From assembly GCA_964106915.2 (NCBI GenBank), contig OZ066923.1: a stretch of DNA of 64,000 nucleotides. The stretch is one strand, 5' to 3'. Positions 1-64,000 of this stretch are shown here, piece by piece. Position 1 is the first letter of the stretch. Every line of letters starts with the position of its first letter. Below the pieces are notes generated by a model. The model ran no database searches, had not been told where the DNA came from, and saw only the letters and a list, made by a program, of their open reading frames with translations. Source of the DNA: Podarcis gaigeae. Its lineage: Eukaryota. The position numbers and the translations under genes were made by a program.

Positions 1-232
1 AAGGTAATTGCTTTGGTTACATAAACAAATATATTCAACTGAATATGAATCTAAGCTTTATTCTGAAAATATTTTAAGACCTTGACCTTGTCAAAAGAAA
101 CTCCGACTATCTTTCAAAGGAAGTCTTTCATCAACTGTCCCCTACACATCTTAACAACATGCAAGGAGTATTTGCAAGATGTACATCTTAGTATTAAAAA
201 ATATACCCTGCGACAACAAATGTTATAACCAA

Positions 233-268
233 ATTGTGTATTATGAATACATTGTGTATTATGAATAC
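233..268. repeat. Perfect 18-bp tandem duplication
   Basis: attgtgtattatgaatac occurs twice in tandem. Confidence 0.9.
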
Positions 269-1046
269 ATATATCTGCCACTGGATTCAAGTGGATTTAA
301 CCAAATTGAAATGCAGCGAGAAAGGGAATAGTTTCTCTTCAGTTTTTCCATACTGTTTATAATTTTATAAGTCTTAAAATCTAGAGTCTAAATATTCAAC
401 CATATGTCACACAACAGTTTGATAAACTTCCAGGAATATTTGCTGAGTAAGTGTCTAACTATTCCTAGTACCCAATACATCCAACAATTTCCACGTTACA
501 AAGATATAAATCTTCTGCTCACTTCCTTACAGAGAACACTCGCAAAGAATCCTAGAATTATACTGGACTGAGCTGGAATAGTGAACTGATGGGAAAGGAC
601 TGGATGCTCTCCCCCCCCACTTCACTGTTCTCTTATGCCAGCGATGTCCAAACTTTTTTCAAAGAGGGCCAGATGAGGGCCGACCAAAGGGCCAACCACA
701 GTTGTTCAGCTTTTTTAAGGATTGAAGTTGCTGAGCTTTTTTATGATTTTACATTTTACCCCAAAGTTGTTGAGCTTTTTTTGGGGTTGAACCAACAGCC
801 CGGATGATTAGGCCCCCAAGATGGACATTACCTAAAGCAACATAGCTGCAATGTGGATACAAAATCTGAAACAGGAAAATCGCTTTTCCATGTTGCATGG
901 TGCTACTTGGAACTGAATATACTGACTCTAGATCAATAGAATAATTTGTCTCAAGTTCAAGACTGCCAAGGGAAATTGTCTGAAACACATTCATTAAAAC
1001 AATTGTATCTACCCTCCCCTTGCAGAATTCTCTTTAGATTACTAAC

Positions 1047-1715
1047 CTGGTTTTCTTCCTGTACAACTCGATACTGTTCTTTCCAAATAGTTATTTTGGA
1101 TGCCTCATCTTTCCTCAGGGCTCTTTCCTTCTTGAGTTCAGGACTCCAGAACGTCTTGATACTGTTCATGGAGGAGCTAAGTTTACTTTCTTTCACCTCT
1201 ACATCCTTGCGTAGTAAATCATTTTCCCGCAACACTTCCTTGAGCTGCGTCTGCAGGTCCATTATAGTGTTGTCCCTTGCCTGGCGCAGTGAATGAGGCA
1301 CTGTGGATGCCATGCTGACAGGAGGAAGATGATGCTCTCCAAATGCTATAGTATCACTGGCAACCCCACTACTGGCAATGTTGGGGCTGCTGCCCATAGC
1401 AGTCATCCTAACACCGTAAGGCAGACGCCCCCCAGATCGTCCAAGAGTCATGGTGCTTTTAGGCGTGTCTGCACCCACGTTCTCATGGTCACTTAGGTAC
1501 ATAGGGCCCGAAGTGGCATAGGCAGCATTTAAGGATTGGATATTTTCCATAGAAAGAGTTTTGCCACTGCCACCCCCAGTACTACTTCCAGAACTGCCAC
1601 CTGTGCTGTTGGTTCGACGATGGCCCAGCCGTGGCGATCGTGGCAGCCTTGGTGAACGCCCAGGACTCTGGCTACTTGGCTCAATTTTACCAACTGACCG
1701 AGCACTTCCATACAT
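1047..1715 (-). CDS. ERC1: ERC1 (ELKS/RAB6-interacting/CAST family member 1), first coding exon, 223 codons
   Basis: MYGSARSVGKIEPSSQSPGRSPRLPRSPRLGHRRTNS...KTFWSPELKKERALRKDEASKITIWKEQYRVVQEENQ is the ERC1 N-terminus. Donor CAG|GTTAGT at 1047/1046; acceptor ctcttacag puts the exon start at 1866. The gene continues beyond the window start. Confidence 0.97.
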
Positions 1716-2169
1716 GATTGAATTTATGATACAAGGTAACCAGGTAAGGACGAGTTCCTCTGAAGTTTCTTGACTATAGTTTCTAGTCTACTTAAGGCCG
1801 ATCACTGTTTATAGTAGGTACAAGCTTTCATTTCTGAAGACATAGTTTCTTGGAGCTGATCATCATCTGTAAGAGAAAGAAAGATATTCAGTTTCCATTC
1901 TCCAACAAGTGTTGGTTCCTTATTTTCTGTGAAGATTCAAACATGCAAATAGAAAAATGTCTCTCCGGTACTTCTGATTGCCCTTGCTGTTCATGCTCAA
2001 CAATATGTTCAGGCCTCAAATTATGTGTTTGCCCCTTTGCAGTTGTGTGGTGGAATGCTACAGGGCACCATCTTATCCCAAGTGCTCTTTAATATCTATA
2101 TGAAACTTCCTGGAGTGGTCATTAGGAAAATTGGGACACCATGTCATGCCTCAGGAGAGACTGTGACCT

Positions 2170-2385
2170 GAATGCAATGGTGAGCTGGATGAGGACCAAC
2201 AAATAGACTGAATCCTGGTGAAGGAGAGAATTGATGGGTGAGCAGCTCCCAGGTCTGCTAGTTCACCAGTTCTGGACAGAACTGCACCTGTTTCTTCAAA
2301 AAAACAGGTGCATAGTTTCGGGGTACTCCTAGATCCTTCTGGTGGCAAGGAATGCTTATTGGTATACCAACTATGCCCTTTCCTT
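2170..2385 (+). mobile_element. Degraded L2-type LINE reverse-transcriptase fragment
   Basis: tggatgaggaccaacaaa..ctgaatcc and caggtgcatagtttcggggtactcctagat resemble the WMxxNKLxLNP and QVxSLGVxLD motifs. Confidence 0.5.
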
Positions 2386-4865
2386 ACTACAGGTTTTATT
2401 TATCAATTAAATTTATAACCTGCCCTACTGCCTAAAGGAGCCCATGAACAGTCACAGGCAAAAAGGTTAACATTATCCCTGCTAGTTGAAGGAAAATCTA
2501 GTGTTTAATATAACAAGTGGGATGGACTTACTCTTCAGCAGGTCTATAAAACATAATGCCCAGAATCTTTAATAGATTCCCTGGGGTTCCCAATGTGGTC
2601 ATACCTACCACACTGGTCATTGCAACATCATCAAGGCAAGGAAGCAATGCTCTTAAAAGGGAAAAGGGCTGACCTACCAAGAGTTGCAAGTGCATTCTTT
2701 GACATTAGCCTCTCCCTTAAATTAGCAGCCAGGGTAAAAAGGTGTGGGGTGTGCAGTCTGTCTGATGGGCAGAGAAGGGTGTGGAATGGGTGGTGGTTGC
2801 TTAAGAAGCAGACATGGGTGATAGACATTTAGGCAGGCAGTATGTAGGGGAAATAAGTTTGGGATGCAAGGGGGTTTGGGAGTGCAGGTAGGGCAATCCC
2901 CAGTGAATTAAGTTTGATAACTATGGGTCACACTGAGCTATGCAATCCCTGATTGGTTGGGCTTCCAATGTGTTGTGTTGGTGCCCTTGATGAGTTAACC
3001 AGTAGTGACTGCAAATCCACTTTGGCCCAGCCATGTCTTTACCTGCCCAACACCTAATGGGGTGGCCTCACCTAAAACACCTCACAAACCAAATGGAGAG
3101 GGCTGGTAGGCCTGATTCAGCTCATAGGTTGGAGATCTCCCTATCCCAAGAATAGGACATGAGAAAGTGGTTTAGCTTAGAAGGAGCTAGGAGTCACAGG
3201 GTATGCTCTGACTGCAAAGGGACAATTATGTTGGTAAATGGATTTTGGCAGACAAGATATGGATGAGTGGCATGCTAGAACTGGATGACAAGGGTCTCTA
3301 TACTGACCCTTTCCACCATCAAAATCAGTTATTTTTCTGTGAAGAATTATGTCTGACATTTGCTGAAAGATGGCTGAAAAAGTGTGGAAGAGTTCATCAC
3401 AATGTCAGAACATCTGTTGACTGGGAAGAAAGGAATGACACTGATTGCATTGTCTCCAGGTACAGACAGACAGACGACTGACTGTTAAACCAATTAATAA
3501 GAAAACTACCAGGTATTCAGAACAGTAGTAAAAATTTATCTCCACTAAAATTGAGAACATCACCAACTTCCTCTGGAAGTTCACCATACTTCCCCAGATT
3601 TTGTGTGGTAAAACTCGAGTTCTGCGTGCTTTATACCAAGGATGTAGGGAGGAGGAAAGCATGTGGGGAAAGAGCAGGAGAGTCCAAAAAGCCACATAGG
3701 CTCTTACTGTTTCAAGGAATTTAAAAAGGAAATTCAGGATTTCCATAATCTATCCTATTTTTAAAATAAGTGGCAAAAAATAAATGAATCACATCCTGAC
3801 AGCAGCAACAAAATGAGTGCCATACCATCTGCCATGATGAAATGGGGGTTGGGTGGGATCCCTAAATATATAATTACATGAGAGAATGAAAAAGTATTCC
3901 ATAGCAAAAAAAGGGGGGAGAAAAAAAATCTGGGACAACCATTTAGGTCCCCCCATCAGATTTGTAATATAATTGGGATGAAATTTTGATGGCTGCTTAA
4001 ATGAATTGGCCCAATTCAGTAAAACTGACCCATTACAATAGGCAATACAATTCCAAATCTTTTCTTTTAAAAAACCAAAAAAAAACCCCACCAAAAACTA
4101 CACAGCAAGGATACAGACCAGGGAGGGGTGGGGAACCCTTTTGGCTCAACAGGCCAGATCTTAATCAGTCCCCATCGCTGCCAAACATCTGTGACAGGTA
4201 GGCTGGAATGCGCTCAGTTCAAGCTCCAATAATCTGCAGTGGCTGGCTACACTTCTGAGTTCTTCACGGGGAACTCAGTGCAACTGACCTAGCTGGCTTG
4301 CTCTCACTGCAAATCAGCAATGTCACAATTCGAAGCACACTTTAAGGTTTCCAGTCACACACTGGCAGCCACACCTCCACACATTTCTCACTGGACATCA
4401 CAGATGAAAGGAGGTACATGTGGTTTGGGGGAAACAGCCTCACAAGCCAAACTGTGAACTCTGTTGGGTCAAATTTACACTGCCATTGCAATTCTTTATC
4501 TGCCTGATCAGAATGAAGTCTCAATATCCCATTGAGTTCAATGGGGCTTACATCCAAATAAGTGTGTAGAAGAATGGGGTCTAAGTTAGTGTTACTGAAA
4601 TCAATGGGACAAGCTAGTCATGACTTAAGCCCCACTGAGCCACATCACTTTTACCTTTGTCACCACAGCTATATATTTCAAATGCCGTAAAACAAAATAA
4701 GAGAGATCATACCAACTTCTTAAGATCCACAAAACTAAATTAAAGAAGGGTTTTGGGATTGTTGTTTTTCTTTTAATTCTTCCCTTGGATATATGTTGCA
4801 ACAACATTTATAGAGTTGCTACATTTTGGTTCACATCATTCCAGGTCTCCCTACTTTACCAAGTA

Positions 4866-5125
4866 CAGTGGTACCTCGGGTTATACACACACTTCGGGTT
4901 ACATACGCTTCAGGTTACATACGCTTCAGGTTACAGACTCCGCTAACCCAGAAATAGTGCCTTGGGTTAAGTACTTTGCTTCAGGATGAGAACAGAAATT
5001 GTGCTGCAGCGGCGCAGCGGCAGCGGGAGGCCCCATTAGCTAAAATGGTGCTTCAGGTTAAGAGCAGTTACAGGTTAAGAACAGACCTCTGGAATGAATT
5101 AAGTACTTAACCCGAGGTACCACTG
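4866..5125. mobile_element. Tc1/mariner (Tigger-like) MITE
   Basis: Perfect 18-bp TIR CAGTGGTACCTCGGGTTA/TAACCCGAGGTACCACTG flanked by TA on both sides. Confidence 0.9.
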
Positions 5126-6339
5126 TATACACAGTGTTTGGAAGTTACAAGACTGCTACGTAAACTAGATAAAACATAGGAATATCTGCCTATGTTTTAT
5201 ATTTAAAGATGGAGAAGAAAAACATGGAACTACAGGCAGATATGGAACTGCCAAGCCTGACAGAGGTGTTAGGAAATGAGAGGATACAGTTCTTGCACAG
5301 AAATGCAAGTGTGACCTTTGCAATGCACACCACTTATTTAAATTCCAGGGCATGGTAACAGGTCCTTTAAACTGTCCTTCCAAATCCTAGTATCCACAGA
5401 CCATAGAAAAAAACTCTGAATGTAGGAAATATAGACGGTGTCACAACATTAATAAAAACACCACCCTTGTAGTTTCTGAGAGAAAGCAGATTCACATGAT
5501 ATACAGTACTCTTCAACGGTTGATATGAGGAAGCAGATGGATTGGCAACTGCCTGTGTGCTGATAGATGTTCTACACATAAACTTACCACTGTAAGACAA
5601 TGATAGGGACCAAATATATACCTCCAGGCCTCTCTGGTCCTCAGAACTCACAAGGCCATTTCCACTTACTCCTTTAGAGTAGCAGAAATGTCACCTGAAA
5701 CTAGCATAATATCTCTTGCTTGTTACCCCTGACACAAGGCCCTTTGGCTGAAAGAAATCCTGCTGTAAGACCTACAGAGCCATTTTTCCTCAAAGCTTAG
5801 CTCATTTTCCCCTGCAAAATAGCTTGACCTTCAATAAATTATCAGATTAGAACATCCCACAAAGCTTTCTATTTTCCCTCATGAGAAGAAATCAGAAGCT
5901 ATCTCACTTGTCTTCCTTCTAAACCTTTACGAAATACTTACTGTATTTACTACTTATAGGTAGCAAAGATATTCAGGGACTGTTATGGCTGGGAACTTTT
6001 AATCTTTAGAAAGAGACTTATGGGCAAACTGGCAAGAACCACAACAACAAAATGTTAGTGACCTGACCCTATCAGCATTTTCCAAAATATACAGGAGTAG
6101 CCAACATGGTGCCCTCCAGATATTGTCAGACTACAACCCCCATCAGCCCCAAGCAGCATGGTCAGTGATCAGGAATGAATGGGTATTGTAGTCTAACAAC
6201 TAGAGGACACCACACTGGTTACCCCTATTATATGCTTTTAAACCTGGAGCAATTGCTGTGGGCATCATGCAGTAGCTTCTTTCAATGCTCCATTCAAATG
6301 CATGCATAATTCCCACTTTTAAAAGCCACACTACTTGCA

Positions 6340-6567
6340 AGCAGTTCGAAAGCACGTCAGAGTGCAAGTAGATAAATAGGTACCGCTCCAGCGGGAAGGT
6401 AAACAGCATTTCCGTGCGCTGGTCTGGTTTGCCAGAAGCGGCTTAGTCACGCTGGCCACATGACCCAGAAGCTGTACACCGGCTTCCTCGGCCAATAAAG
6501 CGAGATGAGCGCCACAACCCCAGAGTCGGTCATGACTGGACATAATAGTCAGGGGTCCCTTTACCTT
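6340..6567 (+). mobile_element. Sauria SINE (POM/Squam1 type), 5'-truncated
   Basis: gcagttcgaaagcacgtc...ggccacatgaccc...ccctttacct tail; TSD tacttgcaagcagt at 6332 and 6567. Confidence 0.9.
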
Positions 6568-9269
6568 ACTTGCAAGCAGTATGATTTTCTTCAGCTCTCC
6601 CCAGATTTCCCACTCCTTCACACACACTTCACTGGTTTATGCTATGCAACTGAGGTAAGTTTTTTAAGGAAACAAAATCAAATCATTAGAATCAGAGCTG
6701 GTAGAGGAGCAGTCTCCAGTCAAAAGCTCATCTCAGATGCAAACTACAGGAAACAGATAAAGCTGCCTTATACAGCTGATCTATCTAGATCAGTATTGTC
6801 TACATGGACTAGCAGTGGCCCCCCTAGGATTTCAGATGGTGATATTGATGAGTGCTGCTGTGGACTAAACCTGGAGCACCACTCTACATGAAAGCCAGGT
6901 GCTCTACCACTAAGCCACCATCCTATTTAGAGAGGCCTAGCCCCATTGCACACCCAACAGTTTTGGATTATACATGAGGATCAATTGTGGATAGGACTGG
7001 CCTAAGTTACAGAGTTTGTGCAAGGATTAAATCCTCATTCCCTCAAAGTGCATCACAAAATACAACCAGTCTTGTGCTCATTATTCAAACGTTCTGTGCA
7101 CCTCCTGGAGTGGAGCTAGGTACACATTTGCATCAGCTCTAGATAACATGCCTGCCTTAAATCAGCCTTTGCCAATGTGATGCCCTCCAGATGTTTTCAA
7201 CGACTCTGGTTGGCCTCAGCCAGTCCAGCTGGTGAAGGCTGACTTATACTATCCATCACATGTTAGGTACATGAACTTAGGGCAGTTAATGATGCTTGGA
7301 AAATGGATTCTGACTTTCCTAACTCCTGAAACTGGTATTTGCTTGCTCTCAGGATGTGCACAAAAATACCATCTTAATTATGCCACTGTCAGCTTGTTCT
7401 TAAACACAATCAGGCAAGGCGTATTCAAACTAGACCTGTCACTTGATTCTTCTTTCCAGAGGCATTATTGCTTCTTACTCACTATTTAAAAAATGGATTG
7501 CTGTGGGTGGAGAAGTCAAGTCTGTGTTGTGTAATGGATGAACATGCCTAAAAGCACATCCCTGCAAAGCAACAACCAGACAAAAATAACAAAATACCAA
7601 AACCAGTACAGGAGAGGCTATCAGTGCATGTATCAATTCCTAGCAGATACAAGCAGAATGAACAGTATAATACTAATATACCAAAAATTACATTTAGGAT
7701 GAGGAACACCAATGACATTATGACATAGTAGGGGAAAAATAAGCCACCCCTCCCTGTACTGACAGAACTCTGTACATGGGTTTCTCTGGCTCCCAGAATA
7801 TAACAGTTTTGCCCATTTATTATCTTATTATTTTATTTTTTAAATGTGTTTGTTGCTGTAGATTACTTTTTAACACCATGCTATTATTATTTTATTGGAT
7901 CTTTAATTTTAAAAAATTAACACCTATAATATTTTTTGCACTCTAGACGTCAGCCTCTAGAAGTGTTTAGGCACCACAGTGTCTTCTATCATGAATAATC
8001 AAAACTAGTAATGTTCTTATGTTCTCTGCAAGATACAATCAATACAACTTTACAGAAAAATGGATTTGTTGTAAAAAATATTTATGGCTTCATCACTCAA
8101 AAGGGGGGGAAATCATATCAGACCAACAGCTAAAACATTTTAAAATCTAAATTTAAAAATGTTATGTGCTATACAAAAGTCATTTCTTTTGTTCAGCAAA
8201 CCATTAATAAATCAATAAAATATCAAAATGTTGTTTGACAAAGGAAACACACTATATTTTTTCCTAAAAACTATTCTAAATAGTTAAGTTATACCAGAGA
8301 TACATGCTATAATGACAACATCTAACTCAGTTTGTGCAAAATCAAAGTGTTGAAGTCTCTTTTGAGATTGCACTGACTGTAATTCTGCTTCATTTTAAAA
8401 TGGCCCATTTAAAATACTCAGAAGCTGTTCATGTACAGCACAAAAATGATCTCAGGTGACAAGTTATGCCAAATTCTAGGCAATACTTCTTAAACTGTAT
8501 TATATGATGATTAGGACAAACCCTGCAGACTATACACTTTCCTAACTAAGGGTGAATATTTCTAAATATGTGAAACTGCCACATACTGAGGTAGGTTAAT
8601 AATTCATCTAGCCAATCTATTTTCAATGGCAACAACTCCTATACTTCAAAACAGATCTTTCCCAACCCATCTGAGAATTTAAAAAACAGAACTGAAAATA
8701 CTGTAGTAGGGATCACCAATCCCAACCCCTGCAAGGAAATGCCATCTATTTCTGCTACCTCCACAGCATGAGCCCCATCCCATTATATTTGATGGAATTA
8801 CCAGAACAAGGCAGAGTTTCACAATCCAATCAGAGTTAAAGACAAAATGGAATTATGAAAGATAAGCTACTGTTTAAAACTCTTGCTCATCTTATGCACA
8901 GGCTCCAGAAAATATTTTATTAGTACACCATTCCAGTAAAGGATAAATTTGCCACCATACCAGAGATTTTTGATTTTCAGATCCTGTACCTAGATGCATT
9001 GCATGCCAAATTCCTCAAGAAGGCTGCTTGCTTGCCATTCTTGCAATGCTTTGAACCATCAGCCAGCTCAAGGAAACGAAAAGCGAGCACCTTGTTACAC
9101 TAATGGACTGCCAGCCACAGAAAAAGATGATGATCGCATCCACCCCAAGGTTAGCAGTTGCTAACATGAGGCAGTGAATAAGAGAGACGGCTACGAGACT
9201 ACATGATCCACTGTGCATTTATCAAGCCACCTATCGAAGAGTAGCATCAGCTGTCAGGATGTGCAAAAG

Positions 9270-10860
9270 GGCTGCAGCGCCGGGCGAGAAGCCGCAACAA
9301 TAGGTGCGCCCATGTCCGCAAATCCGTTTTGCTATCCTCCCCCTAACAAAAGAAAAAATTATTTCACTGGCTGTTGCCGACGAGGCTGACAGGTGGGGCT
9401 CGTCCACCTCCCCGCCGCCGCCTCATACTAACGGGGTGGGGTCGAGGGAGAGGCCACGGTTCTGAGCACGGCAGGGAGCCTCGGCGGAGCCAGTTTAGGG
9501 TGGGGGGCGGGGAAGAGGAGGCATCCTGGATGGAGCACCTTTTCCCGGAACGTGGAAGCCCGGCTCGTGTGGAGGGGACGGGCCTCTCCCTCCCGCTTCC
9601 GTGGAGCAGCTGATAGGCCCCGGGTCAAGGGGTGCCAACTATGACCACACGCCCGGCAGAGGCAGGCAGGCGGGCAGGCCCCGCCCGACCTTCCCCCCTT
9701 CCCTCAGCGACACAGACCCTCATCTCGACCACCGTCGGCTTCACCTCACACGCCGCACACAGGCCCAGTTCTCTGACCTGCCTCCGGGTCGGCTGAGCTT
9801 CCCTGCCACAGTCTGTCAGCTGTGGCGGCGGCGGCACCGAGCAGGCTGGTCTTCCTCCGCCGGCTGCTCCCCTCACGGCTGGCGCTCCGGCTCCTCCTCA
9901 CCCGAGCGAGCAGCTCCCCGCCCGCGCCCCCGGCGCGCGGCGAACACCAAGCCCCGCCTCTCCCCTGGCGCGAGCCCTGCCTCCCCTCGCTCTTCGCCGG
10001 CGCGCGCGACACGCTTAAGACCTCTTCTTCCCTCACACGCCCGCCCCGCCCGCCTCATGCGACCGTCGATGGGATCGATCGATTCACTCGTACTACACCC
10101 AGCATGCTCCGCTTACAAGCCTTCCCACTCGCCCCCCTCCCTCCCTCCCTCCGCCCGCCAACCACCACAAGCTCACCCGCTCACGACCCTCTTCTTGGCC
10201 CCTCCGCTCTCCGTAGCGCTTCGTGTCCCCGCCCACCTTCCCTGCCAGCCTTTCGGAAGCCAATCGCGTTAGTCGAGCGGCGGTCCCTCCCCCTGGCCAA
10301 TAGGCGTTCGTCTGCCCAATATCGTCCCCGCCTCCCCTCGCCAATCCACGCCGCCTTTTCCCAGACACGTCTCAGATTCCTGGTCTGCCCCCCTTCACTG
10401 CCGCCACACACCACTGGCGGGGCCGCTCCAATTCTGACTCGCGCGGGCGCGCTACGTAGAGGCTCCTCCCACGGGCTCAGGGCGAGGTATTGCGCAAGCG
10501 CGCCCGCCGCGGGCGGGAAGTTTGCCTTCGTTCGCTTGCCGTAGCGGCGCCCCTGACTGAAGATTTGGCGCTGGGAGGAGGTTCTAGCGGTGGCTGCCGT
10601 TGCCCGCCGTTCACGTGCAGGTAACTGGAGGGCGGAAGTCAACAAGTTGACACAAAAGGGGGGACTCCCCGACTCTTTGCGCTTCCCGGCCCCCCGCAAG
10701 AGGCTCTCTCGACGCCCGAAATAATGATGCCGCGTTGGCCAGGGCGAACCTTCGTTGGGGTTTCCGAGAGGAAAATCGTCCCACGGGCCCCGGGAAATGT
10801 GGCCTCTGTGAGGGTGGGGTCGATTAATATTCGGCTCCGCCGCGAGTTTGTGGGGTAGGG
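9270..10860. promoter_or_regulatory. CpG island, bidirectional ERC1/RAD52 promoter including non-coding first exons
   Basis: Abrupt GC/CpG-rich block between divergent genes. CCAAT at 10260, 10297, 10316, 10341 and 10428; GC boxes; NRF1-like TGCGCAAGCGCG at 10491; E2F-like GGCGGGAA at 10512; E-box CACGTG at 10612. Confidence 0.88.
10520..10620 (+). other. RAD52: Probable non-coding exon 1 of RAD52 (5' end approximate)
   Basis: Donor GCAG|GTAACT at 10620/10621 at the RAD52-facing side of the CpG island. The TSS cannot be determined from sequence. Confidence 0.55.
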
Positions 10861-11348
10861 GGCTTATGAGGTACCCCTGCTCTGGAACAGTTAAAAACAT
10901 TGGGGGAGGGAAATCATTTAAAAAACAATTAAGCATTATTATAATTAAAGTTCCTCCCCTCTAGCGAAGTTTACAACAATGATTAACAAACATATGCAAC
11001 TCAACCGTATAAATCAATGTTAAAAACACAGATCTATAAGGAATATAACTCTCTCTCTCTCCCATTTAAAAGTAGGTTTGTGGTAAGGAGAATGTCCAGA
11101 GTTATATATGGTTGCAACCATTATGAAATTATCTCAGCTATGTGTTTATGCATAATGCAGTGGTTTGACTTCATCCCTGGAGGCACACTCCATTGTCTCT
11201 CCAGACAGACAGATGCCAACAACTATGCATTTAGCTGAAGCCTCCCAAAAGGGAATTATGTAATCTTAATTATTCTCATAGCTAGTCTGTAGTATTCCCA
11301 CTTCTTCAGTTTATGGTGGTATATTATTACTTGGTTTGTTTAACTCCT

Positions 11349-11510
11349 GGCGTTTCCGTGCGCTGCTCTAGTTTGCCAGAAGTGGCTTAGTCTTGCTGGC
11401 CACATGACCCGGAAGCTGTACGCCAGCTCCCTCGGCCAATAAAGTGAGATGAGCGCCACAACCCCAGAGTCGGTCACGACTGGGCCTGATGGTCAGGGGT
11501 CCCTTTACCT
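11349..11510 (+). mobile_element. Sauria SINE, 5'-truncated
   Basis: Same family 3' half; TSD ttgtttaactcc at 11336 and 11510. Confidence 0.88.
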
Positions 11511-13784
11511 TGTTTAACTCCAATTAGCAGTGGTTAGGCAGAATACCGGATATGTTATCTGAGCATGCTTGGCAATGAGTGTGAGATGAGTTGATGCATG
11601 AGTGGTTTTTGTCACTCCTAGACTGATGCAGCGAAGAGGTCTGCATCTGGTCCATTGCCCTCACATTTCATGGGTTTCTGCTGGTTACCTCTGCTGGAGA
11701 TGTTGTGGGCATAGGAGTCAACTTCTAGGGGCTGAGGTCCCTTTGACACTCCCCCCAACAAAATATTTGAGGGGGCTAGCCCCCCAAGTTGATAGCCATT
11801 GCCATTCAAATGGTGTGTGTTCGCAATGTCTTGTGATTAGTTATGTGGGGTGGGGCTTACCTGCCCCCCCATATTTTATTCAAGTTGGCACCCTTGGTTG
11901 TGGGTGATAGCTTATGTATATTGTTTTTTGGGGGGCAGGGACATTAGAACACGTCTCAACAGGGTGACTTCCCTGCCAGCAGTGGGGTGGAAGATGGTGA
12001 ACCACAGTGGATTCAGAGTTTCTGTTCTGTTCTGTTAGTCTCATACCTTATCATGCAAAAGATTCACCCAAATTAGCCATACCTACAGCCAGAGATTAGG
12101 AAAGCACTGCAAGTGGCAGAAATGAACCAAGTCATGAGCTATGGGGAAAAGAGAACACAGCTTTTCAGTTAATGGCTTCAACACTGTCTTTGTTTAAAAT
12201 AATGCTATGGTTATCCCATAAGTAATATAATTGATGGCTTCTGCTTTAAAGAATACCATGTTTCCCATTAGACTGGTGACTTCTGAAATAATGACTACTG
12301 GAAATGCAAGTGTAAAGATACTGCGCTCCATCATAAATTTTCAGCCAACAGTTTTTATTAGTCAGTTCTGGGAAATGACCCAAGTGATTATTCAAGGAGC
12401 TTTTAAATTCCCATCAGTAGGAAATCCTCAGCTAACTTTTTCTTATTGCAGAATATATTTATTTAACACAATTGTATACCTACTTTCCTTATATCAAAGC
12501 ATTTTGCGTAAGAATAAAAACATCTAAAGCAACATAATATAGAAGTATAACAACAAATCAGACTTGGTAAGCTTCATGGAAAATTTCCCCAGCCTACCAA
12601 TAAAATCTTCAACCCCCAGGTCATCCTATTAATCTTAGCCGCCAACCCATAGATAAGCATTGTGTTTGACTTTACTTTGATTGCAAGGCACCTTGGGAAA
12701 AGGTGCACTACATATTTTAAATAAAATAATAAAACATGTTCAGTATGCCAGCACATAGTTTTGATCTATCTTTGGGATTTCTTCCAATCTTGTGGGTGGT
12801 TGCAGAGAAACTCCTCCTTGTTGCTGATGGTTTCACTTGCTGTAGTGGGAATATGAGTAAGGCTTGATCTAATGATTACAGCCAACATAGGGATTCATGG
12901 GGATAGTTACTCCACAAAGCAAGCTGTGATTGAAGCTGGAAGCTCACTGGTTACCTCTGCAGTTTGTTTAATATTTTGTAACCCATAGGTCCTCATCAGC
13001 AGTTTTCCCATAGGGCTGCTTTGAGACAGAAGTGAAGCATGACAGGCCAGGATCTCAGCCATTTACAATTTAAAGTGGTGGGTCATCAACCTCTTTTGCC
13101 ACTAATTGAATAGATGGGCTAAATTACAGGTGACTCTTGATTTACATGGGGGTTACATTCCAAGCCAAATTGCATATACTCAAAACATTTTGGGTTCAGT
13201 TGTGGATGGGATTGCCAAAGCTTTTTTTCCTGGATGGCTGCCCCCTGTTTAATTAAAAAAAATCTTTTTACCAAGCATGGGAAGCTGAATGCACACAAGT
13301 TAAATGCACACAAGTTACAATTTACTTATAATGATAATTCTGAATGGGAAAATTTTGTAGTAAAATTAACATCTTACCTGTATTTCTGTCATGTAATATG
13401 GTAAAAAGTTTTGACAAAAAGCATAGGTGGTCTGTGAAAAGTTGTTGCATTTGGAATAATAAAGTTGCAGAATGCTAAAAAAGCACATTTCGTAGAAAAA
13501 ACAAAAAACTAAGGAAGCGGGGTTGACATTTCCAAAATTAAAAATGCTAGCACATTCTAATGATAGCTGTGATGTGTCATTGATGAGAGGAAAATGCGGA
13601 TGTTTAAGAGAATAGCACTTGGCAGAAAAAGGAGAACACAAGAAGAGCATGCTGGATGAAGCCTGTCACCCATATGGTCCAAGCATTCTGTACTCAAAGT
13701 GGCCAACCAAATGTCTATGGGAAGCCCACTTATAGTCTTGTACCCGGAGTCTTTTCATGTTTAAAGCAGATAACCTTCGCTGAT

Positions 13785-13787
<3 letters not shown>

Positions 13788-13817
<30 letters not shown>
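13788..13817. repeat. (CA)n microsatellite
   Basis: About 15 units, seen directly. Confidence 0.95.
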
Positions 13818-13818
<1 letters not shown>

Positions 13819-14497
13819 GCTGAGAGGTTTTGACTGTTTTCAAGCAAAAGACTGCATTCCTTCATGGGTGACCTTCCATTGGAGTGCAGAGCCAAAGCCA
13901 CACAGATCCACACTCATACATCCACAGAAATGAACTCATTTACACACTTTTCACCTCCAGTTCACACAAATTCAGGATAATTCTGCCTTGATAGCCACTG
14001 AGAAAGGGAGTTCTCTCCGTGCTGAGTGTGAAAACACAGCAAGCTGCTGATGGAGGAAGAGAGTTTTCTCACTCTGTTGTGAGCTGAACTCGTAACCATG
14101 CCACTCTTCCCTCACTGCACAATTATTTCCTGCTGAGCAGTGCAGGCATATGAGGTTACAGACTTTCCAAGATCCCCCACAGCTAAACATCAGAAACTGC
14201 TGAGCAGCAGAGGATGCAGAGCTGCATAGGGGTTGGAGCTGAGAAGAAGGACAGGATCTAAGATGGGATGGCAACAAGACAGAAAGACAGGTTTCAAGGG
14301 TATCCCTGAGTGTATTTATCCCTTTATATATGCTCTCATATATACATTCTTATATTCACATCTCATGTAGAAGTGAATAGCTGTCGCTTACTCCTTACTC
14401 CTATTTAGACCACATAAAGAACATTTGGGGGGTGTAAGAGCAAAACCTGTTTGATACTCCTGCTACTGAGTATCCTGGCCTGCCTACTCGCAATGGG

Positions 14498-14950
14498 ATT
14501 GTTGTTGTTTAGTTGTGTCCGACTCTTTGTGACCCCATGGACCAGAGCATGCCAGGCACTACTGTTTTCCACTGCCTCCCGCAGTTTGGTCAAACTCACG
14601 CTGGTAGCTTCGAGAACACTGTCCAACCATCTTGTCCTCTGTCGTCCCCTTCTCCTTGTGCCCTCCATCTTTCCCAACATCAGGGTCTTTTCCAGGGAGT
14701 CTTCTCTTCTCTTGGGTGGCCAAAGTATTGGAGCCTCAGCTTTAGGATCTGTCCTTCCAGTGAGCACTCAGGGTTGATTTCCTTCAGAATGGACAGGTTT
14801 GATCTTCTTGCAGTCCTTGGGACCCTCAAGAGTCTCCTCCAGCACCATAATTCAAAAGCATCAATTCTTCAGCGATCAGCCTTCTTGATGGTCCAGCTCT
14901 CACTTCCATACATCACTACTGGGAAAACCATAGCTTTAACTATACGGACC
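14498..14950 (-). mobile_element. Bov-B (RTE clade) LINE 3' fragment
   Basis: Minus translation KAMVFPVVMYGSESWTIKKADR*RIDAFELWCWRRLLRVP...LEKTLMLGKMEG.RRRGRQR.RWLD...WHALVHGVTKSRT, with one stop, one frameshift and a (CAA)n tail. Confidence 0.92.
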
Positions 14951-15061
14951 TTAATATGATTATTACAAACGATACGGTCTTTAATATGACTATTTAAAAA
15001 TTGGTAAATAACTTTCTATTTTGATCATATATATTGACGTTCGTATTACTTTCTTTTAGGA

Positions 15062-15112
15062 ATGTCTGGAATCAGCAGCAGCAATGCTAACTCCAGTATG
15101 TGGTTTGGACAG
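15062..15112 (+). CDS. RAD52: RAD52 coding exon 1 (MSGISSSNANSSMWFGQ)
   Basis: Acceptor ttcttttag, ATG at 15062, ends FGQ|gtcagt like the human RAD52 first coding exon. Confidence 0.88.
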
Positions 15113-15914
15113 GTCAGTTTACCATCACCTTCAGATTTGTGTGAGATTTTCTGGTGGGGTTCAATGCAAAATCTACTATAGATAACAGCCCAGTTGAGAC
15201 ATAATGGGAAACCATGGCTTCAAAGTATGTGAGTGAATCTGCACAAACCTTGGTTTCTTATGCTTCCTACCCTGGGCATGGAGAAGCGGTTAGATACTTC
15301 TTTTAAATAAACCACAGTTCCCTGTTACGTCCAAACTTGGGGAACTGTAGTTGGTTTAAACTCTACATAGGCAGAAGAGACATGGATCATATCCAAAATA
15401 TGGTACAAAGTGCTCCTTTTTAAAGCAGAAAACAGATTTGTTTTTGTATAAAAACCATTTCCCTAGAGAGTAGCTGGAAATCCAAAATCTGTTGGGATAC
15501 TCTTAATATTTCTTTGCACTCTTTTTGCTGTTGTTTATCTCACACTACAATGCAAGCGTTATTATTACTATTTAATTCAGTTGGTGTTTGGTGACAAGTA
15601 TTGGGAAAATATCTACCAGCTGAGATTTCTTTCTGATTTGGCTGAATTATACTTAAGAGCGCTCAGATGGGAACTTGGGGGAACTCATGCAACAAAGTAG
15701 TTACCATTTTAAACAATTCATGGCATTATCATAATGAAGGAGCTACCCTGTGAGGTACAATATTTCCTTTTGGATATGGCTTTCAGAGTATAACTAGATT
15801 AAAAGTTCTTGTGGGGGATGGGACTGATTGAACTAAATCAGTTGCAAGAAAGGGGGAGAAATTAGTTATGAATATACTAGATCTTTCCATGATTGTGTGT
15901 GTGGTTTGCTCAAG

Positions 15915-16016
15915 TGTCAGTATACAGCAGATGAGTACCAGGCCGTCCAGGCTGCCCTGCGACAGAGATTGGGCCCAGAATACATCAGTAGCCGGCAAGC
16001 TGGAGGAGGACAGAAG
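15915..16016 (+). CDS. RAD52: RAD52 coding exon 2 (CQYTADEYQ...RQAGGGQK)
   Basis: Rad52 N-terminal domain; aag acceptor, gtacaa donor. Confidence 0.96.
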
Positions 16017-17111
16017 GTACAAAAGTGTGTACACAGTTTTTATTTACTTGATATTGAAAATTACCCATTGCCTGTTGGTAATGCATATTTCCCTGAATCC
16101 TTTTGGGCAGCAGTTCCCTACGCCCTGGCTTTCTCAGGAGGAGCACCATAATGTAGGGGGGGGGGGAAACTCCCAAGAGACTGTGATCTACTCACAGAAT
16201 TAAAAACTGGCAGTGATCTACCCCCGTTTTGGGGGTGTTCAGGTCAAAGTTGTTGAGCTTTTTAGGGAGGAGGAAAGCCACGGTTTTTGAGAATGCAAGC
16301 CTAAGCTCAAAGGGAGGGGGTGGGGCCGGATTCTATTTTACCAATACTAAGGAAAGGGACCCAGTGTTCAATCACAATCTACCAAAACCTCCCAGGGATC
16401 TACCAGTAAATCGCGATCAACCTGGTGGGCATACCTGGTGTAGGGTTATCTGCAAGTGGTACTTGCTGTATGCTGCAATCTTCCAAGTCAGAGGCAAATC
16501 TGGTGTCCACAGAGGTATCAGCATTTGTTAATGATAGTACTTTCTGGCTCTCCAGTTTGGAGAGGTGGACAGCCCTGGCTCACTACCTTTCCTCAAAGCA
16601 GCTCTCCCATTGCTGGCCAGGGATTTAGAGAAATAAGTGCAGTACAGGGCAGACCTGGGGTGTAGGATTCTTTTCACATGTAATAGCCTTCATAATTTCA
16701 AAACAAATGTGCTGAAAATCTGGTGTGCTATGCTACTGAATCATAAACCCTAGAATTTTGAACATGATGCTCAATGCTTCCTTGCCCATCCCCCTTGCAA
16801 GTGCTCCATATCACTGCCTTGTGCAAGCATTCTTCAGTTGAAAATTTAATAAATTCTTGACAATTAATATCTCAAACTCAGAACAATTAATTTTAATTTT
16901 GGTTAGCTGTTTGGTACGGTAACGTGGAACACACTTATAAACACTAGGTGCTGGTATATTGTGTGTTCCAATTTTCTTTTGATATGATGATTCTTGGTCG
17001 GACGCAGTGCCTGGAAGCCATGTTGCAAGTAGATGTCGCTTCTGCAATAATTTAATGAGATTAAGACTGACCAAGAAGGATTTTTGTCACTTTTGTCCTT
17101 TCTACTTTCAG

Positions 17112-17205
17112 GTTTGCTACATTGAAGGACACAGAGTCATCAGTCTGGCCAATGAAATGTTTGGCTACAATGGCTGGGCTCATTCTGTCACTCAGCAGAA
17201 TGTCG
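17112..17205 (+). CDS. RAD52: RAD52 coding exon 3 ([31 protein letters not shown])
   Basis: Hallmark Rad52 motif; cag acceptor, gtgag donor. Confidence 0.97.
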
Positions 17206-17837
17206 GTGAGAACCAATTTTAAGCTTCTTCCAGCTGCTTCATGCTGCAGGTTCTATAGGTTAACAAAATGTTCTTGTGCAAAAGACTATCCTAGCAGAAT
17301 GAAACAATAAGAGGTTGGGTGCAAATAATGGCATTGTTCCACGTAAGGAAGCTTTTGATCTAGCAGCAGCTTTCATGAATAGAAAGTGGAGAAAGCACCC
17401 CCCCCCCCGATTCCTCCTTCGGCTCCTGCTTTCCTCAAAAACCTGTTCTAGAGGAGTGGGGTCCCCCCCTCCAAGAGTTATGTGGGAAGTGGCATGGAAA
17501 GCATAAATGAGAACTGGTGAGAACCTTGTGCCCTGCCCCATTCATTCATGAAATCTTCTGCTAGTATTCAGAGTTTTCCATGAACAGAGCACCTCTGCTA
17601 GATGCAACACAATATGATCATGAGTTTCTACATCTTGAGAAAGGGTGCTTCTCACATGTCACCTGGAAGCAGAATTTTCCATAGCAGTTGGGGAGGCACA
17701 GCATGAGTTGGCATGGGGCAACCATGACAACATATTAAAGTGGTTTCCCCTTAAATTTCAGAATTCAGTGTATTGTCAGTTACACAGTGAATACATATAG
17801 AAAAAAGAATCCTTGCCCTAGCAGTTAGCAGTTTTCA

Positions 17838-17838
<1 letters not shown>

Positions 17839-17885
<47 letters not shown>

Positions 17886-17886
17886 A
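17839..17886. repeat. (TAAA)n microsatellite
   Basis: About 12 units, seen directly. Confidence 0.95.
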
Positions 17887-18769
17887 TCTGAAAACTGCAA
17901 TCCTGTACAGGCGTTGGAAACGTCTCCCAAAATTATGGCTGCAGCTGTCTCATCCTCAAAAGATCTGTTGTGCTGAGGGAGGACTTTTGTGGCCTAGCAA
18001 CAGGAGGTTGAACGGAAAAGGCAGAGGGGAGACACTTAAGTCTTTCAGCTCAGTAACAACAACTGGAAGAATAAAACCCCCATCTCAAAAACTTCACCTA
18101 GATCACCTTAAGGATCTGAAATGATATTAGGTAACAAAAACTACAGAGCTGTCAGAAAGGCAGAAGGGAGCGAAAGCACAATACTACAAGCTATAAGTTA
18201 TACTTCATTATAACCTTGCTTTCTGTATGGATAGATTTTCCTGTAAAAAGTATTTCGGAAAATGATCCAGTCTGCACATTCATATTTTGAAACCTATTCT
18301 GATCCCTGACATTACTCTTACCTGCTTTGCTTATGAATGTTTCACTTTTTTTATTCCATCGCATACAAAACCTTAATCCCCTCCTAGAAATTGGTAGCAT
18401 TCTGTGCATTAAAAAAATAAAATATCCTGGAGAATATTCTGAACCTACATATGTTTAATTATCAATTCTCAGCACATATTCAGTTCGCCAAGAGGATAGA
18501 GTCATAGAGATTTACAAAATAAAGACCAGTTCCTAGGGAAGCTGATTCTGTCATCTTGAATGTGATTCAGATTATCAGAAGCTGAAATTCCTCATAGAAT
18601 ATTACTACTAATGAAATTGTTTGATTTTAAAATATTTTTAAAAGCTGATGGGAAACGTTATAACTTGATTACGGCAGCCTAAAACTGCATTACTATTTTC
18701 TGCAGCTGCATCACACTGCTGACTCAATGTGACTCTCTGTCCATTTGGGTTTTTTTGTTTCCCCCACCT

Positions 18770-19200
18770 CCCCCAAATGCAGGACTTAGCATTTGCCTCT
18801 GTTGAATTTTATCTTGTAAGAATGGGGAGCTAGGCCAAAGCTACCAAGTTCATTCTGAATTTTACTCCTGTTTGCTTAGGCATTAGTGATCTATCCCAGT
18901 TTTGTGTCTTCTGCAAATAGTGTAGCATTCCCTCCACACCTTCATTTAAATCATTGATCAGATGTTGAAGAGTCCCAGAGCCCTACATCACCTCACTCAA
19001 ATCATTCATCCGGTTTGATGAGAAGCCATTGATGAACACCCTTCTAAGTATGGCTTCCAACCAGCTCTGAATCCAGCGTTATTTATCAGTACACATTCAA
19101 CGAGTCTGCTAATAAAACATCATGATGAGCTTTGTCAAATGCTTTGCTGAAATAAAAATAAATGGGGTCCACAGCATTCCCACAGTTCACTAAGGTCAAT
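18770..19200 (-). mobile_element. Degraded CR1 LINE reverse-transcriptase fragment
   Basis: Minus strand shows remnants of DFSKAFD, FINDL and FADDTKLG. Confidence 0.7.
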
Positions 19201-19516
19201 AATGCAGCAATGTCTTAAGGGTAATTTTTGGGTCCATGTACTCTTTTATCTGAACATTATCCTCAGAATCCTCTAGTTCATATCAGAAACCAACATTCTG
19301 CTTGGGAAATATCTCTGTATCCTTTCTGGTTAATTTCTTCGACAAACATTTGCATCCATGCCAACAGTGTTGGGACCATATTCTAAATTCCCTATATTTT
19401 CTCCTACATCTCTTTATGACTGCCTAGCTACCAGTACACAGTAATAATAGGCAGACCAAGCATTCGGTTCCCTATGTTAGAGTAAATGCTTTGCTTTTTG
19501 TTTCTGCTCTTCACAG

Positions 19517-19584
19517 ATTTTGTGGATCTTAATAATGGCAAGTTCTATGTGGGGGTCTGTGCCTTTGTGAAAGTCCAACTTAAG
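19517..19584 (+). CDS. RAD52: RAD52 coding exon 4 ([23 protein letters not shown])
   Basis: Read directly from sequence; cag acceptor, gtaaat donor. Confidence 0.96.
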
Positions 19585-20076
19585 GTAAATGGGGTGGGGA
19601 GATATGTAGGTGGTGCTGGTTTTTCAGAGCCATGAAAGTAAAGTGAATAGTATGCAAAAGGTACATAACAATATGACTGTTGGTGTTACTTCCTGTTGAA
19701 CAAAAATGCATATTTATTAGACCCGTCACTGATCAAAACACACACCTGTTTTTTAAGATGAAATAAGATACTGTAGGAAAAAATCCTGACTTATGCATTT
19801 GCTTTTAAACAGTGACAAGTCTTAAACTGCAATGCATGTATCCAAATGCTGTTGGTTTCCATTTTTTAGGCAGTATCTGGCGGAAGATTGGAATACTTTG
19901 AACTAGCATAATATTTCAGGTTTGATTGACACTTGAGTCCCTGCAGACTCCAGAAAAACTGAATGTACTGCAGTGCCTGCTTAAGCTGCTTTTGCCACAA
20001 ACCAAGGTTCATTAGGGTGGCTATAGTCAAACCTAAATGGCCATTTATTTTTTTCTTGCATATTCTTAAATTGCAG

Positions 20077-20195
20077 GATGGCTCATACCATGAAGATGTT
20101 GGCTATGGAGTAAGTGAAGGCTTGAAGTCTAAGGCCTTGTCCCTAGAAAAAGCAAGGAAGGAAGCTGTTACAGATGGTCTGAAGAGGGCACTGAA
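20077..20195 (+). CDS. RAD52: RAD52 coding exon 5 ([11 protein letters not shown]...[11 protein letters not shown])
   Basis: Conserved motif; cag acceptor, gtaagt donor. Confidence 0.97.
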
Positions 20196-20291
20196 GTAAG
20201 TGGCAATCAACAGAAGACATTTTGCTAGCCTGAAAGCAATGAAAAAGGGGAACTGTGTTCTAAAAGACGACTAACTCTCATCCTTTCTCAG

Positions 20292-20367
20292 GTGCTTTGG
20301 TAATGCTCTTGGGAATTGCATCCTGGACAAAGACTACTTGCGATCAGTGAATAAGCTTCCTCGCCAG
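20292..20367 (+). CDS. RAD52: RAD52 coding exon 6 ([25 protein letters not shown])
   Basis: Follows a 96-nt intron with a GACTAAC branch point; gtgtgt donor. Confidence 0.96.
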
Positions 20368-21792
20368 GTGTGTTACTTGGGACTTCCAAAAACTAGAATT
20401 CTGCAGTAAAAATGCCAAATTCTGCTTTGAGTATAGATAATACAGACAAGAAAGGCTCCATTCTTTATTCTGCCATGCAACAGTACATTCTTCTTGAATA
20501 GGTAATTTCATTGCCTGGATATTCTAGCTGAAAATTCTTCTGATTATTTTCTGACGCACCATATCTCTACTGTGTGTGTCTTTGCTTACACTTTTTCTGC
20601 TTCAAAACACTCAATAATTTTTCATGTATGTGTGTTTTTTCACTTTCCAGTCAGAGCTGTGTTCAGGAGCAAGCAGAAAATTATAGTACCTTCCAATGAA
20701 CACTGAAAATCAGAGCTTACTATGTTGTTCTTTTTTATATATAGAATAGTCCAGCCCCCATCTTCTTGTAATTCTTATTGCACCATTTCTCCCCTCACAG
20801 TGATCTCTTTCTAAAGCAACTAGCTTGTCTTGCAGCATTGTTAAATTATTTTCTGAGCAGATTTCCGGGCATTCGTTATTTTTAATAGTGAGATGCCAAA
20901 ATGCATTTTTTCTTAGGATAGATGCGCTTAAGCCTGTTTTCACAAGGACAAATGGCCAACGAATGAATCCGAGCCCTGTTTGGGCTGGGGATAGAGGAGG
21001 CTTGGATTGGTTGCATGTGCCCAAGAGGTTTGCAGATGCAGTAGTAGCCCTACCAGTCTATAAAGCCTTACTGGTTTGGATTGCTCTCTAAACCATTTGA
21101 TTAAATCTATCTTAGGTGTTATATCCTTTTTTCAGAAAGGTCCTTATCTTCTCTTGCCTCGAAACAGCTTCATCTCCAGTCATCATTACTAACTGGGCTC
21201 TTCTACAACCACCCCACCCCAGTGAATCATCATTTAAGCTGTTGCATTCTGGTCGACCCATCCTTCACACATCTACAGTATTCCTTGCTGACTGCAGCCC
21301 GTAGTGTGTGTCACCTAAATTGGCATTCCGTCAAAAGGGCAGAGTATGCTTTTGGCTGTGCTGGATTGAAAGCTGCAGACAGGCTGAAATTGTCATGTTT
21401 ACTGATTTCTACAGCACTCCCAGGCTATTAATCTGCAGTTTTCTTCATTTGTTCTTTCTACATCTGTTTTAAAATAACACCTAGGTTGCTTTAAGAGGGG
21501 GGGAAATCAACATGACAAAGAATTGCAAGGAAACAAAGCTGATCCACAAAGTACATGTTGACAGAGTTGGTGTTGATTACTAAACATGACAAATCTCCAC
21601 TAAGTTACAGAAAAATAACCACATTGGTTGAGTTCACAGCACCAGGCCGAAACTTGGTTGTGAACAGGCAAAGTGTTCCAGGAAAGCAATTTGTCTCCTG
21701 GGCAACATGACAGATGAGTCTGTGAAATGTTTCCATTACATTCTGAAGTTTTGTAGCTACTGAAAGGCTGTTTGTTTTATTCCTATTACTAG

Positions 21793-21980
21793 ATGCCTCC
21801 AGATTTTGATTTGAGCAATGCTAAAAGACAGGATTTTGAGCCTGCTATAGAAAAGGCAAGATACAATAGCTGCTTGAAGAAGACAAGTGAAGACCACCAG
21901 CAGTTTTCTACAGCGACTCCTGTCAAAACTGAGCAGTTAGAATCTTCTTTGAGTACTTCTGAACAAGATCAGCAAAGCAG
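21793..21980 (+). CDS. RAD52: RAD52 coding exon 7 (MPPDFDLSNAKRQDFEPAIEKARYNSC...)
   Basis: Similar to human [27 protein letters not shown]; tag acceptor, gttgga donor. Confidence 0.9.
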
Positions 21981-23611
21981 GTTGGAGATCTAATACACTA
22001 GATACATAAGCTTATACAGTAAGCCCGCAACTTATGCACATTTAACTTGTGCCTATTCAGCTTTACTTGCTTGGCAAAAATAAATAAAAGCAATGAAAAA
22101 AAGAGTGGCTGGCTGGTTGGGGCAAAAAAGATTTTGGTAATCCCACCCACTATTTAACACAGTGTGTTTTGACTCCTTGGAACATAACCTCTGCTTAAAT
22201 TGCAAACTTACTGTAGTCTTAATTGCTAATGCTTTGTATATTCTAGAGCAAAAAATGGAGAATTTTGCTTACCTTCATGAATTCTAGTTTCTTGCCAGAC
22301 ATTAGTCCATAATACTGAGATTCTTTCCTCCCTGTCCACTGGGAGGAGGCTCTTTTCCCTAGAAGAACACATTTGGTTGGGCTAGTAAATGCTTCCCACT
22401 TCCTTCCTCAAACCAGACCCTGATAACACAGTGAGAATAAGAGAAGCACATTGGCACCTAACCCATGGCCTAATTTCCATGCCAGAATCCAAACCTGAAG
22501 AAAGCTGGCAAGTAAGGAAAATAATCTTCAATGGAGGTGTGCAATTTTTTTTCTGTTCTTCCAACTTGTCACCATCCAGTGGTCTCTAACCCAGGAGCTT
22601 AACAAAGCAGTGTTCCAAATGCCCAGGGAGGGAGAGAGATCAGGATTCTGGCTAGCAGCGTACATTGAAGCACCCTTTGACTAAAGGCTGCATCTACAGA
22701 TACAAAAAACTTAAATTCTGTGTAGGGATGAACAGGTGACTTCTCTGTGCAGCACACTGGAGACTTAAATAGCCCATGAAGTAGCATACTCTTTGAAGAA
22801 ATGCAACAGGGTACCAGGTCTGTGCAACTATCTTGTGCTCGGGAGCCAAGCCAGCTTCTGTATCCTTGCTCAGGAAATAAAGACCTTGGCTTGTACTGAG
22901 TTGAAGATCACTTCCTGATGTTGCAATCTGCATTCTAAATGAAGGTGGTCCTTGACACATCAAGGACCTTGGAAGGGAGACAGCCACCAGTTCTTTCTAC
23001 TTCTACCTGCAATTAAACTCTTTAGTAGGCTTTTGCCAAGGTGGGCTAGGAGGACTCCCCAGTGAATGAGGCCTGCTATGAGTACAAGAATGGTTAGTAC
23101 ATGCAGGTATGTGTTCCTGAGAGCAATGGAAGTAATAAACTTTCCTTCAGATACACAACTGCAAGATTGGCTCAGGGTTCCTTTGAGTACAATCTGCAGA
23201 CCGCAGGTTTAATCTCAATTCTTCCCTGAACAATTTTTTAAAAGTCAGGGCAGACTATAGTGTTCATTCACTGAGATGGCAGGAGAAAGACTGGTTTGTG
23301 AGAAGTACCTCCTAGTATAACCTTAGGCCAAGTCTTGTAGGATAAAGTCTTCTTCCTTTATGGATTGCTTTATGGACCACTGGATGCATGCAAGTAGACA
23401 GAATAGGAAATCTGAGGCAAGAGAATGTCTGTAGTTGAATAAATTATGCAAGTTACATGTGAATGTAGTTACACAGCCCTTGGCTATTGCCATATATGCT
23501 AAAGTGTCACCCCCCACCCCACATCCTGGTTATATTGTCTACTCTGAGCAAGTATGGTTATGAAATGGGGAATTTAGTGGTAACATTCCCTCTTCCTGTA
23601 TTCTCTTGTAG

Positions 23612-23745
23612 TGAGGTCTCGCTGTGTGATGCAACATACCACCGGAAGTTGCGGCAGAAACAACTTCAGCAGCAGTTCAGACAGCAGATGCAGAAGAAAC
23701 AGCAAATCCAGCCAACTACTCCAGCTTGTGAACCTAGAGGTCAAG
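23612..23745 (+). CDS. RAD52: RAD52 coding exon 8 with RPA-binding RQK motif (YHRKLRQKQLQQQFRQQM)
   Basis: Conserved RKLRQKQLQQQF; tag acceptor, gtaaaa donor. Confidence 0.93.
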
Positions 23746-24906
23746 GTAAAATGCTAGTTAGAATCTGCATCCGCTGCACTGCAAAGAAGCTCAGAATGGG
23801 CAGATGAAGTACCTAAGTAACAGGGCTAATTCTTTCCTGCCGTGTTAACTGTATCACTGTAAGAGTTGAAAGTGAGATGTAAAATAAGTGTGTTTTCCCT
23901 GGATATGACTCTCTTTAAAGAGGTCAAAATGAGGGCTTAACCCAAACTTTAATCTGCTGCTGCTTTGACTAGCATCTGAAGGGGGGGGGGAGTTACATTT
24001 TTGAAACTATCTCATTTGACTTTTTTTTTAATCCATTAATTAATTTTCATGTGGTGCTGCATTTTTAGAGATTGAATTTTCCTGGCAAAATAAATGGCAG
24101 CAGAAACTTTTCTGTCCCATGTCGCTGAATGTGTTAAAGAAGATATTTCCTTCCAATGCTGGTGTCAACTTTTGTTTGTTAAGTAGTTACGTCTCACTTC
24201 ATTTAGCATTGTGAAAATGGCACCTATTATTGAAGGTTTCATAAAATGTAGATATAATTATTTAATCCATCAGTTAACTCAAATCAACAAAAAATTATAT
24301 AATCAGCCTAATATATTTTTGAAAAATAGTGCCCTGACCCAACCTATAAAAGTAAGTAGCAATATTAATAAAACCCATTAATAAGGTGAATGTCAGATTA
24401 GGGACTTGTTTTAATGTTGGTGTTTGTAAGCCCAATTCAATTGTAAGCCCCAACTAAGATGGGAGAACAGTGTAGCAGTCAGATTTGTGATAGAGATGGG
24501 GAGAGCAGCTGGTATATCAGTCTGGGTCCAGGCTAGGTTAGAGCATATTAATAACAACACCTATCTGTTGTTATTAATAGTTGAAATAACCATCTTTCTC
24601 CATATTGAGCCAAATTCAGATAAGTTGGCATTCCTTGGACGAAATGGAAATTAATAGCTTACTCATGCTGGGTCATTTAGGCAAGTCCTTTTTTGTCATT
24701 ATGATGTGGGACAGCTCTTGTGAAGAATATTATTTGTTCCATTATCGATAAAGCCCCAAACCACCACTATCCTGTCTCTTCCCCACCCCCTATCAGCCTA
24801 GGAAGACAACTTATGCATTATTTCTATGCAAATAGTCTAAATCCAGAGAAATATGTACTCTTCCACTAATCTCAGTAACATTAAGCTTCTTTTTTATCTT
24901 GTCCAG

Positions 24907-24984
24907 AAGCATGTGCTCTTCCTGCTATTAAGCACAGCACTTCAGCACAGCTGGAACCAGCTGTGGAAGAGGAGTTCCTTGCAG
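24907..24984 (+). CDS. RAD52: RAD52 coding exon 9 (EACALPAIKHSTSAQLEPAVEEEFLA)
   Basis: Phase 1-1; HST...FLA resembles the human exon; cag acceptor, gtgggt donor. Confidence 0.82.
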
Positions 24985-25059
24985 GTGGGTGAGGGTTGTT
25001 GGTACTTTCAGGTATTTTATACCATCTTTTCCGGGGAACATGCTATTAATGTGGGTCAC

Positions 25060-25147
25060 AAATAAGAATCTCAGGGTCGTGGGTTCGAGTCCCATTCCTG
25101 CATTGTCAGGGGTTGGACTAGATGACCCTTGTGGTCCCTATGATTGT
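25060..25147 (+). mobile_element. Squam3-like tRNA-derived SINE, partial
   Basis: B-box ggttcgagtccc followed by ttcctgcattg..ggggttggactagatgaccct. Confidence 0.6.
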
Positions 25148-25750
25148 TCAGTTACAATAGCCAACTGCAGGAAGAGCCTCTGCAGTTTATCTTACTATCT
25201 GGTCCCAAGTCGTTTACAGCTTTAAACATAATAACCACTTTAGCTCCCCAAATGCTAAAGGAACCAGCTGATATAGTCAGTGTTACATACTCCGATCCAT
25301 TGGCTCCCATGAACAACTGGTAGCCACATTCTGTAAGAACTACAGCTTCCAAAAACAGCCCCACACAGTGTGCATTTTAATAAGTCTTGCTGTAACTTAA
25401 TGCCTGTGGCTGGTTCACCTTCTTGCAGCATTTCAGGCAACAGGACACACAAAGAAGAAATGTGCATCCTTTTTCTAGATTCTCCTTCCTCCATAACACC
25501 ATCTGAGAGGAGAAACGGATAGAGGCCGTTTGTAAGGCAAAATCAGTGGACACAGAAGAAGCAAGCACACACACACACAAACACACCCCGGTGTGTTCCT
25601 ATGTCATTGCAAAACCCAAGCTTGGGATTTCGTGTTTGCTGACACAATGTCTAGTTCCACCCCGTTACAGTTTTAATCCAGTCGCAGTCAAGACGTGGAA
25701 TGGAATGGTCAGCAGCTGACCCTTCACTGTTAATGTTCAATTTCTTCCAG

Positions 25751-25960
25751 ATGACCCTGAGCTTTGGGACTTACCTTTGGAGGCCACGAACCTTAGTGTT
25801 ACCAGTCACAGCACGGCAGCTGGGCCAGCCCAAAACCCAGGCACACCTTGTGGGCAGTATGACATTATGACACGCAGCAGAACGCCACAAAAGATAAATA
25901 ACCAGAGGCCCTATGCAAAACCACAGCATCCCTCTACTAGTCCTCGACCTCACATACCAG
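25751..25960 (+). CDS. RAD52: RAD52 coding exon 10 (DDPELWDLPLE...MTRSRTPQK...)
   Basis: Strong ttcttccag acceptor and gtaagt donor; phase 1-1. Confidence 0.9.
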
Positions 25961-26350
25961 GTAAGTTTAAGAGGTGGAGAAGCAAATGTAGACAGCAGCA
26001 GAAACTGGGTAATATAGGGTGGTGGTTTGTCAACAATGGGGCAAGCATGTATATCTATTTTAGCTTAGCACACTCAAATTGCAAATCATCTACGCTACCT
26101 CTGAATCTTGCGGTGCCCAGCAACGAGTGGTGAAAGATTTCTTGCTACTTTTTTGGTGCTTTCGGTCTCAAAGCCTCCTCCAAGATTGCTGCAACTTGCG
26201 TCGAAGTAAAGGTGTTTTAAGATGCAGTTCTAAGTTCAGGCTTTGCAAACTGTTCGGAGAAATGGTCTCTTGAAGAGAGAGAACAAAAGTAGGTAATATC
26301 TCAGTTGTGTAAGAGAAAGTTCTCCTATATACAATTGTTTCCTGTTTTAG

Positions 26351-26412
26351 CTGAGTGCAGCCCATACAGGAGGAGCCAAGGGATGAAGAAGAGAAGGCTG
26401 GAGCCTGCATAG
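26351..26412 (+). CDS. RAD52: RAD52 last coding exon with NLS (AECSPYRRSQGMKKRRLEPA*)
   Basis: C-terminal MKKRR basic NLS (human MKKRK); TAG at 26410-26412. Confidence 0.92.
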
Positions 26413-27059
26413 CAGAAGATGAATGATTTGACTGTGGTGCTTTATCTGTTCAGGTTTCAGAACGCAATTTGCACTCTGAAGTTTCAGAATGGAGAATATT
26501 CTTCAGACCTTACTATATCAAGCACTAAACAGGAAAAAGGTTGTGCTCATGATTTTTCAGAATTTGAAAGTTTTAAACATTGTTTTCCATCAACTGTATC
26601 TTTAGAAAAGAATACCAGTATTTTTTCCCATTAAGATTAACAGATGTAACTCCATACCCAAATACAAAACATTGCTTTGTTCTTAACTCCCTTTATTGTA
26701 ATAGGAAGGAATCCATTTTAACAAGGCTGCATCTTGTAAAGCAAGGCAAACTATTTTTGTACTATTTGCCCTTTCCTAAGGAAAAAAATAGAACCAAAAC
26801 TGAAGGAATGTAACAGCATTTTAAAAATGTACTCTGATACAAGTTTCGTGTAACAGTAATAGTAATTTACTTATGTGGAATGAAAAGTTTTTTAAGGCTA
26901 GGATGCCACTGTGCTAATTATGCAATGTGAATCCTGCTTATTAAGGTGGTTAAATTAAAGCTTTTCATTCAGAAAAGCTGTGAGATTTGATGTCCCACTG
27001 TATGAAGACTGGAGCCAGCCACACAAACACTTTTATCATTTTTCCCTTGTTCTCTTTCA

Positions 27060-27065
27060 AATAAA
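27060..27065 (+). terminator. Candidate RAD52 polyadenylation signal AATAAA
   Basis: First canonical hexamer noticed, about 650 nt after the stop; ATTAAA near 26955 is an alternative. Confidence 0.45.
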
Positions 27066-27784
27066 GAAAAATGTTGGAGGCTAATAGTTGGACACGAAGC
27101 TTACTAAAGAGGTTCGGAATTGATATACAAGCGACGGCCATTTTGCATGCATCCAATTGATGTGTGACCGCTAACGCCTGGGTCCTTTTGGACCCGGAAT
27201 GGGGCGGCCTATGAATGTTCTGCTGGTGCTTTTGTGGGCCACAACTGGAATCACTGTGCAAAATGGTTGCTGCCTGGGTTGAATCTTCCTCCTTAGAACC
27301 AGTGAAGAGTATAGGAAAGAAGCTGTATTTTGGCATATAGAGTTTATAAGTTATATATGTGGCTGGAGGACTTTTCTGGGTAATTAGGACTATCCTTTTT
27401 TCTGCAGTTTGTTTTGGTAAAAGCAAATTATTTAAATTTAATGAGGCAAGGCCAACAAAACACTTAATGGGTCAACATCAACAATCTTAGGTGGTTTACT
27501 GGCATGACCTCACAGTGTAAATTGATTACTACCAAATTGCCCATTTTAGATTTCTATTATGGAAGTGTTATCTGTGGAAAGATCTTTTCAAAAAGTTTAA
27601 GTCTCAGAAACCAAATAATAAATTTTCAAGTATTATTTAAATATTTGTTTGAAGGCACCTGCACTCCTTCAAACTCAAATGACTGTTAACAATAATGCTA
27701 GTGGGAGTAACAAGAGCTCACTAACAATTGTTAAGCTTCGGGCACAGGCGGAACCAAGGCCATTCGAAAATGAAAAACCACAGC

Positions 27785-30258
27785 TCAACAAAAGCAGGTT
27801 TGGTTTATTTGAATGATTTCATTAAATATCTACAAAGAAGGTAACAAACTGCAGCACAAAGCGCAATCATACAGGAAGCGCAATGCCTGGATTTAGTGCA
27901 AAACATACCATTAACTACGGCCAGGGAAGCCCAAGGTTTGAATTCATTTTATTTTATTTTTTTACAGTGTACATTGTTAAATAATGTAAAGAAAACATCT
28001 GTAATTCAGAAACAGATCTTGTGGAAAAAGGTATTCAAAGTGTAATAACACAAAATAATTTAACAGTTCAGTAGCATTAGTTAATTCCTCTAGACCTCAG
28101 TTATTTCATCCACAGGAGGGAAATCAATGGTAAATAAAACCAGTACTTGCATAACTAAGTGAAAACTCGACCTCAAACATATTAAACCAAAATACTATCC
28201 TTGTGCAACACTCAGCTGACTAGATCTTCTAACATTTGGTGGCATCTTTTCATCCATTGCTCCTTCCTGCTTTCTGCACATCAACCTCACCTTGAATTTC
28301 CCATCACACCTGTGAGGACTTTTTTTTAAGTCTGAAAAGTTGTTGAATCCCAGCCACCTAGACTTACGTCTTTTGTTTTCAGCCACCGGGTCCAAATCCT
28401 ACCTCTGCCTGACAAAACCACTGTAAACTTCAACTTGAGGCGAAGGAAAGAAAAGAAAGAAAGACTTGTGCATATGTTTGAGGAAAGAGTGAAAGAAATA
28501 CAGAAAGAACAAATGTCCTGGCTAACTTTAGAGGACTTCTGGGGGTGGGGAAAGAGAAAACAGACTTCGAGACCAAGCAGTAAAGCTGCTTCCAAGTCCA
28601 AAGCAGAAGTACTTTGACTTCACAGCCTGCTGCTGCAATGCAAAGTAATACTAGTTGGTTGCAGTTATTTCATTTGATCGGGGAAACCAGTATTTTGAGT
28701 TAGAAAGAGGAAGGCGAGTAGGAGATATAGTACACCTACTAAAAGGCAACACAGTTAGTTACAGTCCTGTTTTAAGTCCTTTAGACATAGAAAGAAAAAG
28801 TTGTTTTTGATGCTGGCTGTTTCAAGTGTATCCATCCTTAGCAATGGATGCTGCACCAGGAAGATGTGTTCCTGGCCTTTCAGGATTGGATTGACAGGCA
28901 GGGCAGGGGGGAGCAAATCCCAGCAAACACCCTCCCTCTCCAGAGTGATCGCTCCAATCCCTTGACATACATTACCCTTGCTAAAAAACCTTTATAGCTT
29001 AAAAGTCAACCCACCCGTAGGTGCTTACCCCTTCAAAGATGTCCCTCTTTCCCCCCCACTTCCCTTATTCTCAACAACCCAGCTTCTACTCTGGTCACTG
29101 TGTTCATTCTCTTCAGCACCTCCGCATAAATCCCTCGCTGCTGCATCAGCCACATCAGTTTCCCCCACCGCTCCATAGCTTTACTCTTCCGACACAAAAG
29201 CTGCAATAGCTCCCCCTCCAACACCTACTCTCGACACTATGACAGTATAAGCATCCAATGTGTTATGCCTTTGGTATTCCAGTGACTATATCCAAATAAC
29301 CTCCCTCTGCCTGGCGAAAGTCTGCTGGGAAGGTGATGCTAACTGTAGAAGCAATAAAAGTCCAAGGCACTAAAATATCCAGCAAGCATACTGGGAGAAC
29401 AGACAAGTATTCAAGTACATTAATTTATACAATTATACATTCACATTTATCTAATACAATGAAAATACAAAGGAAAAAAAGTTAAAGTGTCTCCAATAAG
29501 TATCAGGATATAGCTAGCTTTTCCCCCATTTTTTTTCCTTTTTAACTGTTTAACCCTCTATATGCCACTCATTTTTTTTTAAACTACTGTTGTCCAACAA
29601 CATTTATATATCACAGTGTTTCCACATCAAAACTGATGGTAAGTACATGTCCGCAGGGAACTTTTTAAAAAATTTGTCTTCTAAACAATTTAAATTGCTC
29701 TAATGCTGCAGTCAAAGCTGTTAATATCTTTTACTTAAAGCAGTAATGACCTATGTCAAAGCACGGGCTGTTCTGCAAGTCCACTTGTGTGCCCCATCAG
29801 CTCAGGAACTTCAGTGTGATGGTCTGACAGAAGGAAGAGACATGGAAATAATGGACAGCTCCCCCCACCCCCGGCTTAATTCCTCAGAGCAAGACAAATG
29901 GCATACTAAAGATTCATGCTAAAACTAACAACAATTCTCCCGTCTCAACCCATGTAGATTCAGCATCTTAAGCCAAATGAATTTTACAGCACGAAGCCCT
30001 TGGCTTGTGTGGTAGCTTTCATCTTTACACACTTGCCACAGACGAGAGGAAGCATGTCCCATCGTGGAAGATCCTGATCACTCTTCTCCCCATATTCAAA
30101 ATGGAGGGCTTTTCTTACGGAGAGCAGAGAGCAATGGTTAGAGGAGGAAGTTCACCCCCCTCCCTTTGGGCGCTAATAGTCAGTTCACTGCAGCCTAGTG
30201 GTTGATTCAGGGCCCGATCTCCCCCCTCAAGTCTACCCAGCAGCATGCCTGGGTCTCA
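27785..30258 (-). other. WNK1: WNK1 3' UTR (about 2.5 kb, no obvious repeats)
   Basis: Lies between the stop codon and the AATAAA; AU-rich. Confidence 0.7.
27804..27809 (-). terminator. Probable distal WNK1 polyadenylation signal AATAAA
   Basis: AATAAA on the minus strand followed by U/GU-rich sequence (ttttgttgagctgtggttttt). Confidence 0.65.
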
Positions 30259-30573
30259 TTAAGTGGTCCGCAGATTAGAGCCAGGGGGGTTGCTGATGGA
30301 TTTCTGCAAGTTGCTGATGTTGAAGCTTTGCAATGAGGTGGCACCTACAGGCTGGAACTGGCCTAAAGGCTGCGGTGCTGGACCACCTGTCCCGCTCCAG
30401 GGAGCTACAAAGGGCACTGCTGGGAAACCGTATGGCTGAGGGGGGCACATGGCCTTTGTGAAGTGACCTAGGGAGGTAGCTGACGCAGCAGAGATGGGTG
30501 TAGCACCGAGGGAGGACGTCATCGAGATGCAGAGCTGACCTGGTGCAGAGAACTTCCTTGCCATTCCTGGGCC
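30259..30573 (-). CDS. WNK1: WNK1 exon 28, terminal (GPGMARKFSAPGQLC...GSNLRTT*)
   Basis: WNK1 C-terminus; tttttag acceptor. Confidence 0.97.
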   Translation of the reverse strand, partial: GPGMARKFSAPGQLCISMTSSLGATPISAASATSLGHFTKAMCPPQPYGFPAVPFVAPWSGTGGPAPQPLGQFQPVGATSLQSFNISNLQKSISNPPGSNLRTT

Positions 30574-30737
30574 CTAAAAACAAAACCCAACCCAAGAGGT
30601 TATTTCAGAATTGCCAAACAATGTTAACACAGTCCTTAGAGGCTTCTTCCTCAGAAATGTGTCAGATTCTTCCATGAATGACTTGTAAGTTGGCAGAGTG
30701 CACACGACCAGACATAATGCTCCAAGCAAGTACTTAC

Positions 30738-30919
30738 CTCATAATTGCCATGCCCCTTGCCTCCTTTCTTGCCAGAGAGGCTCATGGCATCGCGAGCCCA
30801 GTTGTCTACTAGCTTGTGCAGGTCATCCGTAAAGGTCCCTTTTCGACTAGAGGCAGGAGGCTGAGACTGAGGTGCCTGGCTGTTCACTGTACCCGCAACA
30901 GTATTTGTACTGCTGGTCC
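30738..30919 (-). CDS. WNK1: WNK1 exon 27 (TSSTNTV...KGTFTDDLHKLVDNWARDAM...NYE)
   Basis: WNK-conserved motif; tag acceptor, gtaagt donor. Confidence 0.96.
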
Positions 30920-33726
30920 CTAGAAGAGCAAAGCAATGGCTGTCATTTAAACCTGACTGTATGATAGCTCCTGAAGGCCATCAAAACTATAGCTACAATG
31001 GAAAAATAGGAGAAAGCAAGAGTTTAAAAAGCCATGCACATGAATTCTACAATTCAGTACCAGGACATAATGAAGAGGAAGGGATTTAGGGCTCAGCTAG
31101 CAGTTTCACTCCTATTAGGTTAATCATGTAATTGTGTGTTATTTTCCAGATCAGTGGGTGGTCTGCAACGTTGCCATTTTCCACTGGGGAATGAACTAGC
31201 TTTTGGTATCAATGACAGGTCCATGATTAATGGGTTCCTCTACATTGTCAACAAGCACCTATTATATCAAGTTAATGCTACTGCCAGCTCTGCCCACTCA
31301 CTCAGCACGGACAGCTGCTCTGCTCTGCAGATGGAAACTAAGAAGCCCCAGGGACTCGTTATTGGAACAAGACATTGTATTACTGGCAGATACTTCCATC
31401 TGCGTGAATGTACCTGAACCTGCTGGCTTACTGTCCAAGCACAACAGTGCCAAAAGGAAGCGGCAAACCATCACCTTGTGCTTCCAACTCAGATGGCAGC
31501 TTCCAGGAGAACCTGCACATTTGGGTTTCACACCATACAGAACTCTATACAGCTCTGCAAAGAGAAATGCAAGGAACTGTTTCAATTTAGAATATGGCAC
31601 CTGATAGGATCAAATTCTAAGAATGAAGGGAAATCCAAAGCATCCAAGTTTCTGCTGTGATGGCCATTCTATAGCAAATCTGTAGTGGAATGGTGTGAAA
31701 GAGTTGTTTTTATTTGTCCAAAATGGTTATTCAGGAAGCAGCAACCTAAATGCAAGAGTTTAAGAGTGTTGAGAACCCCACATGTGCTATGTAACAAGCA
31801 GCATGATCACTGAGATAGGACACGGTCTCCAATGTATAGAAGCCAATGAGCCCATTGCATTGCTCAAGACTGTACACAAGAAGTGCATCTGGGAAAGCCT
31901 GAAGTACAATTCAAGTCCACTGAAAAGGCCTTCCTATTTCAACACAAGGAGTGAAGGTACAACTTGATGAAAAACAGCTTAGGAAAACCAATTAGACCAG
32001 TAGAAGATAGCACATTAATTCCACCCAGCTTGCTCCTGAGACTGTCAAAATAATGGAATCGAAGCTTTAAAAGAAGTCAAAGAGGGAACCAAGAGTTCCC
32101 ACTGCACAAGACTCAAATCTAAAAACTCTGATAATCCATTCCCACTGCTCAAGAACTTGATGTCAGAAGCAAAGTCATAGGTTCTGGCAACTTAACTGGA
32201 CCCTTGATTCTTTGGGATAAAACTGGCCTCCCTGAATCCAAGCCAGATTAGACAAGAATTCAAAACATCATAATTGGTTAGAGCAACTGAGCAAGGTGCC
32301 ACTGCATTGTGAAATACAAACAAGCGGATAAAACTAGCCAAGGTGGTGAAAGACACAGCAGTCCCCCCCCCAAAAAAAATTACTAAATAAGATGGGAGTG
32401 GTGCTCATCCACATGCAGGGAAGAGGAAGGAGGAAGAATCCTCTGCCCAGGTGAGAGGAAGGAATGCGGAGTTAATAGTAATAAGAGCGTAACTGTGTTA
32501 CATGCAAAGGAAACTATACTTGTGATGCCACAAGATTCAGCCATGTAGTGTGAGAGAAACTGGAACACAAACACACATCTAAGTAAAAAAAATGAGCAAC
32601 CTAAAGAATAGTAGAGGGAACAGGCAACACAGATTTTTAGAAAGTGGTGGTGGTGGTAAGAATCTTGATACATGGTACCAATAAAATATCAGTGCATTCT
32701 CCTGACTACAATTTCATGCAGGGACCAGCACATATCCATCAGCCCCTTCCTGATGGCCAGAAAACACAGCTCTTGTTAGTAAGTGTAGTGCCCAGACTCT
32801 GCCCTGCTTGCATCTCTAAGTAATTGGGGATGGGGAGAGAGTTTCAACCCAGAAGTGATAGATGGGGTCTGTTAATGTTTGGCCTTTTACTTTACAAGCT
32901 GTTGAAAATGCACCAGATTGTCTCAGGAACCCTCTAAAACAAAAATGTAAGAGGGAATGTCATATTAAATGTGAGCTGTATTGAAAATACTCTTTTGTCT
33001 GGTTTATTATGAAGCCAGTTCTTGAGACACTTCATCTACTGAACCAGCCATCAAGAAGAGTCTGATGAGCACTTAGGTCAGTGACCATGGGGAAAAAACC
33101 TCCCTCCAATCTTGCTCAGTCACAGCAAACGTTACAGAAACTTATTTCGGCTCTTCATACAACGGAACAAATGCAGAGGCTTAACTGGCCCTGTGAGTCA
33201 CATCACTGCACACGCCGCTGCCCCTTCCCCACCTTAACGCTGCCAATTTGCTTCACTCCCATTTACTGACTCTTCATCAATGATGACACTTTCTCCTGGA
33301 CATCTGGGTCCTTGCCCTTCCTCTTAGTAAGATATGGAAACTCCTTTTCAAATTGGATCAGTGCTTAGGGCAAACCCCTTCCGCTATGATCACTGTACAC
33401 AAAGCCCATGAACGAGGGAGATTTTGCCTTCTGACCCAAAATGCTGCAAATTACTTGTGCTAATGTACACTTTGGCATCATTCCTCGTCAGCAAGGAGGA
33501 GACAGGTGACTGATAGTCAAAACACGCCATTCCAGCAAGGAACTGCCGTCGTGAGGTGGCCAGGCCTGTTGCAGTGTTAGTGCAGAAACAAGTTAGAAAA
33601 GGGACACAGAGACAGATGCTGTGCTCAAGACAGATTCAGGGAGGTTAAGCTTCAGAGATCAGAGGAAAACTTAAACACAGCAGCTTGGCAATCAGAGTTC
33701 AGAAGTAACCAAAATGCAATAATTAC

Positions 33727-33768
33727 TACAGAGCTGGTTGCAAGGGCAGACTTTTTTCACCATCTTCC
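33727..33768 (-). CDS. WNK1: WNK1 alternative exon 26b (KMVKKVCPCNQLC), 42 nt
   Basis: cttcag acceptor, A|gtaatt donor, phase 1-1; the peptide matches the neural WNK1 insert as I recall it. Confidence 0.85.
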
Positions 33769-36231
33769 CTGAAGCACAAAGAGAAAGCATTTTGTTAGGG
33801 AGAAACAGTGAGAAACATTTAGTGTCAAGCAAACAGCACAAATAGCCTGGTTATAAAGAGGGGAGAATACAACAGGACCCTGTCCTTTGGTGACACTGCT
33901 TTTGATGCTTTTGTAGCAAGACATGCAGTGGCAACTGGAGGAGCTGCAACAAAATTCACATTTAGTTTATGCACCTGTATCTCTCACATGTATTAAGATT
34001 GTGGCCTAATCATTTCATCCAATATTAAGTAGGTTTTGGTGAGTTAGACTGAGTGACTCTCAGACAACAGTTCAGGTACTCTTACTGATTGGAGGAAACA
34101 AAGTTTCAGTCCAGTTCAACTGAAAGTCAACCAAATCCTGAACTGAACACTGGACTAAATCTTTAATTTATGCCCAGCTGATCAGATTTCTCCTTCTGAC
34201 TGAAAAAGGAATGGCATAAAAACTTCCTGCAGTTTTGAGAGTACATTATAATGGTTCGATTCTGACATTCTCTGATTCCCTATTTCCTAGAACATCAGTG
34301 CCACCAGAGGTAGGGACATACCTGTTGAATCTCTTCCACTTCTTCTCCAGCTATCAAGAAACCCACCCGTTATTTGCCCTGTCTTCTAACTTCTAACAGA
34401 AACCTTTTCCCACCATCCCAGAATCTGTGATAGGATGTCGGGTCAAAATCCAGTAAAACAAGAAACCTGTAAACAAACTGAGCATCAAGCCAAGCCGTGC
34501 TTCCACAAGTGCTGCCTTGTTTTACAGGACAGCTGCAATAAACTGAGGGATGCAGCTGAGGGTATTGCACATATGCCATTACTTCCAGAGACCAAAGTAG
34601 CATTTTCTGTCTCCCCATCATGGATCTTACTTCACAAAGGTACCTCCCGTTCAACAGCCACATTAAAACTAGAGCAAGTGTGCAGCAAGATTAGCCGTAT
34701 CTTTGCTATTTATTAATTATCCACCACAATAATAAAGGATGACTACTCCTTGATCTCTTATTAATCTTTTATTGCAATTCAATATTTTCTGGGAGAAGCT
34801 AGTTCTTAGTCCTGGCTTTATCACTATTTTTTGCAGATCCTTTCAGATCTGCCTTATACTGTCCACATTGAGATTTCCAGTTAAGAAGCCTGAGATGGGG
34901 AGAAGAGCTGCATGTTGTTTTTATGATGGGTGCTGGCCAGCCACCCTATAGATCCATATGGATTGAAAGGCAGGATATAAATACTTTAAATAATAACAAA
35001 TATGCACTCCAGTTGCCCCAAGCAACTAAAAACCAAGGACGATGAGGCTAAAGCAGTGCTGCAACTTCAAATCCTAAAAAGGTGTTACTTTTAACTTCTC
35101 TGAAGTCAAATATTATCATCTTATGATTTTCATTGTAGCTGTCCTTGTGCAAGGCTGTCTTGGAATCTGCTGCTCGGCTCATTAGGTACAGGCACAGAAA
35201 AATCCCTGGCGTGGCTGAGCTGCTGCTCAGTGTACATGGACAGATGCTCTTCAAAAATAGGATCCCAAGATCCTGCTGGTTTTTTTAAGTCTGGGAAGAA
35301 GAATACAATTTGCACACCCAGGAAAATAGTATTCTATCTGCAGCATAAGCACACAATTCAATAGACACATGTTGTTGGCATTTGTCTGTCTTGAGAGACA
35401 ATGGAGTGTGCCTCCAGAGGTGAAGTCAAACTGCTGGAGAATCACAGCACAACCGACCCATCCATTTCCACCTATTTCCATGGCCCTGTCTAGTTCAGTA
35501 GAGGTTGGAGACAGACCCAATTAAATCTATGTAGAACAGCTATTTTTAGAGTTCAATTCCTTTGGCTATAATTTTAATCCTTTTATTAGGTCTATATTAT
35601 CTGTTAAGTGCCTTATAGTCCTTTAAACGCCATTAATTTCAGAAGTGCAATACACAGCTCCAGCAAAGCAGACTGAACATGTTTTTATACTCTGCAAGGA
35701 CAGTGTGCCAAGCAACACATGAGATGCTGCACAAGAAATATTTACGCTGGAAACATCTTAATCCCAATTATTAAGGGATTACATTTCCCTTCCAAAGCAC
35801 AGGAAGAGGGAAGGAATACCCTTTCTCAAACATTGGCCCTTCCCATTCAAGAATACATTCCCACAAGTCACTCTTCTAACTAAAACTGATGAAGCATGAA
35901 GTAGGTTTTGCATGTCTACACCTGAATAAGGCACCCATATGCTAAGCTGATCATATCGCTATGCAACTCATGAGCTAATACAAATAATCCCTTCCCAGGT
36001 TCCTATTTTAGTCAAGAGACAGGGACCTTAAACATTTTCCTCTGCTAAGAATTGAGCTGGTGGGGTGAAGTGGCAAAAAAAGCTAGCAATTCCCTCCAAC
36101 AGGAGTAACAACAAGGTACAATGCCCATAGCTCCAAAAGTAGATACTAGTCACACTGCTTCCTGGACTGTTGTCTTGATTTCAAGTCCTTTGGTGGAAAA
36201 GCAGGAGACATCTGCCATGGATGCTTTAGCT

Positions 36232-36300
36232 AAGATTCCTGCACTGCAAAGGGTTGAGCTAGATGACCCTTGGGAACCTTTCCAACTCTACAATTCTATG
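36232..36300 (+). mobile_element. Squam3/CR1-type 3' tail fragment
   Basis: ttcctgcactgc..gggttgagctagatgaccct..ccttccaactctacaattctatg-like sequence. Confidence 0.55.
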
Positions 36301-36815
36301 AAATGTTCCATCATGAGCACCAATTCAACAATAGACACAGCCCTCAACCCTGAATTGCTGCTATGCATGTTGAAGCAGTGTGACAGTCACTGCCACATAC
36401 ACATTCAGCCCAAACAAATAAACAGCTGGCTGTGCCTCTTCAGAGTTATGCAAACTGGCCCAGGTCTGCACAGAACCCCAGCTGAACCACTAGGAAAGGT
36501 TCCACCATGGCCTTCCCTGCAGTTACTACAGGGAAGACTATAAACTGAGGAAGAGTTTGCTACCCAAAGCATCGTTAAAACATGAAAAACGTAGGCCACT
36601 ATCATCGTAGCCTTTTGGCTGAGCAGCACAATAATTTTTTTAAGACAGCTTTCTGGAGGATATACTTAAGAGCAACTCAGCCAAGCCCTGGGGTTGGAGA
36701 GACACAAGAAGGCAGATGTGAATGGACAGCATGTGACAACAGATCCAAGTAGCAGAAAACAAAAAGACGAGGAAGGAGTAAAGGTGTTACACACAAAGAG
36801 CCAAGCAGGGCGTAC

Positions 36816-36887
36816 TCAGAAATCGGGTCCTCCTGCCACCAGGCTTGAATGTCACCCGCTCAGATGCACAGTTAAACTTCACACACC
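36816..36887 (-). CDS. WNK1: WNK1 alternative exon 26a (GCVKFNCASERVTFKPGGRRTRFL), 72 nt; a second donor extends it to 36795 (93 nt)
   Basis: ttatcacag acceptor; donors A|gtacgc and T|gtgtgt, both phase 1. Confidence 0.85.
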
Positions 36888-37754
36888 CTGTGATAAAACA
36901 AAAATAAAAGAGGGGAAGAACAAGGAGAAGAGAAGAGAGACAGAACACAACTACAAGATGTTAGAAAACTCTTTAAGCTGGTGGTGAAATGCACTAGCAA
37001 GACACAAGAGAAAAGAACCTCACCGGTAGAGGAGCATTTGCAAGACACAAGGAGCCAGGACTCTTCTGTACCCCACCCCCACTCTCAAAATCATGTTTGT
37101 TTCCTCAACTGGAACAGAGCTATCCTCCAATAGTTAATCCAGCAGGAACAGGGTTGCATGCCACAAGTGATATAAAACAGCCAATGCACACATTGACATA
37201 ATACATTGCACAACTTGAAAGACACATGAGGTACAGGTTAGTAGGGCTCATATGGTTAAAAAGGAATGAGCAGAAGCTCCCTCCTCATTAGGAAGGTGAC
37301 TTAGAAGAAGCAGTAGCATATTCTATTCTTTTGTTGATATACCCACCTCCTTGTCTTGAAGCAACATACTGCCACTCCACCCACACCATTAATGTGTGTG
37401 TCAGAAATGAGTATGTTATGCATGCAAACTGCAAATTCAAATATGGTCTCTCAGGGACCATGATAAACTTCTAACTTGTGCAAGTAAAGTTGACAAGCTC
37501 CCAATTTATCCAGGGAGACATTTTGCACTATCTGCCTCAAGCTTTTCCCCTCCATCATCTCTCCTTGATGTGGAAGGTGCAAAAACATACAGGGCAACCT
37601 TCACTGTCATATCCTTAATTTTACTTGCCGAAGTGTCCCAGGCCTCACAGCTTCATCCTATGAAGGAGATAATCTGAAATGTAGCAGGATATTTAATCCC
37701 CCACCTCAGCCCCCAGTCACGTTTCTCTCCATGCTGCTAATCTACAACATTTAC

Positions 37755-37934
37755 CTTGGCCTGGCGCAGAAATGGCACCATCACTAGTAAAGGCAGAGTA
37801 GAGGTTCTCACTAGAAGGAGATGGTTTCAGAGGCTGTAACAGATGGTTCTGTCCTGTTTCTTGGACAGTGCCAGGAGGGTGGAGGGTCTGCTGTTGGGGC
37901 AAGACCGAAGGTGCACTCTGAGCAGACAGATTGC
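37755..37934 (-). CDS. WNK1: WNK1 exon 26 (GNLSAQSAPSVLPQQQ...LKPSPSSENLYSAFTSDGAISAPGQG)
   Basis: Homologous to the human exon; tag acceptor, gtaaat donor. Confidence 0.94.
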
Positions 37935-38068
37935 CTAGGGAGAGAGGGAAGCAAATCAGGACACTGGCAACATGATGGGTACTTAAGTTTTCCCATCCCA
38001 AATGCACAGTGTTCATATTTCACTTCTTAAGGGTGACCTCTGCTGGCACATAAAAGGAAACTCTAGAT

Positions 38069-38557
38069 CAGGGGTAGGGAGTTGGATCCAGCTGGGGGGG
38101 CTTAGTTGTGGGGTTACCCCAACTCCAGTGGCCCACTTTAACTGGTGGGTGCCTGCTTTCTGCAGAGACCAGCTATGCTACCAGGAAACATCGTAGCAAA
38201 TACAATCCAATGGGCTTGAAGTTGCCATTCATCAGTTGACAGGCAGCAACTTCAAACCTGCTTTTTGCAGGGATAAGCTGCACTACACCACAACAGAGAC
38301 AATTCCTGCAGGAAAAAGGGCTTTAAACTACCATATATCAGCCAATAGAACTTCCCATGCATGACAGCAAATCTCCCTTGCCAATGCACAACTGGGAATG
38401 CAGTTTATGGCTCTACCTGCCCCTCACCTGACATCACATCTGATTATGTTGTGTGTGCGGTAGGTCAGCATGGCATGGAGGGAAATGGCCTTGTAGGCCA
38501 AACGGGGGGCTATGCAAGGCCTGATTAGGCCTGTGGGCCAGAGGTTCCCTACCCCTG
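38069..38557. mobile_element. hAT (Charlie-like) non-autonomous element
   Basis: TIR CAGGGGTAGGGA/TCCCTACCCCTG; degenerate 8-bp TSD ctctagat/ctttagtt. Confidence 0.7.
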
Positions 38558-39043
38558 CTTTAGTTATTAAACTAGGCTGAAACCAGCAACAGCTAATGGG
38601 AGAAATGAACACAGGCCAAAAAATGAAATGCTTTCACAGGACTGCTACACTGCTGCTTGTGGCTAACAATCGAAAGAATACTCTGTCAACAAGGGCAATA
38701 CACACAAATTAAGACTCAGCATCCACCTGTTTCTACTGGGTACGGTAACAGAGGACTAATTAGTTATATTTACATTCCATATCTTAAAATTAAAATCTAC
38801 AAGGCAGTAAACAATAAACACCTTAACTGCATGTCTTCACTGCACATACCCCACAGAAATATGCTGCAGGAAGCCTTGCTTTGCCCAATACAATCCCTCA
38901 GCACTTCTTGAGTTTTTATCTAAAGTCTAAAACGCACAGTGAAAAGGGTATGGAATACAACTTTGGTGCTTAAATTTTGCGTAACACTTGAGTGGTGTTG
39001 TGGATAAAGACAGCTGAATGTGAGCTGAGGAGACCTGGGTTTC

Positions 39044-39671
39044 TGGGGGTGGGGAACCTCTGACCTGCAGGCATATCTTGGTCCAACAGGGCCCCCAATT
39101 TGTCCAGGCAGGCTATTTCTTCAAAATCACACCCACCTGCCAATCAGCTATTGCCACACTGATGGGCAGGGAGGCACCAGATGATTGTTGGGGGCATGGG
39201 GTTGCCTTCTGTGTTAGCTGCACAAACCAGTTCTCCACAGGGAACTGCAGAAGAATTAAACTTTCTGCTCATCCGCTGATGGAGAGGGGAGTTAAATCCT
39301 GCTGAGATCCCTGCAGAGAGCAGAATTGGAAGTCTCCACTCATCCGCTGAGGAGTGGAGACTTCAGTCTTGCTGCATGCTGCTTCAAAGCACAGTGCAGG
39401 GCTGTTGGAAAGCCCTTTTACAAAGAGCCTCAAGCTGCTACTTAAAGCTCCAGTTTTCCCAGTTTTAAAGAGCAGCACTGGGCTGTTTGCAAAACACTTT
39501 CCAACAGCCCTGCAGTGTCTTTTGAAGGGCTTCAAAGTGCAATGTCACATGGCATCATAGTGACATCAGGTGATTGAGAGGTAGGCACCCCGCCCACCTG
39601 TCAAATTTGGCTCACCAGGCATGGGGAAATAAGGATTTGGCTGGCCAAGCACAAAAATATCCCCACCCCTG
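39044..39671. mobile_element. hAT-type non-autonomous element with internal inverted repeat
   Basis: Ends ggggtgggga and tccccacccctg; internal arms near 39382-39412 and 39497-39527. Confidence 0.55.
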
Positions 39672-39963
39672 GTTCAAGTTGCCAGTGAGACATACAGCTC
39701 ACTATGAAACAGAAAGCCAGCCACCTGCTTTCAGCTTAATCTACATTACAAAAGGAAGAGAGAGGCAGCGATCATGTGCACTACTCTGAGCTCCTTGAAG
39801 GAAGTGGGATAAAGATCAGTGGCAGCTGGAAGGAGAATTTGCAGCAGGAGAGTTCATGGTAGCCAGTCGAGCCCATATTAAGCAGCCCGTATTAAACAAA
39901 AAGTCACAAGACACTACACAAAGCCAACTTACCCAACCCATGGCCATTTCTAAAGTGACTTAC

Positions 39964-40166
39964 CCAAAATTTGAGGGCTCTTGTTACCCTGGGAGCTGCT
40001 GCGACTGGACCTGCTGCCTTTTCCTTTAGTGGGTCTTCTTCGCCTGCCTGACAGAGGAGCAGCAGGAGGGATGATTACTGCTGGAGGTACCTTGCCCAGT
40101 TTCGTGTAAAGCAGTTCAATCTCCATCTTTTGGCGACTTTGAAGCTCTTGGATCTCTTTAAGGTGC
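39964..40166 (-). CDS. WNK1: WNK1 exon 25 (HLKEIQELQSRQ coiled coil, GRRRRP)
   Basis: Contains the HQ coiled-coil motif; tag acceptor, gtaagt donor. Confidence 0.96.
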
Positions 40167-40946
40167 CTAAATGAACAGGAAAGGAAATATGTGTCATTTT
40201 TCATACCACTAAATCATCCCAATAATGGATGGACAAGAAGTGAACCCAGATTAGAAGCTATTTATCTAGGCATTATCCTATACAACTACAGCTGCACGCA
40301 GTATGACAGTGGATTACTACCCTCTCAGAGGAGTGCGCCAAATAGCATGCAACAGTGCAGGGCAGTTCAGGGCAGGCTAGTGAAGGGGGAGAAGCAAATA
40401 GTTTCAGGAGGGAAAGGGGGGAGAAAAAATCCACCCCAGCATTCGCCTGTTGTACTAAGGATTTTATAGCTATATAAAGGGGTCAGGGAGGAGAGAGAAG
40501 TGGGAAAAGTGGACATTTACTGTAAAACACATGGACCATTGGTAGTTAAATTCTCTTCCCCTGCCCTTCATTTTCTCCCACTGGTAACTGCCTACTCCTA
40601 GAGTTAACTGATACTAGATGAGCCTGGTTCCTTTGGATCAGAAATGGGGAACCCTGGACCACCATGTGTTTCAAGAATGTTAAGGTTTGGCCTATATATG
40701 GACAGATGGTTGATACTTTACTTCATTGTGTTGATTTATTTTCTTGTGCTTCATTATGTTTTGATCACTGCAACCTCCCCTGTCTGGTTTTTTTTAAAGA
40801 AATAAATAGATAATACACTAAGCTCATCAGCCCAAGTCAGCATGGCCAGTTGACATGGATGATAGGAACTGGAGTACAAGAACATCTGGAAGGTCAACAA
40901 GATCCCCACCCCTGGCTTCAGATCCATTTTTCTCTCTTGGCTCAAC

Positions 40947-41397
40947 TGTATCCAGTATCCTGGAAACCCAGAGGTTCTTCCCAGGCAGTTTTAGAACTTT
41001 TTCTCTAATTCTTTTATGAATGCCGAGGCCTGGTGCCTCCCCCCAAGGTAGCGTCGCCCGGGATTCATCACTCCGGTCTCCCATCAAGCTGATGTGGTCC
41101 ATATTCAGGGACATGAGCACACGACAAGCAGAGTTCAAAACAGAAACTCAGCCTTGAGGAGTAACATCTAAGCCTAATTTATTGCAAATTAAATCAATCG
41201 TAACTAAACAAAGAAAACATGGCTCCTCTCTGTCTTTCTTCCTTGGAGAGCGAGCTGCAAAAGCAAAAACTATACAGAGCGGAAACAGTGTATCTTAATT
41301 TCCTCTCCAACAATCAGTGCTGGAATGTAAACAGACATGTGACATGTAACAATCCCACACACACATCTGCAGCACAGGAGTAATGAAATTCTCAACA
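40947..41397 (-). mobile_element. Possible solo LTR or LTR-element fragment
   Basis: TGT...ACA ends, internal AATAAA (minus, 41178-41183), residual CpGs; the TSD is ambiguous. Confidence 0.4.
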
Positions 41398-41834
41398 CTG
41401 AATCACCTGAATTTGCAATTAGCTAAAGCGAGAGAGCCAGAAGCATGGGAGCTCTGTACTTTAGTCCACTCATAAAACACTAAAGAGCTAGACATCTAGT
41501 CTGCTCATGCATTTTTAGCATCTAAGACTGAACAGTGTCCCAGACATCTCCAGTTAAAATCTTGCCTCTGCTGTGAACTCTCAGAGAAGCCCCTATTTTC
41601 TCATCCTCAGCTGCCTATCCATTAATAAGGAGATGTTAATTGCAAGGAGGCACTCATTCCACTAGAAAAACAGGGGAAGAATATTGCAGACCTCACTATA
41701 CAAATTCCCTGCAAGTGTTGACTGCAGATAACTGTTTTTAGTCCCACTACACGGGATAAAACTTTCAAACAAGTCATGCTTCTACTCATTATGTCCTCTT
41801 AAAAAAGTCGGGGGGGGGGGGGGAGAGGACTTAC

Positions 41835-42478
41835 TTCTCTCGCAATTGGCGCAGCTCGCACTTCAAGTCTTCATCTTCTATGTCCGACTCATTATCACTG
41901 CTCATGTAGGAAGAGTTGAATGAGTTGCTAAGGCTCTGAACTGGAAGACTGATCTTTGACCCAGGTGGATGGAGAGAATCTGGACTCCTTGAGCCATCAT
42001 CTTGCTCCTTGGCTGCACCACTCAGGAAGGCAGCTTCCAGCTCAGACGATGGCCCATTCAGGTGCAGAGAATGCCTTCTCGTGATAAGCCCTGGTTTGGG
42101 AGTTTTGATGGGAGAAGAAACGTGCTCAGAGTTTACAGCCAGAGGGACTATTGCAGGGACCTCTCTCTCCACACAGGTCACCTCATCTTGAGTTTTAGAC
42201 ACAGAAAACCGGCCCACTTGGTCTGTTGCTGTCGTCGTCACCTGGAAACGCCCAACCTTGGTTGGCTGCAAATTGGCGGTGGAAGTGTGTGAAAAAACTC
42301 CATCCACCACATCTGCAGAGGTAACAGCAATGGCTTCGGCTATCTCACTGGAGGTTGGCTTCACCAGAGTACTCTCAGGGCTGCTGCTGCTAGACAAAGA
42401 TGAGGAATCTGAGCTGCTTGTGTCGAAGTGCCTGGGCTTACTTCCACTCTCTTTCTGCTCATCCACAGCTACTGACAC
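41835..42478 (-). CDS. WNK1: WNK1 exon 24 (RFQV and RFSV motifs; SSDNESDIEDEDLK)
   Basis: ORF 41831-42478; tag acceptor, gtaagt donor. Confidence 0.96.
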
Positions 42479-43054
42479 CTAGAGACAATAGAGACATACA
42501 GTATTATAGCCAGAGCACCTTTACAGAGTGGCACTTTGCATAGTGTAAGAGGATAGGTTCCTGCCTTGAGCAGCTTTGTCTGAAATTTGACACAGGGGAT
42601 GCAGAACAAAAAGGAAAAGAAAGTGGAAGCAGGGTTAAACAGAAAAATATGTGGATCTGCTTCACATGTATAGGCTTAGTTACAGTTACAGTAAGGCACA
42701 GGAACTAAGGATTGTTTGTGCCAAGGCTTCACATAAAAAGTCAGAACAATTTTAAACAGTACTCCCTCCAAAAGGAGCCAACCACTGCATTAGATCATTT
42801 TCTGATAAAAACTTGTGCTGACACCAAATACCATATCACAAGATGAAAGCAGAAAATGGATAATGAGACAAGATGGGCATCTTTTGAAGAATGCTAGTAA
42901 TGCTTAAAGAGCAAGAGTGTTGTTGATGCTGATGGGCCAGAGCAGCCATAACAGTTGTACAATATTGTCCCAGTCTCAGCTCCCTGTCTATAAAATAAGA
43001 ACCATAAAAGTCACACAGTAGCTAGGGTAGACACAACAAAATGCTGTAAAATAC

Positions 43055-43128
43055 CTGAAAACGACCCATCTTAAGAACTGCAACTCCTGAGGTGGTAGTT
43101 GTGGAACAGCCTCCTGCATCCTGAGACT
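43055..43128 (-). CDS. WNK1: WNK1 exon 23 (SQDAGGCSTTTTSGVAVLKMGRFQ)
   Basis: KMGRFQ|V motif is split across the junction; cag acceptor, gtattt donor. Confidence 0.9.
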
Positions 43129-44875
43129 CTGAAATGGGGAAAAGTGGGAAGAGGATTTGCAATTCAATTTTTTGCCCCCTGTGTTTGTGAACAAAATTCT
43201 CTGAGAAAAGTCAATCAGAAATGTGTTCCTCTAATTAGATCAAAGGAAGCTGTTACAAAACTGCTTTAACAGTTTCAGTTAAGTCATCTTACTTTTTTCT
43301 AGTTAACCAGGGGTAGGTGGGGGCTTTGTTTTGGGAATACGCAGTATTCACCTTCTACAAAAAGGCATGTGGTACCTCATTTGAACATTTCCTTAACAAA
43401 AACTGATTATTTTCATATTGGCTTTGACAACACATGACAGGATTCTACTCGCAGAAATTTTGCTTGTCTACCCAAGAGAAACCTAAAGGAATTACTAATA
43501 TATTAACTCATTAGGCCCTATTGGAAGAGAAGAGCAAGCAATTCTTACAAGAGAAAATAACTTTAGTGTAAAACTAAAGTTGCAATGGGAAAACAATGAC
43601 CTATTTCCTAAAGCTGTGCATGCCCCCCCCCCCCAAAAAAGCCTGGGCTAATGTGGGAAACTCCAGGCCCAGATCTAGCCCCAAATCAAATGGGGGAGTG
43701 GAGAGGAAAGGAGCAAACTCTGCATCTCCTCCTATCTCATCCCAGGGCAGGATTTAATTCTGCTGGGAGCTGCTCCACCAGACCTTTTCCCACAGGGAGC
43801 ACACTGGCAGAGCAGGGCCCGAAAGTCAGCGGGACTGAAACCTCCTGTTCATGAGGGGGGAAAGAGACACAGCGCTCACTTCCCTCACCATCTGAGAGGT
43901 GCTGCAAAAGCAGAGGCTGGCAAGGAAGATGCAGTGTGTTCCACTTGAAAGGCCTCAAGGGACAGCTGGGTGGCAGCAAGGAATGCCACAGGTGGGAGAA
44001 GCCTGAACTCCCAAGACCCGGCAGCATCCATGGGATGTGCTTGGTGCTTGCTTAAAGGGTAAGATAGGCAGGAAGGGAACTTGTTGAGGCTGATGATGGG
44101 AGCAATGAGTAGTGTGGATGGAGGCGGCAGAAGCCAGACCCGCTGTAGGCACTTTCTTTATAGGGTCTTGTATAGCAACGCAAATCCCTGTTCAGTTTCA
44201 GCAGAAGGAGCTGCTGGTGTGCTGGAGGAAATCAGGTAAGATTACAACAGCAAGAGAGACTTGCAAAATGAATACTGTTTTGGATGCTTACCAGAGAATT
44301 CAATCCTTCAGGGGTCAGCTTCCCCAGCACATTCCCTGTGGGGAGTTTGCTGGAGAAACAGACTCCCTGCCTCTCCTGCATCCCAACCAATGCCCCACTC
44401 CCTAAAAGCCCCAGATTGTTCCAGGCAGCCCAACCTGGCTCAGTCTGGCGCTGCCTCTACCCAACTTGGGATTCCCCTCCTCCCTAACTGGCCCAATTCA
44501 GTTCAGGCTTCAGCCAAATCTGGTGCACAGCCTGAATATTTACAATGCCTGAGTGACCACAGTACAATCAAATCATTGTTAAAGAGCAAAAGGGAATGTG
44601 CTACCCATAAAAGCTACTGGGAAAAGAATGAACCCTACAGATCCTTTTAGTCACTGCTTAAGAGCAATCGTACTTTCACCCCGTGTCAAACTATCCACAT
44701 AATCACTTGGGTGTTTTTTAATTATTATTCATTTGTTTTGAGGTAGAGTTCCAAAAGCCAATATTTTTGAGATTATAATCCTTTTGCACAAGATTCATGA
44801 ATAAACCTCTAGTATAACGAACAGCAGACACCAAGTGTTCTTGTTCAGACATTGTTCATTCCAAAAGGCTCTTAC

Positions 44876-44945
44876 CAGTATTTGTAGGCTGTTCTGGTGC
44901 AGATGCCATTCCAGTAACCGTTGTAGAAGCCACTGATGGCAGAGG
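44876..44945 (-). CDS. WNK1: WNK1 exon 22 (PLPSVASTTVTGMASAPEQPTNT)
   Basis: tag acceptor, gtaaga donor; phase 0-1 fits both neighbours. Confidence 0.82.
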
Positions 44946-45261
44946 CTATGAAAAACACAAACAAACAAAATAAAGTTCATCAGAATATTCTAATTTCCTT
45001 TTCTTTTTAAAAAAATTCAGGGCACTAATTTGCCCGTATTTATTCACGGGATCACATCAATTCTCTTAAGCTTCAGATACCAAAGCAAAGCACTGATGAG
45101 TATCCACTGTAGCAAGCAAAGGCCTCTCCTTAAGCAGCCTTCCCAAATCCAGTATTAGCATATGCAAGGCCATCCTGTTTCAAATGATTCTGCACACACC
45201 ACAGCATCTTAAAGTTGGGGAGGGGAAACCCTGGAAAAAAACAGCTTTGCTGTTGCTAATA

Positions 45262-45469
45262 ACTGTCGTACCTTGGTTCTCGAACGCCTTGCTACTCGTA
45301 CATTTTGGCTCCCAAACACCGAAAACCCAGAAGTGTTCTGGTTTTTGAATGCTTTTTGGAAGCTGAACATCCGACGCAGCTTCCACTTGAGTGCAGGAAG
45401 CTCCTGCAGTCAACCGGAAGCCACGCCTTTTTTTTTAATGGTTTCGGTTCCACTGTACAGGTTCCACTG
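45262..45469. mobile_element. Tigger-like MITE, degenerate
   Basis: Left end ctgtcgtaccttggtt; duplicated right end ggttccactgta. Confidence 0.55.
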
Positions 45470-46381
45470 TACAGGCCTTATATTTCATATAACACAATTT
45501 GTTTTCCATACAACTCCATTGCCTGTTTTCATAGTTGGAGAAAATGCTAGTTCTCACTGAGATGGTAAAGTTGTGCCTGGGCTGCAGGTGGAGGTTCACA
45601 TGACTGAATACCATTCCACACGCAAAAAACTTCAACACAGAAAACTTTTTAGGAGGGAAAAAATGTGTCTTATAGTGCAAAAAATACGGTATATATAAAG
45701 AGTAGAGAATGGTGTATGTAATTATGAGGAGCATAGCATGATGTAGGGCCTGCACATACACAGAGGAATACACAGACCTCTACATGTATAAATGGAGTCT
45801 AAAATAAGGTATGTGGTGCCTATTTGAAGGGGTAGTAAACATGATTGATTTGAGTAAAATCTGGAGGGCAACTCTCACCAGACCCAGCCAGCATGGCCAA
45901 CAGCCGGGGTTGATGCAAGTTGTAGCCAACAATATCTGGAGGGTAGCGCATTGACCACTCCTGCTTTTCCATTTAAAAAAAGAACACAAGAATCAGGTTC
46001 AACCACAATTAAAATACTACAAAACAAACAGTATGGAAACAGGCAATAAACCAATGACACCTTTGTTCTAAGCCAATAATCTGTTTTGTCCCTGGTGCCT
46101 CCACTCATCATAGCTGCAAGAGACGACTGCCTCTCCCAATCTCTAAACAAAGAATCCTGCTTCCCTCGTTAGCCACATAAATACTTGTACTCCAGAGTTT
46201 GTGGTGGGCCAAATGAAACCAACTGCTTCCTGCTCACCCCTCCAGCCCCTGGAAATGAATCTTGCAAGTTGTAAGCCCTTAGTAAACATGTCCCTTCTGC
46301 CCTGGGCTTCCATCACACAGAAGCAGTGCAGACGCAGATGGGCATGTTGAACTTTTTGGTCACTAGTTCAGCAAAACTTAC

Positions 46382-46465
46382 ACCGGCAGGAGCTGATGTT
46401 GGAACATTTTCTGGACTCAAGGCTCTTCTCAGCTGGGCATCCAAGTCCTCCAGAGGTTGCTGGGA
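46382..46465 (-). CDS. WNK1: WNK1 exon 21 (SQQPLEDLDAQLRRALSPE...)
   Basis: Conserved motif; cag acceptor, gtaagt donor. Confidence 0.93.
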
Positions 46466-47846
46466 CTGCAGGAAGTAGGAACAGTTAGCTGTTGCCCCTT
46501 TAAACCTTGCTATACATGTAACATCTAAACTATTTTGAATTCTACAACAGAATTCTGAAGTGACATCAGAAATTCAATGATTAAGCAGAAGACCACAATA
46601 TGATCATCTTTTAATCATAGAACATTCACGAATGTGACTTTACTTCACCATGTCATTTACGACAACATACAATGCAGCAGTCAAGCTTCTCGGAAGCTAA
46701 TCAATTTCATGTTTTTAAAGAAACCTAGTGAAGAGTCCAGAACTTGTGTGTTTGTGTATTCCACAGCCCTCAGTCACTTAAGACACAGACACAAAGCCTC
46801 CTTCAGAATAATCCTGTGTGGGCACCTTGGAAACTATTTTATTGGGATAAATGTTTGTAGCCAACAGCCTACTTGAGGTGTATAAAGTGAACTGAGAATG
46901 GACTGCTGCTTACATGATATATACCCAGAGTTGAGGTGCACTAAACTTTCAGAGAACAGTTATTTCCAGTTTTCAACAGCTATATGGCAGGAAATAAGAG
47001 GAGAGCTAAATGGGCACATTGTATGGTATTCAATTATGCTTTACTCAGAGTAGAACATTGAAATTAATGGACCTAAATTAGTCATGTTCATGAATTTCAA
47101 TTGGTCTACTCTGAGTATAGCTTAGTTGAATGTCACCCTTAATACAAGCATCCTTGAGCCAGTCAGGTGACTGTTGAGATGTCAGATTCCCATAATACTC
47201 TGGGCTACATTTTTCTACCCATTCAACATTTAACACACTGTCATTTACAAAGTTTCCAAAAGAATCACAGTAGATGTCTGTTGAAAGCAAACAAGCTACA
47301 CGATGTTATTATATGACCAATGCAAAAGTCAACTACAATCAAATCCGTTCAATCCATGTCTTGGCACCTCAATAAAAACCTCCATATAAACCAGTCCTTA
47401 GCTTTCATAGGCAAACACAGTTGTTTTATCTACCCCATAATCTAGGAATCAAAGGAACCAGCTCATGTGCATTCATTAAATTTCATCCTTTACACTTCAT
47501 CCATCTGTTTCAGACCTTGGAGAACATCTCCATGGATTCATTTTGTTTCCCCAAAGTACTAAAATGTAAGAATCTGGCTCTAATTATACATGACTCTGTA
47601 TTGATGACTCCATTCCTCAATCAACTTATGACGGAAGTAGAATATCTGCTATTAGGCATGCAATGCCACATAATATCAGACTAATATTTTTGAGATGTTT
47701 CTTTCCATCATGTTTGTAGGACAAAGCCTAGAAATTGCTCTCCAGATAGGTATGAAACCCATTACAGGCCATTGTGGAAACGAGATATTACACTTACCCA
47801 AAGTGTGCCTCATCTTACGTTTCCTACAACATCTTAAGCATGGTTA

Positions 47847-48191
47847 AAGGTAAAGAGACCCCTGACCATTAGGTCCAGTCGTAACCGACTCTGGGGTTGG
47901 GGTGCTCATATCACTTTAATTGGCCAAGGGAGCCGGCGTACAGCTTCTGGGTCATGTGGCCAGCATGACTAAGCTGCTTCTGGCGAACCAGAGCAGCGCA
48001 TGGAAACACCGTTTACCTTCCCGCCAGAGTGGTACCTATTTATCTACTTGCACTTTGACGTGCTTTCGAACTGCTAGGTTGGCAGGAGCAGGGACAGAGC
48101 AACGGGAGATCACCCCGTCACGGGGATTCGAACTGCCAACCTTCTGATCAGCAAGTCCTAGGCTCTGTGGTTTAACCCACAGTGCCACCCG
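47847..48191 (-). mobile_element. Sauria SINE, nearly full length
   Basis: tRNA-like head with GGTTCGAATCC-type B box; TSD taagcatggtta at 47835 and 48192. Confidence 0.93.
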
Positions 48192-48574
48192 TAAGCATGG
48201 TTAGCATTGTGTTATAAAGGAATAGTATGAAAACAGAAAGAGAGGCCTAAGTAAAAGTATAAAAAGATACCTTTAATTGCTATAATTTATTCAGGAGTTT
48301 GTTTACATATCCAGCCATGAAAATATTATAGCAGCATTGACTGATGAGTTGACTAAGGTTAGTTTAGAAAAGGCATCCTCAAACTCGGCCCTCCAGCTGA
48401 TTTGGGTCTACAATGCTGACTCCAAGAAAGTACAATTAGCATTAAACTAGTGCTCATTAAGTTCAGCAGCTTTTATTTCTTTGTGGGGCTTGGACATTGG
48501 GGCACAGCATTCTTCAAAGGAAAAAAGGAGTATCAAATGAAGAAACCATTTCAATTTTTATAAAAGAAAGGTTA

Positions 48575-48930
48575 AAGGTAAAGGTACCGCTGCCCGTACG
48601 GGCCAGTCTTGCCAGACTCTAGGGTTGTGCGCTCATCTCACTCTATAGGCCGGGGAGCCAGCGCTGTCCGCAGACACTTCCGGGTCACGTGGCCAGCGTG
48701 ACAAGCTGCATCTGGTGAGCCAGCGCAGCACACGGAACGCCGTTTACCTTCCCGCTGGTAAGCGGTCCCTATTTGTCTACTTGCACCCAGGGGTGCTTTC
48801 GAACTGCTAGGTTGGCAGGCGCTGGGACCGAACGACGGGAGCGCACCCCGCCGCGGGGATTCGAACCGCCGACCATGTGATCGGCAAGTCCTAGGCGCTG
48901 AGGTTTTACCCACAGCGCCACCCGCGTCCC
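48575..48930 (-). mobile_element. Sauria SINE, full length, different CpG-rich subfamily
   Basis: Head GGGACGCGGGTGGCGCTGTGG; (ACCTTT)n tail; TSD aaaagaaaggtta at 48562 and 48934. Confidence 0.93.
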
Positions 48931-49043
48931 TAAAAAAGAAAGGTTACTCGGTGTAAAAAAAAGTATAGAAAGAAATAACATGCAATAGGGTTTAATTTAA
49001 ACATGCTCTTTGAAAAGGGAAAAAAGAGAAGCAGATATAGCAC

Positions 49044-49127
49044 CTGAGTTAGTGTAGGTCCTGGAAAGGGTGGCAGCGCCTCACTGGCTGGAGTGCCAGC
49101 TGGAAGTTCAGAACCTACCAGTGGCCC
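49044..49127 (-). CDS. WNK1: WNK1 exon 20 (GPLVGSELPAGTPASEALPPFPGPTLTQ)
   Basis: Matches the human ELPAGT...LPPFPGP pattern; tag acceptor, gtgcta donor. Confidence 0.9.
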
Positions 49128-49909
49128 CTATGAATAGATGGTAAAATTCAAGTTCAGTCACAGAAGAAAAAGATTGTAACATCATATAGAAAAAAGAAAA
49201 TTCGCTGTAGAAGCTTTAATACTGAAGGAGTACCATTAACAAAATAGAAACAAATTTTGAGACAATGTGCTTTGACTCAACCACCACAAATAGAATATTA
49301 TCCGTGAAGATAGGGATATGCTAAAACATGGTCCAGCACTTGGAAGCTTTGCCACCTTTTTCTGACTTCCCATTTCCATAGTGTTGCCCCTTCTCTGCTC
49401 ACTCCCTAGCAACTGCTTATCTCTCACTAACCCTGGTACAGATTTCCTACCCTCCTACCTGTTACTGGATTGATAGTGGGATCTGGGTTATTTGACTGTA
49501 AACATAAAGTGCAGCGAAAGCTATTAGAGGGAACACAATCAACCCCCGTATTTAAGGGCAGTTTGAACAAGGCAATACACAGCCAAGTTTTCACAGAATC
49601 ATAGAGCCATTAAAATGAATGAACGTTACTAAGGGAGCAACTAATTTCAACAGGTCTACTCTGAGTAAAACTTAGCTGACTACCACCCAGACCAGGTAAA
49701 GGCTCTCAAAGGTCAATGCCAGAGTTGCCTTTATACTCATTTCATACATGGACCTTTTTTCTACTCATGTTACTTTCCTATATGAAAACTACTCTACACA
49801 GAAGCTTGTAAACTCATGTGGCAGTTTTATTTTGTTTTGTAACATGTAATACTTTACCTAGTTTTCCAGCAGACTAATTGCGGTCCCTGCATAAAATAGT
49901 GTCATATGT

Positions 49910-50718
49910 CAGTGTTTCCCAACCAGTGTTCCGCGGCACACTAGTGTGCCGCGAGATGTTGTCTGGTGTGCCGTGGGAGGAAGGCGGTCGGGGGGGAGGG
50001 GGCGCCGCACGCACCCGCGTCAGGAGCCAGCACTTACCTCCCACGGTGCAGGGAAAGACTGGAAGAGCGTCGCAGCAACGCGCACGCGCAGAGCAGCCGT
50101 AAAGGGAGGCGTGTGGGTGGAGAAAAGGAGGGAGGGAGAGAGAGAGAGCGGGAAGGGGAGGGGGGAATCCCCCTAGGCGTGAAGGGAGCGCGCGCCAAAG
50201 GAGGGAGGGAGAGAGAGAGAGCGGGAAGGGGAGGGGGGAATCCCCCTAGGCGTGAAGGGAGCGCGCACCGTAAGTTCCAAATTTAAAGGAGGGAGGAAGA
50301 AAATCCCCACGTGACAGCTTTTGCCTCCAGGACGGCATCTGCCTGCGCCAACTCACGGCTGAGCCAGGACTTTTCGTACACGTGTGGGCGCTTCGTAGCA
50401 TGTGCTCGGCTTTGCCGGGAAGCGCTACGGAAAGCGGCTTGGATCAGAAAGCCTGGGCTCTTGCCACGCGCGGCATTGTGTTGAAGCGTGCTGGTAGTTA
50501 GTGGGTTGGGAGAGCCGCAGCACCCCATTTTTTTTTTCATACGAACATGGTTAAGAAGCTTTGTGGAGTGTCAGTAGGTTGGCACAAACCATGACGTTTG
50601 GGGACATTAATCTAGCGGCACAGAGTTAATTTTTTAAACATTTTCTAATGGTGGTGTGCCTCGAGATTTTTTTCATGAAACAAGTGTGCCTTTGCCCAAA
50701 AAAGGTTGGGAAACACTG
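49910..50718. mobile_element. Young hAT non-autonomous DNA transposon
   Basis: Perfect 15-bp TIR CAGTGTTTCCCAACC; perfect 8-bp TSD TCATATGT; CpG-rich; internal 73-bp-period duplication. Confidence 0.93.
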
Positions 50719-52198
50719 TCATATGTGATATAGCCCCAAGTGGAGGAAAATACTTTTAGCAGTCTTCTCCAAACAATTCTTAAGATAACGTTGTTATCTC
50801 AGATACTGATTCATGAGACATAGTTAGGCACAGCAAACATTACAGAAATCCACAATGCCTAGTATTACAATCTTATGGCACTTATGCTTAGAAACCTATT
50901 ACCATTCTACAACAAAGCATCTGTTGTAGCCATTTTGATAGAAACTACTGAATGTGTATTATTGTTTACACACCATGCTATACTGAGAGGGAAAAAACCT
51001 CTCTTCCCATGCAAGTAGTTTGCAGTATGGCATGTCTCAATCCATCCTTTGATGCACAAGTACATTCAGAAGGTCTGGCTAGCTAAAGTAAGTATTTGTG
51101 GATTACGGTTACTGTAATTATTTGCAAGGCTGATCAACCAAAAGTGTAAAAAGGAGCTAACAAATGGATGGATGGTGCATGTTTGGGTTTAGTTGAATTC
51201 ATAAAAACTAGCAGTCTACTGGGTGTTTTATTAAAAGAAGGTTGAACATGCAAAATGCAAGGAAAAACTCAGCTAAGTTACCAAAAGGTTATTAGATAAG
51301 AGGCAGTAGAATGAAGCACATCAGTCTCATAGCAAAGTTAGACAGAACATTCCAGCGACTTCCGTATGTAATAATAGAAATGAAAGTTTAAAAGGTAAGG
51401 TGCGGGATCTCTGAACACTCTCTCAACTCCCTCTTAAAAACACATAGCTGTACAAATTTCAGCCTGGAATAATCACTGTGTACAGTACTTTTTGGCAACA
51501 TGAATGAACTGAAAGTTAGTGCTATCTACTTTTGACACTGGACAGTTTTAGGAAACAATTGACTACACAATCTGATACAAATTTCTGTGAACACCACAAA
51601 TCTTTTCCAACTGTAGTTTCCCCTGTATAATTTATATCGATGGCACAGCCCATGTTTATCATAGAACTACAGTTAATATGTCAAGTGTGCCATCAGACTA
51701 CAAAACCTACTACATACTTTGGCACTTAACATCTTCTCTATTTACTGAACGTACATGTCACAAAACAACTCATATGTCCACCCAAAAACAGCTAACAATG
51801 TGTGTACATGCATGCTCCACATGCATGTTTCTTGTTACATCTTAATAAATTGACGCTCAGCTGCAAACTGCAACAATTGTCTCAATGTTGGTCAGATGTT
51901 TGCCTTGCATTTGAAGAAGTTGCCATGGCTATTGGCCACCCAGAATGTGAATTGAAATGAAAACAGCCCATGGTGCTAGTGATACATTATTTCTTCTTTG
52001 TTTTGTACACAATGAGGTCATGGCAAGCACAAATACTTAAGAGGTATGCAAACAAATGGGGGAAAGAACAGCTGAATTAAAGCACTAAATGCACAGAACT
52101 GACCATGGAAGGAATAGCTAAATGTTCCAGGTCAGTCTTAGAAGGCTCCTAGCTTAGGATATTTTAAAACGCATTCATAAGACCACTGGATTCCTTAC

Positions 52199-53601
52199 CG
52201 GTGCCCTGCTAAGAGGTGGCTTTGAAGGAGGTGTCCCTGATTTGGCTGTTGCTGATGCCGTACTGCATGTTGTAGTAGTAACACAAGTGACTGGAGTGCC
52301 TGCTTGCCCAGGTGTGGCTACTGGAGTCGCAATAGGTAAGCCTGTTGGACCAAGAATCAAACTGGCTGGTGGTATACTGGTACTTGCTACAGGTGCCGCA
52401 GGTTTTGTGGGCGCAACAGCAGTTGTTGGCAAGCCAGGCATAACTGTAGTCTCCACCACCAGTGATGTCTCCAGGGATACCGATGGGTGAGCTGCTCCAA
52501 CACCGCCATGCTCACTGAAAAGGGACCGGAGTTTTTCTTCCAAAGTCTTTATGTCATCTATGCCGGGTGCTTTGGGTTGACTGTCAACATCCCCTTCCAG
52601 GCAGTGAGTATGAGGTTGATTGGCTAATGGAGCTGGTTGAGGCTGAGTATGTATTAAAGTTTGCTGGACTGCAGGGACATTCGCTACTGGTTGTGCCAAT
52701 GGCAGAATGCCAGGTAATACTGGGGTAGAGACAGGACCTGCTGCCGCACCTAAGCTAGATGAGGTAACTGTGGGTGGGATGGGTAGCGGCTGCGAGATGG
52801 AGCTAGATATGCTTGATGCTACTGCAGAAGATATAGGTACAGAAACAGGCGCGGGCAGTCCACCTCCACTGACTTGCTGTGGTTTTTCCGGTGACTGTTC
52901 GGTTTTTGACCTTGGCTGCAGCACACTAACTACCACCATTTCAGCTAGGCTGGGTACAGAGCCGCTGGTGTTCAACTGAGAAGACTGCGAAACCACGCTC
53001 TGTGCCGAAGACACAGGGACCGAAGTTTGAGAAACGGCCGGGGCAGCACTGCCAGCACCAACCTGTTGAGATGTCGCAGTTGGTGCCACAACTCCCGATA
53101 TTGTAATGCTAGGCCTTGTCGTTCCGGCTTGTGGCAATGTTAAAGAAGCAGGGGTGCTAACACTAGGAACAATTTCCCCAACAGCAGAAGCCGCCTGGGA
53201 TGCAGTTGTGGACAAAGAAGAAGGTGCACTGACGCTGGAAGGCACTCCACTAATTGACTGTGCCTGCAACCCTGGTGGTGGAGAGCTGGAGCCTGGCAAT
53301 TCTTCACCTGACGGAAGCCCTGCTGTCACTTTTTCTGTTGACTGAGTTGCTGGTAAAGAAACACCGGTGGTGGAAGGAACTGAGGCAGAAGGAGCAGGCA
53401 CCGATGTTGGTGGCAGCCCCCCATTCATGCTTGAACTTAGGCATGGAAAAGGTGGCACAGCCTGGTTAAAAACTGGGGGGGCTGTGCTTGGTCCTTCCGT
53501 CATTTGAGCGTGCTTGAGCTCGGAGAAAGCTTGTTGCAGACTGAGTGAAGATGCAGAGTGAGAGAGATTCATTCCAGGGCCATGAGATGGAGAAGCAGCA
53601 A
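52199..53601 (-). CDS. WNK1: WNK1 exon 19, large S/P/T-rich exon (GIDDIKTLEEKLRSLFSEH)
   Basis: ORF 52175-53620; cag acceptor, gtaagg donor. Confidence 0.96.
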
Positions 53602-54671
53602 CTGCATGGAAGAGAGGCAAAGTCAGCTTCTCTGCAGAAACTTACTGGGTGGTAGTTAACGAAGTTTTACTCAGAGTAGCCCCACTGAAATCAATGGGCC
53701 TAACTTGGATTTCTGAAAGATATCAAAGGCCATAAGTACTTTCTATAGCAACATATTTTTGCACTGACTGCGTCTTCATTTCCCACCTAAAGGAAACTTG
53801 GGGGAAGGAGGGACACAGTGGCACAATTAGTTATTTTTCTGATTCCCCTGCTGCCACAGGTTTCAGCAATGGTAAACTACTACAAATTTAAGTCACTGAG
53901 GCTTATAAAGTACTGGAAACAAGCATATATATGCAAGATAGCCTATGGATGCAAGAGGCAGCTAGGTACCCCTTTACGACTAGGAATCCTAATTTTCTAT
54001 TTCCAACAGTATAACTTTCACAGTACTGCACACTCAAATAGATGGCAACAGTTTATGCCATGCTAATAAAGAAAGAAGGTAGTTTTACTTTCATTTTACC
54101 TATATATTTTTACCACAAAGATTGGGAAACTGCAGCCCTTCAGGTGTAGCTGATCTACAACTCCCATCAACCTTGGCTCTGTTAGCTGGGGCTGATGGGA
54201 GCTGGTGTCTAACAACATCTGGAAGGTCAATGGTTCCCCATCTTTGATTTACAATATTTGCAAGCCACCCTACAATAAAGTTCTTAATGCAGCTCACAAT
54301 AAACAATAAAACCATTCAAAATTCCAACATAAAAAATACAAAAGAGTCAGATGAAATAAAAACATGTTAAAGCTACAGCAAAAGAAACCACCTGGATGTT
54401 TTGATTTTTTAAAAAATGCATTTGCCTGGAGATGACACCAGGCAAGGACATTCTCTCCCCCATAACCGCCAGCTGCAGTTCATTTGGCTGGAGACACTGA
54501 GAATGGCCTCTGAAGAAGAACCCAACACACAGGTAGGTACACATGGAGAGAGACATGCCTTTAGAAACAATAAATTCATTATTGATACAAGCCCTGTAAA
54601 CTGTTTGCTTGAAATCCACACATTCTGTTAGTGGTAAGAGTAGCCTGTGTTGGGAATGGTGATTAACTCAC

Positions 54672-54809
54672 CTATATCAAGCAGCTCACTTTCCGATGGG
54701 ATAGAAGTGAAAAATCTCTGTTCTCGTAACCTACTTTCGGGTACAGGGCTGACAATAAACCGTCTTCCAGCAGAATGGACAACCTGAGTCAATGAGTTAG
54801 GAGGAACAC
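54672..54809 (-). CDS. WNK1: WNK1 exon 18 (VVHSAGRRFIVSPVPESRLRE)
   Basis: RFIV motif; tag acceptor, gtgagt donor. Confidence 0.95.
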
Positions 54810-54970
54810 CTAAAGTAACAGAGAAAAATGTAGGATTACAGTTGTGCAATATCCTACTGAGCTATGTACAATCTACCACACGATCCTGAATCATGCCATG
54901 ACTGTCTTATACTACACCTAAAATACAAACCAGCAATAGAAGATTGTTAAGAGAATTCAATAGCTCTTAC

Positions 54971-55028
54971 CTATTCTTTGTGGCATAGAAGACACAGGAT
55001 CTGGCTGTTTAAAGTCTCCATCCAATTT
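54971..55028 (-). CDS. WNK1: WNK1 exon 17 (KLDGDFKQPDPVSSMPQRI)
   Basis: cag acceptor, gtaaga donor; similar to human KLEGEFKQP. Confidence 0.9.
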
Positions 55029-55346
55029 CTGCAACAAATGAAATGATTATTTTTCTGCATGATCCCAGCATTCAACCACTAAATACACTGATGGCCATGT
55101 CTGGGTGAAATGGTAAATTCTGGTTTAGTTCTAGGTAAACCTCCTCTGGGGCTTGTGAACTCCCTTCCACTTACACGGCCAAGGAGGAGTCGTTTCATGG
55201 CTTTCATAATTTCTTTATCATTAAGACTTTAGCTCAAGTTGATAGATAACTTTTGCCAAGACTGCTTGTTGGAAGAAAGAGCAGTAGAAAGACGCATAGA
55301 CCTTGTGGCAGAAGGCATGAGTTCAGGCAGTAAGATAAACCCTTAC

Positions 55347-55493
55347 CTGGTTATGCATACTGTCCATGCTCTGGTCACCTTCTGGTTCCCCACTTGCATC
55401 CTCGCTGAGCATTTCATCTGCCTTTTCTATGATGTCACGCACCTGCTCGACAAATGAATCTCTCTCCATTGCCAAGATGAATTCATTTTGCAC
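55347..55493 (-). CDS. WNK1: WNK1 exon 16 (VQNEFILAMERDSFVEQVRDIIEKADEMLSED...)
   Basis: cag acceptor, gtaagg donor. Confidence 0.92.
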
Positions 55494-55715
55494 CTGCATG
55501 AAATTTCGTATTGTGGTAAGTACAGACATGTCACCTTCCACTCACCTGAGCAAGTAACAGCAGCAGTTCAGGCGGACGCACCAAACAGAAAACTATGCAG
55601 CACTATGGCAGTTACAGATGCTGCCCTTTCTCTCCTATCCTAAAAAGGAAAACTAGCCTTCCAATCTACAAGTACTGTACTAGTTTGAACACTTTTTGTA
55701 AATCACTTTAAGGCA

Positions 55716-55740
55716 TCTCTCTCTCTCTCTCTCTCTCTCT
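55716..55740. repeat. (TC)n microsatellite
   Basis: Seen directly. Confidence 0.93.
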
Positions 55741-56411
55741 TTTTACAATTAAGCGATGTAAACATTTTATGAAATAAAAAAATAAACTGGTGAGATAGTG
55801 AACTCAACTATGCCCAGCTTTGGTCACAGAGACACTCGCCAAATCTGCTGCTTTCTGTCTTCTGCAAACGTGACTGCATCTCTTGCAGTGATAACAAGAG
55901 GGAGGGATAACCAATCTAAACAGAGGATGAACAGCTATATTCTCAGTAATCATGGAGTTTACTGGGGGCCTTCCATTATGTTACTTGACAGACTAAATAC
56001 TTTGTATATAATTTCCCAAACATTACAGTAGTTATGGAAACAAATATTAGAGGTCTGATTTCCCCCCAAAATAAAAATATGCATTCTGCTTTTGGGCTAG
56101 CCCAGTTGCTGCTTCCGGATCATGGCCCTTGAGTGCAGAACAGTTGGACAATTGTTTGCTTGAAGAAATGATAGTTCTGAGAAAGAAGTTGATTCATGTC
56201 TTCAACTGTTTGATTTAAGCAAGTACTAGCCTACACACAACAACTTCAGACATTCGTTAACCAGCAAACTGTGGCAAACTCAGCAGACAAATTACAACAA
56301 GAACTGTGCTAAAAACAAGCGCTTGGAGAAAACAAATTCAGTGGCAATTAAATATTTGGTACTGAAGCTAATATTTGAACACAGAATTAAGCTTCCATCT
56401 GAACTGCTTAC

Positions 56412-56528
56412 CATGATAGAGGCTATTTCCTCTGGATTGTCACCGTCCAAGTCAAATTTGAAAGTAACCATTTTTCTATTGTGCGTTTCTAACTGGCATT
56501 CCACAACACGGTCTCCTTTATTTGAAAC
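56412..56528 (-). CDS. WNK1: WNK1 exon 15 ([39 protein letters not shown])
   Basis: CCT-like domain; cag acceptor, gtaagc donor. Confidence 0.97.
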
Positions 56529-57751
56529 CTGGAACACACAATTCTGTTATTCAAGATGAGAAGTAAACAGAATGGAAGAGAATGATAGCTGTAGATGGGC
56601 TGGGAGCAATATAGAGAAGCAGAAAAATATGCATATGAAATTATCAAGAACCACCAGGGGTTTGCCCACAGCCATAAAGGGACCTGAACAAGGCATTCAG
56701 GGGCATGGAGGGTTGAATTCAGTCTTCTCCCATAAAAGTGAAATTTCATATATTACAAGGGGACAGAGTAGTCTGGTTCACACATAACATGAAGCCATGG
56801 TTTACTAAACACAGGCCAGTAGTATACTTATGGTGCATTTAGTGCCAGCAAACCAGGATCTGAAACCATGATTTGTTACTGACTTGCAAACCTTGGTTTC
56901 TTTTAAATATGGCTTTGTGTTATGTGTGAACTAACCACCTTCCTTGACCATGATTTGTCTGGCCTCTCCACCCCAGAAGCTCACCAAGCTAGAAAGATAT
57001 GAGAGCAGCTGGAAGGAGGTGAACTTGGGGAAAACAAGCAACAGTTTGATTGTCTACGTGACAGCTCATAGTTTGTTAAATGAACCATGGCTTAGCGCTG
57101 TGTGAATAAAACCATTCTCTCCCCCCCGTCCCCCCTCACACACATACATACACAATCTTAAAATACGGTGGAAGCTTGATGGGGACACGATAGTTGCACA
57201 ACTCAATATATGCCATCTTAAGCAAAACAAACAAACAAACACAGAGAAACACAATAGTATAACCCAATGTAAGAATTTAGGACAAAAAAGCATCACAGGA
57301 GAACAATTTGTCAAGAGGTTAGAACAGTGACTGAATTCAGATATAATGAGAAACCTTGGTTTGTTGTTATGAAGAGGGGCAGAGACAAGCCCTTGGCTCA
57401 TACACTCCCTCCTCCCCTTCCACTGCATGCAAAGTGAGATATGAAGCTTTAGATTCTACTCAATAGCAAACCAAAGCTTACCTACAAACCTGGATCAAAC
57501 TATACTTTATAATGCTGGTTTGAGCAAATCATAGTTTGCTGTTAACTAATAAGCAACATTTCTAATCTCCTCCCCTTGCATGCAGGACAATGGGAGGGGA
57601 GAGCACTTAAGGCCAAGATTTTTGCGAGTTTTTTAGAGTCTAATAAACTATGCACTAAAACAGAGGTTTTAAAACACAGTGGACTGATTCAGATGTAACA
57701 CTAAACCATAATTCAGTACTATACAGTGCAGTATCACCAAAAGAAACTCAC

Positions 57752-57914
57752 ATTAAGAATTCTCAGTTTGGGACGTGTAGTCTTCTCATGCCGAGAGCGG
57801 CTGCGCACTGACTTCCGATAATGCCGTTTCGTAGTCCTCCCTTCATGTCTACCACTAGATGCTGGAACACTTTCATTGCAGTCACTTAAGCCTGAAGCAA
57901 CATCTGAATGTGCA
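57752..57914 (-). CDS. WNK1: WNK1 exon 14 (AHSDVASGLSD...RSRHEKTTRPKLRILN)
   Basis: tag acceptor, gtgagt donor. Confidence 0.96.
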
Positions 57915-58483
57915 CTACAGAAAAACAAGTAGGGAAAAAAGCAGCCATTTTTACCTGTAATCCCCCCCCACTTCCTTTCCATGCTGAGTATCACTCTCAG
58001 CAAATCAAGGAATGTAAGTAAAATGCTCTTTAGAAAATCCTACCACTACATGCTAATAAAGATGATTAAATCTGCACTAGTGAAATGAGGCTCAAATGTG
58101 TTTTTTAATTAGTCATTAAATGCCTCTCTTGTATATTTCATCAGGAGTTTCCAAACTGTGGTTTGTGGACCACTACTAGTCTATGGCCTTCATTCAGGTG
58201 ATCCACAGCATGTTTGTGGATTTGTGGTTGAACGGGGAAACAGTACTTTTCATTGCCTTAAACGTTCATAATGTATTGATTATTACTTGTATGTTCATTG
58301 CTTCTTTTATTTCTTATATTTTATATTACAGTTTTAATTCCACAGACTTCAAATTGTAATACATGCAACACCCGCCCCCTACACACATTCAATACATGTG
58401 CATCGAGCCAAACCCGCAAGGGATGTGTGCAGTAACTCAGAACATAACCCTGCAAAAATGGAGGGTTGCCTTACAAGAACATA

Positions 58484-58703
58484 CAGTGGGTGCTCGGGTT
58501 GCGAACGTGATCTGTGGGGGAGGCACGTCTGCAACCCACAGCCCCGCGTCTGCGCAGGTGCGGTTGTGTTTTGGAGCTTCTGCGCATGTGCAAAGCACAA
58601 GCGCCGAAACCCGGAAGTAGCCCGTAGCAGTACTACTGGGTTTCGGCGCGTCCGTAACCTGAAAATGCGCAACCTGAAGCGTCTGTAACCCAAGATAGGA
58701 CTG
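58484..58703. mobile_element. Tigger-like MITE, probably nested in an older hAT element (about 58142-58865)
   Basis: TA-CAGTGGGTGCTCGGGTT and AACCCAAGATAGGACTG-TA ends; CpG-rich. Confidence 0.7.
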
Positions 58704-59277
58704 TACAATGTATAAGAAGTACAAGAAGCAATTAAATGCAATTTTTAAAAAACATACAGCACCTTCCGCAGCACATTACAATTTCTATAACAAGCATAAA
58801 AATAATTAAGCAGTTCACCAAGACCCTCACCAATTTTCTGTAGGGGGGAAAGTTTGGGAATCACTATGCTACATGCTTTAAGGAAGAGTCGCCTTTTGAG
58901 TCACTCACAGGAAAGACACAGGCCATTTTTAATAGGGTGCTGCAACAGGTAAGGTATAGTTAAGTTAGGACATTATGAGCCTGGTACAACTAGTGTCTGA
59001 GCAGCCTTGCTGTAATTCAGGAAAGGAGTAATCAGCTACAATTAGAGATGGGTAACCTGTGACCCTCCAGAGGTCTCATCAGCCTCAGCCAGCATGGCTG
59101 ATTGTCAGGGATGATGGAACTGGAGTCAAACAAGTTCCATGCCCCAGCTTAGATGTCAAGGGCAGATGTTAAGAGTTCACATGCGAAGAGTCCGCCCAAA
59201 TCAGAAACAGATTAACAGAAGCACCATGTCTGTAATGATAACTATTCCAAGTTGAAATGCAATAATTTACTATTTAC

Positions 59278-59378
59278 CTATCTATTGAGGAAACCAATGG
59301 GGTTGATTGCGAAGGCTGCTGCTGCTGCACTGGTGGTTGAGTCTCTGCAGGTGCTGTTTGAGTAACTCCAGAAGTACT
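59278..59378 (-). CDS. WNK1: WNK1 exon 13 (STSGVTQTAPAETQPPVQQQQPSQSTPLVSSID)
   Basis: cag acceptor, gtaaat donor; phase 0-2. Confidence 0.88.
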
Positions 59379-60041
59379 CTGCAAAAGATAAAGCATTCCC
59401 TTCATGCATCTTGTTAAAGAGCTCTTTTTCCAGCCCCATCACAGTCCATCCATCTAGGTAACTAGAAGCTGAAAAGCACACTGTTCTCTCTAGAACATCT
59501 TAAAGCATCTAAACATTTCAAATTTTTAACCCCAATTGAGGTTTTCGTGCAAATTTGAAACAAGTTGCCTGGTGAAAGTCAACCATTTTATTTACTACAT
59601 GATGGTGGCACTACAGCTTGCCATGCAACCAGAAATCTTACTAGCAGAATGTGCAACAGAGAAGCCAATGCAGAATGCAAAGTCCATTCAAATCTCCCCC
59701 AGCTACAGCAAGGCTGCAGGGAACACGTTTGAGGAGAGATTTTTTTCCAGTGACTGTTGAGTATAGCATGTCTTCAATACAATGATTGGCATTACTAGCC
59801 AGAAGAGAAGTGCTAGCAAGTGTTTTGCATCTTGGGAGGCCCACTCACTTCCCAACAGCATAGCCAGGGGCAACAAGGTCTCCACATTGGCATCACATTC
59901 TGCTGTAAGAGAAATTCATTTTGACGATTAGCATATGATTTTTCAGCTTGCTACCCCCAAATGGAAGTGAATTTAAAATTCATGCCCTGAAACTCAGTTT
60001 TTTAGAATGCACACACACAGCAACATGCATAGTCCATTTAC

Positions 60042-60317
60042 CTCTAATGCTGTCTGCTGGGAAGCTGAAGATGAGACCTGCTGAGCTAAACAGGAAGCAG
60101 GCTGTGGCACTTGAACCTGTCCGCCTAGACTGCCCAAAGAAACTAAAACATTCTGCTCCACATAAGGCTGTACCATTGCGCCAAGATAGCCTGGCTGAGC
60201 CAGTACATCTGTGGGTAAGGGAGGGGATAGTACTGCAGAAGGGAGGCAAGCAGAGGCCACAGAAGAAGCAATGTTTGAGTCTCCAGTATATTGTGCTGAT
60301 AGCCGAGGTGGGAAGCC
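60042..60317 (-). CDS. WNK1: WNK1 alternative exon 12 (GFPPRLSAQYTGDSNI...SQQTALE)
   Basis: Homologous to the human proline-rich exon 12; cag acceptor, gtaaat donor; TGCATG just downstream. Confidence 0.93.
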
Positions 60318-61009
60318 CTGCGATAAATGAGGAAGCCAAGTTATTGTAATTTAGGGTAATTCAGGGGGAAACAGTATGAAACAGATAGGGAGGGAGGGAA
60401 AGCAAGGCAAGCTGCATAGGATTTTTAACTCCCTCCTGCCATGAACTCCTTAGATTTGCTGCACAACTTCCAGGGTAACTTGTTTTAAAAAGGAACAAAG
60501 CCTACTTGCCTTGGGGTCAATGTTAAATCCCAAGCCATCATGCACTCTGGAACAGCAGTGCACCACACAACTAAAGGGACCTTAAAGCAACCTGTGTACT
60601 AAAAAGGTCCTCCCTGTCCTGTTAACTATAAATGCTCCATCAAGTTACCAGGTCTGCAAAGAAGCTGTCAGATGACCAGGCCCCAGTCAAGTCAGAGCAA
60701 CAGGGCTCCATCTCTTCTAATGCCTGCTTGCCAGTCTCTTTCCAGAGACAAAAAGAGAGGTTTCACTTGTTATTTATTTTTGTTGTGCTGTCTACTGAAG
60801 ACAAGTTCAACATGTTTCCCTAAAATTGGAGCATGGGAAATCTGTTTGCTTGCCATGTGTATATCATGGTGCTTCCGCATCTTTCACAATTTACCGTATT
60901 TTTCGCTCTATAACACGCACATCGTTTTTAGAGGAGGAAAACAAGGGAAAAAACATTTTGAATGAAACAGTGGATGTATCATTTTTGTGCTTCATGCTGT
61001 GGCCACAGA

Positions 61010-62005
61010 CATGTGATCTGATGGTGAATTTGGGCTGACCCAATGCAAAAATCCTGAGAATCCCTGTGCATCCATGGTTTGTAACCACATTTTTGCACCA
61101 TTGCAGCCCCAGGCAACAGTGGGTGCGTGATTTTGGGGGGGCAGGCTGTAGCCATGGACATGCTATGTGCTCTGATGGTGAATTTGGGCTGACCCAATGC
61201 AAAGACCCTGAGGATCCATGTGGATCCATGGTTTGTAACCACGTTTTTTCACCATTGTAGCCCCAGGCAACAGTGGGTATGTGATTTGGGGGGGGGCAGG
61301 CTGTAGCCATGGACATGCTATGTGATCTGATGGTGAATTTGGGGTGACCCAATGCCAAAATCCTGAGAATTCCTGTGGATCCATGGTTTGTAACCAAGTT
61401 TTTGCACCATTGCAGCCCCAGGCAACAGTGGGTGCGTGATTTTGGGGGGGCAGGCTGTAGCCATGGACATGCTATGTGCTCTGATGGTGAATTTGGGCTG
61501 ACCCAATGCAAAGATCCTGAGGATCCATGTGGATCCATGGTTTGTAACCACGTTTTTGCACCATTGCAGCCCCAGGCAACAGTGGGTGCGTGATTTTTGG
61601 GGGGCAGGCTGTAGCCATGGACTTGCTATGTGCTCTGATGGTGAATTTGGGCTGACCCAATGCAAAGATCCTGAGGATCCATGTGGATCCATGGTTTGTA
61701 ACCACGTTTTTGCACCATTGCAGCCCCAGGCAACAGTGGGTATGTGATTTGGGGGGGGCAGGCTGTAGCCATGGACATGCTATGTGATCTGATGGTGAAT
61801 TTGGGGTGACCCAATGCAAGGATCCTGAGAATCCCTGTGGATCCATGCTTTTTAACCACATTTTTGCACCATTGCAGCCCCAGGCAACAGTGGGTGCGTG
61901 ATTTTTTTGGTGCAGGCTGTGGCCATGGACATGCTATGTGGTCTGATGGTGAATTTGGGGTGACCCAATGGAAAGATCCTGAGGATCCATGCTTTGTAAC
62001 CACAT
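61010..62005. repeat. 154-bp minisatellite, about 6.4 copies
   Basis: GATGGTGAATTTGGG recurs at 61020, 61174, 61329, 61483, 61637, 61791 and 61945. Confidence 0.95.
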
Positions 62006-62125
62006 TTTAAGTGGGGAGCGAAGGAAAAACAAAGAAGGGGCATTAGAGGGGTGTGCAGAGAAGCAGCTGGCTAAGAATGCAGGAGAGGGATTTAACGGGA
62101 GGGAGGAAAGAAAGGCAAAAGTTTC

Positions 62126-62292
62126 NNNNNNNNNNNNNNNNNNNNNNNNNNNNNNNNNNNNNNNNNNNNNNNNNNNNNNNNNNNNNNNNNNNNNNNNNNN
62201 NNNNNNNNNNNNNNNNNNNNNNNNNNNNNNNNNNNNNNNNNNNNNNNNNNNNNNNNNNNNNNNNNNNNNNNNNNNNNNNNNNNNNNNNNNNN
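62126..62292. other. Assembly gap (N run)
   Basis: Run of Ns inside the transposon. Confidence 0.99.
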
Positions 62293-62944
62293 GCACCAGA
62301 GCTTGCCTGGAGGGGAGGGGCTTTCCCTGCTCTTTGTTCCGTTTCAGCAAACACAGCAACGAAACAGAGGTGGGTGGGCAGTAAGACCCTGAGGCAGAAT
62401 GCAGGAAAGCAGCCGCTTCCTCTTTTCAGGTTTCGCTTCTCCGTGCAGCGTGCAGCGCCGCGATTTGATTTTTGCATGATTTTTCGGCTCCAGGAACCAC
62501 ACATTCGCTCTATAACACGCACAGACATTTCCCCTTCCTTTTTAGAAGAAAAAATCTGCGTGTTATAGAAGGAAAAATACGGTAAGTCTTGTTAAGCTTT
62601 TTATGCTGTGCTCCAGCTGACAGTCAAAACTGCCTGGCCAGCACTCCAGCAAATTATCACTGCAGCCTGGCAATTTCATAGCTTGAATCTATTAACTGAG
62701 ATGAAACACCTGATGTGCTAGATGTCCTCATCACACCCAAACATAAGGTAGTAGTGGAATAGAGAACCTGTAGCTTCCAGATGCAACTCCCATACCTCAT
62801 TGGCCCTGCTGGCTGGGGCTGATGTAGTCCAACAACTTCAGGAGAGCTACAGGCTCCCCCCCCCCCCGCACTGGTATTTGAGTGGGGAAACTGTGGCCCT
62901 TCAGTGATCTGACACTCATTTACATGTCAGTCAACATTACTCTT

Positions 62945-63090
62945 CCAGCTCAGTTGGTTAGAGTGTGGTATTGATAATACCAAGGTTGCAGGTTCAAGCC
63001 CCATATGGGACACCTGCATGTTCCTGCATTGCAGGGGGTTGGACTAGGTGAGCCTCAGGGTGCCTTCCAATTCTATAATTCTACGATTCA
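62945..63090 (+). mobile_element. Squam3-like tRNA-derived SINE
   Basis: A box agctcagttggttagag, B box ggttcaagccc, CR1-like tail ccttccaattctataattctacgattc. Confidence 0.75.
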
Positions 63091-63291
63091 TTCCTCAGTA
63101 AAATTACCAATGCAAAAACAAAATACCATTACTAATCAAATTTGGTTTGAAATCAGGACTTTCCCTTGTATACTGAAAAACCATTTGGCCTCTCTTTCCA
63201 AAGACTGCAAGTAACTTTTCAGGACATCTTAGCAGTGTCTAAAGCACCAGAGGAGCAGAAGAGAGGGACTCTTTCTTGACTGCCACAATAC

Positions 63292-63765
63292 CTGGTACAC
63301 AGCATCTGTAGGTGGAAGTGGTACTTCAGCAGTTTGTCCAAGTGTGGCTGGCAATCCCATGGGCTGAACAGATGGCTGTAGAAGCTGTGGGAGAACCTGG
63401 CCGGACAGCTGCGCCACGGGCTGCAGAAGAGTTGGAAGCTGGCTAGGGACAACAGTTGAACCCACAGGAATAGCAGCTGCAGCAGCAGATGTGGCCAAAG
63501 TGAGCAATGGCTGGCTAACACCAGATGCCATGGAGATGGGTAGAGTTGGGAAACCAGGCTGAGCCACTGACACATGAGGTGTTGCTATGGGCATCTGAGA
63601 AACTGAGAACTGTGGATGAAGGGGAGTCTGTAAGGGCGGGCCCATAGGGAGAAAATGAGAGCCAATGGGCATGACAGGGGCAACTGAAGGCTGAGGAAGG
63701 GAAGGCACTGCCATAGGTAACTGTGTTTCACCTTGGATGATCGGCACTGGCTGGGAAACAGGAAG
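63292..63765 (-). CDS. WNK1: WNK1 alternative exon 11 (LPVSQPVPIIQGE...DAVYQ)
   Basis: Core of ORF 63229-63819; cag acceptor, gtattg donor. Confidence 0.93.
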
Positions 63766-64000
63766 CTGGGGAGGTAAAGAAAAAGATAGACCTTTAAGGA
63801 GAAAGGTTGCAGGAAGCAAGCTTTTAATTGCATTAGTCCAAGAAAAGGGGAGAAATGTTTACACCACACTTAACAGGAGCAGGGAAGGAATATATTTGAC
63901 AGAGTGGCTGGGAGGGTTACTTCCAATTAGCAGTTTTTGGTGGCCTTTTTTGATGCCTATCTTTAACATTTTGGAGAAATTATCCTTGTTATCGAAGGAG

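Follow-up and report, generated by a model that had tools for sequence, protein, structure and literature searches.

The window, a stretch of 64,000 nucleotides from the lizard Podarcis gaigeae, holds the 3′ part of lacertid WNK1 on the minus strand, and a Podarcis muralis WNK1 isoform aligns over its positions 63768-30262. The gene is mutated in two disorders, familial hypertension and hereditary sensory neuropathy, and its product regulates cell volume and salt transport. With exon numbers that we take to follow the human convention, the alternative exon 12 lies at 60042..60317 (minus strand; 98% identical to P. muralis WNK1 P0001) and exon 13 at 59280..59378 (minus strand). The two meet in a phase 0 joint across an intron of 663 nt; exon 12 is joined to exon 13 in a contig of RNA run X7, and exon 13 to exon 14 in runs X23, X1, and X7.

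At the start of exon 12 (60317-60288, minus strand), the window reads RLSAQY, compared with RLPPQY in 138 of the 240 proteins compared and RLPAQY in 46 of them. The PY motif of this exon, which we take to be a NEDD4-2 binding site, appears from these sequences to have been lost in this lizard lineage. Intron 11 contains a tandem repeat at about 60900-62070, visible as repeating ORFs and followed by a 167-base run of N (62126-62292). A 276-codon open frame at 1787-960 (minus strand), containing MYGSARSVGK..., is presumably the start of ERC1/ELKS, a neighbor of WNK1 in other vertebrates.

The cassette exon and its splice sites

The initial annotation had placed an in-frame, phase 0-0 cassette exon of 54 nt, QNVMPMWRPCCPWLCCWE, in the intron between exons 12 and 13 (59849..59902, minus strand), and our analysis confirms it. 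The exon comprises 18 stop-free codons between AG and GT sites, its length is a multiple of three, and its phase fits both neighbors; being in frame and stop-free, it is ruled out as a poison exon. On the acceptor side, it begins at a tandem AG (tttctcttaCAG/CAG; ttaCAG/CAG), and on the donor side it ends in the near-consensus GAA/GTGAGT. By an approximate splice scoring matrix, the donor (GTGAGT, 59843..59848, minus strand) is the top of the 36 GT sites in the intron, and the cassette AGs rank second and third of 36. Of the splice signals originally described, the acceptor and donor stand, and the donor is identical in a bird locus described below, but the branch-point-like GCTAAT (59927..59932, minus strand), a candidate branch point, is not kept at the aligned bird position.

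The Cys/Trp composition of the exon proves little alone: among 1092 in-frame, stop-free AG..GT pairs in the WNK1 introns (27,653 nt), 17 have at least three Cys and at least two Trp. The cassette is outscored on splice sites by one other intronic pair (39244-39137, minus strand); this 108-nt in-frame, stop-free segment (FPVENWFVQLTQKATPCPQQSSGASLPISVAIADWQ) may be chance or another unlisted exon. A 57-nt in-frame segment at 45935-45879 (minus strand; ILLATTCINPGCWPCWLGL), Cys/Trp-rich and with a good donor and a weak acceptor, is probably chance. What carries the case for the cassette beyond chance is its conservation, with 49 of 54 bases and the same splice sites kept in the bird, together with 22 predicted spliced isoforms.

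These isoforms were found among 295 long WNK1 proteins with the start of exon 14, a set selected for similarity to the lizard, with many reptiles and birds and without human or mouse models. The 22 carriers represent two reptile orders and five species (three lacertids and two sea turtles). The cassette follows exon 12 in 21 of them and exon 10 in one, and 21 of 22 contain the kinase N-lobe motif. P. muralis isoform X15 (XP_077791271.1), the one carrier among 115 proteins, splices the cassette between exons 12 and 13; further carriers among cluster members are P. muralis X14, one isoform of Lacerta agilis, and six of Zootoca vivipara. In P. muralis X11, exon 10 is joined to the cassette. The turtle reading is QNVMPMWGPCCHWLFCWE, in eleven isoforms of Caretta caretta and one of Natator depressus. 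A 17-residue form through the second AG had also been proposed, but all 22 isoforms use the first AG and carry the 18-residue form. These RefSeq predictions have the same exon and boundaries as our cassette, with 18 identical residues in lacertids and 15 of 18 in turtles, but they are automated only and attach no name, tissue, function, or RNA structure to it. Within the set compared, the cassette is missing from all bird, gecko, iguanian, and 11 mammalian models.

The initial annotation had taken the exon as novel and did not recognize it from mammalian WNK1 isoforms. The second part stands, as the exon is missing from the human and mouse exon list given in PMC3365125 and from the 11 mammalian models, but its novelty is reduced because automated RefSeq models of P. 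muralis (XP_077791271.1, XP_077791270.1), L. agilis (XP_033018714.1), Z. vivipara (XP_060135957.1), C. caretta (XP_048684788.1), and N. depressus (XP_074795097.1) already include it. When 1.84 billion representatives were searched by phmmer with the 39-residue open frame, there were no matches at E<=0.001, for which the shortness of the query is the probable reason. Of the 24 candidates scored in a region search with the spliced isoform, two came back, both from P. muralis; this search covers cluster representatives only and missed the turtle isoforms, so it is no proof of absence elsewhere. We found no description of the exon in the accessible full text on WNK1 (including the available part of PMC10721184), a search that left most subscription journals and splicing databases outside, and the cassette peptide motifs and "WNK1 exon 12a/12b" likewise returned no papers in a full-text literature search. 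An erythroid link, guessed from the turtle models, had no supporting paper in the literature search and was set aside.

Conservation and use of the cassette

Scanning metagenome contigs by pattern brought up one bird locus, L001; its exon 11, once translated, matches a hoatzin WNK1 model at 100% identity. Identity between lizard and bird is 91% in the cassette, compared with 77% in exon 12, 64% in exon 13, and 40-43% in plain intron. In the upstream part of the intron, translated comparisons gave no sign of conservation. The lizard-bird differences in the cassette are two synonymous and three replacement changes (pS 0.24, pN 0.07, both from small counts), and its halves are equally conserved, with 20/22 bases kept in the 5′ half and 29/32 in the 3′ half. 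The latter lies outside the long stem described below, and a local hairpin could also constrain it. The initial annotation had proposed conservation of splice sites and cysteines in other genomes as a check, and both are kept far beyond the lacertids. The same peptide occurs in a galliform-like genomic read-through ORF (P0072) and, with Val6 for Met6, in a read-through ORF judged crocodilian-like from its exon 12 (P0005). Residues W7, P9, C10, C11, W13, L14, C16, W17, and E18 are invariant in the lizard, turtle, bird, and crocodilian-like sequences.

Two mammal-like read-through ORFs, P0044 and the bovid-like P0322, cross the cassette in a shifted frame and give the same shifted-frame peptide. 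When the cassette frame is considered behind P0044, 17 of 18 positions are compatible with the lizard or turtle residue, and the best of 127,437 other window segments reaches 12. In this mammal frame, position 3 would be Glu, the donor is probably GTGGGT, and the C10-C11 pair is compatible; TGA is ruled out at all six conserved Cys/Trp codons, and stops are possible, judged from the protein alone, at codons 1, 15, and 18. The cassette is conserved in lizards, turtles, and birds, and these frames suggest that it is likely conserved in mammals too.

Use of the exon was examined in four of 24 listed RNA runs, aligned to 57650-60500, two of them (X1 and X7) as contigs, which drop minor forms. Inclusion junctions, which the initial annotation had proposed to look for in lizard RNA, were seen in none of the four (X23, X21, X1, and X7). 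The raw reads of X23 included nine from exon 10 to exon 13 and eight across exons 13-14, with zero depth on the cassette, so that inclusion was 0 of 9 informative reads (95% upper bound of about 28%); the X21 reads did not cover exon 13. The X1 contigs joined exon 10 to exon 13 at a depth of 305 and X7 joined exon 12 to exon 13 at a depth of 61, and in both runs, the cassette was covered by unspliced contigs only (depth 4.5-8). Skipping from exon 10 to exon 13 agrees with the pattern reported for exons 11 and 12 in PMC3365125. Skipping is what the reads contain, and inclusion appears in the 22 automated models only. Together, these findings indicate that the exon is real in the sequence and almost certainly spliced, very likely in some tissue. 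We conclude that the WNK1 cassette is real, deeply conserved, and rarely included, and that it sits in automated reptile annotation, yet we found no description of it.

Low-depth unspliced contigs of X1 and X7 extend over the cassette-bearing intron (59372-60429), and most of the next intron has none; this intron may be spliced slowly or retained. The intronic contigs also contain five sense-strand A-to-G differences (59783, 59934, 59941, 59974, and 60003) against two T-to-C. The A-to-G differences may be species differences or editing, which are indistinguishable without matched DNA.

A predicted stem over the cassette acceptor

An arm at 59880..59910 (minus strand), which runs from the last part of the pyrimidine tract over both AGs into the first 23 exon bases, is complementary to a conserved intronic block 175-215 nt downstream of the cassette (59636..59675, minus strand), and the consensus fold of the lizard-bird alignment pairs these two arms, which share a perfect 11-nt inverted repeat (I3). 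All 30 pairs are kept in lizard and bird, compared with 37-45% in slid controls, and the four one-sided changes and one two-sided change (G-C to C-G) between them all keep pairing. A covariation test on the two sequences was not significant, as one two-sided change was reached by 240 of 500 shuffles. The duplex energy is -39.7 kcal/mol in the lizard and -34.0 in the bird, matched by none of 500 dinucleotide shuffles in either. The downstream arm is the best partner among 3338 gene-body windows, and the pairing is the strongest of 20 acceptors tested. At 59675, the X1 and X7 contigs (depth under 5) carry a change that turns a G-U into a G-C pair and brings the helix to -41.8. A search of 59300-60100 against Rfam gave no matches at E up to 1.

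When the lizard intron was folded, the nine lizard-register pairs tested had probabilities of 0.9-1.0, and the fold z was -2.64 for the lizard region and -1.46 for the bird region. In the bird, the acceptor favors a local hairpin with the 3′ half of the exon itself (about 0.7, compared with 0.25 for the long stem); the energy of this hairpin is -15.4 in the lizard and -23.9 in the bird, and the AG is covered by both structures. Ordinary acceptors are also mostly paired in such folds (exon 13, 0.02-0.42 unpaired). We think it probable that the stem is functional and masks the acceptor. Conserved pairing over an acceptor predicts skipping by default, which fits the RNA runs, where no inclusion junction was seen. 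Second of the 20 acceptors tested is that of another WNK1 exon near 46465, where 46475-46443 has a partner about 200 nt downstream (46255-46206, minus strand) at -36.9 kcal/mol.

A TGCATG (59622..59627, minus strand) is located 8 nt beyond the stem, at 222 nt from the exon on its downstream side. It is a candidate binding site which we take to be an Rbfox-type motif. It has an aligned copy in the bird (L001:2758, 219 nt downstream); enrichment of TGCATG in the intron is weak (P of about 0.04), with one of three copies conserved. Rbfox RNA bridges offer a parallel for a duplex with TGCATG beside its distal arm. The conserved stem and the conserved TGCATG, both missed by the initial annotation, are predicted to explain the control of the exon best.

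The downstream arm overlaps a conserved block of 72 nt (block B; 59642..59713, minus strand) that looks like an exon but is more readily taken as non-coding. We rejected it as a second coding exon of the intron (PCCSWGRFEWTLHSALASLLHILL): it has a stop at codon 5 in the bird, its pN of 0.22 stands against a pS of 0.30, and its motif is in none of the proteins compared. Its lizard-bird identity is 55/72, its donor-like GTAAG is the complement of the cassette acceptor, and it may act as a poison exon.

Conserved complementary regions are described in PMC8052449 as tending to obstruct inactive and cryptic splice sites. The WNK1 stem resembles them in being an intramolecular duplex over a weakly used splice site, here with a conserved TGCATG beside the distal arm, but differs in that its arm covers both the acceptor and the coding bases of a frame-preserving exon. 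WNK1 is absent from the text and five supplements of that paper; its three large catalogue files, which lay outside this check, may list the pairing. Cysteine-rich optional exons and splice-site-masking stems are both known kinds of element, and what is new here is the predicted conserved RNA mask over the acceptor of the WNK1 cassette.

The peptide and its possible roles

The 14-residue core of the cassette scores as the top membrane-interface window of WNK1 on Wimley-White values, at -5.4 in the lizard (next window -3.1) and -7.3 in the turtle (next -2.7). The peptide lies about 80 residues before the CCTL2 domain, and no other Trp occurs within 150 residues on either side. Its invariant dicysteine, C10-C11, is placed in WNK1 by an alternative exon, with basic residues scarce beside the cysteines and no adjacent polybasic patch. 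We found no Pfam family and no usable look-alike in the ESM Atlas. All Cys and Trp codons begin with TG, so selection at the RNA level could create this composition.

Alternative WNK1 exons listed in PMC3365125 are 8b, HSN2, 9, 11, 12, 26, 26a, and 26b, and 10.1101/2023.10.28.564535 adds exon 26c, of 27 nt, near the 3′ end of the gene. Like these, the cassette preserves the frame and falls in the disordered tail, where the known optional exons are tissue-biased, but none of them lies between exons 12 and 13. The peptides of two optional exons of the 26a/26b region, at 36888-36796 and 33766-33728 (minus strand), are likewise rich in Cys and in part hydrophobic (GCVKFNC...STPCLALW and KMVKKVCPCNQLC). 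With the cassette, this makes at least three Cys-rich optional modules in WNK1.

The initial annotation had likened the cassette to exon 4a of KS-WNK1, a comparison that comes down to composition, with 130-774 of 1000 shuffles scoring as well in all 14 comparisons. We rejected homology between the cassette and exon 4a, whose alignments score no better than shuffles, and also homology with the 26a/26b region, to which the cassette shows no likeness. Exon 4a (PMC6014176, PMC12321387) is likewise a short optional exon of this gene with clustered Cys and bulky hydrophobic residues. The cassette could similarly change where WNK1 is located. Exon 4a, however, is an N-terminal exon that replaces exons 1-4 from a kidney promoter and yields a kinase-dead protein, whereas the cassette is internal and occurs in kinase-containing models; exon 4a sets six Cys around five aliphatic or Phe residues, whereas the cassette has spaced Trp.

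A precedent for the dicysteine is STREX, an alternatively spliced insert of the BK channel with a palmitoylated dicysteine and a membrane-targeting role (PMC2911306). Both are alternative exons that put a dicysteine into a cytosolic tail, but STREX belongs to a membrane protein and reportedly relies on a polybasic region (PMC3256903), whereas the cassette has few basic neighbors and three Trp. Palmitoylation in the accessible text of PMC9496095 concerns ENaC.

On the STREX precedent, we tentatively propose, as a reading that could well be right, that the cassette is masked by the stem and off by default, and that its inclusion adds a Cys/Trp patch anchoring the disordered tail of the kinase to membranes through interface binding and S-palmitoylation. 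The stem with the intronic arm about 200 nt downstream would form in vivo and block recognition of the 3′ splice site. A factor at the conserved TGCATG, probably Rbfox in neurons or muscle, would lift the block in some cell types. Three Trp and one Leu would then enter the bilayer interface and offer the Cys-Cys pair to a palmitoyl transferase. Kinase-active WNK1 would come to lie at membranes, closer to SPAK/OSR1 and its cotransporter targets, and not only in cytosolic condensates.

The exon could instead be real and regulated with a peptide that acts as a lipid-free hydrophobic sticker, lowering the condensation threshold of WNK1 as exon 4a does for KS-WNK1 bodies. The cassette supplies three of the nine Trp of the 2424-residue isoform, inside a disordered tail reported to drive phase separation (10.1101/2022.01.10.475707), and the cysteines and hydrophobic residues of exon 4a are needed for membraneless WNK bodies (PMC6014176 and PMC12321387). 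The lack of any likeness to exon 4a beyond composition, the spaced Trp where exon 4a has an aliphatic block of five, and a vicinal Cys-Cys whose conservation a generic sticker would not need make this reading unlikely.

A second possibility is that selection acts on RNA only, with the exon and stem serving as a decoy or brake on the splicing of exons 11-13 or on intron retention, and with TG-rich sequence yielding the Cys/Trp peptide as a rarely made by-product. Both exon halves have a pairing partner, the long stem taking up the 5′ half and the local hairpin the 3′ half, and the tendency of conserved pairings to obstruct inactive and cryptic sites (PMC8052449) fits this reading. So do the missing inclusion in four runs, the unspliced contigs over an intron whose neighbor is mostly bare, and the lack of the cassette from the bird, gecko, iguanian, and mammal models compared. 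It is nevertheless quite unlikely in our judgment, because length and frame are kept and stop-free in the lizard, turtle, bird, and crocodilian-like sequences, even though each of the six conserved Cys/Trp codons is one change from the TGA that the mammal frame excludes at all six. Block B, where the constraint is on the RNA alone, acquired a stop, and the models of five species splice the cassette on both sides.

We consider it very unlikely that the stem serves mainly as an ADAR substrate, with A-to-I editing of the tandem AG or of exon codons switching inclusion or recoding the peptide. Recoding sites usually consist of an imperfect duplex, here of ~30 bp, that an exon forms with an intronic arm downstream, and the Val for Met6 of the crocodilian-like sequence would result from A-to-G at a paired A. 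Editing sites are also enriched in conserved complementary regions, according to PMC8052449. Against this, no difference falls within 59880-59910 among the rows listed for the X1 and X7 contigs, which drop rare variants, and all 22 models read the unedited peptide, which says little on editing since they are translated from genomes. Least probable, with only a slight chance of being right, is that the peptide cross-links or redox-tunes WNK1 through metal binding or disulfides: turtles, birds, and crocodilian-like sequences have Cys-Cys-His-x3-Cys, and lacertids have a fourth Cys but no longer the His, so that four possible ligands are kept, but three adjacent ligands fit one metal site poorly, neither Pfam nor the Atlas holds a counterpart, and the conserved Trp spacing is left unexplained.

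The cassette provides a direct test of how WNK1 might shift from cytosolic condensates to membranes, and the stem offers precise mutations and antisense targets for switching the exon on. The WNK1 isoform catalogue in PMC3365125 aimed at exhaustiveness, yet the conserved cassette is not listed in the part available. Should the cassette be used in mammals, it would be a missed coding exon in a disease gene, and a variant in the intronic control arm could switch it on. The broadest reading is that all amniotes, humans included, carry a stem-locked WNK1 exon that is opened in one cell type to give a palmitoylated, membrane-anchored, kinase-active WNK1, switching the kinase between membrane and condensate signaling. 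We regard this as unlikely; if true, it would place a splice switch in a gene of hypertension and neuropathy.
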